Under the pieces are notes generated by a model. That model searched no databases, was not told the DNA's origin, and was given only the letters and a program-made list of their open reading frames with translations. A stretch of DNA of 63,470 bases, the filler included, from Atractiella rhizophila (Eukaryota), in NCBI GenBank assembly GCA_021432655.1. It is 7 parts of 6 records of this genome, joined end to end, with 100 filler letters (N's around TTAATTAATTAA, not from the genome) between each part and the next. Parts side by side here need not be neighbours in the genome. Positions count along the whole stretch, not along the records: positions 1 to 12,105 come from MU272015.1; 6 more parts are not named here. One strand, given 5' to 3'. Position numbers and translations under genes: made by a program. Positions 1-63,470 of the stretch are shown here, piece after piece. Numbering within the stretch: the first letter of the stretch is position 1; each line of letters opens with the position of its first letter.

Positions 1-518
1 GTCCAATTCGACAGTGATCCTAGAGTGAGATTTCGAAGCTCATGACAATCTTGAAGGGTAGGGAAGAAATTGTCTGGTTGGGCTTCAAAAAGCTTGACTC
101 CAAGAGTCCTGAGATTTGGAAGAGGCGGGATTGCATATGTGAGTATTCCTTCTACTTTGGTATCCAAAGTAAGAGTCTGAATATTTGAAAGCATCATGAG
201 CAGTTTGCAAGCCAAATCTGAACCATCCGCCTCAACGCATTTGACGAGAGATCTTTTCTCGGGACACGAGCCAAACAACTGTAGAAGGTTCTCGCCATTT
301 TGCAGATCCAGGCGTTCAGGGATGGAGATTGATGAGAGCAGCAGTTTGGAGACCTGGGCTGACCACCTCTTGTTGACTCGAGCGAGAGAAGCGAAGTGAC
401 TCTGGTCGTCAATTGGTGGGAGGTTGTGAGACAGTATCTGGTGAAGAATTTCGGGTGGGATCTTCGCTTCGAAAAAAAAAGGGCTCTCTGCTGCAATGGC
501 GCCAGAATTCGAGGACAT
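1..518 (-). CDS. F-box/LRR-like protein, 5' part; runs off the window start
   Basis: Manual translation from ATG 518: MSSNSGAIAAESPFFFEAKIPPEILHQILSHNL...FASLARVNKRWSAQVSKLL (F-box pattern), then LSNIQTLTL, LPNLRTLGV, CHELRNLTL (LRR-like). The frame is open to base 1, so it is missing from the ORF track. Confidence 0.7.
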   Translation of the reverse strand, partial: MSSNSGAIAAESPFFFEAKIPPEILHQILSHNLPPIDDQSHFASLARVNKRWSAQVSKLLLSSISIPERLDLQNGENLLQLFGSCPEKRSLVKCVEADGSDLACKLLMMLSNIQTLTLDTKVEGILTYAIPPLPNLRTLGVKLFEAQPDNFFPTLQDCHELRNLTLGSLSNW

Positions 519-976
519 GGTCGACTCTGCTCACGAATGGAATATTAGCGAGTAATGACAGTCAGTTGGCAGAGAGACCAACGAAAACCAGTGGGGGATT
601 ATTGTTCGAGATGGTGAATGTTGAGAATCGGATTGGTTACAGTTGAATCGCACGGTAGCCTTTATATCCTCCGTGTGGTAAAAAATATCAGCATCTGCGA
701 CCTAGTGTTGTGGAGGGACGGACTCCAGGAAGTTTTCCGGCAAGCTGGCCGTTGGCTTTGGGTGGTCGTGACCCAATTTCAACCAGAAACCTCCAGATGG
801 GGGCATGTGATACAAATAATATTCTACAGTAGCGTTATCGCTACCCCAAATAGCACTGAAAAATTCAGACACAAGTAGGAACCTGTCCTTGTCTATTCGC
901 AGCAAAACTTAATCTTGGACTAGGCTTAGGTTTGGTTAAACATACCAACGAAAGGACAAACTTCCTATAGTTCACC

Positions 977-2541
977 ATGGCCCCTCGCCTTACACGGCGC
1001 TCGCTCACGCTAGGGACACTCGCCTTGATATTCCTCTACCTTCTTTTTTCATACGACACCTCCCACTTTGGGCCATTGACACGCTACAGATATAGTGTGG
1101 AGGGATACACCCCAAGGACATTTAGAAAGAGAATTGTGGCCATTGGGGGTCTGTATCTCCGTCCATTGTCACTTATTCTACCTGTTAGACAGCTTGATTA
1201 CATCATAATTGACATTGTGGTTTCGCAGATATCCATGGAGACCTTCCTCATCTGACGAGGATTCTGCGACTGGCGAGCGTCGCTGACCATCGGCTGAAGT
1301 GGAGTGGGAAGAAGACAATCTTAGTTCGTGGGTATTTTCCCTTTCGATATGAGTCGCCGGTCCGCAAGCGGCCTCTAAACATCTAATACTTCGTGTCATC
1401 TGTCCCGTTGCTGATGCATTGGTTATTGGCTTACAGAGACGGGAGACATTGTGGATCGAGGTAGAGATACCATTGCAATCTATAAGCTTATGGAGAGCTT
1501 GCGGGAGGGAGCGGCGAAGGCAAAAGGCCAGGTCGTGTCCTTGCTAGGAAACCGTTTGTCTTCTGTCTTCCTTTGGTCTCATAATGCTTACGATGCTTGT
1601 ACTTCTGCTTGAAGATGAATACATGAATGCTCTCGGAGATTGGCGCTACGTTACCCCAGAGGATGTAGCGACGTTTGGGTCAGCTCGTGCAAGACGCCAA
1701 GCCATGACCTCTGGTTCGTTGCTCCCTTCTTCTCCCATGTGTTGCGCCACACTCTGATAAATTGAATATAGAAGGATGGATCGGACAATCCTGGCTTACA
1801 AACTACAGCACTACAGCTCGTCTACCCTACGCACTGACATTTCCTTCAATTTCTCCTCCACCTCAAACCTTAGACGCCTTCCCACCTCCGGATCCTTACA
1901 CCCCGCTCCCAGAATTCCCACCCTACTCACATCCTAATCTCTCCCTGTTTTCCACCGCTGCCGCCTCCTTCGTCCACGGTGGCCTATCTCCTGCGTATCT
2001 CACCACTCTTCCTGCTCCGCACCTCAAATCGTTGAACGAAATCGGACACTCGTTACTGGAGAAGGCGGTGAGACCTGTACCTTGGACAAGCACCAACAGT
2101 GCCCTGCCGGGCGATGCAACTACGGAGGAGAGGGAGTTTTATAGTAGTGAGGGACCAGTGTGGTGGAGGGGGTTTGCGACGGAGAATGATGAGCGGTTGG
2201 TCTGTGAGTGGGGAAGGAGGACGAGGGAGTTGCTAGGTGTGAGGAGGCTGGTGATGGGCCATACACCATTGTTGGTCTCATCATTCTCTAAAGCTGGGCC
2301 GACTAACAGGGATGGAATAGCTTGGAGGGCATAAAGACGCGCTGTAACAGCACTATAATCCTAATCGACACAGGTCTCTCCACGTGTGTCCGCCATTTTG
2401 CATTTCTCTCCTCTCTTTCCCACACATCGAGACTAACCCATCCTCTTGTTTATTTTCAACAGCTACTACTCTGGTTCCCTCTCCGCTCTTGAAATCCTCT
2501 ACTCCCTCGTACCCCAACCTCTCCTCGCCGATGCACGACCG
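977..2541 (+). CDS. Calcineurin-like metallophosphoesterase, Shewanella-like phosphatase type, with N-terminal signal anchor; 3' end in N gap
   Basis: Spliced exons give RIVAIG/DIHGD, TGDIVDRG, LLGNH/E, FVHGG, GPVWWRG, VMGHTP and IDTG; hydrophobic N-terminus TLGTLALIFLYLLF. Confidence 0.9.
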
Positions 2542-2973
2542 NNNNNNNNNNNNNNNNNNNNNNNNNNNNNNNNNNNNNNNNNNNNNNNNNNNNNNNNNNN
2601 NNNNNNNNNNNNNNNNNNNNNNNNNNNNNNNNNNNNNNNNNNNNNNNNNNNNNNNNNNNNNNNNNNNNNNNNNNNNNNNNNNNNNNNNNNNNNNNNNNNN
2701 NNNNNNNNNNNNNNNNNNNNNNNNNNNNNNNNNNNNNNNNNNNNNNNNNNNNNNNNNNNNNNNNNNNNNNNNNNNNNNNNNNNNNNNNNNNNNNNNNNNN
2801 NNNNNNNNNNNNNNNNNNNNNNNNNNNNNNNNNNNNNNNNNNNNNNNNNNNNNNNNNNNNNNNNNNNNNNNNNNNNNNNNNNNNNNNNNNNNNNNNNNNN
2901 NNNNNNNNNNNNNNNNNNNNNNNNNNNNNNNNNNNNNNNNNNNNNNNNNNNNNNNNNNNNNNNNNNNNNNNNN

Positions 2974-3860
2974 TTACAAGAGACAGGAAGCACGCGAACT
3001 ATAGCGGGCAACCTCGACGTTCAACTTTAACTGTCGTCCCGAGTAGCTCGCTCTGAGCGCGACCCTCTCCAACCGCGTTTCACCCTTCGACAACTCTAGC
3101 TAAATAAGTTGTTTGGAAGAACCATGTTTCTCTTCTAATTGGGGTTACCGGACCAAGCAGGAAAAATAGAAAAAAACCTCATACCCCACGACTTCGTTTA
3201 AGTCCATGGGCACTAAGTTAAGCCTCTCTCTCTACTTCGGTCTTTCCAAGGCCTTTCACCTCACTAACACACAGAGAAGAAGGACGTGGAGGACTGAACT
3301 CCGAGAGTTAAACACGTTTGAACTGCCTTCTTACGCGTATCCATCTTGAATAACTAAGGAATAAGTTTCTTAGAGCGGGCGAAGAGGGCAGTCTAGGGGA
3401 CCTCTCTCGTGTCTACGCTATGATACGAGTCTCCATTAAGAAGGTAGAAAAGGGCATTAGGGTTGTTTGCCACTAAAGATCTAAGCTGCTGCAAGACTTC
3501 GAGGGATACGAACCTAAACCTTTTCTAGGGGAGTCAGCTATTGAAGGAAGTCCATATCTCCTCGAAGTCCCGATGTAGCGGCTTTCTGGACCGTTCAAAA
3601 AGAGACCTCTACTCGAACCTATAACCGTGCAGGAGGAAGAGTAGAAGAACAAGAACTTAACTGTACAAAGACCAGGTTTCACTATAGTACCAACGTGGCA
3701 AGTATCGCGCGCCAAAAATGAAACCGCTCAAGCCACAAAGTTGGTTACGTACTGCAAAAGTTCGCCTAGCTTAACCTCCTCTTCATATTCCAGAAGGTAC
3801 CTCATAGACTTCTTGGACCATCTTGTAGGTCCCAAGTTCTTCTCAACCTCAGTCCATCCC
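2974..3860. other. Glutathione S-transferase (Cys/omega-like) gene present as complement-only ('mirror') sequence
   Basis: Base-by-base complement read left to right gives CPxAHRARLALGEVGAKWEAVEIDLFNKPSWYKEKINPNGL/VPVIQFGE...VPESGVI/VELIDSLFKESRPLLPSDPLERAQMRYYAQR/...FFSGDELGY.DIMVAPFIAR, with GT..AG introns at 3154-3204, 3268-3341 and 3434-3481. Confidence 0.92.
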
Positions 3861-5525
3861 AGAGGGTGAGACTACTAGTGTAGAGTGTGATATTTTGATC
3901 AACCAGATTCGAGGGCATCTTCCACTATCGAGTTTGCTCCGTTGAGGCGACGCCTAACGAGAGAGCGACGTGTTTATATGGTCTAAACCAAGTGAACTTA
4001 CCATCCTCAACAAAGCGCGGACATAACCAGGGAAGTCACTTCTGCTGTGTTGGTTGAAGGAACGGGTCAAGAACAACCATGACATATAGAATATGATGGA
4101 CATGAAAGACACATAGGATGTACGTCGACAGGCTAATATACGAGTGGGTTGGGTTGGATTACAGAGCAGGAGGTATTACAAGCAAGCAAAACACCGACTA
4201 ATTGATATTCGACAGCCAGACCAACAAACTTCAACTCTACATCTGAGTTCAAATGCGAAGACACGTTTGGAATGCAACAGCAGCCGCACCAGCGGACGGA
4301 CTCGAATGGAGACAGGAGGATTAGGTGGCTGAGCTATAAAGCGCCATATTTTATTTTAGGTCCAGGATAATCTGGTTCACAAATGGAATGAGACAAGACC
4401 GAGAAAGAGGCAAGAGAAACGAACGGAAACGATGTCAGGACTCAAAGGAGCATGCTGCGGTATGGCGTTGCGCTTCCAAATCCGTGACCTCTCATAGGTT
4501 CGATAGAGTACGTGTACTCTTCCTCATCAATGATGGGATAGCGGATAGCTTGAATCACTGATTTATGAGCCTGTGAAGAATTGGATGATTCAAACAAACA
4601 GACCTTTGTCATCCGTTTGAAATTTGCAACTTAAAGATCCAAAGAGTACTTGGAAGATAGACCGCATTCTGGATTGGGTTTTGATTTATTTTATGAGAGA
4701 CGATTGGAGATAAAGTCAACGACTGTGATACGCTTTGTGAGAGTACAAAGACGATGGCCTAGGGAAGTACCCAACGCGAAGCCCTCTTTTATCTTGCTCG
4801 GCAGATATCAACAACTACAGCATTGACGAGCCTGCCGAGAATAATTGTTCTGGCTCCGGTGGTAAGAACAACATAATTCACTAGTATCCGATGCAATGCA
4901 ATGAAAGAGGAAGGCGAAGTCAAGCGAAGAAATACAAAGAAGGACGTTGATCCCGATAACCGCACCGTCGTCCGATGTGCGCACGACATGGTCCTATTCT
5001 CTCTGTGGAGAAACGAGGAGGAGCAATCGGCCACGGTAAGGTCTCCCCACTTCTCCACAGCGCCTCTCGATGCTTTGTTCTCGGCATTAGGAACCCCTCT
5101 GAGGAGTCGATTGGAGCTGGGAAGCAGTTCGCACAGCTTCCTTCAGCGCTTCATTTTGCACTTGGAGCAAGAAGTAGACATGTCTCGTTTGCGGCTTGCG
5201 GTTGAAGGCATGCTCCCGAAGTAAGTACCCGCGAGGGAAGAGCCAGCGACGAACTCCCGAGAAGGGAGGTGTTGGCCAAAACGTGAAGCAGAGCAACTCC
5301 CTGGTGAGCTGACTCTCACAAAACAGCAACTCCAGCAATGTCACAAGTCCAAATTTCTGCCAAAGTAGCCCAATACAGGTAATAGGACTCGGTCACGGTT
5401 AACTTGCTGACACGCAGTTCCCCATTGTTGCGAAAATGGCAGGTGGGACGACGAAGGCAAAACTGTGAGGAAAGTCCTCTTTCGACAGGAGCAAGAAATG
5501 AGGGAATGGACAGACTGAAAATCAG

Positions 5526-8500
5526 TCCAATTAGTCTGTACGTATGAATCCAAGGTAATACAGAATACCCGTGGAGGTGAAATTGCAAAGCAAAGACGAC
5601 AGTCAGGCAGGCATATGAGCTATTGAGTCTGATGCTTCTCTGACGCACACATCTCTACAGGTAGAAGAGCTACATGTCTCGGCAAAGTAAAAGGCAATGA
5701 ACACTTGCTCAACGATAATTATCGGCTTGAGATACTCTTTCTCATCTGGAAATGTCAAAAGGTTCACGGCCAACACGTATATGCTCCGCGGCTCAGCGAA
5801 CCGTCGGACAGGTCAGAAGTGGACTTGTGTAGAGGAGATCTATCTCCCTGAGGAAGGTTGAGCTTTGCCGGTGAGGGCATCATCCAGTCCAGTTATACCG
5901 ACTGATTCTCAGGACCCGCAGTTTTCAAAGAAAAGTACAACGATGGGGAGGGTTCTACTCCCCATGAAATACATCATTCACTCTAAACGCGTTTCAAGCA
6001 ACAGTTTTATCCCTTTTGATCAAGCATCTGAACCAGAAAACTGCAAGTTTCTCCCGCAAGGAAGAAGTAACAGGCGGGCATGTATCCATGTTGTTCACAA
6101 TCTGTTTCGCTTGTGATGCATGAATGAGCGAGTCGGCCCGAGCAGACCTCACAACTCACGACGGCTCTTTGAGCCATACGACATCTCTTCCTTATTTTGA
6201 CATTACTCAACGGAAGGAGCACTGACCATAGTCACATTATGGATGCAATGACACACCTCCCTGCTTCTCTCCCCACTGATATCTTTTTCTCACCCTACTT
6301 CAGCTCCCCTAAGCCATCCTCCAAACACATGAGAAAACCCAAAAGCTTTGCATGATCTTGGTTAACCTCGACCATTCGAGACCCTATTTTGTCCTCTTTG
6401 TCACTCACTGTACCTGCGACGGTACCTCCCTCGACTCCCATATCCAACGCCCGAATTGAGCCTCTTCACAGGACTCGAGAACAGTCACTGCTGCTCCTGT
6501 GCAGTCAAGTTGAGTGCCGTTGATCGCGTGGAGACTGCATTGCCTCCCTCCTCTTTCGATCACGCAGTTTCATTTCACATCGGTCTTTTCAGTCGCACAA
6601 AAAAGCATGGGTCTGAGCTGATAAGCCTCTCCTCTTTTTCAACGTCAGAATCTAGCCGTATTGTCGCTTGGGGTGTATCTTCCTTCCTTTGGAAACGAAC
6701 GAATTCTTGGGTGCTGGGTTACATACCATAGCTGGCTCTCTTTCCTTTGTCGGGCTAGGCTGGCCTTAGCTTTCCTCTGTTCAACGCGGCGCGCATTCAC
6801 AACATCATGAAGTCCTTCTTTTCGTCCTCCTCCTCCTTCGTCGAAGCTGCGAAACGCCGTCTCCCCTCGCCGTTGCGAGCCTTCATCATCCTCTCCCTCC
6901 TCCACTTCATCATCCAGCTCTCCCTCCAATCCGCCGCCTTTGCCCTCTCCACGAATGCCATTCCCGTTCTCCGAATAATCGAGGAGGCGCCACTGGGAAC
7001 GAATCCTAACGTCGTGCAGATCACGAGCGAAGGCAAGAACAGCGGGCTCAGATTGCTCAATTCCTCTCTAGCAGGATTAGCGAAGAGGGACAGGCAGGCA
7101 GAGGATGGGATACGCCAGCAGCTTTTTGGAGGCAATCTCAATGATACTTACGCTGTCTTCCAATTCGATGGTAACGATGAACCCCTCGTCGTTACTCGCC
7201 AATGCTCAATCGCGCTCGTCGAGCCTTTGCGGACGATGAGGAGGTTGCAAAGACAGATTTTCACTTTCCTCTTCTACCAGTTATGGATCACTGGCACTTG
7301 CTTAGTTACTGTCCGTTTGATCCCTTTGTTCCTTTCCCCACCTCTCCTTTTGCGCTTCGTTTTGCTGAGTTGTTCATGGTGGAATAGGTCCTCAATGCCT
7401 CTGTTCCCCATCTCATTTCTGTCCTCATCCTTCACGCCCTCAGCCTCGCTTACTCCCTCTTCCAAGCTGCACAAATGGCCTACTTTCACCGTGAATTCCA
7501 CCACGAAGTCTTAACCATAGCATGTGAGCAGATGTGGTTCAAGCCGTGCGTCCTCGGTGTCCATCCACCATCTACCTCATTGATTGATCAACGACTTACA
7601 CAGATCATACCTCCGCGAACTATACGCTCTCTCCCAAGCCATCTCCGTTACCCAAGCCCTCTTCACCATCCTCTTCTGCCTCGTCGCCTGGAAACTCTAC
7701 CCCGTCCTGGACTGGAACACCTGGCACAAAATCGGGGGCGACCGTCGCCAGAGCGCGCTCAACAAAGCGGTATTATCACTCAAAGTCAACCTCCAACTCT
7801 CCATGTTCTTCGTCCTCACCACCCTCGGCATCTACCTTTCCTTCCTCTTCGGTCAAAACAGTCTCGTCCCCCGAGCAGACAACGAACTCTTCGCTACTGA
7901 CAAATCTGTCAGAACGATTTGGCCAATTGTACTCACGGTCGCTGCCGCCTTCTTTATGCCTTGGCTGGCACTTGGGTTTTGGGTGGTGGGAGGACCGAAG
8001 AATAAGTTGAGCGAGAATGGAAGGAAGGTGATGAGGTGGATAGGAGTTGAAAGCGTCAGAGAATGGATGAGGAGCAAGAAACGTGTGAAAGGGTGGACCT
8101 TGGGAGAGGGTGAGAAAGCGGAATGGAAATGGTTTAATCTCGAACAGAAGTCCGGAGGATGGAAAGTGTCCAGGAAGACGGGCATGGCGGTTTTTTTGTT
8201 CTTTGGTGTGCTTTATATGTAAGTCTTCCCTGGATATCCCCCATCGCTGTCTTCTTCTCGTATTCCTGAACTCCCGTCCTAACTGAACTGGATAGTGTGA
8301 CTCTTGCCATCCTGACGTCAGTACAGATGATCCAATTAGTCTGTACGTATGAATCCAAGGTAATACAGAATACCCGTGGAGGTGAAATTGCAAAGCAAAG
8401 ACGACAGTCAGGCAGGCATATGAGCTATTGAGTCTGATGCTTCTCTGACGCACACATCTCTACAGGTAGAAGAGCTACATGTCTCGGCAAAGTAAAAGGC

Positions 8501-11137
8501 AATGAACACTTGCTCAACGATAATTATCGGCTTGAGATACTCTTTCTCATCTGGAAATCTCAAAAGGTTCACGGCCAACGCGTATATGCTCCGCGGCTCA
8601 GCGAACCGTCGGACAGGTCAGAAGTGGACTTGTGTAGAGGAGAACTATCTCCTTGAGGAAGGTTGAGCTTTGCCGGTGAGGGCATCATCCAGTCCAGTTA
8701 TACCGACTGATTCTCAGGACCCGCAGTTTTCAAAGAAAAGTACAACGATGGGGAGGGTTCTACTCCCCATGAAATACATCATTCACTCTAAACGCGTTTC
8801 AAGCAACAGTTTTATCCCTTTTGATCAAGCATCTGAACCAGAAAACTGCAAGTTTCTCCCGCAAGGAAGAAGTAACAGGCGGGCATGTATCCATGTTGTT
8901 CAACCAATCTGTTTCGCTTGTGATGCATGAATGAGCGAGTCGGCCCGAGCAGACCTCACAACTCACGACGACTCTTTCCGCCATACGACATCCCTTCATG
9001 ACTTTGACATTACTCAATGGAAGGAGCACTGACCATAGTCACATTATGGATGCAATGACACACCTCCCAGCTTCTCTCCCCACTGATATCTTTTTCTCGC
9101 CCTACTTCAGCTCCCCTAAGCCATCCTCCAAACACATGAGAAAGCCCAAAAGCTTTGCATGATCTTGGTTAACCTCGACCATTCGAGACCCTATTTTGTC
9201 CTCCTTGTCACTCACTGTGCCTGCGACGGTACTTCCCTCCACTTCCATATCCAACGCCCGAATTGAGCCTCTTCACAGGACTCGAGAACAGTCACTGCTG
9301 CTCCTGTGCAGTCAAGTTGAGTGCCGTTGATCGCGTGGAGACTGCATTGCCTCCCTCCTCTTTCGATCACGCAGTTTCATTTCACATCGGTCTTTTCAGG
9401 TCGCACAAAAAAGCATGGGTCTGAGCTGATAAGCCTCTCCTCTTTTTCAACCTCAGAATCTAGTCGTATTGTCGCTTGGGGTGTATCTTCCTTCCTTTGG
9501 AAACGAACGAATTCTTGGGTGCTGGGTTACATACCATAGCTGGCTCTCTTTCCTTTGTCGGGCTAGGCTGGCCTTAGCTTTCCTCTGTTCAACGCGGCGC
9601 GCATTCACAACATCATGAAGTCCTTCTTTTCGTCCTCCTCCTCCTTCGTCGAAGCTGCGAAACGCCGTCTCCCCTCGCCGTTGCGAGCCTTCATCATCCT
9701 CTCCCTCCTCCACTTCATCATCCAGCTCTCCCTCCAATCCGCCGCCTTTGCCCTCTCCACGAATGCCATTCCCGTTCTCCGAATAATCGAGGAGGCGCCA
9801 CTGGGAACGAATCCTAACGTCGTGCAGATCACGAGCGAAGGCAAGAACAGCGGGCTCAGATTGCTCAATTCCTCTCTACCAGGATTAGCGAAGAGGGACA
9901 GACAGGCAGAGGATGCGATACGCCAGCAGCTGTTTGGAGGGAACCTCAATGATACTTACGCTGTCTTCCAATTCGATGGTAACGATGAACCCCTCGTCGT
10001 TACTCGCCAATGCTCTATTGCCCTCGTCGAGCCTTTGCGGACGATGAGGAGGTTGCAGAGACAGATTTTCACTTTCCTCTTCTACCAGTTATGGATCACT
10101 GGCACTTGCTTAGTTACTGTCCGTTTGATCCCTTTGTTCCTTTCCTCATCTCCCCGTTTGCGCTTCGTTTTGCTGAGTTGTTCATGGTGGAATAGGTCCT
10201 CTATGCCTCTGTTCCCCACCTCATTTCTGTCCTCATCCTTCACACCCTCAGCCTCGCTTACTCCCTCTTCCAAGCTGCACAAATGGCCTACTTTCACCGT
10301 GAATTCCACCACGAAGTCTTAACCATAGCATGTGAGCAAATGTGGTTCAAGCCGTGCGTCCACGGTGTCCATCCACCATCTACCTCATTGATTGATCAAC
10401 GACTAACACAGATCATACCTCCGCGAACTATACGCTCTCTCCCAAGCCATCTCCGTTACCCAAGCCCTCTTCACCATCCTCTTCTGCCTCGTCGCCTGGA
10501 AACTCTACCCCGTCCTGGACTGGAACACCTGGCACAAAATCGGAGGCGACCGGCGCCAGAGTGCGCTCAACAAAGCGGTCTTATCACTCAAAGTTAACCT
10601 CCAACTCTCCATGTTCTTCGTCCTCACCACCCTCGGCATCTACCTTTCCTTCCTCTTCGGTCAAAACAGTCTCATCCCACGAGCAGACAACGAACTCTTC
10701 GCTACTGACAAATCTGTCAGAAAGATTTGGCCAATTGTACTCACGGTCGCCGCCGCCTTCTTTATGCCTTGGCTGGCACTTGGGTTTTGGGTGGTGGGAG
10801 GACCGAAGAATAAGTTGAGCGAGAATGGAAGGAAGGTGATGAGATGGACAGGAGTTGAAAGCGTCAGAGAATGGATGAGGAGCAAGAAACGTGTGAAAGG
10901 GTGGACCTTGGGAGAGGGTGAGAAAGCAGAATGGAAATGGTTTAATCTCGAACAGAAGTCCGGAGGATGGAAAGTGTCCAGGAAGACGGGCATGGCGGTT
11001 TTTTTGTTCTTTGGTGTGCTTTATATGTAAGTCTTCCCTGGCTATCCCCCAACGCTGTCTTCTTCTCGTATTCCTGAACTCCCGTCCTAACTGAACTGGA
11101 TAGTGTGACTCTTGCCATCCTGACGTCAGTACAGATG
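5526..11137. repeat. Direct tandem duplication of about 2.8 kb (5526-8329 and 8331-11137)
   Basis: Both copies begin tccaattagtctgtacgtatg and end gacgtcagtacagatg; near-identical with scattered substitutions and 1-nt indels; paired ORFs 6807/9615 and 5865/8670. Confidence 0.97.
6807..8329 (+). CDS. Multi-pass membrane protein, copy 1, truncated at the duplication junction
   Basis: Same exons as 9615-11512 but breaks inside the exon VTLAILTSVQM at 8329. Confidence 0.7.
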
Positions 11138-11512
11138 TTCCCCCAAGACACATGGGGCTTTCTCCTGTGCGTACCTCTCTTAGTCGATCGTCGCAAATTG
11201 ATTGATGAATACCAAACAATAAGTTTTCTTGACGGATGTTCCCTCCTCGTCACCCTCGCGACTCTGGGTTCAGCGATAGCTTGTATCGTGCTCTCAAACA
11301 AAGAGTTCTGGGACCGTACGTTTCCTCTCGTCCCATCTGTCGTCGCTTGAAGACAATTACTGATTGCTGTTTCGTGCTTTGCGTATGAATTAGATGGGAT
11401 GGGAAGTGAGACCTCGGATGATCGCAGTCTCGAGGATGGAGTGTGGGTTGGGAGGGGCGCCAGTGGTAGCTCCTGGGGAGAGGAGAAGATGGAAAAGGTC
11501 GTGATTGACTGA
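9615..11512 (+). CDS. Multi-pass membrane protein, complete copy; resembles fungal UPF0658-like Golgi membrane proteins
   Basis: Several hydrophobic helices across spliced exons; LVAWKLYPVLDWNTWHKIGGDRR resembles the WKLYxEFGWxIYKKIGAD pattern I recall for that family; last exon ends EKMEKVVID-TGA at 11512. Family call is tentative. Confidence 0.7.
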
Positions 11513-12105
11513 TGAATCGATGTTTATACCTTCCGGCTTTACATTGTGGATTCTCGTTTTATACCCATTATTACTACTGTTGCATGTGAACACACTGCTT
11601 CCACAACGTATCTACCGTGAGCTAGCAGCAGAGGAGAATATGTGCAGATTTCATTGATGCGATAGGAGAGGAAGTTCGGGTAAGTATTATTTTATAGCCC
11701 GAGCGTTATAAATCTTCCAACAGTGATCTTGAAAGAACACTTCAAGACCCATCATGTTCCATAAACTTCAAAGATCAAAGTTCGATTTCAATGGATTCAT
11801 TGTTTACATAGCAGAAAGTTATGGACCCCAGAGTGTTTATAACAAGGGCTTCCGTCGACCGGGGACTGACCGCTCAGTCGTCGAGAGTCCACTCGTCCCA
11901 AGTCCTCCAACAAAGATACAGGAAAGACCCTCCTCTCTTGTCATTGATATCTCCCGTATAATCCTTGAAATGAGGAGGACAACTAGCCGCTTTATCGCTT
12001 CTCAAGAACGAGAGTCCAGTGATTGGTGGTTTTCCTTCTTCACGAACGGTCTCGAGGTACCGATAGTTATATCTGCTCCAAGGTGAGCAACGGGATATGG
12101 AACAC

Positions 12106-12205
12106 NNNNNNNNNNNNNNNNNNNNNNNNNNNNNNNNNNNNNNNNNNNNTTAATTAATTAANNNNNNNNNNNNNNNNNNNNNNNNNNNNNNNNNNNNNNN
12201 NNNNN
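12106..12205. other. Artificial contig-joining spacer N44-TTAATTAATTAA-N44; also at 24305-24404, 36498-36597, 43102-43201, 48351-48450 and 54096-54195
   Basis: Identical 100-nt structure six times; the 12-mer puts stop codons in all six frames; genes (SLD5, CK2) are cut at the spacers. Confidence 0.97.
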
Positions 12206-15048
12206 ATTGATTATGGCACCAACTCGGTTGCACCTAACGACAAATACACCGTCCCACACGCCCTCACGATTAACGAGAAGTCTTCATATCAAGGGAACTG
12301 ATCGCTTCTCCTTGCTTAGAATTTGAATGCCTTAACTTTGTATATCGGAAGTGTATTTGAGATTTACCCGCCATTTGTTCGTTTTTATGCCTTGATCATA
12401 CGCGCCATATACTCTACAGATTACTTTGTAACTACCTATTTATCGTTTATCCGTTCTTAGGGATTTGTGATCGGTTTGTGGGATGGTTTCATGATAGACC
12501 GTGACAAAGAATGACATTCATGTCCCACTAACGTGGAAGGTTGGAGATGAGGAGAGGAGAGGGCGATGCTTCCAAAAGAAGGAAGAAGGGAACACTGCAA
12601 CACCATTAGCTCCAAACGTTCATTTTGATGCCAATTGTTCCACCTATTTGCCCGATATTTGCCATTGGCCATTGAGTGGGAGGAAGAAGGACGGAACCTT
12701 TTTATTTCCCTGTTCTTTGGCTGGGTTGTGGGACAAGTTGCTGACTGCCAAAATTAATGTTACGAAGGAAAGGAGCGTAAAGAGTGAAGGACGGTTGACA
12801 ACGTTGACAGTTGGATGATTGGATCACACTTGCTAGGTTCCTGTGAGTGATGGCTGCGTCTCAAAAGGAAGGGGTTTGTGCTCAGATTGTGCTTCACCGT
12901 CTCTAATTGTCCTGGGCTGCAAAGAAAGCTCTCGAATAGCATAGTTTTGGTTGAATTCCATTTATGGGTAGAAAGAACCAGTGGATAGATTATTTCTTCC
13001 CACTTATCAACATTCACCAGGATTGCAAAGACCCTTGCAAATGGTGACAACTGCGTTCTCATGATTGAGCGAATAAACAGACCATTGGACGCGTACACTC
13101 ACCCACAATAGCAGTCTTCAATATAAAAATCACCCCTAAGCGTCATTTCGACGTCCCAGCTGGGGGACAAACCCAGTCTCTGTGCCGTGTTGTTGTAGAT
13201 TATTTCTACGGCACAAATGTGATGGAGATGCGCACAAGCTTTCCAGGAGATCCAGTGACAGTATACTCATTTTCAATGACCCAAGTCTGGGCTTTCTCAG
13301 AAGCCGTTATCGGGAAGACGGAGGTCTAGGCCATCTGCATAATTAGCACAACAGTGCTAATGGGCAAGCCGGCAGGCACAGGATTATAGTTAGAGTAATG
13401 ACTGTAACGCGGCCCTACATTGGGGTCGTTTACGCCAACACCTCCTGTAGAAGTTACGAGAGAAAATTTGAGGCGTATATTAAACACTCTGATCACCACC
13501 AGCCAGCTGATAACAAAATACAGAACGCGCAGAATGTATGTCGTGTTGCGATACTGCATGATGAGCTTATTACGGATTCCACTCACTACAAATTGATTAA
13601 TCTGAACAGTCACCGAGATATCTACGCTTCTCGGGAGATCTCTCGTGCATAAGGAGGTGCAAGGACTAGCGCGCCAAAAACGAAAAGTGTTAGGATTGTG
13701 GGAAGTATGGCGGCTTTCATTGTCCTGACTTGTCTTTGATTCTCAATGTCTTAGATGAGAAGTGCTTTTTTGTCTTCATGAAGCGTCAGCAGAACTGCCA
13801 TGAAAGGATTTCCACAACGGGTCTACGCGTTGGAGATGTCCCACCTGATAATTTCTACCACGCTACATTAAAGCATTTAGATCTATGCGATTACAAAATC
13901 TCTGTTTTGATATCTCTCCTGATTTCCTAATTCGTAGACAACCTTCCTCCGTTTGTGTAGAAAGGAGGCAAACCTTTCTGCCCAGCTGATTTTCTGGATT
14001 TTCACTTCCTTTGACTCGATCAGGCGGGTCTTGCCCACATGTGAGCACCATTGAAGGACAAGGCAGAGATACGCACTCTTCACATTAGGAGTTTGAGCAT
14101 GCGAGAAGTGAGGCTACTTTCGGAGACCAGACCACCTTCGATTTTCTCCCATGCGCGCTGGTTCCCAAGACGAAGAAGGTCGTTGTAGCTCCCTGCACCA
14201 GAAAAAGAATTGTTTGAGCTGTAAATATTCAACAGATAAAAATAAGTTGGAAGATAAAATAAAACAGCATCCATAATATCTAAATTAGTAATTTAAAATG
14301 TCGAGCCACCACCTCGACTCTTAGCCTCACTTTAAAAGTTTGAGTTCTGTTGTCTTTCGTTCACGCTAGGTTCTGCCTCTTTGTCAGATTCTCCTGTCAT
14401 CCCTTAGTCTTGAAGACCAAAAACGATCTAGGCTTGTGTTTCTTGGTCTCCTCTCCTCAGATTGGTGAGCAACTATATCACAATTCTTTAGCTCGGGTAA
14501 AAGAACCCCATATCTTGTTTGTCATGGGGCCATCATAACCAGAAGTGACCTCCATAACCCTCCCGCTTGGAGAGCGAGTGCAGAGCTATCCTCAGTAAAT
14601 GGGGATGAAGGAAGCCCTCCGCCGCTTGCCCTCGGCCCTCTTTCTCGACACCAGAACTTGACAGTATGTGTATCGCACCTTCACAGGGATTCCTCGGTCC
14701 CCTTCGTAAAAGCGCGCTCTATATCATCTGCTCGCCCGCAGGCGTTCGTGCCCGGGAGCGGCAAGGAATAGACTTACATTTCTCTTGATCCTCTCAAGTC
14801 TCGTTGCCGGGGAGGTGGATTGCATTATATAACCTCATAACTTAGACAACATCGGAAGACCCTCCGGATGCCTACGCCGAAGGATTGCGTTGTGGATTCT
14901 TTCATCCGAAAGCACTCCGGCGGAAACTTGGGGGAGAGCCATATATACATATCTGGTAATCAATGTGGTGGGTCATTCATGGCTCCTGAACCTGGACGCT
15001 GATCTTGAGGCGATTAAGGCAGATCAACGATCGATAGAATTTGTCAAG

Positions 15049-15935
15049 ATGTTGTATCGTACAGAATACTATGGGAGGAAAGGTAATTGTCCTTTGTCCT
15101 GAGTTGGGTTTTTAATATGAAGGGAGGAATAGATATCTGTTTATTTGCAGAGGAGAGCGTCACTTGCTTGTTTCCTCTCGATGATGTGGAATCACCAAGC
15201 GCACCTTCCGACACATTTATTTTGAAGAACTCAGAAGAGGAGGAGCCTGCTATTGCTCCTTGGCTTGTGCGTCATTGCATTCCCTGTATCCCAATTCTAA
15301 ACATAACGTAGGCACGAATCCTAGCCCGCACAGCTATTCCTGATACAGTTATATTCCACGCCTTACATCTCCTACGTCGGCTCAGCGAAACACATTATGT
15401 CGACGCTATAAAGCCTACCCCCAACTTTTTCCATCATCGACTGCGTATGTGTTTCCCGCCTATCCCCCGTATGATCTAAGTAATATGCACAGTGTTTACC
15501 TCCTTGGTTCTCGCTTCTAAATATTCGTGAGCGTCTCGGATGGTCCCCTCCGCTTCTATTGATAACTTTGCGCGTAGAATTGACAACTGCTACACGAATC
15601 AAAGTTTCTCTATCGCTTCCACTATATTTTCCCTCTCCGAAGTAAACGGCATGGAACTTTCCATGCTTTCAAGTCTTGAGTGGCGATTACGAGCGAAAGA
15701 TGAACCACTGACGGAGATTATATTGACTTACGAAGCAGAATGGAATGAACGACTTCGCGAAGAGAAAGCTCAGCCACTGAACGATTGGCGAAGAGAGGAA
15801 TGGATTGCTAGTGAGCGAAGGAAGGTGGAGTCTGATGCTAGGAGATATGCGACGCTCGTGGAGCAAAGGAACATCAGTAGTAGAGGGAAGAGCGAACTGC
15901 AGAAAGATCAGAAGGCTGGATGCTGCGTTGTCTGA
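15049..15935 (+). CDS. Pho80/Pcl-family cyclin; start codon uncertain
   Basis: Spliced cyclin box: ARILARTAIPDTVIFHALHLLRRL...HHRL/LFTSLVLASKYS/IDNCYTNQSFSIAS..FSLSEVNGMELSMLSSLEWRL. Confidence 0.85.
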
Positions 15936-16374
15936 ACGGTCAAGCTTATATCAGTTCATGGTTACGGATTGGCAGGTAAGCTGATTCTCCACTATTGCAC
16001 GTGACGCCTGAAAGATACACCAGAACCAGAAGGAGCGTTGCAATCACGGCAAGGGTGGTCACCAGTCCGTTTTGTCGCCCTTCGCTTCGTTTCGCTTTTA
16101 CACCAAATTCACACGCAAGTTTGCTGACTGAGACATCGCGAGACGGCCGTGCGGAGGACATAAATGGATCGGAAGCGGAGCACTCGCAAATGTTCCGTCT
16201 GTAGGGTGTTGGAACCTTTGCGGTAACAGTCTTGGAGCTCCCATGATGATAATGTAAGAATCCAATTTAACAGTGATATAAACAGCCTCTGATTGAAGCT
16301 GGAATAGTTCCTCTCGCGCCAGAACTCCAAGTCCTCTCAGCTCTCCGGTCGGTATACAGTAGCGATATCCCAAA

Positions 16375-17266
16375 ATGGTTTTTCTATCTGCGCTACCCTT
16401 ATTCTCTTTGGCCGTCTTCTCCTTTGCGGCTACATCGTCACCAGCAACGTCCGAAGAAAGTCGCTTCGCGGAGGATGGTATCCTTGTCAATTTTGGATTG
16501 ATGGTGCATGATGAGCCTTCTCCCGCTCTTTTCACTGTGCCTGCATCTACTTCCAATGCATCCTCGCACGATGAAGAGCTTCTCCAACGTGACGGCATTG
16601 TTTCCTACGACGGACGCGAACTTCAGTATGGCCTTATGGACGAATTTGAAAGCCCAGAAAGTAACTCCCCCGTCGCGAGGTCGATTGCTAGGAAGAAGTC
16701 GATGCTAAGGACACTGGTGAGGAGAGCCTCGGATGTGATGAAAGGAGCCGTTGTCAAATCAAGGATTACGTGGTAAACCTCTCGTTAAACATTCGAGAAG
16801 CCTTTGATCAACAGACAACTCATGTTATAGGTACTCCGGTCAGAATCTTCGCAACCCTTACTGCTGGGAGCAATCAAAATGGCAACCGACTGATTCTTCG
16901 ATGATTGCTGCTGTGACTCTCGGTTGGAAGAGTGCGCTGCTCCTTCCTCCATCTACAGTTGCTGTTCTGACGAGGACGGATAGATGGACCAGACTGTGGT
17001 ACCTTCATCACACTAACAGATCCGAAAAGCAAGAAATCAGTCCTCGTTCGCGTCGTGGACATGTGCGCAAGTGCGTAATTTGTAGCCCGTCCCATCACTT
17101 CTTATTGGAGATATTAGGTTGTTCAGGTCCATGGGCTGACCTCAGCAAATCAGCCTTCAAGAAACTCTTCCCTCTGGATGTTGGACAGGTCGACGGTTTG
17201 CTGATGAAGAAGGCCAGCGCGCCGAAGGAATGGGATACGAAGAAATACGGTCCTAAGAAGTTGTGA
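16375..17266 (+). CDS. Secreted RlpA-like double-psi beta-barrel (expansin/loosenin-like) protein
   Basis: Signal peptide MVFLSALPLFSLAVFSFAA; motifs ITW/YSG, MIAAV, CGTFITLT...VLVRVVDMCA, WADLSKSAFKKLFPLDVG. Confidence 0.85.
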
Positions 17267-17695
17267 TCCTGTGGTTTATCCTCTCGTTTTGGTTTTGGAT
17301 TGTCCGTCGTTTATTTTGTTATAGAATGGAACGTTATATAAAACCTACAGTGTTCAAAGACTTGAAGATTGAATACTCTTGTAAAATGTTACTATAACTC
17401 TACCCACTTTCTTTTGTCTACTATGACGAAAGAGTGTAAACGACAGTCACGATTACACAAGGGCAAACATTGCGTGTTGTGGAATGGCTGGCGGTCAATC
17501 AGGCCCGTGACACGAAAGAGCTTCCATGTTGGTAGCGCAATGAAGTGTTGTTGAACGAGATACCCATCTTACTCTATTCAACAGACAACAACGGGGATTT
17601 ACATATTGTGAATTACTAGCCCAATACATGTACTGTACTCCTACAATTCAACTGAAACCAATTGTCCGCCGCGTTTATACAGTTCCCTTTCTTTT

Positions 17696-18015
17696 TTACG
17701 GACAAGGACAACAGCATGGAATAATGTAGCACACGCTACCATCGGGACAAGGAATACAGCCTATGGTGATGAATAACACCATGGAACGATCAAAACCTTT
17801 TACCGGAGCAAAGAACTAGCGAAAAACGCACCTCCTCGCAGCCTCATCACCTCAGCATCCTGCTTTCCCTCCCCTTTACGTTCCGTCCATTCTCCGCCGT
17901 CATTCATCTGTAATGGAATTGACATTTTTGGTTTGTAAGAGTACGAGGGAGAAGGTGGCTGTGGAATGGTAGTGTTGAGAGCGGAGGAAGGCTGGTTCAA
18001 CGTTGCTTTGGCCAT
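17696..18015 (-). CDS. 82-aa two-exon protein: disordered leader, MRLRGG, then CIPCPDGSVCYIIPCCCPCP
   Basis: Exon 1 18015-17832, intron GTGCGT..CATAG 17831-17761 (71 nt), exon 2 17760-17696 ending TAA; splicing keeps the frame. Confidence 0.75.
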
Positions 18016-18457
18016 TGCTGGGTTCGTGAATGGACGTTAAGATCGTTAGTTAAGGATTTGATGGGAGGTATAGCTCGTTTGAGAAGAGAAATGATGTGGG
18101 TTGCCCACTTTTATGTCACTTTTGCATGACGTAATTTGATCGTAACACCAGTAGCGGAAATGCGGGCTGTGTGCTGCACTCAGCTCCGCGCTGCGCAAAC
18201 TTTTGGCAGGGCAAACATAGACTATTGATGGTGTTGTATATGGATCCTACCAGCGCACCCTGACAAAGTGGACACGTCTAGTTAGACGAACCTGGCTACT
18301 CCCTTGCCTTGGAATAATCCTCGCACTGTTTTTGCGCAGCAGAAGGAAACATTCCAATATTTCGGATAACAGTATAGTTGCAGTTGACCTAGAAACTAAA
18401 GAAATTTCAGACCACCTTCCGAAAAGTCACCCCACTTGCCCAATACTTGCGGCTGCT

Positions 18458-19345
18458 ATGGCCTTTGTTGCTCGAATTACTTCGTCTGCAGTACGCAGGT
18501 GCTCCACTCGACAGTCTGTGCTCCTTTCTCCTTCTTTCACTGCTTGCCGGCGTCCGTATTCTCTCCCCACACAGTCGTCCAGTTCTCCCCCTCCTCCTTC
18601 GTCGGACGGTAAGTCTTCGAAAGGGAGTTCAACAGCGGATGGACAGGTTTACAGAGCGCGTTCAACGCTTGGAGTGCGTCCTTCATCCCAAACTCGGCCT
18701 GGCTAAAGGACAATGCAGGTGTTCAACTTCAAAGCGCTGGCTATTTTCTTGGGCACAGGCGCTGGACTTTTCCTGTATTTCCAGAACGAAAAGTCGAAGA
18801 TAGAAGAGCGAAAGCGTTCGTGTTGTCCCTGTCGGCCTTCTTTGCACGCATGCTGACCGTGACGCAGGGGAAGAGATGGCACCGAAACGGATGGGACGAC
18901 CAAACCTTGGAGGTCCATTCGAGCTGGTGGACACGAAAGGGAATCAATACACCGACAAGGATATGCTAGGGAAATGGTCGTTGGTCTATGTGAGTTCCTT
19001 CGAACCTATGTCCAGAGTTGTTCGTATGTATTGAACCTGTTCTTGGCGGGACAGTTCGGCTTCACCAACTGTCCTGATATTTGCCCTGAAGAACTCGATA
19101 AAATGGGTCATATTGTAGATTATACTCGTGAGCATCGCTTTTCCTGCCTCTTCTGATATTGAAGGAGTTTCAGGTGAAAAGCAAGGCACAGTGATCACCC
19201 CACTGTTCATAACCTGCGATCCTGCTCGAGACTCGCCACAAGCTATTGATGCATATCTCAGAGATTTCCACTCGTCCATCATCGGTCTGACAGGTTCCTA
19301 CGAAAACATCAAGACGGCTTGCAAAGGCTACAGAGTCTACTTCTC
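18458..19345 (+). CDS. SCO1: Cytochrome c oxidase copper chaperone Sco1/Sco2; 3' end in N gap
   Basis: Mitochondrial-presequence-like N-terminus, one TM helix, GRPNLGGPFELVD, FGFTNCPDICPEELDKM, FITCDPARD, GLTGSYE...ACKGYRVYF. Confidence 0.95.
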
Positions 19346-20261
19346 NNNNNNNNNNNNNNNNNNNNNNNNNNNNNNNNNNNNNNNNNNNNNNNNNNNNNNN
19401 NNNNNNNNNNNNNNNNNNNNNNNNNNNNNNNNNNNNNNNNNNNNNNNNNNNNNNNNNNNNNNNNNNNNNNNNNNNNNNNNNNNNNNNNNNNNNNNNNNNN
19501 NNNNNNNNNNNNNNNNNNNNNNNNNNNNNNNNNNNNNNNNNNNNNNNNNNNNNNNNNNNNNNNNNNNNNNNNNNNNNNNNNNNNNNNNNNNNNNNNNNNN
19601 NNNNNNNNNNNNNNNNNNNNNNNNNNNNNNNNNNNNNNNNNNNNNNNNNNNNNNNNNNNNNNNNNNNNNNNNNNNNNNNNNNNNNNNNNNNNNNNNNNNN
19701 NNNNNNNNNNNNNNNNNNNNNNNNNNNNNNNNNNNNNNNNNNNNNNNNNNNNNNNNNNNNNNNNNNNNNNNNNNNNNNNNNNNNNNNNNNNNNNNNNNNN
19801 NNNNNNNNNNNNNNNNNNNNNNNNNNNNNNNNNNNNNNNNNNNNNNNNNNNNNNNNNNNNNNNNNNNNNNNNNNNNNNNNNNNNNNNNNNNNNNNNNNNN
19901 NNNNNNNNNNNNNNNNNNNNNNNNNNNNNNNNNNNNNNNNNNNNNNNNNNNNNNNNNNNNNNNNNNNNNNNNNNNNNNNNNNNNNNNNNNNNNNNNNNNN
20001 NNNNNNNNNNNNNNNNNNNNNNNNNNNNNNNNNNNNNNNNNNNNNNNNNNNNNNNNNNNNNNNNNNNNNNNNNNNNNNNNNNNNNNNNNNNNNNNNNNNN
20101 NNNNNNNNNNNNNNNNNNNNNNNNNNNNNNNNNNNNNNNNNNNNNNNNNNNNNNNNNNNNNNNNNNNNNNNNNNNNNNNNNNNNNNNNNNNNNNNNNNNN
20201 NNNNNNNNNNNNNNNNNNNNNNNNNNNNNNNNNNNNNNNNNNNNNNNNNNNNNNNNNNNNN

Positions 20262-21781
20262 AGGGAGGGTCAATCTACTGGAAGTGGACGATAAAAGCGA
20301 AGGCGCAGAAATAGAACGAGTGGAATCGGCCGTCAAGCTGCCAGGGATTGATCGTGTGGTAGGAAGCACGACAACGGGAACGCTGGCCGTAAGCAGGTCG
20401 CTTTCCTGGCTAGACGTCGAACCTCCGAGGAGGGCCAGGAACGATCGCGCGTCCATCCATTCCCAGCGATCCTCAGCTTCATTTCCCCTCAAAATCCATA
20501 AATCGTTCTCCGCCCCTTTCTTGCTCGCATCCAGCCCAAAACCAAATACTATGGTTGCCGTTTCATTGTCACCACGAAGTAGGACAGCAGAATGGAAGGC
20601 TCGAGAAGGGGAAGGGATGAGCGAAGAGGACGCGATCTGACGCCAAGTGAACAGCGTTGCGTTACATGAGGGATCTGGAGGGGAGAGGATGTACATAGTA
20701 GAAAGAGGAACAGAGGAGGAAGAAAGGCCACCATGGACGAGGATCCGTCCAGAAGGAAGCACGACGCAGGCGTGACCGCGCGTTGGAGGTGGACAGGTAG
20801 AGGAGCATGAGATCGTCTGTCTAAACATTAGAACAGAAGGCAGGAGCAAATGGTAGAGGTCAAACAAACCTCTGATGAAAATTCTTCCTTGACAGTGTCG
20901 AACAACAAGACAATCTCCATGCTGACCAGCTCTCCAGCAGGCGTCACACCTCCAAGGAAAGCAATCTTTTCTCCAATTGCACTCGCTGAATAATCGCTTC
21001 TCGAGGAATCAACCAGTTCTCCGTGTCTCTCCAATAGCTTCGGGTTGATGAGGCATTGCCGTCCCCTAGCCCGCCCATTTAATGGTACACAGTGAGCCAA
21101 GAGGAGATCACTCCTCGAAATTGCAATAAGACGCGCCGTGCCAGTTCTCTCAGTCCAAATATCCATGAACGGATACCCAACTGACTCTCCTTCGCTGCAT
21201 GTGCTATGATCCTCAAATCCACCGAAAACATAAATCCTCCCACGCAGTGAGACTGCCTGCGCTCCAATCCTTCGCGTCTCGCTTCTCCACCGTGGAACAG
21301 AAACCCATCCTCGGACAGATGGCTTATAAACATATCCCAAAGGTCGATCCTCAGAACAGTTCGCCCACGTCCCACCAATGGTCCACAGATCCCCTCTTTC
21401 TGAAATTGCATACGCGGAGGAGGAAATGTGGGAAGGGGGAGGAGGAAGAGTGCAATGGTGCTGATCTGAATGGCCGAGGTAGAAGAAGTCAACCTGATGG
21501 TCCGGAGAATCGTGACCACCAACGTAATAAATGACTTTTTCTTCTGGGATATAGAAAGTAGCATGTCCAAACCGAGACGTGGGGAAGACCAACGTTTCAT
21601 TTGGCGGGCCAGCAAGGGAGCGGTGCAGCCGTTGAGAGGATCGGCCAGAGGGATGACGGGATCCTTGTGCAAGAGGGAACAAGAGCACAAAAGACAGCAT
21701 GGAGAGATAGGAGAATTCTGAGGGGGTGGCGGGAGAAAACAGTGGATGGGGTGTGTACTTGAACGAGTGCGATAGTGGCAT
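20262..21781 (-). CDS. Kelch/galactose-oxidase-like beta-propeller protein, probably secreted or membrane-anchored; 3' end in N gap
   Basis: Repeated kelch motifs RFGHATFY..IYYVGG, RRIGAQAV..IYVFGG, RSDYSASA..IAFLGG, RGHACVV..ILVHGG, RAFHSAVL..IVFGFG; signal-like MLSFVLLFPLAQG at 21700; Ser/Thr-rich stalk. Confidence 0.8.
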
Positions 21782-21924
21782 GAAACCATGAAGAAAAGTG
21801 AAAATGACATAGACCGTCAGTTGGACTTTGAGGAATCACATGACACAGACGAGGTCTAGCAAAAACCTCAATGATATTGCACAAGTACAGAGTAGCGAAA
21901 TAGAACGAACAAAATCAATTAAGC

Positions 21925-22974
21925 TCAAGCTGGAGGCTTAGCGTTACCGTGTTTCTCTTCCTGATCTCGCTTCTTGTTTTCCGCCACAATCCGCTCCCTC
22001 TCTTCTTGAATCAGCTTCAGATCTTGCTCGCGCTTCTCTTGCTTTCTTCGCTGTTCGAAGGCTTGATTCTGAGCTTCCCTAGCTTGAGTGAGAAAAGAGT
22101 CCATAGAGTTTGGGTTGAACTTCTCCATTGCCTGACAGCGGGTGAGATTGAGGTTGAGCCAATCAAGAAAAATGCGCACCAGACTACCAATATCTTTGTA
22201 GACTTGCAACATCGGTTTCCTTTTGCCCTCTTCCGGCCCTCCGCCGCTCTCCCCAATCCAAAACTCCTTTGTGCCAAACTCGCTCAATGCCTTCCAACCA
22301 GGGAGGAAGAACTTCTCCCCAAAGTAGTGCACCACCGTTGGCGGGTAAGCGGCAATGGCGCCAAAGCTTCTAATGTAGTAAACTTCTCTGAATGGCTCGA
22401 AATTGGTGGCTGCCACATCCCCTCCAATGCGAGGGAATGATGGATCGCGTAGTGGAGGATGTCGATGCATTTTGAATTTTGGAGTCTCCTGCTTGACCAG
22501 GACCATCTTTCCCTCCTTTCCCTCTTCTGTCTCCTGCTTCTTCTGAAAGCGTGCTGAAAATATGCTATCCCGGAAAGCTTCCTTGAAAGAGGCGTATACG
22601 GTAGAGTCCGAGGAGCCAGACCAAAAGGAGACGTAGCAGTTGTTCATCCAAGATGGAGACTTCAGCTCATACATCTGTCTGATTTCGAGCCACCGTCGGA
22701 AAGCCGCTTGTTTAGAAGGTGGTAGATTCGACGGTACAGTCGGTCGCAGACGTGGGAAGGCAGGTGCATGAAAGACAGAGATGCTGCGGCACAGAGGGGC
22801 GTGGAACTGGTGCACTTTGCTAATGATAATGTTAGTTAAGAAGATGATAAGAAACGAGGTAAATTGAGTAAACACAAGAACTAGATGACAGTCAAACCGA
22901 GTGTAAAGCTTTGCACACAGAACTCTTGTGAATCGGTCGTTGTGGGCACGGACAGCGCTCCTGAAAGAGTTCAC
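21925..22974 (-). CDS. Hypothetical protein with a charged coiled-coil C-terminus; 5' exon structure uncertain
   Basis: 349-codon open frame containing an in-frame intron-like GTAGTC..CAG stretch near 22185-22132; no family recognised. Confidence 0.55.
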   Translation of the reverse strand: MNSFRSAVRAHNDRFTRVLCAKLYTRFDCHLVLVFTQFTSFLIIFLTNIIISKVHQFHAPLCRSISVFHAPAFPRLRPTVPSNLPPSKQAAFRRWLEIRQMYELKSPSWMNNCYVSFWSGSSDSTVYASFKEAFRDSIFSARFQKKQETEEGKEGKMVLVKQETPKFKMHRHPPLRDPSFPRIGGDVAATNFEPFREVYYIRSFGAIAAYPPTVVHYFGEKFFLPGWKALSEFGTKEFWIGESGGGPEEGKRKPMLQVYKDIGSLVRIFLDWLNLNLTRCQAMEKFNPNSMDSFLTQAREAQNQAFEQRRKQEKREQDLKLIQEERERIVAENKKRDQEEKHGNAKPPA

Positions 22975-24853
22975 TCATCTCCAGCACAAACTCCACAGCT
23001 ATACTTCTCCGTTAAAGACTTACGTCCATGCATGTAGAAATGCTATGGAGACGCAAACCGATACCCTCCTTAGATTATGCGAAGGAGACGAAGGAGTATC
23101 ATAGGAAAGAACTGGCAAGAGTCCCAAGGCAAGATTGGTTGCTACATCATGCTCCTACTTCGTTATGACGGATCTGGTGACTTTGCTGCATGACGAATCC
23201 AATAGGCACGTTGACCAATATTGAGTGTGGAAAAATAATGCGTAAATTAGGATTGAATTGATTCGCAGGGAGAAATTGCGTTGTAGATTGAAAGGAGGCA
23301 ACACGTAAAATGGGACTTTGCTAAGAACAAAGAAACAATATCGATTTACTTTCTGTCAAACCAAGATTTCACCAGCGGAACACAGTTAAGGACAAAAAAG
23401 AGTCACAGCACTTTGAAAGATATGCACTCTCGCTGAAATGGTTCGATGTCACAGTGAAGATGAATGCTATGCTAATAGAAGAAACCAGAGGAAAGGCCTA
23501 GCTCAGACAGCTGAATTCAAAGTCAATAAACATTAGTCCTCTTGTCCACACATGATGAGGAGGTGTCTTCCTGTATCAAATCAAGTTAAGCGGGTAGAGT
23601 CGTCCTGCTCCTTGCTTTCAAGGAGATACGAACAACATCCACATTATGATTCGACAGTGCTACTTGCAGCTAAGAAGGGGAATAGTTACAGAAATGTAAT
23701 GGAAGTGAACTTCTCCTTCTCTCCAACGTGCAAACTAGTTTAAAAAGGAGAAACGCACCCATCATCAACACTAGTTACATGGAAGTGCTTGACTGAGCTC
23801 CAAGTGAAGGTATGATCCCATTCTTTGTCGTAACGATACTTGGCGGCTTTCGACGACTTGGTCAGCTGCTTTGTTGTGACTTCTGTGGATGCGAGGTCGG
23901 GGAGTAGGTCAGGAATTGGGTTGGGAGACTCGGGAGGGCCACCTGGCGGGGTAAATATGATCATCTCGTCCTTTTCAGCCCAGCCTGCGCTTGCTGGTGG
24001 CGGAATTGGGTCAGAGTTGATGAGGTTGATGAGAATCGGAGGCGTGTCCCCTTTTTTCTCGACCACCAAGAGTTGTCGAATTTTTATCTTCGAAGTCTCG
24101 AAAAACATCAAAAAGCCATAAAACGAGGTTCAGATATCTTCAGATCCAGTTCTCTCGCTCTTTGATCCTGGTTCATTCGAAAACCTCAGCCAAAAAAATC
24201 AAGAAAACCTTTTTTAACGGGGCGAAAAGAAGAAATCAATCAATCCTCTAAAATCTTAAAATCCATCTCTTCCTCTTTCCTCTGCCCTCGATTCTGTCCA
24301 GAAANNNNNNNNNNNNNNNNNNNNNNNNNNNNNNNNNNNNNNNNNNNNTTAATTAATTAANNNNNNNNNNNNNNNNNNNNNNNNNNNNNNNNNNNNNNNN
24401 NNNNAAGTACGAACGTTGATAGTATTCAGCTTGGTTATCCCACAGTTTCCATGAAAATCCCCCACCGTCGGACCCACCGCCGGATGGATTGGCCGATAGC
24501 GCGCCGTCTTGTCAGTCAACGATTGAGAGGGAGGTCGAGGTCGTCGTTTTTTAAGCTATCTACCTCTTGGATGCATGTTTATATAGGTATCGTTCTTCAT
24601 GCGGGTTCGGATTTTGAGAATCGAGGACGATCGTCACCGCGTCACCACAAACTTAAATTAAGCAGATCATTCCGCTGTGTTGGGACTATCAACAATCAAT
24701 ATCAAGCATTCTATTTTGCCAGCACAGAAGGTGCATCAAGCAGATGACCACAATCAAGTAAACTGTGAAATTACGCCATATGGGTCTACGAGTGGGGAAT
24801 AATTCGATTTATGGGCACCATTAATGCCGCGGCGTGGTTGTCATCATTTCAGC

Positions 24854-27800
24854 TCAGCTCACTCCCAAACCCAGCGGAGGTGCTCGATTCTTCCTCTCCT
24901 CCTTCTTTTCATCCCCAATCTCCATTCCCACCTTCGCCATCCCCTTGTTAAGCTGCTCTAATAAAGCACAAGCTTGACAGAACTCCTGAGAAGAAAGGGA
25001 GCCGCAAGTTCTACATGCCTCTACACCACATTACCATGTCAGCCTCGCTTTCATCACATCGAGAAGAGGCAGAAAGAGGGAGAACGCACGCTGAACCTGC
25101 TTCTTTGGTGGAGCGAGGCAAGCTCGACCTCTCTTGGGTTGGGAAGAGGAGCGAAGCGACATTGATGCGGCCATCGCCTCCCCACTGTAAATCTATTTCT
25201 CCATCTATATGAGCCAGTGGGGATTCAGGGGAACTTGGCGTACGATGTCGACAATGGCTGTGCTACGACGTTTCTCCAGATCCTTCACGAGCGCTCTCGC
25301 ATGCCCTCGATAGGCTGTAGGAGAATAGATGCACTCTGTTGAATGGTAATCGAGTTTCTATTGCATTCACCTCAGCACTTTTTTGGGATAGGGGGAGAGA
25401 GAAAGGACCACCTTAAAATAGGCATACATCACGATCTCCTTTTCATAAGCATACTTGAACGGTTTGCTCCTCTTAATCGTCCGTGGAAGCTTCAATCCAT
25501 CTTCGTCATCCTCATCTTCATTCTCATCCCAGTCCCCACCTGTCGTGACCGCCGTGCACCTTCCCAGTCGCGCAATGTCGCCCCTGAGCACTTCCAACGG
25601 CAACAACAAACCATGACTGTTGCGAAGAAGACTCGCACGGGAATACTCACCATTCATCAATATCGTCTCGGCCACATCATCTGCATTGTGACCTGTGACT
25701 ACGTGATCAACCGCGAGCAGGTGAGCGCCTTTATCGAGGGCCTGCCTTCGAAAGACTCCACAATAAGTGCCTTCCTTGCAACCGTTTCAGTCTTCACGCG
25801 GACCAGTAAACACCGAAAATGAACGCACAATTACCCTTCTTCCCAATCTCACCCACGACTCTATCCATCGTCCAACCTCCATACAGCTGCTCGTAAGATA
25901 AGATCTTGAGCGGAAGACTATATTGCTCTGAATTCCGCTTCACTGTCTTCCTAGCAATCTCGTGAGCATGATGGTTTGGAATAGATCGGGAGGTCACAAC
26001 GCACTTCCAGTGAGGCGTCCCGATACCCTGATATCCCCTCATCGATGCTGAGAAGGCAGAGATCGAGTCCGTACGAATATCGCTCGTTGAGAACTTTCAT
26101 CACATGTGCCAAAACGGTGGAATCTAGAAATGCGCATGTGAGCAACCCGTTTTTGCGACGCTACGGAACCAAAAATGTTTCTAATCTTCGAATTCCACAA
26201 CGCAGAACGGAGGAAACCGAGCCAAATCGCAGTAAGTGCATAAAACATCGAGAAACGTTGCATTTTTCGCTTAGTCTAGATTCTGGAACATTGCATTTTT
26301 CTCGCAAAATGATCGCTGCAGACAACACGCAAAAATACAAAGACAAACGTCTCCATCCCAGATGCTCGACACCCGAACGACGTAAGCCAAACAACTAAAT
26401 AAGCGTGAAACGTGAAATGTATTCTGGCAGAAATAAGTAATCTAACTGCTAACAACGAGTGGGCAAAGAAAAGCATGTTTTCAGAATCCATTCCACAGCA
26501 TACTTAACTGCACAAGACGCATGTATATCTTGTCATTATTCTACCGTTTTAGGATGCAAGGGTAGGTCGAAGAAAGAATTGTGCGAGTGAATCAACTATT
26601 ACAGATATGAAACAAGCTGTTCTCTTCTGCGATACGCTTAGTGCATTGGACTACGAGGGAGAGATGGCCATGCATAAGAGGGGAATCATGAAATCGAATA
26701 GGATAGAAATCAGGGATGCGATCAAACAATGATTGAAATGGTGGAATAGTTCTTCTCCCTCGAAACTCTTCACAGATAAAGATGAAAACTTGTTTAACGC
26801 GGGAAGCTTCTTTCGCCATGGTAATTTGCTCAGTGGCTACATTTTTATAAGTACATCTCAGTGACAATTGTCAGGCAACGCGATTGCTAATAGTAAGAGC
26901 ATTCTCGTGGGGCAAACTGTCGTTTGAGTTGTGTAAAAGTTCAATATCATATACGCACAGAGAGCTACGCTCAACACCATGGAAAGAAGGAAAACGTGGA
27001 AGATAATCCACAAAATGCGATCACAGAGATGAGTGGATGAAATCTTCACAAGTCGTGAGCGGCCATCGCCTCCCCACTGTAAATCTATTTCTCCATCTAT
27101 ATGAGCCAGTGGGGATTCAGGGGAACTTGGCGTACGATGTCGACAATGGCTGTGCTACGACGTTTCTCCAGATCCTTCACGAGCGCTCTCGCATGCCCTC
27201 GATAGGCTGTAGGAGAATAGATGCACTCTGTTGAATGGTAATCGAGTTTCTATTGCATTCACCTCAGCACTTTTTTGGGATAGGGGGAGAGAGAAAGGAC
27301 CACCTTAAAATAGGCATACATCACGATCTCCTTTTCATAAGCATACTTGAACGGTTTGCTCCTCTTAATCGTCCGTGGAAGCTTCAATCCATCTTCGTCA
27401 TCCTCATCTTCATTCTCATCCCAGTCCCCACCTGTCGTGACCGCCGTGCACCTCCCCAGTCGCGCAATGTCGCCCCTGAGCACTTCCAACGGCAACAACA
27501 ACCATGACCGTTGCGAAGAAGACTCGCACGGGAATACGCACCATTCATCAATATCGTCTCGGCCACATCATCTGCATTGTGACCTGTGACTACGTGATCA
27601 ACCGCGAGCAGGTGAGCGCCCTTATCGAGGGCCTGCCTTCGAAAGACTCCACAATAAGTGCCTTCCTTGCAACCGTTTCAGTCTTCACGCGGACCAGTAA
27701 ACACCGAAAATGAACGCACAATTACCCTTCTTCCCAATCTCACCCACGACTCTATCCATCGTCCAACCTCCATACAGCTGCTCGTAAGATAAGATCTTGA

Positions 27801-29358
27801 GCGGAAGACTATATTGCTCTGAATTCCGCTTCACTGTCTTCCTAGCCATCTCGTGAGCATGATTGTTTGGAACAGATTGTGAGGGTCACAACGCACTTCC
27901 AGGGACGCGTCACGATACCCTGATATCCCCTCATCGATGCTGAGAAGGCAGAGATCGAGTCCGTACGAATATCGCTCGTTGAGAACTTTCATCACATGTG
28001 CCAAAACGGTGGAATCTAGAAATGTGCATGTGAGCAACCCGTTTTTGCGAGGCTACGGAACCAAAAATGTTTCTAATCTTCGAATTCCACAACGCAGAAC
28101 GGAGGAAACCGAGCCAAATCGCAGTAAGTGCATAAAACATCGAGAAACGTTGCATTTTTCGCTTAGTCTAGATTCTGGAACATTGCATTTTTCTCGCAAA
28201 ATGATCGCTGCAGACAACACGCAAAAATACAAAGACAAACGTCTCCATCCCAGATGCTCGACACCCGAACGACGTAAGCCAAACAACTAAATAAGCGTGA
28301 AACGTGAAATGTATTCTGGCAGAAATAAGTAATCTAACTGCTAACAACGAGTGGGCAAAGAAAACCATGTTTTCAGAATCCATTCCACAGCATACTTAAC
28401 TGCATAAGACGCATGTATATCTTGTCATTATTCTACCGTTTTAGGATGTAGGGCTCAGTCGAAGAAAGAAATTGCGAGAGGTGAATCAACATTACAGTCT
28501 AGAGACAAGCCGTTCTCTTCTGCGATACGCTTAATGCATTAGAATACGAGGGAGAGATCGCCATGCATAAGAGGGGAATCATGAAATCAAATAGGATAGA
28601 AATCATGGATGCGATCAAACAATGATTGAAATGGTGGAATAGTTCTTCTCCCTCGAAGCTCTTCACAGATAAAGGTGACAACTTGTTTAACACGGGCAGC
28701 TTGACATGATATATTCCTCAGTAGCTGCATTTTTATACGTACATCTCAGTGACAATTGTCAGGGACGCGATTGCGATTGCGAATAGTGAAAGCATTCTCG
28801 GGTGGCGAATGCTCATTTGAGGTGAGTCGTGTAAAAGTTCAAATATCATATAGGTACAGAGAGCTACCCTCGACACCGTAGAAAGACCAACGAAATACGA
28901 TCACAGAGATGAGTGGATGAAATCTTCACAAGTCGTGAAAGGTTGATATTTTGCATGACTTGACGCAAAAGACTTGAATCTTCATCGCAAAATAAGCCTC
29001 GAGAATCGGACAAGTTATTCGTCAACAAGGATGAATAAAGATGACGGCGAGGAAAAGATTAAAACAGAAAGTTACACGAATTGACCAGGCCAGTGGCAAT
29101 CGTCCAGCTACCCAAACCTGAGGCTAAGAAAAGCAAGAAAGACGTACCTTTCCCACCACTCGCGCCGATCGCGACCCTCTCTCCCTTCCTAAACATGGGT
29201 TTTCCCCCCTCCGCCACCCCTTCTCCCATGATGGTATGATGCACTTCTGTCTCGAAGACTTGGAAGAAACAGTCGAGACAGGTCGGCTGCTGGGTTTTCG
29301 GACGGCGGAGGATGGCGCGGGATTGGGAGGATGGGGGACAGAGGGAACACGGCGCCAT
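24854..29358 (-). CDS. NCS6: Cytoplasmic tRNA 2-thiolation protein 1, interrupted by an internal 1.9-kb duplication
   Basis: [104 protein letters not shown]; stop at 24854. Confidence 0.95.
25167..28938. repeat. Direct tandem duplication of about 1.9 kb (25167-27058 and 27059-28938) inside NCS6/CTU1
   Basis: Both copies start gcggccatcgcctcccc and end gatgaaatcttcacaagtcgtga; exons near-identical, intron segments more diverged. Confidence 0.97.
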
Positions 29359-29507
29359 TTATCCTTTTCTGCTCTACTGATCAATCGTCTAGTGTGCTAT
29401 ATTCTTGAGATTCAGATTCAGGTGATTATGTAATAGTAAGTGGATGAACAAATACAACCAAACAGCAGTGACAGAAACCCCAAGTGATAATCAATCATTA
29501 ATGAAGG

Positions 29508-32500
29508 ATGCATCAAGCCTTCTCAGTCTCATACCATGACACCGACTCACCCACTCCCATAGCCTCTCTCTCCCACTCATCCTCCACACTCTACCTCACC
29601 CGCTCCTCCGCACTCACCACCCTTCCCCTTCCGCTCTCTTCTACTCCACCACCCCCCACATATCCCCTCCTCCCCACGCCCATATCCTCCCTCAGCCCGC
29701 TCTCGGACCCTCCCTCGCTCCTCGTCCTCTCCGCCGGCGACCTCACCCTCCACTCCGCCACCGCGCCGTACACCCAGCTCCAATCGCTCAAGCCGTTCAC
29801 GCGCGGGAATGCGTCCACCTTCAAAGTGTGGGAGGGGAGCATGTCCCTCCCTCCCACCGCTTCCGCGAACCAACAGGGAAAGTCGACGCTGGGGAGGAGA
29901 TTGGGAAAGGCGATCGGCGTCAGGACGGGAACGAAGGAGAGGGAGGAGGGAGAGGAACAGACTGTCAAGTGTTTTGTGACGAGAGTCGCGGTTTGTTGTA
30001 GGAGGAGATTGGTCGTGTTTGCTTGGAGGGATGGAGAGTGGGCTGGCGTTTCTGTATGTCTGTCTGTTTTAGCTTTCATTATTTGGACCCTGGGATTGTT
30101 TTCATTCTTCTACGACGTGAATTGCGTTACACCCGTCACTTGGCCACGCAGAGAAATGTTTCCTGCGTCATAGGATGTCTCCATCTTTAATGGCGGAGAT
30201 TGAGCAGAGTTCTCGAGCAGACAATATTTCATTCGTTGTCCCTTCGTTTATCCTGGAGCTGCGTGGGAGAAGCGTTGTACTATGAGTTCGGGACAGAGAG
30301 ACATGACATTAGTGCTCGTATGAACGCAAACAGGCATCAAGTCTAGCATTTGCGTACATGCAAAGTTCAGAGTTCGACTGCCAAAGGAAGTGGGGTTTAT
30401 TATCCGTATTCTTTATGGCTTGCATATTCAACTTTGGTTCGGCATGCAGCAATTATCCTAGCCATCATAAGAAAGAAGCATTACCGCCCAGATCTACGCA
30501 AGAAGAGGAGTTGGAAACAGTCAAGCGTGTTTATGAAGTGTATGGGTTGCTTGGCCTTGGTGGAAACTCTCTTGGAGAATAATACTACCTTCTTGCTTTT
30601 CTCCCTTTGCTCAACTTATACTGAGTCCCATTTACGCCTTCCAATTCATCGTATCCGAGAGGATGAAAGTACAGGTAATCTGTAAAAGGCATCGTCTATC
30701 GCAGATTAAACTTTATTCGCTTCCTCCTCTCTCTTGGGGAAGTTGGTCAGTAGTGAAAGCAAGATTGATCTCATTGACTCGAAGGAACTAGCCTTACCTC
30801 ACCAAGTTCGATCGCTAACCTTCCCAACCCCAACGACCGCCTTCCTCGGTTTCTCAACCTCAGAGTACGGTCTCGTCACCATCCCCCCTCCGACCCACCC
30901 CACCGACGCGACACCACCACCCATGACTCTCGGAGACCTTTTCGCGCCTTCCTTCCCTGAGAAACCGCCGATCGACAACCTCATGCTCCTACCTGGTCCG
31001 GGCCCAGTCGGGTCCCCACCATCCACCATCGCTAACATCGCTACCCTGATTCCTCCTGCTGAACCGGTGAAAGAAGGAGCTTCAACTGCTGCAGAACCGT
31101 CACAGTTTCCTGGTTTGGGTAGGCTGGGGTTGTCGACTGGATTGGGCCTGGGTGGTTTCGTTGAAGGGCTTGGAGGTGCTTTGGGGAGGAAAGGGAAAGT
31201 GGCTAAGAATCCAGTTGTCAAGTCTGGGATGGATGATGAAGTCGCAGTCTTGAAAGAAAGTGCGCCTGCTCGATTCAGTTTCATTCAAGTTCAAGTTGCT
31301 AATGACAGGATGCGCAGATGTCTTGTTGTTCTTCTCTTCGTCGACTAATCAACCACGAAAACCTCCACCAAGTACTCCACTTAAGAAGACTACGCCACTC
31401 ACGACGATTACATATCCGGTTCCTCCAGAAGAAATCGTCGTCTCGTACCCATACATCCTCGCCTTGATCCCGACAATCCCTGAGAGGAATGTTGGCGCTA
31501 CGATCCATGTTCATGAAGTGACAGCTCTAGAAGGCATACAAGTCATTCCGATCATGCCGACCTCGTCCGATTCAGAGCTATGGAACGCACGACTCTTGGC
31601 TACCCCCTCATCTGCATCAGCATCTGGGAAAGCCCCGATCTTGGCTGTCGCATCAAAAGAAGATGGAGGGGAGGAGAAACTCTGTTCGATATCCTTGCAG
31701 CCTTGGATCGCACAGCTGGACGAGATGAAGATGAGAGGAGAATTCGAAGCCGCTTTACGATTGTTGGATGTAGTCGATGGAGCGTTGGTGCCTGATAAGG
31801 AAGCGAGAAGGGACCATTTGGCAGTCTTGTCTTCTCTTGCCATCTTTGCGCTGCCCATTACCAGCTCCGCCATCAGCAAGGCATACGAGGCGGCCATCGA
31901 GCTCTTCATTAAGCTTGATACGAATCCTGCAAAAGTGGTCGCCTTGTTCCCTCAGGCTATATCCGGCAAGTTGAACGTCGAGGAGGAGAGGTGGGAGAGT
32001 TTGTTTGGAGGCAGATCGGTGGACGAGGTGCGAGCGGCGAAAGTGACCTTGGAGGAGTTGGAGGCGGAAACGATGAAGAGAGACGACAGCACTTCTTCGT
32101 CACAGGAGGGATCTAAACGGTCAAACAAGTCCGGCGTTGATGATATCTTGCCTGGCAATGCAGCTGTCCCAGAGAAGGAAGAAAGCTCATCAAAGTCGGA
32201 AGCGGTTGAGCAAAAGGCTAAAAGCCAGCTCCCTGGTTCGTTCTCTCCTTTCCTTTAAGGGTCGAACCGCCTCCTAATTACCGTCATCAGAATCTACAGA
32301 TAGTTATACTGCGTTTCGACGAGCCGTTGGCACACTTATTTACTACCTTACTGATCGCAGACAGCACATTGCGAAAGCCCTGGCTGCAATACCACTTGCC
32401 AATCGACCCAATTCCGCCAACCCTCTCCCACCCGCTCCTCCAGAGGAACTCTTCTCCCTCCCAGATGTTGAACCAACTCTGTTGACGCCCGAACAACTTC

Positions 32501-34077
32501 ATCGAGTTGCAACCATTGTCGAGACGGCTCTGTTCAGATGTTATTTGGCGACCAAGCAAAATAGCTTGCTAGGTGCTTTATGCCGGATTGAGAATTGGTG
32601 CGAGGTGGAGGAAGTAGAGGAGCTTCTTTCCGATGCTAAGGCAAGTGCCAGATACTACTCTCTTCGAATTCTTATGGCGTTAACAGCAATATACCGAGCT
32701 TCTCTTCCTCTACAGGGGTAAAAACAAGCACGATCGCGCTATTAAGTTGTTGGAGGAGTGGGTGACCCATCCTACCTTTCGACGGCAGGAACTAAAGTTG
32801 TTTTAGTCGAAGTCAAGATGAGCCAGATCCAGCCGAAAAGGTGCGGCCAACTATTGAGTATTTACATAAGCTTGGGCGCTCTTACTTGGATCTAATCCTG
32901 GAGACTTCAAAATGGGTTTATAAAGTGCACCCACCGTCGCTTCCTCAGGTAATGCATTTGCAGTCGCTCTACCTGTTAACCGCTTAGGCTTTGATTTAGA
33001 TCTTTGTTACCGATATCGAAGAGGTTGAGGGATTACCTCGGCATGCTGTTGCTGCCCACCTGGCCTCCTTAGACCCCAATGCATGTGCGAGTTATCTGGA
33101 GCACATCATTGATGGTCTGGGGGAAGGCGGACCAGAGTTCCATGATCAGCTTGTTGAGATATACATGAGAACATTCCGCGAGTCGAAAGAGACAGAGGAT
33201 GGTTTGTCGCCTTTGTTATGTCCCGATGACATCCTAATATTTAAACTAGAATCTCGCATATTTCAAAAACTCATTGGCTTCCTCAATCGTTCTAACCAAT
33301 ACCGCCCGGAACGGCTTCTGGGTCGTCTTCCCTCGGATTCTATGTTTGAAATCAGGGCAATTCTTTTGGGCAGGCTTGGTCAACACGATGCAGCTTTACA
33401 GATTTACGTGTATCGGCTGCAGGCTTACATCAAAGCTGAACAGTAAGTCCATAGATCTCGCTCGATTTTGTGACCCAATTCGTCCCATTAGGTATTGCAA
33501 GAAGGTCTACCTGTCTAATCCTTCCAGTCGGAACACCATTTTTATTACTCTTCTCAACCTTTACCTTCGTCCCAAAAGCGGCTTGCCACTTCTGCTCGCG
33601 CCAGCCTTGGATGCCATTAGCCGCCAAGGGATGTATATGGACTCTGCCCAGATTCTGGAGATGCTTCCTCCTCTGGTTCCCCTCAAGGATGTACACATCT
33701 TCCTCCAAAAGGCGATCCGCAAAGCGAGGGAGACCAAGGCTCTCACGCAAGTCCAACGATCGATTTATCGCACACGCACAGATCAATTGGACGAGGAATT
33801 GGTGACACTTGAGGAGAGGAGAGTGACAATAACCGATTACAGGGTTTGTCCAGTGTGTAGTAAGAGGTTAGGGAATAGCGTGATTGCGATTCACGCTCCT
33901 GAGTACGGTTTTCGTTTTCTGTCCCTGCTGTTCTCACGGGTGGACACTAGTGGGATCGTGACCCATTATCAATGTAAAGACGTAGGTTTCTCATTATATT
34001 CTCCAGGTCGACCGCTGATAGGTTTCTCTTGGTAGCGATTTGTCGAGTCGCAAAAGGAACACGACTTAAATTATTGA
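29508..34077 (+). CDS. VPS39: HOPS subunit Vps39/Vam6
   Basis: CNH-like N-terminus (VAVCCRRRLVVFAWRDGEW, ELALPHQVRSL), FIKLDTNPAKVVALFP, LLGALCRIENWCEVEEVE, RAILLGRLGQHDAALQIYV, C-terminal CPVCSKRLGNSVIA..VTHYQC; stop 34077. Confidence 0.95.
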
Positions 34078-34250
34078 AGTACACATGTCTCTGCATCCAG
34101 TCGCAATTGATACCATTTGTACACATCATAACAAGGAATCGCTCCACAACATGCCACAGGTATAAATAATAAGCTACACGATGTAAACAGTGGTATCCAA
34201 GTCCAGCATTTCGTCCATCAGGTAACCTTCTACAACAGATAAGACAAAGT

Positions 34251-35424
34251 TCAAAAGTTCCAGTCAGGCCACTCGATCCTCCAATGGTTCGAATACCCAT
34301 CTTTTACCTCCACTCCATAAGCCTCAAAAACATGTTTAATAGTCAGCCTGTCCTCGTTGACTACCTGGCCAGAGGTCAAATGCAGGAATCGAAGACTGGG
34401 AAAATCTGCTTCTTTCTGTAGATTGTCGAGAGGGGAGAGGTCATAGCGTTGAAGACGTTCGTTAAAGGAGCGAATGAAGTGCAAACGCATGATTTGAATG
34501 GTTGGAGGAAGACCACTCAGAATGGAGAGATCGAGAAAATCTTTGGCTATTGCGAAGGCTCGTAGATGGTTGGCCTGTTCCCAACACTTCGAAAATTGTT
34601 CCGCCAGGTCATTTATGGGAGCGTATTCTCCCCAATTGAGGTAAAAATGGGTGAGGAGGACAAAAGCAGGGGCGAGAATGGAGACTGGAAAAGGTTGTAA
34701 CGTTCGCACGTAAAGTCTCGTCAATCGAGGTGGAAGGAGAACCAATGAGGTACGGTAGATTTCGTTGGGTCCATCTAGCCGCAGGTCCGTTATACGTGAC
34801 ATAAATCGACTTGTATCTTTGAACTGGTAGGATTCGCCCGTTGCATCTAACAGACCACGTGAACGTATCCCGAACGATATGTACCGCAGCCGTTTGAACT
34901 TCTCCAATACCTCTTCCAGTTGGCGAGAGAAGGTCCCAAGGCCGGATATCGTGAGGTATTGAAGGTCCACGCTCCTCTCCACCATCTTCGTGAGGACATA
35001 CCAGAGTTTCCCAATGTCTGGGGGAGAGTTGGCGTCGAGGAAATCAACCGCGACAACATTTGGAAATGTGGCAAAGAAATCGAGGTAGAAACTAAGCTTT
35101 CCGCCCTGCTCGAAATGATGATACGCCAATGCGATTTGAGGAAGCTTCACGCCGAGAATGAAGAAGCGGAGGGAGCTATGCCGAAATTTATTGATGATCC
35201 TATTACCATGGACCTCGCTTTTCACTGCCAGCTCTCGGAACATAAATCTGCGACAAGGATCTAACCACGCTTTCGATATGAGAGAGTAAGGCGCCAGAGA
35301 GGTGGGCTTGGTCACATCGTAAAGGTATGATAAGATCTCTCGAATGAGCTCATACGGAAAAGTAGGAGGGAGCGTCGCGACTGTTTGTAACTCTTCGGCA
35401 CCTTCAGATTTAGATGACTCCTCC
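34251..35424 (-). CDS. F-box/LRR-like protein; start exon not resolved
   Basis: Frame extends upstream of the listed ORF: PTFPYELIREILSYL...LAPYSLISKAWLDPCRRFMFREL, followed by LxxLxL repeats. Confidence 0.75.
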
Positions 35425-36173
35425 TGCAGAGAAAGTCAGGGACATTAAAGCTACGAAGTGGGAATATGCGAGCGAGTACATGTGTTGCTCCATTAGACTT
35501 CGCTCCGACGCTATCAGCGCTCGACGTTGGTGTTGTTTTGGAATCATTCGCATTCTATCATGTTTTCAGCGAACAAGCTGGAGATGAGTTGACAACGTAC
35601 AGAGGATGAAAAAATCGAAGTGCTAGATATTCCTGCAGAAGAAATGGATCTAGAATGACGCTGTTGGAGGATTTATTACTCCATAACTTCAAGTCGGAAG
35701 GAGGGGCGTACACTTTCTGACCATTTTCTGAACCGACTGAGATTTGGACGCCACATTTTTTACTTCCAATGCTTGCGATGTTAGGAGACAGTCCTCAAGG
35801 AGCGCGGACTTGGGAGATGAAATACAAAGAGGAGGCAGTGATTTGGAACAAATTCCTCTCATGCAGTTGCCAACGATAGACAGGAGCCAAAACTTGTTTG
35901 TGAGCCGTGTGCAGTGAGTACACGGGAAACACAATGTGAACCGTAAGCAGGAGAGAACGAACGGAGAGCTCAGAGACACAGAGCGCGAAATACAGCGAAA
36001 CAAAGTCACGTTCACGTTGGTTCTTGGAAGCTTGGGGCTCCCTACGGGGCTACCTTGCCAATATTCGACGCGCCGCGCGATTCCTTGTGATGCCCTCCAT
36101 ATCTTCTAGACTGCATATCAGTTACGTGCCTCAGGTTTTGACCTTGATTTCACCCAAATTTTAACCCTCTGAA

Positions 36174-36497
36174 ATGGCTTCTCTGCCGCCTTTTGAAGAT
36201 GCGATGTCTGCGTCTTCGGACGAGGATGTGGAAGACGAGACGGAGTTCCAGCAACTCATGAGGCATTGGCAGGATGAACGATTTTCTCCTGAGCTCCTTC
36301 CGGCACAGAATGAGTTACTAGATCATATGATGGACCTGATTGCACAACAGGTTAGAGCTTTTCTACTTCTCTTTGACAGACATGATGTGATCGCTTTCGA
36401 TTTGGTAGGCAGAATATATTGAGAAAGCGCGTAACGATCCTCGCAACACCTCGATCGATTCAACGCGAACAGCTCTGTGGGAGCTAGAGATCGAGCA
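36174..36497 (+). CDS. SLD5: GINS subunit Sld5, 5' fragment cut by spacer
   Basis: QLMRHWQDERFSPELLP..ELLDHMMDLIAQQ, then after the intron LWELEIE. Confidence 0.85.
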
Positions 36498-36765
36498 NNN
36501 NNNNNNNNNNNNNNNNNNNNNNNNNNNNNNNNNNNNNNNNNTTAATTAATTAANNNNNNNNNNNNNNNNNNNNNNNNNNNNNNNNNNNNNNNNNNNNGCC
36601 TCTTTCAACTCTGATAATCGATCTTATCGTTGGGGAGTTCGACGACACAGGTGAGTAAGAAGATGGCGCGGTTATGGCGACAGGTCGATATTGCAAAACA
36701 GCCAACAACTTGAAGGGTTCATCGGTCCCGACCGCGTCAAGTAAAGGAAAGGAAAGGAACTTCCA

Positions 36766-38175
36766 ATGGCTCCCCTGTCGCTGCCCTTCCCTGCTCCCAC
36801 AATAGGCATCATTGGCGGATCCGGCGTGTATTCGCTCAATCTCCCTTTCATCTGCACAGTCCGCATTACCACTCCCTATGGCTCCCCATCAAGCGACATC
36901 TCAATCGCCCGCATCCCTTCTTCTCCCGCCTCTGCACCAAGAACAGTCGCCTTCCTAGCGAGACACGGGCTGGAACATGCTATCGGACCCTCAGAAATCA
37001 ATTATCGAGCCAACGTCGCAGCTCTCAAGAGGTTGGGATGTAAAGCCATCATTGGTTTCAGCGCTGTGGGCAGCTTGAGGGAGGAGATAAGACCGGGAGA
37101 TGTGGTGATTCCCGATCAGTTGATTGATCGAACCAAGGTGCGTTCACTGCTTTGGATGTGGCGAGTCTGTTGTTAGATGTGCGATCTTCTCTTTCTGATT
37201 GTCGTTGGCACTCGCCATCTTTGTCATCCGAAACTGCAAAGTCCAAGAGCTGACTGAGGAGGAGTCTGAATATCGCTCCGATTTCTAGCATTCGAGCAAT
37301 CAGTGATCCGAAAGGAACATTGCAACCTTCCTCTGTTATGCGCGAACGAGAGTGACACTGAAATAACATTCATGAGGATGCTTGATCTGACGGTTTGCTG
37401 CAGGGAACACGCCCATCCACCTACTTCCAAGACGGCATCGTCGCGCACGCCACCTTCGGGGAGCCCTTCACGACTCCACTCCTCGCCTACCTCTCCTCGA
37501 AGATCAAGGATGCAATCAAGACCTTCGACAGCGGAAGCAAAGATGTCAGACTTCATGAAAACAAGACCCTGGTCGTCATGGAGGGACCAGCGTTCAGCAC
37601 TCGTGCTGAGAGTAACATGTACCGTGCATGGGGCGGGGATATCATTGGCATGACGTTAGCTGTTCTCATTACCTGCCTCACTCATATATTGACTTTCACA
37701 TAGAGCCCTTCCGGAAGCCAAGTTAGCAAGAGAAGCAGAATTGGGGTACGTCTTTGTCCGCTCAAGGAAAAGCTTTGGTTGATTCAGGTCACAGCTATGT
37801 TCTCGTCTGCACTTCGTATGCTGTTCCCAAGTTGCCCTAGAAGTCGTAGTTGCTCATGGCCATCACAGCACCGACTACGATTCCTGGCGGGTGACGGAGG
37901 AAGCTGTGAACGCCACCGAAGTGCTCGAGACCCTTCACGCTAACTCAGTGATGTCTAAACACATCTCGTTGGCCGTGATCGAAGCTTTGGGCCTCCCTGA
38001 GGCTTCAGAAGCTCTCGACTCGTCCAAAGGAGGAATGAAGCTGGCCATCTTTCGGGACCCGACGAAGGTCAAGATGGAGACACGAAAGAAGTTGGGGTAT
38101 ATTCTTGAAGAATACTTTGGGGTTGCAGATGAAGGAACATTTGAGATCGTCGATAAGGGAAACATAAAAAACTAG
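36766..38175 (+). CDS. MEU1: S-methyl-5'-thioadenosine phosphorylase (MTAP)
   Basis: [86 protein letters not shown]. Confidence 0.96.
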
Positions 38176-38588
38176 AATGAGGATAGAGTTAACACTTCAA
38201 CAGGAAATAGAATGTGTACCCGGGTGTACCCGTGTTAAAGATTCAACTCTGTAATGATGATGTATAACTTGTTTATGGATCATTTTCTTTATGGCGTGTC
38301 TTGTCAGACTAGTAACCGTTACCGTTACTACTTTATCACATTTCAGGTACGATCAGTCTAAACACTCGGTGATTGGGATAGATATCGCGCATTGAAGTCG
38401 TGATGGAGAGTGATCTGTGCAATAATAACATGAACATAGCTATAGGCCAATTATGTAAATACGAAATCGCTGATGTATTTACAAACTGGGGCAACCCATA
38501 CTCCGGCTCTATCTTAGAGAAAAATGAAGAACAAAAGTCAGTGTTTTGAAAAGAAGCGAAAGAATTCAACACAAGGACCTGCTGGGAA

Positions 38589-40852
38589 CTACTCTTCTTC
38601 TGACAGCCGTGCCTTTTTCTGCCCGTGACCCTCATTCATCTCTTCATCCGCCATCTTCCTCTTCGCTCCTGTTCCGATGCTGCTGCTATCAGTCGTGTTC
38701 GTCCCGGCACCATTGATCAGCTCAGTCACGAAACCAAACGGATTCGCGTTGTTGCCCTGTACCTGCTGCGAAGCTCCAGCGGCACCCTTATTTTTCCTCT
38801 TGACGAGACCCATTTTTGCCAAATCTTTGACTTCACCGTCAATCGGCGCGGCAACAAATGATCCATCGTTCGCCATACGCTTCTTCGTCGGACTCCGCTG
38901 AATGAGATCCAGCACAGCGCGTTCGGACGGTAGGAGGGCTTGCTCTGCAGGGGGTTCTGCAATGATGGCTTTCAGATCCTCGATCTGCATACGTCGATTT
39001 CAGCATGTAAAAGGAGAAAGGGGAATGATGAACCTTCATTCCCATCTCTTTAATCATCTCTTCAATATCTGCAATCTCCCGTCTATCCTTCTCAGCTTCT
39101 TGCGGTCCAGCTGGATTCCCTGTCAGACGATCTCGTCTCCGTTCTAGGACTCGAAGAGCAGATTCGGTATGAAAAAGTGCTTCTTCCTTTTTTTCGGTCT
39201 GTGTCCCAAATCACATATCAACATGTCAATAAGTCGTATATGTAAGAATTGAGAGTTGGGGCACAAGAATGCGCACCTCCTTCCACCCTCCATCTAAACA
39301 CAATGCAATCATATAATTTGTGCTGCCGAGCATTCTATCATCCGGATCTACAGCCTTCTCCATGATAGCGAGGGATTCACGGTACTCATTTAGAGCGAGC
39401 TCGAAGTTACCTGCACCATTTGAAGGGATAACGCTCATCAGCATTATTCTTTAGGGCAGCAAGTCACCTGCCATTTTCTAGTTGGACTTCCCCTAACAGC
39501 TCATATGTAAGCCCAAGCTGTAAAGACCAATCTTTCTTCCGTTCATCCACTTCCTGACTTTCCTTGCCCTTCCCATTGCGTTCTCCCCCCTTATCTCCCT
39601 CTTCTTCACCGTTAAGAAGCTTCATCCAAACAAGCCTCGCCTGCTCCAAAACGCCAAAAGCACTCTCCAAATCGTCCTCCTCTTCACCCTCCTCCTCCTC
39701 GCCATCCTCACCAGCCTCCTCACCCGCACCGTCTTCATCGTCCTCATCTTCTCGCTCCATGATTTGTATCTTCCTCGCGTTTGCACTTCTCTCTCCACTG
39801 GGACCAGAACTTGCAGAGGGCTCTGCCACATCTCCAGCCTTAGCTTCTGGTGCACCACCGAGTGCAGAAGACGTGGAGACGTGGAGGAGGAGGAGGGAGC
39901 GGCCGTACAGGAGAAAGGACCGAGCCAGGAGAGGGTCAGGAGCGAGATCACTGCCGAGGGAAGACGTCCTGTGTATTAGAGAGAGGTTAAGTGACTTCAT
40001 TCGAGCATGGCATCCCGTACAGTAAAGGCTTTCGAAGCCGAGATGTCAAAGAGGTTCAATACCAATGCCAAAATATTTGTACACATTCGCAGCACAATGT
40101 GAACTGCATAACGGACTGGAGCGACAGCAAATAGGAGCGCAATGGATAACAGCTGAACTGCGCAGAAACAAGCCTCATCCTCGTGAAGATGGTGCACGCG
40201 AAAGCGTTGCCACTTCTTTAACCTCCACATTCAATTGTAAATTACTCGACATCACGCTCATGATATGTTATGAGAGTCCAACCCAATCAACCGAATGTTC
40301 ACAAAATGCTGCTCCAATTCACACATCTTTTGCAGCTGTCAGTATTTTGCTTGCCAGCCGTCGAATTACCAAAGAGTGCGGCGTTGCCGTCTGACAGCAG
40401 GGAGGGTAAACCCTAGGGCATAAAACGGAGCAAAATTGCTCACATAGTTCTGCTCTAATTGGATAGATAGGATAGACAGTTTACCTGTCCTTCAGACGCG
40501 TCTCTTGCCACCAGAGTGATATTAAGACATCTCAACCACCATATGTCTCATTCCATCTACCGAAGGAATGCTGAAAGGAGAAGACGCACAATTTTTCTAC
40601 AGCTCTCGAAAATTCATCCGCCGCTTCCGAGTACTTCTTATTTGCCAAGTTCCTTTCTCCACTCTTCACCAGTTCATCTACCGATAGCTTATCTTTTTCG
40701 TCTTCTTCCTCTTTCTCTCCCCGTTGGCGCTCTGTCTGCTGAGGAGCGACACCATTCTCAGTTGTCGCAGCTGATCCATTAAACGCGTTCTGCGGTGGTG
40801 CGTCATTATCGCGTTCTGCTGCTGGAGAGGGTAAAGGCGGCACCGCAGACAT
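38589..40852 (-). CDS. NASP/Sim3/Hif1-family histone chaperone (SHNi-TPR)
   Basis: TPR1 GERNLANKKYSEAADEFSRAVE, LLYGRSLL, acidic insert ending EEEDDLESAFGVLEQAR, YELLGEVQLEN/NFELALNEY; basic C-terminal NLS-like AKRK..KKARL. Confidence 0.9.
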
Positions 40853-41101
40853 GGCGTGAAATGTGGTTAAAGCGAGTATTCGGGGCGAGACGAGGTTAAG
40901 ACGCGGTCGTGGTTTGTTAGTGACCTCGGTTCGGCACGTGCAATTGCTGATGAAAGCGGATCCGAATCTGTGTCTGGTCCCGCGTTTTGGCTGAACTCTC
41001 AGCCAGCATTCGACGGCGACTCTTCTTTGTAACGTTATAAAAAAACCAGAAGACTCTTTCTCCCCTGAGCTAACTCACGACGAGAAAGAAGAAATCCGAA
41101 A

Positions 41102-42590
41102 ATGTCTGCCGATAAACTCTTCCCTGATGTTGCCCAAGCATTCCTCCCGACTGGATGCAAGTTGGACCCTTCGAAAGGTGCGCTCACTTCGTTTGACTGA
41201 ATTTTTATCGCTGATTTTCTGCTGCAGTTGGAGTTCATGGTACCATTGGTACGCTACGTCGATACCAACAGACAGTTGATTGATAATTCGATGGCAGAAC
41301 AAGCTCTCAATCGATCGCTGATACTGCCAAAACTCAGCGACCAGAACGAAGAAACGATCACTGATAACGTTGCCCTCGTCATGCAACATTGTCAGGTAAG
41401 CGCTCTATCATATGTAGGCATTCTAAAGTGATTGTGTTCAGGACGAACGTTTTCAAATTTGTGATGCAGTCACTTGTGAAGCACCTTCATACCTTTGCTC
41501 GAGAGGTAGACCTCACAACTGAAGAGGTACGCCTCCACATCTTCCTATCATTGATCCAGCTCAATCAGACTTGTCGTTAAGTGGATGAAAGGAATCGAGT
41601 TCCTCACTGCGACTGGCAAGATCTGTACCGACATCCGCCAAGAATTCATTCTCCTTTCCGACGTCCTAGGGATGTCCCTTCTTGTGGACAGCCTGAGCAA
41701 TCCCCAAACCGGAAGGGTAACCCCGTTTTTCTTAGATCTCAATGCAGCTTGTTCATTTTGATGGATATAGATGCACACCGTCAACCGTGCTGGGTCCATT
41801 CCACGCCGACGATGCGGAGATGAAGGAGACCGGAGGCTCGATAGTTAACGATTTGGCTGGCGCGGCTGGCGATTATATTTGGGTAAGCGTCCACAAGACA
41901 TAATACATCATTTATAACAACATTTAGGTGGAGGGCAAAGTCCTAAACAGCGAAAGGAAACCTATTGAAGGTGCCATTTTGGACATCTGGGAGACAGATG
42001 CAATCGGTGGTTACGACAACCAGAAAGGTGTGTTCACTTGACCCCACCAAGGAAAAGAATCCTGATTTTGGTTACAGAGGACCGGACGAAAGCAGACTAT
42101 CGTGGTCTAATCAAATCAGCCTCAGATGGAAAGTACTCGTTCGCTGCCACCATACCTGTGCCATATAATATCCCAGGGGACGGCCCAGTTGGCGGAATGC
42201 TCGCTTATTCAAAACGTCACATTTTCCGTCCGGCGCATATGCACTTCTGGATCAAAGCAAATGGGTACGCTGATCTAGTCACCGCCGTGTACCGGAAAGG
42301 AGATCCTTTCGAATTTAGCGACGCCGTAAGCCTCTCCCATACTTCAATCTGTCTTAACATGACCATGATACGTCACCCAGGTCTTTGGAGTCAAGTCGCA
42401 ACTATGTTACGATTTTGTGCCCGTGACAGATGAGGCTCAGATTTCTAAGTACGGATTTCCTCCAAAGGGACAAAGGACGACGGACGTATATAAGTTGAAT
42501 GTCGACTTCGTGTTGGCATCTGAAGAGGAAGCGAAGGCCTTGAAGGATGAGAAAAGGAAGAAGGCAGAGGAGAAATTCAAGAAAGCATAA
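41102..42590 (+). CDS. Intradiol ring-cleavage dioxygenase (hydroxyquinol/catechol 1,2-dioxygenase type)
   Basis: TITDNV, LVKHLHTFAREVDLTTEE, RQEFILLSDVLG, STVLGPFH, LDIWETDAIGGYD, PVPYNIPGDGPVG, RPAHMHF, SDAVFGVK. Confidence 0.95.
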
Positions 42591-43201
42591 AGTGTACCAT
42601 CATTTCGTTTAACCTGCCGATTTGTAACAATTGCCTGTAACATTGACCTAGACCCTGATTCCACGGCTCCCAACGAACAACCTGACCGAATGGTGAGGGT
42701 TGGATCATTTGTTGGCGTGGTATGCCATGAAGCGAGAATGACGAGAAGCAAATGCTGACAAAGAGACAGCAAGGCCGTTTTTTGAGCACGATGGCCTCTT
42801 TGGAGTGACCTCTTGCCTGACTCTATTGTCCTCTCCTCCACCCCAGTCTTCCAACGAACGTCGATGACTTGTCACGGCCGGGAGAATGCAACTGAATACA
42901 AGACAGTGAGTGGGACCATTGAGCCAGATTTACCTTGAGAACCAAACTTGGAGGGGTATCCAATAGACGAAGTTACAGTTTCACACAAGCCTTTTTGCCA
43001 GCGTGTGAACGTGCTGACAACGCTGCTGTGGGTGATTTGACTCCATAAACAGGAAAGGTCGGTAATTATTGTCATTAATGTCATTAATTTCCTGGACGGG
43101 GNNNNNNNNNNNNNNNNNNNNNNNNNNNNNNNNNNNNNNNNNNNNTTAATTAATTAANNNNNNNNNNNNNNNNNNNNNNNNNNNNNNNNNNNNNNNNNNN
43201 N

Positions 43202-44613
43202 GCCGTTGCGTTTTTGAGTGTGCTGAAGAACCGGCGGGAAACGAGGTTTGAAGTTTCTTCACCGCCGTCGAGGTACAGGGTGGTGAGCTGTGTGAGGTGT
43301 GACAAGTCGAGCGGAGTGGGTAGGATGGAGGTCTTTCCATCAGCAGAGAAGGGCGCGAGCACGAGCCTGAGATCTTCCAGAAGAGGTGGCAGAGAGTGAG
43401 CTGAGATGGAGAGCGGGAGGGGACACATATTGGAGAGGTGCAGGCGATGTAGGGTGTGTGGGAGAGAGAGGTATGGGGAAGGCGGGTACTCATCAAGTTC
43501 CAGGTATTCGAGGCGAGAAGGAATTTGAAGGCCACCTGTAGTAGAATGGGCAGAGTCCTCTACGCCTCGAGCAGCAAGCTTTCTGATCCTATCACCCATC
43601 CTCCATACAAAGCTTTCGACCTCCTCCTTCCTCCATTTCATCGAGCCTTCCCTTCCCAATATAACCTCGTCCAGCTGTTTCATTCTTCCGATTGCATCCA
43701 ACAGAATCTTCGCTTGCTCTTGACTCCAAAATGCATCTAAGTACACTACAGTGACATTTGGTGATCCCGCGATGATCTCTTTCACCATTGCAACACTGAT
43801 GCTTTCGCCAAACTCCAGTCTTTCCCACAGCCGTCCCGCGCCAGGATAGAGTTTCAAGCGCTCATACTTCTCCGCCGTCAAATCAGGTTCGCGCCAATAT
43901 GGCACTGAAACTTCCTTCCAGAGCTGGCAGACGTCACAGAGGATGGAAGCGTCTATGATGAAACTAAATATGAGAGAGAGGAGCTCGGTAGACAAGTGCT
44001 GGATTGAGCACGGAGTAACGCCTGGGGGTGGGGGGACCGAGATTTGGACGATGCTGACCTCGTCGTCAGGGACGGATGGAAGCGGCGACGATTCGTCGTC
44101 ACTGATAGGGAGAAAGCGCATTTCGTTTCTAGAGTATAGGGCGACAGCGGCGAAGATGGCGTGGTGGGGATGGGCAGGGAACATGCGCGTGAATGGCCTC
44201 ACTTGTGCATCTGGTGAGTCGACATATGATTTGACTTCTGTGGGTGTTGCTTTGACTTCTCTTTCTACAGACGACGCATGCCTTTCGACCTCCTTAAAGG
44301 CTACCTTGACATCCCTGTAGCTGATGGTGACGGAAAGATTGGCCACATCGTTATCCTCGACCGCCATTTCGAGATATTCCAGTGATAAAGAAGACAATTT
44401 CGACGATATCTGGCGAGGATTTCTGGGCGTGAATGAACGAGGTACGACAAAAGTGACCCGGAGCGTGTGAATTGACGGAGGTAAGCGAGAGTTGAAAGAG
44501 GGAAGAATGGAGAGGTGGATCCGCTCGGTGTACTCGTTGCCTGGGGTGATGAGATTGACAAGTCCCGTTGAGTTCGCTTCCCGAGAGCCCTGGCACACGG
44601 TCGATGTTGGCAC
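43202..44613 (-). CDS. Internal F-box + LRR protein, 3' end cut by spacer
   Basis: IQHLSTELLSLIFSFI...LCDVCQLWKEVS followed by LRR-like LEYLEL, LHRLHL, LEDLRL, LTTLYL; about 200-aa unrecognised N-terminal region. Confidence 0.75.
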
Positions 44614-45559
44614 CCCAACTGTTTCCTAAAGGAAGATATCAAACGTCCCGCCGCATCTGTTAGACGAGATGAACAAAGCGAAAAATGAGATGACATGCCT
44701 GCGTTGCCCCGTCTGCCAACGAAACTGGGTCCATCTCGAAAGTTAAGCAGGGCTGGACAGAAAACAAAACTGTGAGACCTGGTCAGATGCACCGTTCCTG
44801 AGAAATTGTAGCGTGTGACGTCGACGAATTATATCGTGGTTTGGCAGTTGGGGGATGGAGGAACATTGCCCCGCTTCTATGTAGACTCGGAGAACTCGGA
44901 TGACGTGAAGGAGGAAGGAGGAGAACAAGGTAGTCTGGCCTTCCCTCTTCAACACCCGCGCCGTAACAAAGTTGCGGGCTTAGCTACAGCTCTGGAGGCG
45001 GACATGCAGTCTGTACCAGCATAAGTGTTTCATCGACTGTGTTCATGAATATACATCATAGTAAAGGAGTAGTTGAAGTTCTTATACTTCGAGTTCTGAA
45101 TGACCGGAGGGACCTGAGATGACTGAGACCATCATCGTCGATGTAGATGGGTCTCAGGGAATGTGTGCTGGAACTTATTTTTGAGCGATGAACCAACCAT
45201 AAAACTCCAACTCCAACACTGAACACTTCGACTTTCGTTCTCAACTACTGAAATTATTCTTAAAGTGCACACCTTTCTCCAAGTTCCAACAAATCTACAA
45301 TCACAGCTAATAACTAATGTAATCAAGCTTCAAACAATGTAAATTTTAGGATAAGAGTAAGACGTCGTCGCGGTTCTCTGATTTACTCTGCTGCCAATGA
45401 AGTTATTGTATTTGTGAAATGATGCGCGTGTATATAATACGGTCAGACAATTGCATATCTTGTCGACTACCTTGTTACAAGTTGAACCTTGAAAGGTCTG
45501 AAACGCGAAATGATGGATTTATTACTTGAATCAATTTGGAACCATCACCATCTACTGCG

Positions 45560-46825
45560 CTAGTAAAAGGTGGAGAGAAAGGCAGCACCCGTAGTCTCGA
45601 CAATAGAATTGACGACATTCACGCCCAACTTCCTCAATTTCGCCCACGCCTCTGCCTCTCGAGCGGTGGGGGAAAAACTTCCAGCCCGCGCATTAATGAG
45701 CATCACCCAGCATTTCAGTAACTCCTCTTCTCTCTTCTTCATCAGCACTTGCAGCATTGCGAACCGGTTAGACTCCTGTGAGAGATGAAGTTCGATTGTC
45801 TGTATTGGAGCCTTCTCAAATAAACCAATTATGACGCCACAATGTCGTTGGTTGATCGCCCGCAATGTCAGCTTTTTGAGCTTCTTGAAGTCTATCGGTT
45901 CCCAGATCGATGTAGAGAGGTCCATGTCGTGCTCGTAATCGTCGAATTCTATCTCCTGTAAGGAGGCGGCAGATGCAGCGAAGAGGGAATAAAGCGAGTT
46001 GAAGTCGAAATCGAGATACAAGTTGTTCTGGTTCGTGAAGCTGAGAGTTTGAAGATAACAGGGCAGGCAGTGCGACCGCAGGACGAGGTCAGATTGATTG
46101 AACATGACCCCTAGAGCAAGGTGCTTGAGGTTTGGGGATGACAGCAGACTGTCCTCGGGCTGTCGACCTCCGCTTTGACTGAAGATTATATCCAATGGTC
46201 CATAGATATTGAGCGAGATTCGTTCTACGGGCGCATCTCGGAGAGCATGAAGCAGCGAAGTAACTGAGAACGAGTCGTCTCGCCCCGATTGGAACGACAG
46301 GTCCATCTTCACCGCTCTCAAGTAGTGATATTGTTCCAAGGACTCCTCCAACCCATGGATGAACACTCCAGCCCATTGGTTACTCTTTAGTGTCCTATAA
46401 TTTCCAAGTACCGTCAACTCGACAGTTTCGATCTCGAAGCCCTCTAAGGCTTTCACGCATTCGCTTAAGTACTGAATCTGCTTCTTGATGTCCAAATTGT
46501 TCGAAAAAAACTCATGTTCAAGCAAGCAGATGCGTAGATTCCGTACAGAGGAAAGGGCAGGGTGTGAACCGATGGGTCGCAGATAACGACGGCTCTTCAT
46601 GGGATACGGTCCATCCCGTAATCCCAGATCAGCAGAAAAGGTGACGGTGCGGAAAAGGCTAGGTGTGACGAGGTCGCGCACGAGGTGGGAAACGAGAGAG
46701 AGAGATCGGAGAGTTTGGGGAAAGGTGGAGTGTATGGATAAGATCTGATCGACTAGTTCACGAGGCAAAGAAAGAAGGCGGAAAGGCGAGTCAGGCATGT
46801 TGTTGCTGTTACTGTCTTGAGACAT
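45560..46825 (-). CDS. F-box/LRR-like protein, single exon, 421 aa
   Basis: LLSLPRELVDQILS...LRSLSLVSHLVRDLVTPSLFRTVTF, then LKHLAL, LQTLSF, LKKLTL. Confidence 0.8.
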   Translation of the reverse strand: MSQDSNSNNMPDSPFRLLSLPRELVDQILSIHSTFPQTLRSLSLVSHLVRDLVTPSLFRTVTFSADLGLRDGPYPMKSRRYLRPIGSHPALSSVRNLRICLLEHEFFSNNLDIKKQIQYLSECVKALEGFEIETVELTVLGNYRTLKSNQWAGVFIHGLEESLEQYHYLRAVKMDLSFQSGRDDSFSVTSLLHALRDAPVERISLNIYGPLDIIFSQSGGRQPEDSLLSSPNLKHLALGVMFNQSDLVLRSHCLPCYLQTLSFTNQNNLYLDFDFNSLYSLFAASAASLQEIEFDDYEHDMDLSTSIWEPIDFKKLKKLTLRAINQRHCGVIIGLFEKAPIQTIELHLSQESNRFAMLQVLMKKREEELLKCWVMLINARAGSFSPTAREAEAWAKLRKLGVNVVNSIVETTGAAFLSTFY

Positions 46826-47634
46826 GTGTGAGATGGAAGTAACAATGTGAAGAAATCCTTTCTTAACAAGGAACTCAGAACCTGTTGATTTTCAAAGGGA
46901 ATTGGTATGGAAGCGGGCCGGGGGGAAGAATCATGGTCTCAAGGATGGCAGCGTAGATAGATCGCTGAAAGAGCAGATCACGAATACATGAGAAAGAGAA
47001 CGGCTCGGCATAGATAAGATGTTGTCTGTTTGCACATCATAGCCACAGCGCATATCCCGATTAATCCATAAACAGAACCAAATGAGAAGATCGAAGGTTA
47101 ACCTGGCTGATGGGCAAGCGGTCGAGAGAGACGAATAAAAGACAAAATCAAGACTATTACAGTTCGCTCTGACATATTGTTCTCTCCATCGTGGGCATTA
47201 AAGAGCGCCGCAGAAACGACTCACAAGGGCCCAACGACAAACAAATAATCCGGGTACGAGTTGCAGTGTTTTATCACTTGTACTCAAGGAGTATCAAAAG
47301 GGACCTAAAGATCGCGCTTCTGAGTGGTTCGAGCGCAAAAGCTAGCGAAAAGGACTTGATGTAGAACTGTACACACCTTTGAATTCCAATATATCTGTCA
47401 AGGATCACGCGCACGACTCACACCAATAGTGCTCCAGTGTCTAGAGTCGAATCTTAGGACCTAGAATGAGACGTTCGAGGTGATACGCTTCCTTTCTTAG
47501 CTGCTAGCGACTTCGCTTTCCTCTGTTGATAGTCGTTACCCGTCACTGTTCACAACAAGTTCCACCCTGTCGGACATACCCCAATCCATCGGCGATACCT
47601 TCCCGCTGTTCCTCTCACTTACAACGGTCTCAAC

Positions 47635-48350
47635 ATGATCCGACCTTCCTCCGCCTTTCCCGCGTGTCTCTCGTCAGCTCCACCAGATCCTCCCTTCTGC
47701 GACCTGCCTTCCGTCTCGCCCTACTACGCCGCCGCTTGTGAAGAGCAAGCAGACCTTTGGTCCGCTTATGAGCTCTACAGACCAAATTGGGGAGAGACGG
47801 AGCAGTATGTTGTCATTAGAAAGGTGGGTAAAGGAAAGTATAGTGACGATTTTGAGGGGAGGAGAGGGGAAGATGGGGAAAAGGTGGCTATTAAGGCATT
47901 GTCCATTTCTCAGTTCCTTTCGTACATTAAACTCATTTCTTCAACGAGAACAGGTCCTTAAACCGGTGAAGAAGGACAAAATCCTTCGCGAGATCAAAAT
48001 CTTACAAAACCTCTACGGTGGACCAAACATCATCAAGATGCAGGATATGGTCATGGATTGGTACACGAAGACACCATCTTTAATTTTTCCATTTGTGGAG
48101 ACATCTAACTTCAAGACTTTGAATCTCAGCCTTAACTTGAAGGATATTAAATACTACATATTCTTATTGCTTACAACCTTGGACTGGGTTCATTCGAAAG
48201 GAATCATGCATCGGGATGTGAAGCCTACGAACGTGCTTATCAATCACAAGCAACATAGCGTAAGTATATCTCTTCTTTAGGTATGGAGCTCAACCTAACA
48301 CTACCGAGATAGTTACGACTAGTAGACTGGGGATTAGCCGAGTTCTACAT
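47635..48350 (+). CDS. Casein kinase II alpha-like kinase, divergent; cut by spacer
   Basis: [68 protein letters not shown] (the DWG motif is CK2-specific). Confidence 0.9.
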
Positions 48351-48473
48351 NNNNNNNNNNNNNNNNNNNNNNNNNNNNNNNNNNNNNNNNNNNNTTAATT
48401 AATTAANNNNNNNNNNNNNNNNNNNNNNNNNNNNNNNNNNNNNNNNNNNNAGTTACGACGGCTGGTAACCTGT

Positions 48474-51400
48474 TCACGTAAAGTTCTTGCTAAACCAACC
48501 AGCGACTCCTTGCTTCAGGGCTTGTTGAGCAGCCACACGCTTCGCCTCCTTGATCATCTCCGACGCTCCTTTTCCAATGTCTTCCAAAGCTTCCTGAACA
48601 TTCGCCAACCGGTTCTCACGCTCTTCGAGCGCCTCTTGAGTGTGTTCAAACGGGTTCGAGCTACCCGAAGCGGCATCCGCTGCTGGACGACGAGCGATGG
48701 TCGATGCGCGCTTAGGGGCAAGCTTGGAAGTTACCGTTGGGGGAGGATCTGGTTCTGGTCCACCCACTGGGTTTCGTGAACGTCAGCAACAAATAGTTCA
48801 TAAGAAACGGCGTACAAAGTTCATCGATGGTCCTTCCGTCGCTCACCGCCGTTTCTCCATCTTTGCCAGCCCACCAATTTGACCAAGCTTCAACTTGGCT
48901 CATGAGGATGTTATTCTTTGTCGGATGAGGAGGAATCTCAACATGTCCATCTACAAGCTTCATATTTGGTGGGAAGGAAGGTCGATTGAAGTCGAAGATG
49001 CTGTAAATCTCCATCGCTCCACCCGGCGAGGGATATATAAAATCGCCAGTAGAAGGGGTGATATGTATCCTGTCCAAAGGGAAGGCATCGGAAGGAGTCA
49101 TGATTCCGATCCGGTTATCCTCCTCAAGATGCGGGAGAGAGAAAGAAGATATGCGTCCGTTCCTCTGAACGAGGAGGAGAGCGGAATCACCAGATTGATG
49201 GATATAGGAAGATGTCACGAGTTCGCTGTCCGTACTCTTTTTCAGTACCCGAGAGCCGTTGACTCCCGAAAAGACCTCGACCGTTCCATCTTGCGACACG
49301 GAATAAAGATAACTCTTCGCCTCCTCGTCTTTCCTAGAGGTTGCAAGTGTCGGGTCCTCCATGAACGCGAGGGCAACTTCAAGGGTCTCAGGCGTTCCTC
49401 GCAGCTCGACACAATGATGATCCATGACATATAGTGAGAGCAGAGGCGTTCGAACAGTCACGGAGGTTGTGTGATGAGTGTTGACTGTCCAAGTCGACAG
49501 GGAGTAAGAGAGTGTGAGTATCCGGACATGACCAGATGTATAAGCGACAAGAAGACGTGGAGAGACCATTCGATCCGTCGAGAGCTCGCACACCGCCCAC
49601 TGCAGCAAGATGGCCTCACCCCAATCCTTCCCCTTTCGTTCTTTCTCCCTCTCCTTCGACACATGAACCACCTCCTCAGAATCCCTCCAAATCCAATCCC
49701 CGTCCCTCAAGTCTATGATCCACAAACCCAACTCGCCGGATCCTGCCACGAATCCCATATCAGAAAGGCAGAGCTTTCCGTCCTGCTTCCCACTTCCACC
49801 ACTGATGAGAGCGATCGGCTGCACTGCAGACGCAAGAGAAGGATAGTAGTTGTGTCGGAGATCAACATGCTCGATGTGGTGTGCACTCAGTAGCGCATTT
49901 GGAGCTTTGGACGGCGAAGGTTTTTGCTTATGCAGCATGGCGGAGAGGCGAGAGCTTTGGGACGGTCTAGGAGAAGAGGAATCCGCCGCCACGCTGGATG
50001 GAGCAGATGGGGACGAATCCTTTGTCGTGAGATCTGCCATAGCTTCCGTCATCGTAGTGTGCAAATGTTCTCCTTCATCCTCTTCTGCTTCAGTCGGGAC
50101 GAGAGAAGATCGAACGTTTCTCCTTGGGGCGGAAGTCTGACCCAGTCTTTCCAGCGGACAACTTCGGTGAGCCCAACAATCTCTGTTACCATTTAGGAAG
50201 ACGAACCGAAAGACTATAGTCTTCCCGCCTTTCAACAGGACGGCGCAATCCCACGTCTCTTTTGCCAGCTGGACATCCACAATCCATTCTTGGTCTTTTA
50301 CGAACTCCTTCAGCTCCTTCGCTTCCAAGTCGATTGTCAAGTGGTCCAAAGGTTTCGGGAAGAGCTCCTTGATGCGTCCTGAGAAGGCGGGCGCTTCCCC
50401 TTGATTGTGATTTACGCCTCTGAGTGCTCCATGCGGGTCTTGGAGAAGGTGAGGGGAGACTGTACGAACAAAGAAACACCCAGCCTCTCAGGTTGCAGTT
50501 CATAGGTTGAGAGGGGAGGGAGATAGAAGGTGAGCAATCATGACAATGAGATACACACCATCGTAGAATCTGACCTTTCCATCGAGGTGCCAACCAACGA
50601 TTACCTCCTTCGCACCCTCCAAAAAAGCCTTCATCCCCCTCTCCGCGCTCCTCACGCCTTCCATGGCCCGACCACCCATGATGTTCAACCTGGCCGTGGT
50701 ATTCGCATCCTTCGTCATCCTCTGATATACCGTCTGCTTCGGCACATCATACACCTTACCCTCCACAAGGGCACCATCACCCAACCACTCTAAACACAAT
50801 GGGACGGCCAGCCTCCTCGGCTCCTTACTCCATCCCTTCCCCACAACTTTACCAACCTCAAACTCGAATGCTCGCACGCTTCTCTCCAACTCTGCCGCTC
50901 GGGAATCAGCTACAATGATTACTATTCCTTTCGGGTTATGTGCGCCATCATAATGTGGAGAGGAGGGCGAGAGGAGCTGGTATTCGTAGGGGATGAGGTG
51001 TGGGGAAGAATTGGAGGAGGTTGGGAACAGACAGGAGGACTTAGACGGATAGATGAGGGATCTGAGCGCTTCTTGTCGCGCCAGTTTGGCGGATGCACCT
51101 GTGGGAGAGGAGGGAGGGTCAGCGTCGGGGTTGGAGCCTTTGGGATTGCTAGGATCGTCTTTTGGGAACCTGAGTATGGACGAAGTTTGAGAAGGAGAAG
51201 GAGGGGAGCTGTAAAATACGGACGAGATATACCACACTCCCTTCTGCTCCGTCTTCATCGTTCCCCCAAGAACTAACAAACAATCCGTCGTCCCTCCCCC
51301 CGCTTGTTCTCCCGCTCCAGCCGCGACCGAACCATCGGCATGACACCAAGAGAGTTTGAATACGGGTTCCCTAGCACCAACCTTCCCTTCTCCCCCTTCA

Positions 51401-52724
51401 TCAACGGACGGATCGGGCTCATCGAACATCGAGTCGGGATCGACCAAGTTGACATCCTCCCCTCCTAGGGTGCGTACTGCCAGCGGTTTGTCGGGGAAAT
51501 CGGTTGCCCAGAAAGCTATCGATCCGTCTGCGTATCCGGCGGCGAACATTTGGGCTGTCCCATTCGTCTATCAGTTTTGTCCCCTCTTTTCTCTTTAATT
51601 TTTTGCATGAAATTGAGGATGGGATTGGAGCGTACCGTCGTACCTCCAGCTGAGACACATCACTGCTGGCCGACGTTCGGTGAACAATTCCTCACCACCA
51701 CTATTCGAGCCTCCCTTCGCTCCAGGCGGAACAATGAGTTCGTAATAGTGTATCGGGGCCTTATCCTTCAACGAATATAGCACGATCCCTCCGTCGTAGG
51801 CAATGAGTAGCCGGTTGAGGTCAACGGGTGAAACCTTGATGTCCGTAATCGGAGGTCTGTCCCTCAGTTGCATTCAGTTCAGTCTCAAGAAGTCGGATAG
51901 AGATGGAGAATGGAAGGGAATGAGAGACCAACACCCGCCGCCGCATCTTGTTCGGCCCAGTGACCGTCATTTGGCTGATGGCATCCACTCGTTGCCATAA
52001 GTTAGGAATCGAGTATTCGCTTATCGTCCCTCGTTCAACGTGGAAGGTTTCAATAGTACCGTCTTGATATCCGATGAAGATGTGCTTCAGGGATGGATTG
52101 GGAGTTATCATCCTGTCCAACTTCATGAGTTAATTGGCCGTTTATTGTATTCGGTTAGTATGATCATACAGCCTTGTGAAAGTGAACGCCTCACGTGCTC
52201 AGATAAGATGTTAGGATGTGACATGAGATTTAAAATAATAATAAGATAATATTGAGAGGGGCATGCTGAAGAAGATAGCGAGATAAAGAGGAAGAGACGC
52301 ACGTACACCTCCCCCTAAGACTCCTCGTCCAAGCTCTCTTTGGCCTCTCACCACCATCCATCTCCTCCAAATTCCACCCCCAGAGCGTCTCCTTCTCATC
52401 CAACACGAACACAAATCTGCCGACGATCCAACTTCCCCTGATTGCGGTCTTGGCTCCCCTGGCTGTGGCGCCGGGTATTGGGAAGGTAGCTACGATTGGG
52501 CCGTTGGTGGATAGGATCTGTACGAGCGGGGCGGAGGGAGTCGTGTAGGTGATGCATAGGAGATCTGGTGGAGAGGCGTAGGCGAGCGAGGTAGGCTGGG
52601 CGCGGAGCGGTAAGAGAGGGTAGATTGGGTTGGTGCGGTAGGAGGAAGTGGAGGTGAGGTGGGAAGACGAAGAGGGAAGAGAGTCAAAATCGTTTTGAGG
52701 CTTTTTATTGCCAAAGATGTTCAT
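48474..52724 (-). CDS. SRO7: Sro7/tomosyn/Lgl-family WD40 protein with C-terminal R-SNARE-like helix
   Basis: YSIPNLW, YELIVPPGAKGG, FAAGYADGSIAFW, REPVFKLSW, LLVLGG, SDMGFVA; C-terminal ALEERENRLANVQEALEDI..ASEMIKEAKRVAAQQ. Confidence 0.88.
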
Positions 52725-53595
52725 CTCGTTTTATTGATCTAATATTGTATTTTATGCGTAGGTTACGTTCATTTTGCAAGCGCATTGTTGAACCCTGATG
52801 AACCTGATCATTTGAAATAAATTTTCAAATTCATCCAATTTTGCTTGCCTCAACGGATATAATATCGGAGATGAAAAGGTGGATTGTAACAAAAGGGCAG
52901 CCAGGAGATCACTTGTTAGAGGAGAAAGTATTTGCTGGGTGCGTCATTTCCATCAGCTAGCATTAGAATTTCAAATCATTGTGATGTGCATTCATTCCAA
53001 AAGATGTTCATAACATGCAAAACTTTGTGCTATGCGCACGAGTACAACCTGGCGGTCAATGCGATGGCAGATACCCCAATATGAAACCCTATTATCGAAG
53101 GATTGAGCTCTAATAGATTCAAAACCAAAAGGAAAATACCCTCGCTGTGACAATTACTTTGCGTAACTTTATCGTGAAGATTTGTCAACTTCTGGAAGCC
53201 GAAAGTGAGGCAATTGAGAGGAACTGGTCTTTGTTGGTGCGATTCTCTGTTTCATCTTGTGGTCTCTCAGTCTGCGTTTGGCTATTGTCGTTGAGAGTTG
53301 TGGAGTACGGATTTTGCATGCTGTGTTTCTCACAATTTCTTAGCACAATATTCATAAATTCTCGCTGTAGAAATCAAATTCTGCCAATACATGGGCCGGC
53401 TCTGCCAACCAATGTCTAAATACTGTCACGGTTATTCTGTACTACCCGATGAGATCCAGTCTTGTGCTACATAAATAATCAGCGATGAGATGTCTGCACT
53501 ATCGAAAAGCCCGTTCATCGAAGCGCCTAATTATCCTAAATCCTGTATTATTTCTCTTCACCAACCTGGGAAATGGAGTGGGAGAGGAGAAGAGC

Positions 53596-54095
53596 TCACA
53601 CCTCGTCGTCCTCTTCCCTCTCCCCCTCCGCATCCAATACTTCCCCACGGAAAGCATGGCCATAACCATAAGCATCCCAAATGCTCTGTCCACCGGCCCC
53701 TCTCCAGTTGGGTTGTGGAGGAGGAAGGATAAAGAGAGGACGAACCGCTGGTGTTGGCACTGGTGCTGGAAGTTGTGGTGGTGTTGGTGGTCGTGGTGGT
53801 ACAAGTGGAGGAAGGTGTATGGGATATGAGGACGACCATCGCTCTGCCGGCGTGACTGCTGGAGCGGATGAGTAATGTCTGGTGCCTGTTGTTCCCCCTG
53901 AAAGTGACGGGTACTGTCTGTGTCCCGTGCTTGAGGGGGCAGAAGCCGAATGCTGTTCTTGAGGTTCGCTCATCAAGCCCCTAACGCCCTGGGAGGTGTA
54001 TGACCATTGGTGACCACCTGTTGAGCTCGAAGGTGGGATGAGTGGATAGCGCTGCGATGGAAGCGACTGCGAAGTTGAACTGGTGAAACGAGTGG
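53596..54095 (-). CDS. 3' end of a Pro/Ser-rich hypothetical protein, cut by spacer
   Basis: Low-complexity frame ending PPQPNWRGAGGQSIWDAYGYGHAFRGEVLDAEGEREEDDEV. Confidence 0.5.
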
Positions 54096-54430
54096 NNNNN
54101 NNNNNNNNNNNNNNNNNNNNNNNNNNNNNNNNNNNNNNNTTAATTAATTAANNNNNNNNNNNNNNNNNNNNNNNNNNNNNNNNNNNNNNNNNNNNGAGCC
54201 TGTTTGGAGGGTTAATTAAGAAAAGTATCACTCACAACAGTTAACTCCGTACAACAGAGCTGATGCACTGATGGTTGACTTGGGTTGAGAAAGTGATCGA
54301 GCATCGGGAGGCAAAGGCTCGACTAAGGTTTATGGCAGCATGTGATCCTTCAAAGACACCAACAACAGCACACGGTTACTTGCAGCAGCTTGTTGCTCGC
54401 CAGACCAAAGAGCAAGAAGCCAGGAGAGGT

Positions 54431-56547
54431 ATGGATGCTCTCGGTATTACCATACATTTCGAGTCTCCCCAGCAGTTCTGGCTAGGCGAGTTCACCGTTC
54501 TTCATTCACGGTTGCACTAATCGAATCAGCAGAACTGGAAGAACTCCTCACCATCGACCCATTGTCGCCTCTCCAGCAGCTGGACTATAATCTCAGATGC
54601 TATCTTCAGTGTGCCTCACGTTATCACGGTACGCTTTTGTTTGCAATGCTAAATGGTCTTTCAAGGTATGGTAGACGAATTCTTGGCTGAGCCTTCACAA
54701 GAAGAAGCCTGCGCTTCCCTACTTCTGTCATCCCCTCTTTTCTTCCGTCACCCCGATCGCATGGCAGACACGCTCCTCTCTGACCTCTTCTCCCCTCCTC
54801 ATCCATCTTCTCCAGAAGCGAGTACTAGCACAGTAGAGCCGCGTTCTGCAACAGACTTGATCCTCCCACTTCTTGCCGTTCACCGCTTAGGACTCGCACA
54901 GAATGACATCAGTGCCTCGACAACGCACCATATCGCACGCACGTCTACTCCCATGTTTCTGATTCTGAGAAAGAAGTGGAATGAGATAGTTCCCTTTCTC
55001 ATCGAACTTGTGGAACAGTCGGGAACCGTCATCGGCGGGGAGAAGGCGCACCACCTGCATATTTTGAGATGCGCAGAATTGGCTGTCGAACTGCTGTATA
55101 ACATCTGTCGAGTAGAGCGGTCGCAGCTTGAGGAATTGTGTGCGTCATGGTCATTTCGACTGAAGCGTGCTTATTTGCTCGTAGCCGTCTTCACTGAGGA
55201 CTTTATATCTCAGCTCTTCGATCTTGTAGAGTCGACTCGCTATTTCTCAGATGAGACGTATAACTACTCTCTTATACGCCTACTTGTCCGTTTTCTGAAT
55301 ACTTGACCTCAGGCACTGAATGGAGACGAACAGATTGCGCTCAACGAACAGTTCATGGTAGCTGTATTGCCTGTTAACACGCCAACCACTCCCAACTCTG
55401 TTTTGAATCATCAAAAGCGAAAGGATCGAAGAAGTGAGCAACATGATGCAAGCCAGAAAAACGAAGAGACCAACTCTGTAATTAAAGTTCTCAAGGTCAA
55501 AATGAGGGGTAGTAAGACTTTCGGAGAAAATATCATATGGATCCTCAATCGGGCTAGCTCAGGTCCGTCAACCATCCTTGGTACTACCGATATTTATTTT
55601 AGGAAAGGCACATCTGCGGAAGACCTTTGCGTCGCTTTACTGATTCTCAAGATCCTTTACCTCCTGTTCACCACGCAAGGTACATCCGACTTTTTCTACA
55701 CCAACGATCTCTGCGTCCTCGTCGACGTTTTCATACGTGAGCTCGGGGATCTCCCGGAAGAGAACGAAGGAGTACGCTCGCTAGCTCAATCTGGATATGC
55801 AAGCGACTTATTATTGCGTTGCAGCTGCGGCATACCTATCTTCGCGTCCTCCATCCCCTCATGACCCATACGCAGCTCTCAGGTCACCCATATAAACGAC
55901 CACAGATTTACAGGCTCCTTCATTCCCTGATCGATACCCGGCACAAATTCATCAGGATCGACACCACCACAAAACGACTTGTGGAGCGTAACCTGAACGC
56001 AAAGTGGTGTAAAGAACTGACGAATTTGGGATTGGGCGTCAGGCCGGAATCAGGTCCCATTGTTAACAGCGCGTCAAACAGCGAGACATCTCCCACAAGG
56101 GAGAAGTCACTGAGGAACGCAACCAGCACCCCAGACATTCGAAGAAGAGCGTCAACCGTTACCAGCGTAACGAGCGATGGAGCTCTGCTAAGTCCCAAAT
56201 CTGTTCAAGGGAGTCGCTCTTTCCATAACCTCCCAGACACGGAATGCGAGCCTCCAAGGCGAGTGTCCAGCCCTGCGACGGGCAGCGATGTCTGTACCCC
56301 TATGGATTCGCCGGCGCTCCTCCCACCGGAACTCCCTACCATCGCCGAGCCACAATCTCCTGACGGAGTTCTGGAGGCACCAAGTAGTCCTTCCCCTTCC
56401 CTAGCTTCATTTTCAAGCGGGTCAACAAGCACCAGAAGACGTCCGCCAAAACCGCCAGAGAAGAAAACACCAAGCCTTGCATCCGCTCCTCTGTTACCTA
56501 TTCTGGGGAAAAAGCGGCGGCCTCCTCCCCCTGCACCAGTGCGATGA
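54431..56547 (+). CDS. LDB17: Ldb17/Dip1/SPIN90-family Arp2/3 activator
   Basis: N-terminal ESPQQFWLE; LFDLVESTR..DETYNYSLIRLL/IALNEQFMV; KTFGENIIWILNR; FFYTNDLCVLVDVFIREL; LRHTYLRVLHPL; Pro-rich tail RRPPPPAP. Confidence 0.92.
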
Positions 56548-57049
56548 AATGACTTGTGTTTTGGACTACATCTTCCTGGGGTTTTTATTAGTTGTGTGTC
56601 CAAAGGTTCAATATATTCCATTCGGCATGTGCTGCATGTGGCTACTGTAAGGACGTGAGGATATTGAACCGTTATAGCTATGCTGTTGTGACAAGACAAG
56701 AAAACAAGGAACAAGCGCGACTAAACTAAGCTAAGGCTCTCGACATTGCAATATCAACTCTCCCTAGTTTTGGTTCACGATGAAGTATGATTTGTTTGTT
56801 GAAGCTTGCAAAGACCTTTGTTGCCTTTCAGAGTTACAGTAGATGCTTGATCTTGCTTCTGAGAGCATGTGATGCTGAAGGATATGACAACAAGGGAAGT
56901 TCACGCGTCGGACGAACGGCATTGAGACGTAGCTGCCAACCCTTGTTGGTTCCTTCTTATCCCTCTTCCCTTGTTGTCCTACTTAAGCCTCACTCGTTCT
57001 CAAATTTCGAGCACGTAACCACTTCCATCAAGCTTAACTATCTGCGCAT

Positions 57050-58808
57050 ATGTCTTCTACGCCGCCAGAGAGCCCTCCCACCAGGACGCTTCAGTCTAAA
57101 TTCTCTTCAGAATCCCTCTTTGACCAGTCAACAAGGAAGTGGTTTTCCAGCTTGACATCCCGACCTGTGAGGGAGCACAGAAAAACTAGTTCGCAGTCCT
57201 CTATCCTTTCGAGCTCATCTTCCAAGAAATCTGATGGCCGAGCTTCACCCTCTGCGATGGTGATATCTTCCCCAACTCGTGTGTTTGCCTCAACAGGGTC
57301 ACATTTGCGTGAAGCCTCTCTCGATTACGGCGCCAAACCGAAGGGGAGATTGGGACAAGGTGCTCGGCCGGTTACAAACGCAGATGCTGCTTGGAGGACC
57401 TTGTACGAGTTCTCGGACAAAGAAGTTGAATATTTGAACTCGGGACCTTCTCCCGGTTTTGCCAAAGACAACGACGCCCATTCATTCCGTTCTCTCGATC
57501 TTCACCGCGATCTCCCTCAGATTCCTTCACCTCGTCCAACGTCCAATCCCATATCGCCTTTTTCTCCCAAATCGGAGCCCATGTGGACGCAAACCTCCGC
57601 ATCGTCAGCCAAATCGGACCGGCCCAGCATCCCTGAATCTTTTCGAGAAGGAAGAAGCAAGCCGCGAACAGCTTCCATTCGTCCGCAGAAAAACCAAAAA
57701 TCCCAATTTCCGCTCTTCGACAAGCCCGGATTCTCGCCCCTGAGACATCGAGGGTGGAACTGGAGTCCCCCGTCACAGCACCATTCAATGCTAAATTGGT
57801 GACAGCACCGAAAAAGTTCGACGACAAGTTAATGATCGTGACCTTGGACATCGGGGGCACAAGATTTGAGATCGGTTTGGACAATCTGCTCAAAGGTGGA
57901 AAGGAGGAAGGAGCAGGTTACCTGAGACATTTCGTCGACAATATACTGGAAGAGGGAAACAGAACTGGGAGAAAGGATTCGAATGAATCATCCGAGAGTA
58001 ACTATTCCAATTCTCATGGTCAGTCCAGATTGTCAGCCTGAGTTGAAGACCCTAAAGCGCTGCCTTACAGAAGTCGAAACGTTTTCGCCCCAACCTGAGG
58101 ACCGCAAGTCATATGCTCTCTCTGAGGTGTTCTCTACGCTTTCCGATTCAGATGACGAACAGATTTTCAGCCCTTACGTCGTACCGAAGCGAGATCCTGT
58201 CCTTTTCCGAGTGAAGACAAAAGCTCTTCGCCCAAAAGTTGTACGACCCGCGGCAGTGAGCCAGAAGAGCATAAGCGTGGCAATTGAAGGTGGGAGAGAA
58301 CAAGAGGATTTCTCCCATGCTATCAAATTGTTTCGAGACTCGGAAGAGGCATTCTCTAGCATTGAACCAGATGGTGATGCGACTCCCAGCCTAACTTCCA
58401 GTCCATCAACCCACGTCGAGCACTCATTTAGGCCGGAATCCCCTGATCAGGAGGCCTTCGACGTCCCAAGATTTGAGATATTTTTGGATCGAAACCCGAT
58501 GGCCTATGAAATAATCACGCATTTCTTGCGAAACTCTCGGTTGCCGCTCTCGCTTGATGTGTCCAGATTATCAGAGAAGAGTGACTGGAAACTGGATGCA
58601 TCGTTCCTTCTCAATACTTATCTCACTCTCCAGGAGGTGAAGGAAGAAGCAAAAATGGCTTGGAATGCATGCGTTGCGTCAAGTTTGCTCTGAAGAGATC
58701 CAAAAGGTGCAGGAATTAGCAAAGGAAGGGAAAGAGATTGGTTCGGGAAGATCCCCAAGGAATTCATCTAAAGTACGCCTCAAAGTAGACGAGCATGGCT
58801 GGATATAA
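57050..58808 (+). CDS. Protein with split BTB/POZ (KCTD-like) motifs; two apparent frameshifts
   Basis: VTLDIGGTRFEIGLDNLLK and IFLDRNPMAYEIITHFLR..LQEVKEEA(K)WLGM; intron 58019-58070; frame changes near 57640-57660 and at the A-run 58651-58655. Confidence 0.65.
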
Positions 58809-59235
58809 TTTTTACCTTTGTAGATCTACTCACTTTGATATTCATCCGTTGTATATATACCCTCTATTGTTTATTGTAGAATAAATGTAGAAGTGTGTTT
58901 TCCGTACGCAGCTATTCATCGTGCTCGTAGATGTAACATACACAGGGGAATTGTAGGCGAATTGGCCATCCCCAAAGTAAAGATACAACGTTCAATGTTC
59001 GAATGGGACGTTACCCAATGAAGGTTGCAGCCTAATGCAATCCTCCGTTGCCAATCTCAGAGCAGGGGATTCTTCCTCTTTCATGGGATAGTCTGATGCC
59101 CCGAAATAATCTATTCAATGAGTAGGTGCGGCGCCATCACTAGTCTACCTAAACATACATGAAAGGAGTTCTCCTTGGGAGCAAGGGAAAACAGACATGC
59201 GACTGCGTTTCAGCCTCGCGGCAAGATAGAATTGA

Positions 59236-59617
59236 TCACTTGGAAGGGTCCTGAACAACGACAAGCGTATATTTCTCATCTTGAACGACCAACCATCACT
59301 CAACTGATAGCACAAAAAAAGAAAGTTACTCACCTGGTGTAATCATAATTTCCCACTTCCTCGTCCTAACCCTCAAAAATCTTGGCACGTCACCGATATC
59401 CAATCCACCGACAGCATCTTTTGAAGCAGCGACAAGCTTCAAAGCCGCGTTAACGTATTTCGATATAACTTCTGAGGGGTCTGCGAGGTCGAAGATTTCT
59501 CCGGCGTGTCGTATTAAGATGCCTTGGGCATTAAGCACAAGTACTCCCCTGACTGACTTGGTGGAAGACAGGCGAGCGATGGCTGATTCTACTTCTGCGG
59601 AAGAAGGGTGCACTCAT
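59236..59617 (-). CDS. Dynein light chain Roadblock/LC7
   Basis: EVESAIARLSSTKSVRGVLVLNAQG..IR, DVPRFLRVRTRKWEIMITP/DEKYTLVVVQDP; ATG 59617 is one base out of frame at a CCC run. Confidence 0.9.
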
Positions 59618-59749
59618 GTCTCATTAATTCATTTCTTGTCCCGTCTCCTGGTTGATTGCGTGTGTTTGTGTCACGCGAAATCCCAATACCAACACCGGAG
59701 ATGCTGCATCGATGATGCCTCTGGCCCACAAGCTCGAGACTCAAGTAAA

Positions 59750-62700
59750 ATGCCTTCAAGACTAAAAGCGTCGCATCCACCCCTCTCGAACTCTTCAACC
59801 TCTCACCACCGATTCGCTCACACCCCTCGTCCAGGTCCAAGATTCTTCCCTAGTCGTCTGCAGCGAACAACCAATGAGCCTCAGTCGGAACAAGAGGACA
59901 ATGATTATTTTGGCGGCCTCAGCGAAGAGATCTCCTCCAGCTCCGGAGATGAGGTCCTTCTGAATCAGAACGAATCTGGCTCTGAGGAGGAGGATGCACA
60001 GAGCCCCGACCTTGGCTCTGATCAATTCGACGGGTCTCTTCCGAGGACTGGTTCGACAAGCAACCTTGCCAGTGGGCACTCCCCTCCCCTCAGCTTTGAT
60101 ATAAAACTCAAACGGTCGGAGAGTTCTGGACCTGCAGGCCGAAGAAGGTCTACCCATAGGAGGAGTACAATGAATGTCGACCGACCACACCTAGTTAGTG
60201 GAACGGCTTATGCGAACGGAGGTGAAAACGCAGAGTACTACTCATCCGAAGAGGAGAATACTGAGGATGAAGCTTTGTTCGCCCAAGAAGTTGAGGAGCG
60301 GTACGAGTGGCAGCACATGCTGAATAACGTCCTTAGCGGGGACGTCCTCAAAAACGAGAAGACTCGCATTTCTTCCAACCTCTCGCACCAGGGCGAGGAC
60401 AGAGAGTCGAAAAGGAAACTTCTCGCTCATTATATTTGGCTAAAGGTTCGCGCGTTCCTTAACGGCCGAAAGGACCTCAATCAGGAGCAACGTTTCCTAG
60501 AAGAAGCTCGCACTCATATCCCCCCTATCCTTGACCTCGTCATGACTTTTCGTGTGTCCGATGACTTCGCGAATGAAGGAAGTGCAGAAGAGCAGGTCTC
60601 TCATCTTCTGCGCAAAATCGAATGGTGCGAAAGCCTGTACCCCTCGACCAGGAGCTTGGGAAACGAGATCACTCTATACGCGGAGGAAGAATTTAGCATG
60701 CGATTGGACGCGCTGAGAAGCTGGCAAAGCATAACTTCTCGTTTACGCGTGACACTCGGGATTTTGCAAAGGTGGACTGGCAGCGAGAGCCTCAAGGTTA
60801 CAGAGGCAGGTAGCAGCGTTGAGAACAGGGAGACTGCAGAGGCAGCGGGGATAGTTGGGAAGAACGTTGCTGCGCTCGTGGACACGAGCAGCTTTTTGGA
60901 TCGAATCTTGAAAGAAGGAGGAATCCAAGAAATTTTTAAGAAAGGTACTCTGACAAGCGTGCTCGTCTTGGTTCGTGCAGCAAAGGAGACCATGGTCGCC
61001 AATTCCAGACTTTTCAAAGACCTCAATCTTCCTACTGGTTTCACTCATAATCTCATATCCCTCGTTAATTTCACCCCGACTCTCATCCAAGAAACTCTTC
61101 GTCGAAGCCTTGAATACGCCAATCGCCTTCGAGACAACTCTGTGGCGAAAATTGATGAGTTGTTGGACGACTTTAACACTACCCTCGAATACGCCTTTGA
61201 GACGAAACGCGAGTTTCGAGATATTGCCGCTCCAGATCCGACTACCGGCTGGGCTTTGAATATTGAGGAGGCTTCGCGGGTAGAATACGACAACATGCTG
61301 CTTGAAGGTGTCAAATTTTACAACAAACTTTTAGACATGAAACTCAAAAGTCCCGACAAGAGGATTCAATTCCAAGAGACTGAGTTGGTAGAAACACACT
61401 GGAAGTTCCTGAGCGAGAAAGCGGCAGACTTGATTGAGAACGGTGACTTGTATCTTGGAGAACATTTCGCGTTCGTCATCCCAGATACCTCCCATCCTTG
61501 GTATCATTGACCCATGGACCCCTGCAGGTCACTAACAGCTCGTCTTATGAATCGCGTCATCGATAATTTTAAAGCGCAAGTGAAAAGCATAGAGCAGCGA
61601 CAGGATATGTCTCCTACCGAATTGGTCCGATGGTTCAACCAAATGCTGGACAACATTCGTTCTCGTCATCGAAGGCTGCTTCGGTTTGCGCGCAATATGT
61701 TGCAACGCTTTGAGAACTCGTCTGAGTATAACCTTGCGGAGGTCGATCTGAACCTCTTCATGAACGCTTTGCAGGAAAGTAATCACTTCTTCGTCTACAC
61801 CGGCACCTTCGAGAAGAATGGCATGTACATTATCGGATCACCATCTCTACAGGAAAATTCCAAGCTGGTGGAGCAGATTTTGACCAAGTGCTTCAGTCAC
61901 GAAACGCAGATCGGACTCAGGAGGCAAGCCGAAGTTGAGGACGAATATGGAGTGGAGATGGGGCCCCAAGAGCAGCCGCACTACGTCCTCCTGCTGACTC
62001 CCAGAGAGCGCTTCTATTGGTTGGGAACAGTCATGAACCTCGAGATTCCTTCCACTGATTACGACCTGCATGATAAGCGAGTAAGGCTCGTCAGCGATGG
62101 ACCGATGGCTCGACTTTCTCGGAGCAAAAATCAGTTCTTGAGCATGTTCCCTCACTTCAAAAATAAGAACGTGGTAGAGAACAAGGCGCATCTATCAAGG
62201 ATCGCTAAACAGCTGAAGAGAATCAGAAGATCCGCCAATCGACTATCTGAGACAATTGTCACTGGTTCTGCCTCAGTGGAGGAAGCGCTTCAGAAGAGTC
62301 AAAAGCCCAATACATACGAAGGGGTTATGACCAGCTACTTCACTTTCGCTGCCGATCTTGGCACACGATCCGTCAAGCACATGGACCTCAAAACCAGGAG
62401 CAATTTCAATCTCCGACTAATTCGCTTAGCGATCCAGTGGATCTCCTTCATTTGTGATGGTTGTCAGCCAAGTGATCCTCGAACATTCAAATGGGCGGTT
62501 ACGGCTCTCGAGTTCGCCAAATCAACGACCAAGGGTGACAACATCATGAAGCTCAATAGTCAGGAGTTTAGCGTACTTAGAAGCAAAGTGGCTGACTGCA
62601 TGACGCTCCTCATCTCACATTTCGACATCATGGGGGTTCGAAGCGGCTACGAAAACACGAGGAAACAGGAGATCATGGATGACGTGCTGCAAGAAGCGAA

Positions 62701-63470
62701 GCGGCAAGTTTCAGAACGACTAGCTCTCATCAACTCGAAAGAAGTCGTGCGCCATGGTCGTGATTTAGAGCCTTTGAGCGTACACAGAAATCGATTTTTG
62801 AAAGCTCTGGAACCGTTGGAAGAGTTGAGGCGGGAGAGGGGAGAAATGAGCCAGACTGTCGGAAAAGTGCTTGACTATCGCCCTGAAGACCATAGCCTTC
62901 TTCTTCTCGCAAGCTCGAGCTCGAACATCAATATAAGGTGGCAACAAGGCAAGTTTATTGGTGAAGGAACCTTCGGCAAGGTTTACATGGCAGCAAATCT
63001 CGACACCACGGAAATCATGGCAGTAAAGGAGATTAATTTCCGGGACACCACGTCTGCTAACTCAGTCATCAACCAAGTTAGAGATGAGATGACTGTGATG
63101 AGCAAGATCAAGCACCAGAATATCGTCGAATACTATGGAATCGAGGTTCACCGTGACAGAGTCTATATATTCATGGAATTTTGCTCCGGTGGCAGCCTGG
63201 GTCAGATATTGGATCATGGTCGACTGGAGGATGAGGAGCTCATTCAAGTCTACGCCTATCAGCTCGTTGCTGGTCTCGAGTACCTCCATGAGCATAACAT
63301 AGTACATCGAGACATCAAACCTGAGAGTACGTCTCGTATTTCACGCTATGATTATTCTAATTCTTTTGCCAAGATATTCTACTGGATCAAGGAGGAACAG
63401 TCAAATATGTTGATTTTGGGGCTGCGAAGGTGCTTGCCAAGAACTCGAAAACTTTGGCGGCTCGCTCTCG
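59750..63470 (+). CDS. SSK2: Ssk2/Ssk22/Wis4-type MAP kinase kinase kinase (HOG pathway); runs off the window end
   Basis: ERYEWQHMLNNVLSGDVLKNEKTRI, IEWCESLYPS, TFKWAVTALEFA, LLISHFDIMG; kinase RWQQGKFIGEGTFGKVY, MAVKEI, HQNIVEYYGIEVHRDRVYIFMEFC, VHRDIKPE/ILL, VDFGAAK. Confidence 0.96.

Follow-up and report, generated by a model that had tools for sequence, protein, structure and literature searches.

A glutathione S-transferase gene hidden in a reversed but uncomplemented block at a scaffold gap of Atractiella rhizophila

We analyzed a stretch of 63,470 nucleotides, filler included, from the genome assembly GCA_021432655.1 of Atractiella rhizophila (hereafter the window; all positions count along it). 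Near the left end of the window, a run of 432 N at positions 2542-2973, which is a sized scaffold gap, separates a normally written spliced gene from a block of 902-903 bases (2974-3875/3876) whose string is reversed without being complemented. The left end of the block is flush with the gap, at position 2974, and on the right the transition at 3876 is free of N, the block being continuous there with normally written DNA. The bounds are either 2974-3876 or 2975-3875, with an ambiguity of one base due to the T found at each end. Reversing the true + strand and complementing the true minus strand yield one and the same string. Read from right to left, the block is the true + strand, and it restores to an ordinary fungal glutathione S-transferase (GST) gene located on the true minus strand. 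The features of the locus and the joints of the window are collected in Table 1.

In the complement-only reading, the GST gene begins with an ATG next to the gap and is interrupted by short introns. The three GT..AG introns and the GC-AG intron after position 3625 that had been proposed in the first-pass annotation are present at the expected places; for the last of these we infer that the GC donor was used in preference to the alternative GT donor at 3630, which is out of frame. The GST introns are 48-74 nt long, and the introns spliced out of the RNA contigs on the flanks of the block measure 42-79 nt for 10 of 12 joints. After position 3854 the reading frame exits the block toward the gap. 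The block is noisy, and the several 1-nt indels that had been suspected in it could be located as at least five frame changes of one base each (Table 1). The first of these falls where the catalytic residue (Cys, Ser or Tyr) is expected; of the motif CPxAHRARLAL described earlier, the AHRARLAL stretch is recovered, and a CP directly ahead of it is absent from the sequence, the frame change being located there. The pattern of motifs may recall that of Omega-like GSTs.

In the true layout, the GST ATG (the complement of 2975-2977) lies one base from the junction at 3876, and the 3′ end of the gene points into the gap, where the C-terminus is lost. The nearest in-frame stop is found 27 codons upstream of the ATG, in normally written DNA, and no in-frame ATG precedes the one at 2975-2977, which is probably the true start of the gene. 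On the other side of the gap, the spliced gene at 1437-2541 has an open frame across its joined exons. By motif it may be metallophosphatase-like, and a Pfam search with its single exons gave no match (0 of 3). This gene and the 3′ end of the GST gene enter the gap from opposite sides. The exon structure of both genes that flank the gap and the GST gene is given by transcript-like contigs from two public runs (X3 and X6).

Table 1. Features of the mirrored GST locus, its flanks and the joints of the window
Feature	Position	Strand or reading	Remarks
Neighbouring spliced gene	1437-2541	+	Runs into gap; introns 1554-1614, 1713-1770, 2271-2320, 2384-2462
GST exon 1	2975-3153	Complement-only	ATG 2975-2977; frame change 3038-3040; N-terminal part of thioredoxin-like domain
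Intron 1	3154-3204	Complement-only	51 nt, GT..AG
GST exon 2	3205-3267	Complement-only	21 codons
Intron 2	3268-3341	Complement-only	74 nt, GT..AG
GST exon 3	3342-3433	Complement-only	N-domain end, linker, C-domain start
Intron 3	3434-3481	Complement-only	48 nt, GT..AG
GST exon 4	3482-3625	Complement-only	Two 1-base frame changes, near 3531 and 3553, that compensate each other
Probable intron 4	3626-3680	Complement-only	55 nt, GC..AG
GST exon 5	3681-3854	Complement-only	Helical C-terminal domain; frame changes near 3738-3740, 3791-3795
Putative 5′ UTR and promoter	3877-4143	-	Normally written; directly upstream of GST ATG
Neighbouring spliced transcript	4144-4737	-	Normally written; introns 4372-4424, 4549-4603 (CT..AC on + strand); runs X6, X3
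100-base joints	12106-12205, 24305-24404, 36498-36597, 43102-43201, 48351-48450, 54096-54195		

As references for the homology tests we used nine GST-fold proteins of E. coli K-12 found via Pfam PF13417; eight of them pass the cut-off of this family, and the ninth, with 19.3 bits, falls short of it. SspA is annotated in the E. coli record; the names of the other reference proteins, including GstB, are those that we presume them to bear. All four readings of the block were aligned to them by an unbiased procedure that allows for introns and frameshifts and involves no prior choice of frames. For the null, 50 blocks of 902 bases were drawn at random and likewise aligned in four readings (n=200); for SspA/GstB, respectively, their scores have a mean of 44.2/41.7, an sd of 6.6/6.7 and a maximum of 64/65. 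The complement-only reading scores 99 against SspA and 87 against GstB (z = 8.3 and 6.8). The remaining readings stay within the null, with 33/36 for the + strand as deposited, 40/58 for the - strand and 40/39 for the fourth. The complement-only string is thus the only one of the four that aligns to E. coli SspA and GstB, in agreement with the GST call of the first-pass annotation. Its remark that none of the six normal frames yields a recognizable protein agrees with the range of 33-58 obtained for both normal strands. It had also described the segment as readable only when complemented from left to right, and this is true of 2974-3875, where GST-like peptides occur in three frames.

The conceptual protein, spliced by hand, has 219 amino acids with X at six breaks. 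It matches SspA with an E-value of 4.2e-9 and GstB with an E-value of 5.4e-8 in a database of 706 sequences, and about 700 decoy frames gave no match to the E. coli GSTs. Against a profile of the nine proteins it scores 47.2 bits over positions 9-174 of 207; the match spans both GST domains, the thioredoxin-like N domain followed by the helical C domain, and the last part of the protein is in the gap. Searches with unspliced material gave weaker signals. A tblastn search of the nine E. coli GST-fold proteins, which are distant relatives, against the deposited and the complement-only window found nothing in the block at E <= 10, and phmmer and profile searches of ORF pieces of at least 30 amino acids (1263 deposited, 1293 mirrored) found nothing at E <= 1. 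With the filters off, two pieces from the block, 3001-3297 (E 0.095) and 3342-3434 (E 0.92), rank first and second of the 1293 mirrored pieces, and they are collinear on the profile. A profile test on chains of pieces, which is too insensitive for this purpose, gave 4.1 bits for the mirrored block (4th of 604 chains). Finally, a blastn search of the mirrored block against the window returned only matches of 13-29 bases with E >= 0.12, and a normally written second copy of the gene was not found there.

The composition of the block is inverted relative to the remainder of the window. When a string is only reversed, dinucleotides trade places with their partners in every pair not made equal by strand symmetry. 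In the segment 2974-3920 the TA/AT ratio is 1.74 vs 0.63 in the rest of the window, the AC/CA ratio is 1.34 vs 0.81, and the AG/GA ratio is 1.16 vs 0.86. The first-pass annotation had suggested scanning gap flanks for a swapped TA/AT bias, and for the block in this window such a swap is indeed found. We further fitted a strand-symmetric 4-mer Markov model to the sequence outside the block and took as the statistic the log-likelihood of a segment as written minus its log-likelihood when reversed. The block has a value of -27.7 (z = -7.1), and 1048 other N-free segments of 902 bases average +22.4 (sd 7.0) with a minimum of +1.7, none of the 1048 being at or below 0. The cumulative curve of the statistic goes down from 2974 to a minimum at 3885 (2974+911), stays flat until about 4500 and then goes up.

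The junction at 3876 was also compared with independent contigs. Six public runs were found by an index search, and four of them were aligned to 1400-6400. Two of the runs (X1 and X2) represent one sample and are genomic-DNA-like; this sample may or may not be the source of the assembly. X6 and X3 behave like transcript assemblies, since their contigs skip GT..AG or CT..AC introns; X3 is listed as 'DNA?' and X6 as '?'. The contigs match 1400-2541 and 3876-6400 with few differences. On 3876-4554 the X1/X2 contig has two other letters and one gap, and it extends to the left by 176 letters in X2 and by at least 255 in X1, which do not fit the window as deposited. Of this loose end, only the 30 letters that abut 3876 are visible, and 29 of these 30 coincide with 2975-3004 when that stretch is reversed rather than complemented; elsewhere in the window, the best agreement of the 30-mer is 21 of 30 letters (+ strand) or 18 of 30 (- strand). 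Therefore, the true + strand to the left of 3876 is the block read from right to left. The public contigs carry the un-mirrored sequence at 3875/3876, and this position is the right boundary of the block, which replaces both the end at 3920 and the unclear boundary of about 3960-4550 given in the first-pass annotation.

The positions 2974-3875 themselves are covered by no contig of the four runs, whose contigs cover both flanks, and among the contigs shown none bridges this stretch; we do not count the hole as evidence. On the other side of the gap, the loose ends that run past 2541 carry the same unaligned sequence in all four runs, which is real gap content. Compared with all readings of the block, the loose end past 2541 agrees in 16 of 30 letters at best.

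The window as a whole is a pseudomolecule in which small scaffolds of 5-12 kb were concatenated. It contains six joints of 100 bases, each consisting of 44 N, the 12-mer TTAATTAATTAA and another 44 N. This 12-mer is its own reverse complement and provides stops in all six frames; all-frame stop linkers are used for building pseudomolecules. It follows that sequences across a joint need not be genomic neighbours, and that the record passed through string-handling scripts. At positions 1995, 4223, 4247 and 4638, all four aligned runs, which come from three studies, agree with each other against the deposit, and the difference at 4223 is a 1-base indel. Either the deposit contains errors at single bases or it stems from a private strain, and such private differences of one base, with four of four runs against the deposit, mark the sequence as being of draft quality.

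A direct repeat occurs within one contig to the right of the locus, at 5526-6891 and 8331-9699, with its copies about 2.8 kb apart. Three probes of 300 nt taken from it show 96-99% identity and a start-to-start spacing of 2805-2808. Two contig variants cover 5879-6097, one with 0 differences and the other with 15, in keeping with two copies that have diverged. The repeat may represent either a genuine tandem duplication or one created by the assembly.

The composition scan of the window revealed no mirrored block besides 2974-3875/3876. The segment with the second most negative composition, 48248-48518, was rejected as a candidate: it lies at a scaffold end and reads normally, as a kinase-like exon with an intron. 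By eye, the sequence at 48100-48350 resembles a protein kinase exon with its intron and the exon after it, which extend to the end of the scaffold and are cut there by the linker. The mirrored forms of the other contig ends gave no match except two short self-mirror repeats. These repeats, which match in complement-only form against the opposite strand, lie at 36737-36761 (25 bases, 92%) and 53761-53797 (37 bases, 89%), and they are probably of no consequence. The other sized gap of the window, at 19346-20261, has normal edges by the same scan.

We are nearly certain that the block is a data-handling artefact that hides an ordinary GST gene, with a reversed read or gap extension as its putative cause. 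A reverse or complement handling error beside the N gap had been suggested in the first-pass annotation, and the gap edge flush with the block, the public contigs and the homology seen only in the mirrored reading concur with this idea. A single noisy read or gap extension, sequenced leftward from the contig end into the gap, would represent the minus strand. If such a read were stored after 'complement' (or 'reverse') instead of 'reverse complement', exactly the deposited string would result. It may have been pasted in during manual finishing or by a home-made script, and the draft would later have been chained into the pseudomolecule. Reversing the block in place would restore the GST gene on the minus strand. 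Four of the five frame changes fall in the last 40% of the supposed read, and with a chance probability of about 0.09 this skew is too weak to claim a Sanger read; the frame changes show only that the block is noisy and say nothing more on the type of read. A contig flipped wrongly by the scaffolder does not fit, because there is no N at 3876 and the block is not a whole contig.

The same bug might have acted at many gap edges, both here and in other assemblies from the same pipeline, with many genes hidden as a result. The other sized gap of the window, with its normal edges, gives no sign of a systematic bug, and we consider this broader reading rather unlikely, albeit more likely than a natural mirror copy.

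The junction one base from the GST ATG is either a coincidence or a hint of a feature-based operation. In the latter case, a minus-strand gene feature would have been extracted, reversed only and written back by a script. One end of the block is one base past the ATG that comes first in the GST frame, and the other is the edge of the gap. An off-by-one feature slice would give exactly these bounds, and the linkers make it clear that the record was handled by scripts. However, an annotated feature is unlikely to have contained five or more frame changes, and a pipeline would have no reason to write the sequence of a feature into the genome. Moreover, a gene offers about ten landmarks, and for a boundary to fall within 1-2 bases of any of them is not very improbable post hoc. 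On balance we think that a feature-based script error probably did not produce the block, and we give it roughly the weight of an outside chance.

It is very improbable that the mirror arose only after the public record, through handling of the window or as a planted control, with the deposited record itself being normal. The tidy bounds at a gap edge and a start codon would suit such an origin at most indirectly, but the noise of at least five frame changes fits the poor end of an original contig better.

A real biological rearrangement of the strain, whether an inversion or a mirror-copy process outside those known, has nothing in its favor besides the deposited string, and we regard it as extremely improbable. 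After an inversion, the reverse complement would be readable on a normal strand. With 33-58, however, neither normal strand rises above the null, and the unreadable normal minus strand excludes a true inversion. Extremely improbable as well is the version in which the deposited string is real and a natural 0.9-kb mirror copy of the GST, made by such a process, has replaced the gene, as the contigs from the public runs are normal at the junction. Base pairing in DNA is antiparallel, and the 5′ to 3′ polarity is preserved by all polymerases and at recombination joints; no process is known to make a reverse-only copy. Since strand polarity is always kept, a natural mirror copy would be without a known mechanism. 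Least probable of all, and close to impossible, is a chance resemblance, with the GST-like peptides arising as noise from an unusual reading frame: the single ORF pieces are weak against the E. coli GSTs and tblastn has no match in the block, but the alignment z-scores, the 47.2 bits of the spliced protein, the two top-ranking collinear pieces, the inverted composition statistic and the fitting splice signals all contradict it.

The handling artefact represents no new biology, and its value lies in curation. The record renders a real GST gene unreadable, and annotation or a pan-genome comparison will score this gene as absent. The case also demonstrates that a mirrored block can be recognized correctly from sequence alone, without tools. 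As the forward/reversed 4-mer likelihood set the block apart from all 1048 other 902-base segments of the window, it could be used to screen whole assemblies.

The restored gene resembles the cytosolic GST superfamily in the order of its domains, a thioredoxin-like N domain and then a helical C domain, and SspA and GstB are its best matches among the nine reference proteins. Unlike an intact GST, it has a frame change in the region of the catalytic residue, its C-terminus lies in the gap, and at least five frame changes interrupt it as deposited. The block shares with an inversion or a misoriented contig an orientation that disagrees with the flanks and a position beside a gap. However, an inversion leaves genes readable on the other strand and keeps the k-mer statistics, whereas the block is unreadable on both strands and its statistics are inverted. 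Choosing 'reverse' or 'complement' in place of 'reverse complement' is a commonly known type of error, and in the literature searched we found no description of reverse-only blocks in assemblies. The block has the marks of such reverse-only or complement-only handling errors: it is an exact mirror of real sequence with the dinucleotide asymmetries swapped, its gene becomes readable after the missing operation, and it occupies a contig edge beside a gap. It differs from the usual errors of this type, which affect a whole entry or a primer, in that here a part of a contig is concerned, inside an assembly scaffold.

Follow-up and report, generated by a model that had tools for sequence, protein, structure and literature searches.

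Small proteins that end in a cysteine-rich CYSTM module follow a plan set out by Venancio and Aravind (PMC2804304), in which a variable, non-globular, Pro/Gln-rich N-terminus is followed by a short conserved extended element (rows like QQPVYVQQQP), a variable linker and, lastly, the Cys-rich module itself, with 3-4 consecutive cysteines at the extreme C-terminus, a predicted alpha-helical transmembrane segment and an acidic residue after the Cys patch. The alignment supplied with that work contains one conserved basic linker position ('+' at 80% consensus), and several of its fungal rows show glycine runs with GGC at their end directly before the module (e.g., '...SGGCM' in Laccaria and Agaricus), the Aspergillus rows reading 'RGG...GGGSGICA' and some rows having RGG after the strand. 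The basidiomycetes in it are represented by canonical CYSTM proteins, one from Laccaria and dag8 from Agaricus. Plant members of the CDT1 type give Cd and Cu tolerance, and chelation has been proposed for the superfamily (PMC2804304). In the sections of Giolito et al. drawn on here (PMC10840359), the CYSTM proteins of yeast carry palmitate and hydroxylamine frees them from membranes, their Cys module therefore not being a transmembrane domain, and N-terminal GFP fusions of these proteins mark the plasma membrane, from which we infer that the CYSTM head stays joined to its tail.

The tail of ubiquitin is the other point of reference. ZUFSP/ZUP1 and Mug105 of S. pombe cleave RLRGG-AMC, a bare peptide, at a kcat of 4.9-7.2 s^-1 and, in the portions of the report considered here (PMC5824887), ZUFSP reads R-x-R by two salt bridges and GG by a Gly-only tunnel, both arginines being required. 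The same portions state that USP21 leaves RLRGG-AMC uncut, that ISG15 ends in RLRGG yet is unprocessed by ZUFSP, and that the ZUFSP family is widespread in fungi (PMC5824887). As for Sde2/SDE2, the mutations that block processing, in the part of the study used here, all lie on the UBL side of the site, the GG motif included (PMC13572447).

The window, i.e., the whole stretch of Atractiella rhizophila DNA that was analysed (63,470 nucleotides, filler between its parts included), carries on its minus strand a real and spliced gene that encodes an 82-residue protein, the C-terminal part of which is MRLRGG-CIPCPDGSVCYIIPCCCPCP. Its features are the following:

18016..18048, minus strand: 5' UTR, minimum extent (contigs of the public runs X1, X2 and X13 align to 18048).
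17832..18015, minus strand: exon 1 CDS, M1..G61 plus base 1 of the G62 codon, the disordered Pro/Ser-rich leader (covered by the X1, X2 and X13 contigs, which run to 18048).
17911..17967, minus strand: leader core, residues 17-35, IPQPPSPSYSYKPKMSIPL, which aligns with the YPP and [VI]xxQPxPxxxM motifs of the family.
17832..17844, minus strand: R-x-R-G-G motif, R58 L59 R60 G61 plus base 1 of G62, near-invariant in the column counts of the family.
17761..17831, minus strand: intron of 71 nt, phase 1 in the G62 codon, from GTGCGT to CATAG, placed by the contig joint.
17696..17760, minus strand: exon 2 CDS, end of G62, C63..P82 (CIPCPDGSVCYIIPCCCPCP) and TAA, with C63, P65 and C72 invariant in 98/98 sequences.
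17623..17695, minus strand: 3' UTR, minimum extent (the X2 contig starts at 17623 and the X1 contig at 17655).

The coding sequence thus comprises 18015..17832 and 17760..17696. It starts at the ATG in 18015-18013 (-), with a TAA in the same frame 8 codons 5' of it, and the frame of exon 1 translates to MAKATLNQPSSALNTTIPQPPSPSYSYKPKMSIPLQMNDGGEWTERKGEGKQDAEVMRLRG as far as 17833 (-). The codons of R58 L59 R60 G61 occupy 17844..17833 (-), and that of G62 is split by the intron, with base 1 at 17832 and the remaining two at 17760-17759 (-). Exon 2 translates to G(62)C IPCPDGSVCYIIPCCCPCP and closes with the TAA at 17698-17696 (-). There are 7 Cys among the 20 residues after RLRGG (C63..P82). 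Past 18048, the letters of the X1, X2 and X13 contigs differ from those of the window (loose ends). An earlier reading made from the sequence alone had described RLRGG followed by a 7-Cys, 20-aa tail, which is borne out by the translation of the spliced minus-strand CDS, and all its statements on the sequence are correct, applying to the minus strand, which it had left unstated. It was also right that the ORF track misses the tail: the unspliced frame stops after RLRGGAFFASSLLR, at a total of 71 aa, without the Cys residues of the tail.

The splice was examined by aligning contigs (not reads) of public runs to 17400-18400. The single joint in the aligned contigs skips 71 letters, from 17759/60 to 17831/32, and its CT..AC on the plus strand corresponds to GT..AG on the minus strand. 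This joint is present in three runs of different studies: X24, with 2 contigs at a depth of 6268 next to unspliced contigs at 81 and 144 (depths not being expression levels); X1, in a 334-nt contig whose shorter arm has 106 letters; and X2, in a 416-nt contig whose shorter arm has 138. Within the aligned range, 18080-18400 is bare of contigs, to which no meaning was attached. Hence, the 71-nt GT-AG intron and the junction foreseen from the sequence are found in spliced form. It has to be said that the run type is '?' on the record of X24 and a guess ('RNA?') for X1 and X2, so that the joint comes from runs not recorded as RNA, and that X13, the sole certain RNA run, covers 17916-18048 only, short of the junction. 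The doubt over run types is removed by two independent agreements. The hypothetical protein BT69DRAFT_1286740 of A. rhizophila at NCBI has the same 82-aa model and exon join, with one difference, M37T, the two variants of which look allelic because X24 carries both. Moreover, RLRGGCIPCP runs uninterrupted in the genomic DNA of two relatives (loci L001 and L002), and the Atractiella splice therefore restores a conserved reading. The X1 and X2 contigs are identical to the window across 17696-17759 and differ from it by 7 substitutions and 2 indels at 17654-17692, in the 3' UTR; over the coding bases, these variant contigs differ at 0 of 62 in exon 2 and at 6 of 184 in exon 1, numbers too small to be interpreted.

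A phmmer search with the NCBI protein as query gave 14 matches at E<=1e-3, among which 11, the query excluded, are small proteins ending in RLRGGC[IV]PCPDG..C[YWF]IIP..CCC, and two long low-complexity matches were set aside from the family. The profile built from the phmmer family sequences retrieved 236 proteins at E<=0.01, the best 120 of which were listed. Among these listed matches there are many Agaricomycetes, Dacryopinax and, within Pucciniomycotina, Mixia and Atractiella, and all members are annotated as 'hypothetical' except three called 'CYSTM domain-containing' in UniRef. Every genus named by the source among the matches listed belongs, we presume from the genus names, to Basidiomycota, Atractiella being the one that was looked up. 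The proteins have 62-256 aa (median 77), and their tails past the GG have 17-21 aa, with medians of 7 Cys and 4 Pro.

R-x-R-G-G-C occurs in 125/127 family sequences and GGCxP in 127/127, counts that describe the family as retrieved, the profile having been seeded with motif-bearing sequences; the two exceptions are Mixia, with PLRGG, and one transcript-derived member with RLDGG. Column counts were made on 98 aligned sequences, after leaving out 29, of which 5 were redundant within clusters and 24 came from truncated or read-through models. In the motif, R58 is kept in 97/98, L/I/M59 in 95/98, R60 in 97/98, and G61 and G62 each in 98/98, and C63, P65 and C72 follow, each in 98/98. The leader has its own conserved columns, P20 (96/98), Q28 (96/98), P29 (98/98) and M35 (91/98), which form YPP and [VI]xxQPxPxxxM; the leader core of Atractiella is divergent, with Q19, K28 and L35 where the consensus has Y, Q and M. 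The tail ends in PCCC in 43 of the 98 sequences and in CCCC in 16, the others including CICC and CPCP.

Within the window, RLRGG alone is not beyond chance: its six-frame translation contains 3 occurrences against a mean of 0.39 in 100 mononucleotide shuffles, and the LRLRGG at 7508 and 10316 (-) belong to short antisense frames of a tandem-duplicated segment and were attributed to chance. What places RLRGG under selection is that R-x-R-G-G-C has been kept in 125/127 relatives. Elsewhere in the window, a Cys run at 46768 (+) lies antisense to a 443-aa ORF and is not a CYSTM gene.

Metagenomes were scanned with the pattern GGC[IV]P[CL]P[DNG]G, which misses any genomic locus where an intron follows CPCP; 205 matches were obtained, of which 3 passed. 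The metagenome locus L003 was rejected as a chance match, its frame having an upstream stop. Longer, fused forms of the family were sought and none was found, which is weak evidence. Likewise, a literature search by motif strings and member locus tags returned nothing relevant. As judged from these alignments, the family appears to be uncharacterised and Basidiomycota-wide, with a near-invariant R-x-R-G-G-C-x-P junction. Since the spliced form and the conservation of R-x-R-G-G in homologues were both found, the sequence-only observation holds on the two points where computation could have overturned it, and is stronger than its author knew; its interpretation is partly supported.

The position of the intron varies among relatives. 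In L001, the coding sequence continues through RLRGGCIPCPDGSMCYIIP, i.e., beyond YIIP, and only then is interrupted by an intron GTAAGT...TTCAG (2107-2161, 55 nt), after which CCCCF and the stop follow; the database protein from the same contig (P0006) is a read-through form that ends in IIPVSAS. In 21/127 predicted proteins, likeness to the family ends directly after C.PCP with a Val (GTN), and three of these 21 (P0106, P0107 and P0116) have an in-frame insert after C.PCP before returning to a normal DGGCCYIIP... or GGGTCCIIP.... Going by these protein models, such C.PCP-Val inserts would be what an unspliced intron at that site gives. The gene in L002 is devoid of an intron, although L002 may be a transcript assembly. 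Thus, at least three intron positions appear to exist in the family, and that of Atractiella is not shared by its relatives. The claim that the tail has its own exon is therefore limited to the Atractiella genome, and an argument for a separate tail built on it fails, because relatives carry the intron at other sites.

No fold was found for the protein. AF2 with the 98-sequence alignment gave zero secondary structure (mean pLDDT 63, pTM 0.17), the Atlas model has a pLDDT of 0.25, and neither Pfam nor NCBIfam gave a usable match, whether for the pieces, P0003 or the family members, Pfam ubiquitin and metallothionein being absent too. A beta-grasp fold N-terminal to the GG was thus absent from AF2, from the Atlas model and from the Pfam matches, in agreement with the earlier description of a leader devoid of a ubiquitin fold. 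R-x-R-G-G is situated in a disordered, accessible stretch of the AF2 model. The tail has 2-5 Pro, its best 19-residue Kyte-Doolittle window reaches 1.2, and AF2 draws no helix in it; D or E were found within the last 6 residues in 0/98 members, and CaaX endings are not consistent among them.

Taking all of this into account, the best reading, which we hold to be somewhat probable, is that of an uncleaved, S-acylated, CYSTM-like membrane-associated protein, a CYSTM-type anchor having already figured as an alternative in the sequence-only reading and being ranked first here. According to it, this small cytosolic protein would stay in one piece, consisting of a head that is disordered and rich in Pro/Ser/Gln, and of a module at the C-terminus, C-x-P-C-P-D-G-x-x-C-[YFW]-I-I-P-(I-P)-C-C-C, that is probably multiply S-acylated (palmitoylated), and the acylated Cys/Pro module would hold the protein on the membrane. 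Its role may resemble that of the yeast, plant and animal CYSTM/CYSPD proteins, which contribute to tolerance of stress and metals. R-[LIM]-R-G-G would then be the counterpart, in this family, of the hinge of basic residues and glycines found ahead of the canonical CYSTM Cys module, its Arg residues working against acidic lipid or the acyltransferase and its Gly residues providing flexibility, and its identity with the ubiquitin C-terminus would be coincidental. Conservation that is continuous across GG-C, together with the conserved leader motifs, fits a single functional polypeptide. Nevertheless, the CYSTM-like reading leaves the strictness of both Arg and both Gly unexplained, as it exceeds what a generic hinge needs; the ubiquitin-like R-x-R-G-G is truly conserved in the family alignment.

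It could also be thought that the tail works as a soluble thiol or metal buffer, binding Cu(I), Zn or Cd or quenching oxidants in a metallothionein-like manner and without a lipid anchor, a proposal that we consider unlikely. It would account for a median of 7 Cys in 19 tail residues, among them a CxxC and, at the end, a CCC, it has a parallel in the metal tolerance given by the CDT1-type plant CYSTM proteins, for which chelation has been proposed (PMC2804304), and a SCO1 copper-chaperone gene (Pfam PF02630) lies 443 bp away, divergently transcribed. No SCO1-like match was found beside the relative in L001 or L002, and this adjacency was given no weight. Furthermore, the second Cys of the CxxC is replaced by Leu in 13/98 members, Pfam metallothionein families give no match, and the tail is not Cys-X-Cys-rich and free of hydrophobic residues, since I64, [YFW]73, I74 and I75 are kept. 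Metallothioneins are, we assume, unlike a tail with these conserved positions and P76, which also counts against the buffer, and in any case this proposal overlaps with the best explanation, as an anchored CYSTM-like protein could bind metal too. A RiPP- or pheromone-like precursor, in which the leader motifs would serve to recruit modifying enzymes, with the GG as the leader/core boundary, would suit the layout of leader motifs, GG and Cys/Pro-rich core, and the presence in one fungal phylum only among the named matches listed; we find it hardly credible, given that no tailoring enzyme is evident among the genes around it, namely SCO1, one with Kelch repeats and ORFs that match no Pfam family, that a signal peptide is absent and that the endings (PCCC, CCCC, CICC, CPCP and others) make no consistent CaaX. 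Besides, the supposed core is highly conserved phylum-wide, and we know of no fungal RiPP core or pheromone that is conserved across a whole phylum.

The precursor interpretation proposes that a ZUFSP/Mug105-type protease, or another one that reads R-x-R-G-G, cuts between G62 and C63, yielding a Cys/Pro-rich peptide of ~19 residues, with an N-terminal Cys and lipidated or metal-binding, and a leader that ends in -RLRGG. The family fixes precisely the five positions that ZUFSP enzymes read (125/127 sequences, with Arg and Gly in 97-98/98), these lie in the accessible stretch mentioned above, and ZUFSP/Mug105 cut bare R-x-R-G-G peptides in the part of that work considered here, so that the idea is not chemically far-fetched. 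However, typical DUBs require a ubiquitin or UBL fold, which the leader does not have. In addition, P1' C63 and P3' P65 are as invariant as the motif, something that a site of the ubiquitin-tail type would not need, conserved motifs are also found in the leader, the intron is not at the proposed cut site in relatives, and the architecture fits CYSTM/CYSPD proteins. The PLRGG of Mixia and the transcript-derived RLDGG are likewise at odds with the need of ZUFSP for both arginines, as stated in the same part of that work. Since the strictness of R-x-R-G-G is unexplained by the preferred CYSTM-like reading, cleavage is kept alive as a quite unlikely explanation. Its fullest version, in which the family would give a ZUFSP/Mug105-type peptidase its first natural substrate without a fold, cut at G62/C63 into an N-terminal-Cys peptide that becomes lipidated or metal-loaded, is in our opinion very unlikely; after such a cut, the disordered leader ending in RLRGG could be degraded via its GG end, or even conjugated.

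The interest of the locus lies in a family that is present in most mushroom-forming fungi sampled, with neither a Pfam model nor a relevant paper in the literature search. If it is a CYSTM-like lipid anchor, a stress-tolerance superfamily gains a clearly different, Pro-rich tail, and its invariant residues are a clean set for mutagenesis. If cleavage truly takes place at R-x-R-G-G, the motif would be the first ubiquitin-tail signal for processing to work without a ubiquitin fold, and the family would provide a physiological peptide substrate for ZUFSP-type enzymes, whose preference for a bare pentapeptide lacks an explanation.

[quoted passage not shown] In contrast to ubiquitin, the ubiquitin-fusion precursors and Sde2/SDE2 (a UBL and then GGKGG), the family has neither a beta-grasp fold nor a Pfam ubiquitin match and, whereas the blocking mutations of SDE2 lie in the UBL region in the part of that study used here, the residues past the GG are invariant too. 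With the peptide substrates of ZUFSP/ZUP1/Mug105 it shares the positions read by the enzyme, which recognises R-x-R-G-G without a ubiquitin body; the only known bare-peptide substrate is the synthetic RLRGG-AMC, and the portions of the report considered describe no natural fold-less one, while cleavage of the family is hypothetical. Fungal copper metallothioneins and bacterial double-glycine leader peptides are short Cys-rich peptides as well, and in bacterial double-glycine leaders the GG directly precedes a Cys-rich core. To our knowledge, neither of them has the C-terminal hydrophobic IIP-IP-CCC, and no similarity to either was detected in the sequence searches.

The CYSTM/CYSPD proteins (PF12734; yeast Cpp1-3/YDL012C, S. 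pombe Uvi15, plant PCC1 and CDT1, human CYSTM1) share with the family a small size (about 60-150 aa) and a Cys-rich module with consecutive cysteines at the C-terminus. As judged by eye, the two also seem alike in a head that is non-globular and rich in Pro/Gln, in a conserved, apparently extended element with QP at its end, and in a variable linker that bears glycines and a basic residue. Their mode of action is likely the same, palmitoylated membrane attachment, as far as the part of the yeast work drawn on here goes. The [VI]xxQP of the family resembles by eye the 'VYVQQQP' of the published CYSTM alignment, although AF2 shows no strand, and a C-terminal Cys module with 3-4 consecutive cysteines, one of the hallmarks of CYSTM (PMC2804304), is present. 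For the whole protein, the closest feature cluster in the ESM-Atlas has 534 members and bears the name 'CYSTM domain-containing' (score 0.92, 189/256 features shared), and for the tail alone the nearest named Atlas clusters carry PF12734 (score 0.79), to be taken as a lead only. Three other hallmarks are missing: the Pfam model (PF12734 matches 0/98 members at E<=1 and 0/5 at E<=10, the three named in UniRef included, and does not match P0003), the predicted helix and the terminal acidic residue (0/98). Laccaria bicolor has a canonical CYSTM protein and a family member (P0047), and Agaricus bisporus also has both kinds (P0077); as they coexist, the two are separate lineages. Thus, by comparison by eye with the published alignment, the family is probably CYSTM-like in its working, rather than a demonstrated CYSTM member. 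Its tail, unlike that of CYSTM, is Pro-rich and non-helical and ends without an acidic residue, and it adds to the CYSTM plan an invariant R-x-R-G-G, a C-x-P and a PDG turn, so that where canonical CYSTM proteins fix one basic linker residue, the RLRGG family fixes both Arg and both Gly.

The family of relatives of the 82-aa RLRGG protein contains a sub-branch, typified by CIPLPNGGRCWIIP, in which a Leu takes the place of the second Cys and an Arg is found in the loop, the R[LM]RGG motif being retained. This sub-branch comprises the proteins P0067, P0068, P0073, P0083, P0088, P0098, P0101 and P0104. In Schizophyllum commune both family types are present, with one member of each (P0010, and P0068 as the CIPLPNGGRCWIIP type), and therefore at least two paralogous lines exist within the family.

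A different kind of variation is found in the public sequencing run X24, whose contigs, aligned to the window, carry both the window letters and variant letters at 17881, 17896, 17905, 17906 and 17914. The variant letters at 17905 and 17906 lead to the substitution M37T, the same residue being found in the Atractiella protein deposited at NCBI (BT69DRAFT_1286740). The window form and the variant form appear to represent alleles or haplotypes within a single organism.

In the metagenome contig L002, whose family gene has no intron, there is also, at 890-1816 on the minus strand, an unbroken ORF of 308 aa, hydrophobic-looking by eye and convergent with the family gene; this contig could be either genomic or a merged transcript assembly.

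Two direct duplications have been found in the window. The larger, a head-to-tail tandem of about 2.8 kb (5526-8333 and 8331-11141), has copies that are 97.9% identical, the ORF set of the first being present again in the second. The motif LRLRGG occurs once in each copy, at 7508 and 10316 on the minus strand, within short antisense frames, and these occurrences were discarded as chance matches. The other, of about 1.8 kb and 95.3% identity (25163-26987 and 27056-28886), includes two almost identical ORFs of 135-137 aa (25985-26398 and 27883-28290).

The window contains a total of 1876 N, made up of two long runs of 432 (2542-2973) and 916 (19346-20261), together with six pairs of 44-N runs, with 12 bases between the members of each pair, at 12106, 24305, 36498, 43102, 48351 and 54096. 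These regular pairs look like the result of masking or scaffolding, and not biology.

Two genes were annotated in the neighbourhood of the RLRGG gene:

18458 to at least 19340, plus strand: intron-containing SCO1/SenC copper-chaperone gene (three exon pieces match Pfam PF02630, with a best E of 3.8e-15)
20270-21835, minus strand: Kelch-repeat gene (the top Pfam hits, at E=1e-7 and 1.2e-9, are to the KLHDC2/KLHL20/DRC7 Kelch model and do not reach the curated cut-off)

The SCO1/SenC gene, truncated in the window by the 916-N run, is divergent from the RLRGG gene, with an ATG-to-ATG distance of 443 bp. Adjacency of SCO1 to the family gene was looked for in L001, another metagenome contig with a family member, and was not seen there. 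As for the Kelch-repeat gene, its proximity to the RLRGG gene carries no weight; in mammals, KLHDC2 recognises C-terminal Gly-Gly degrons.
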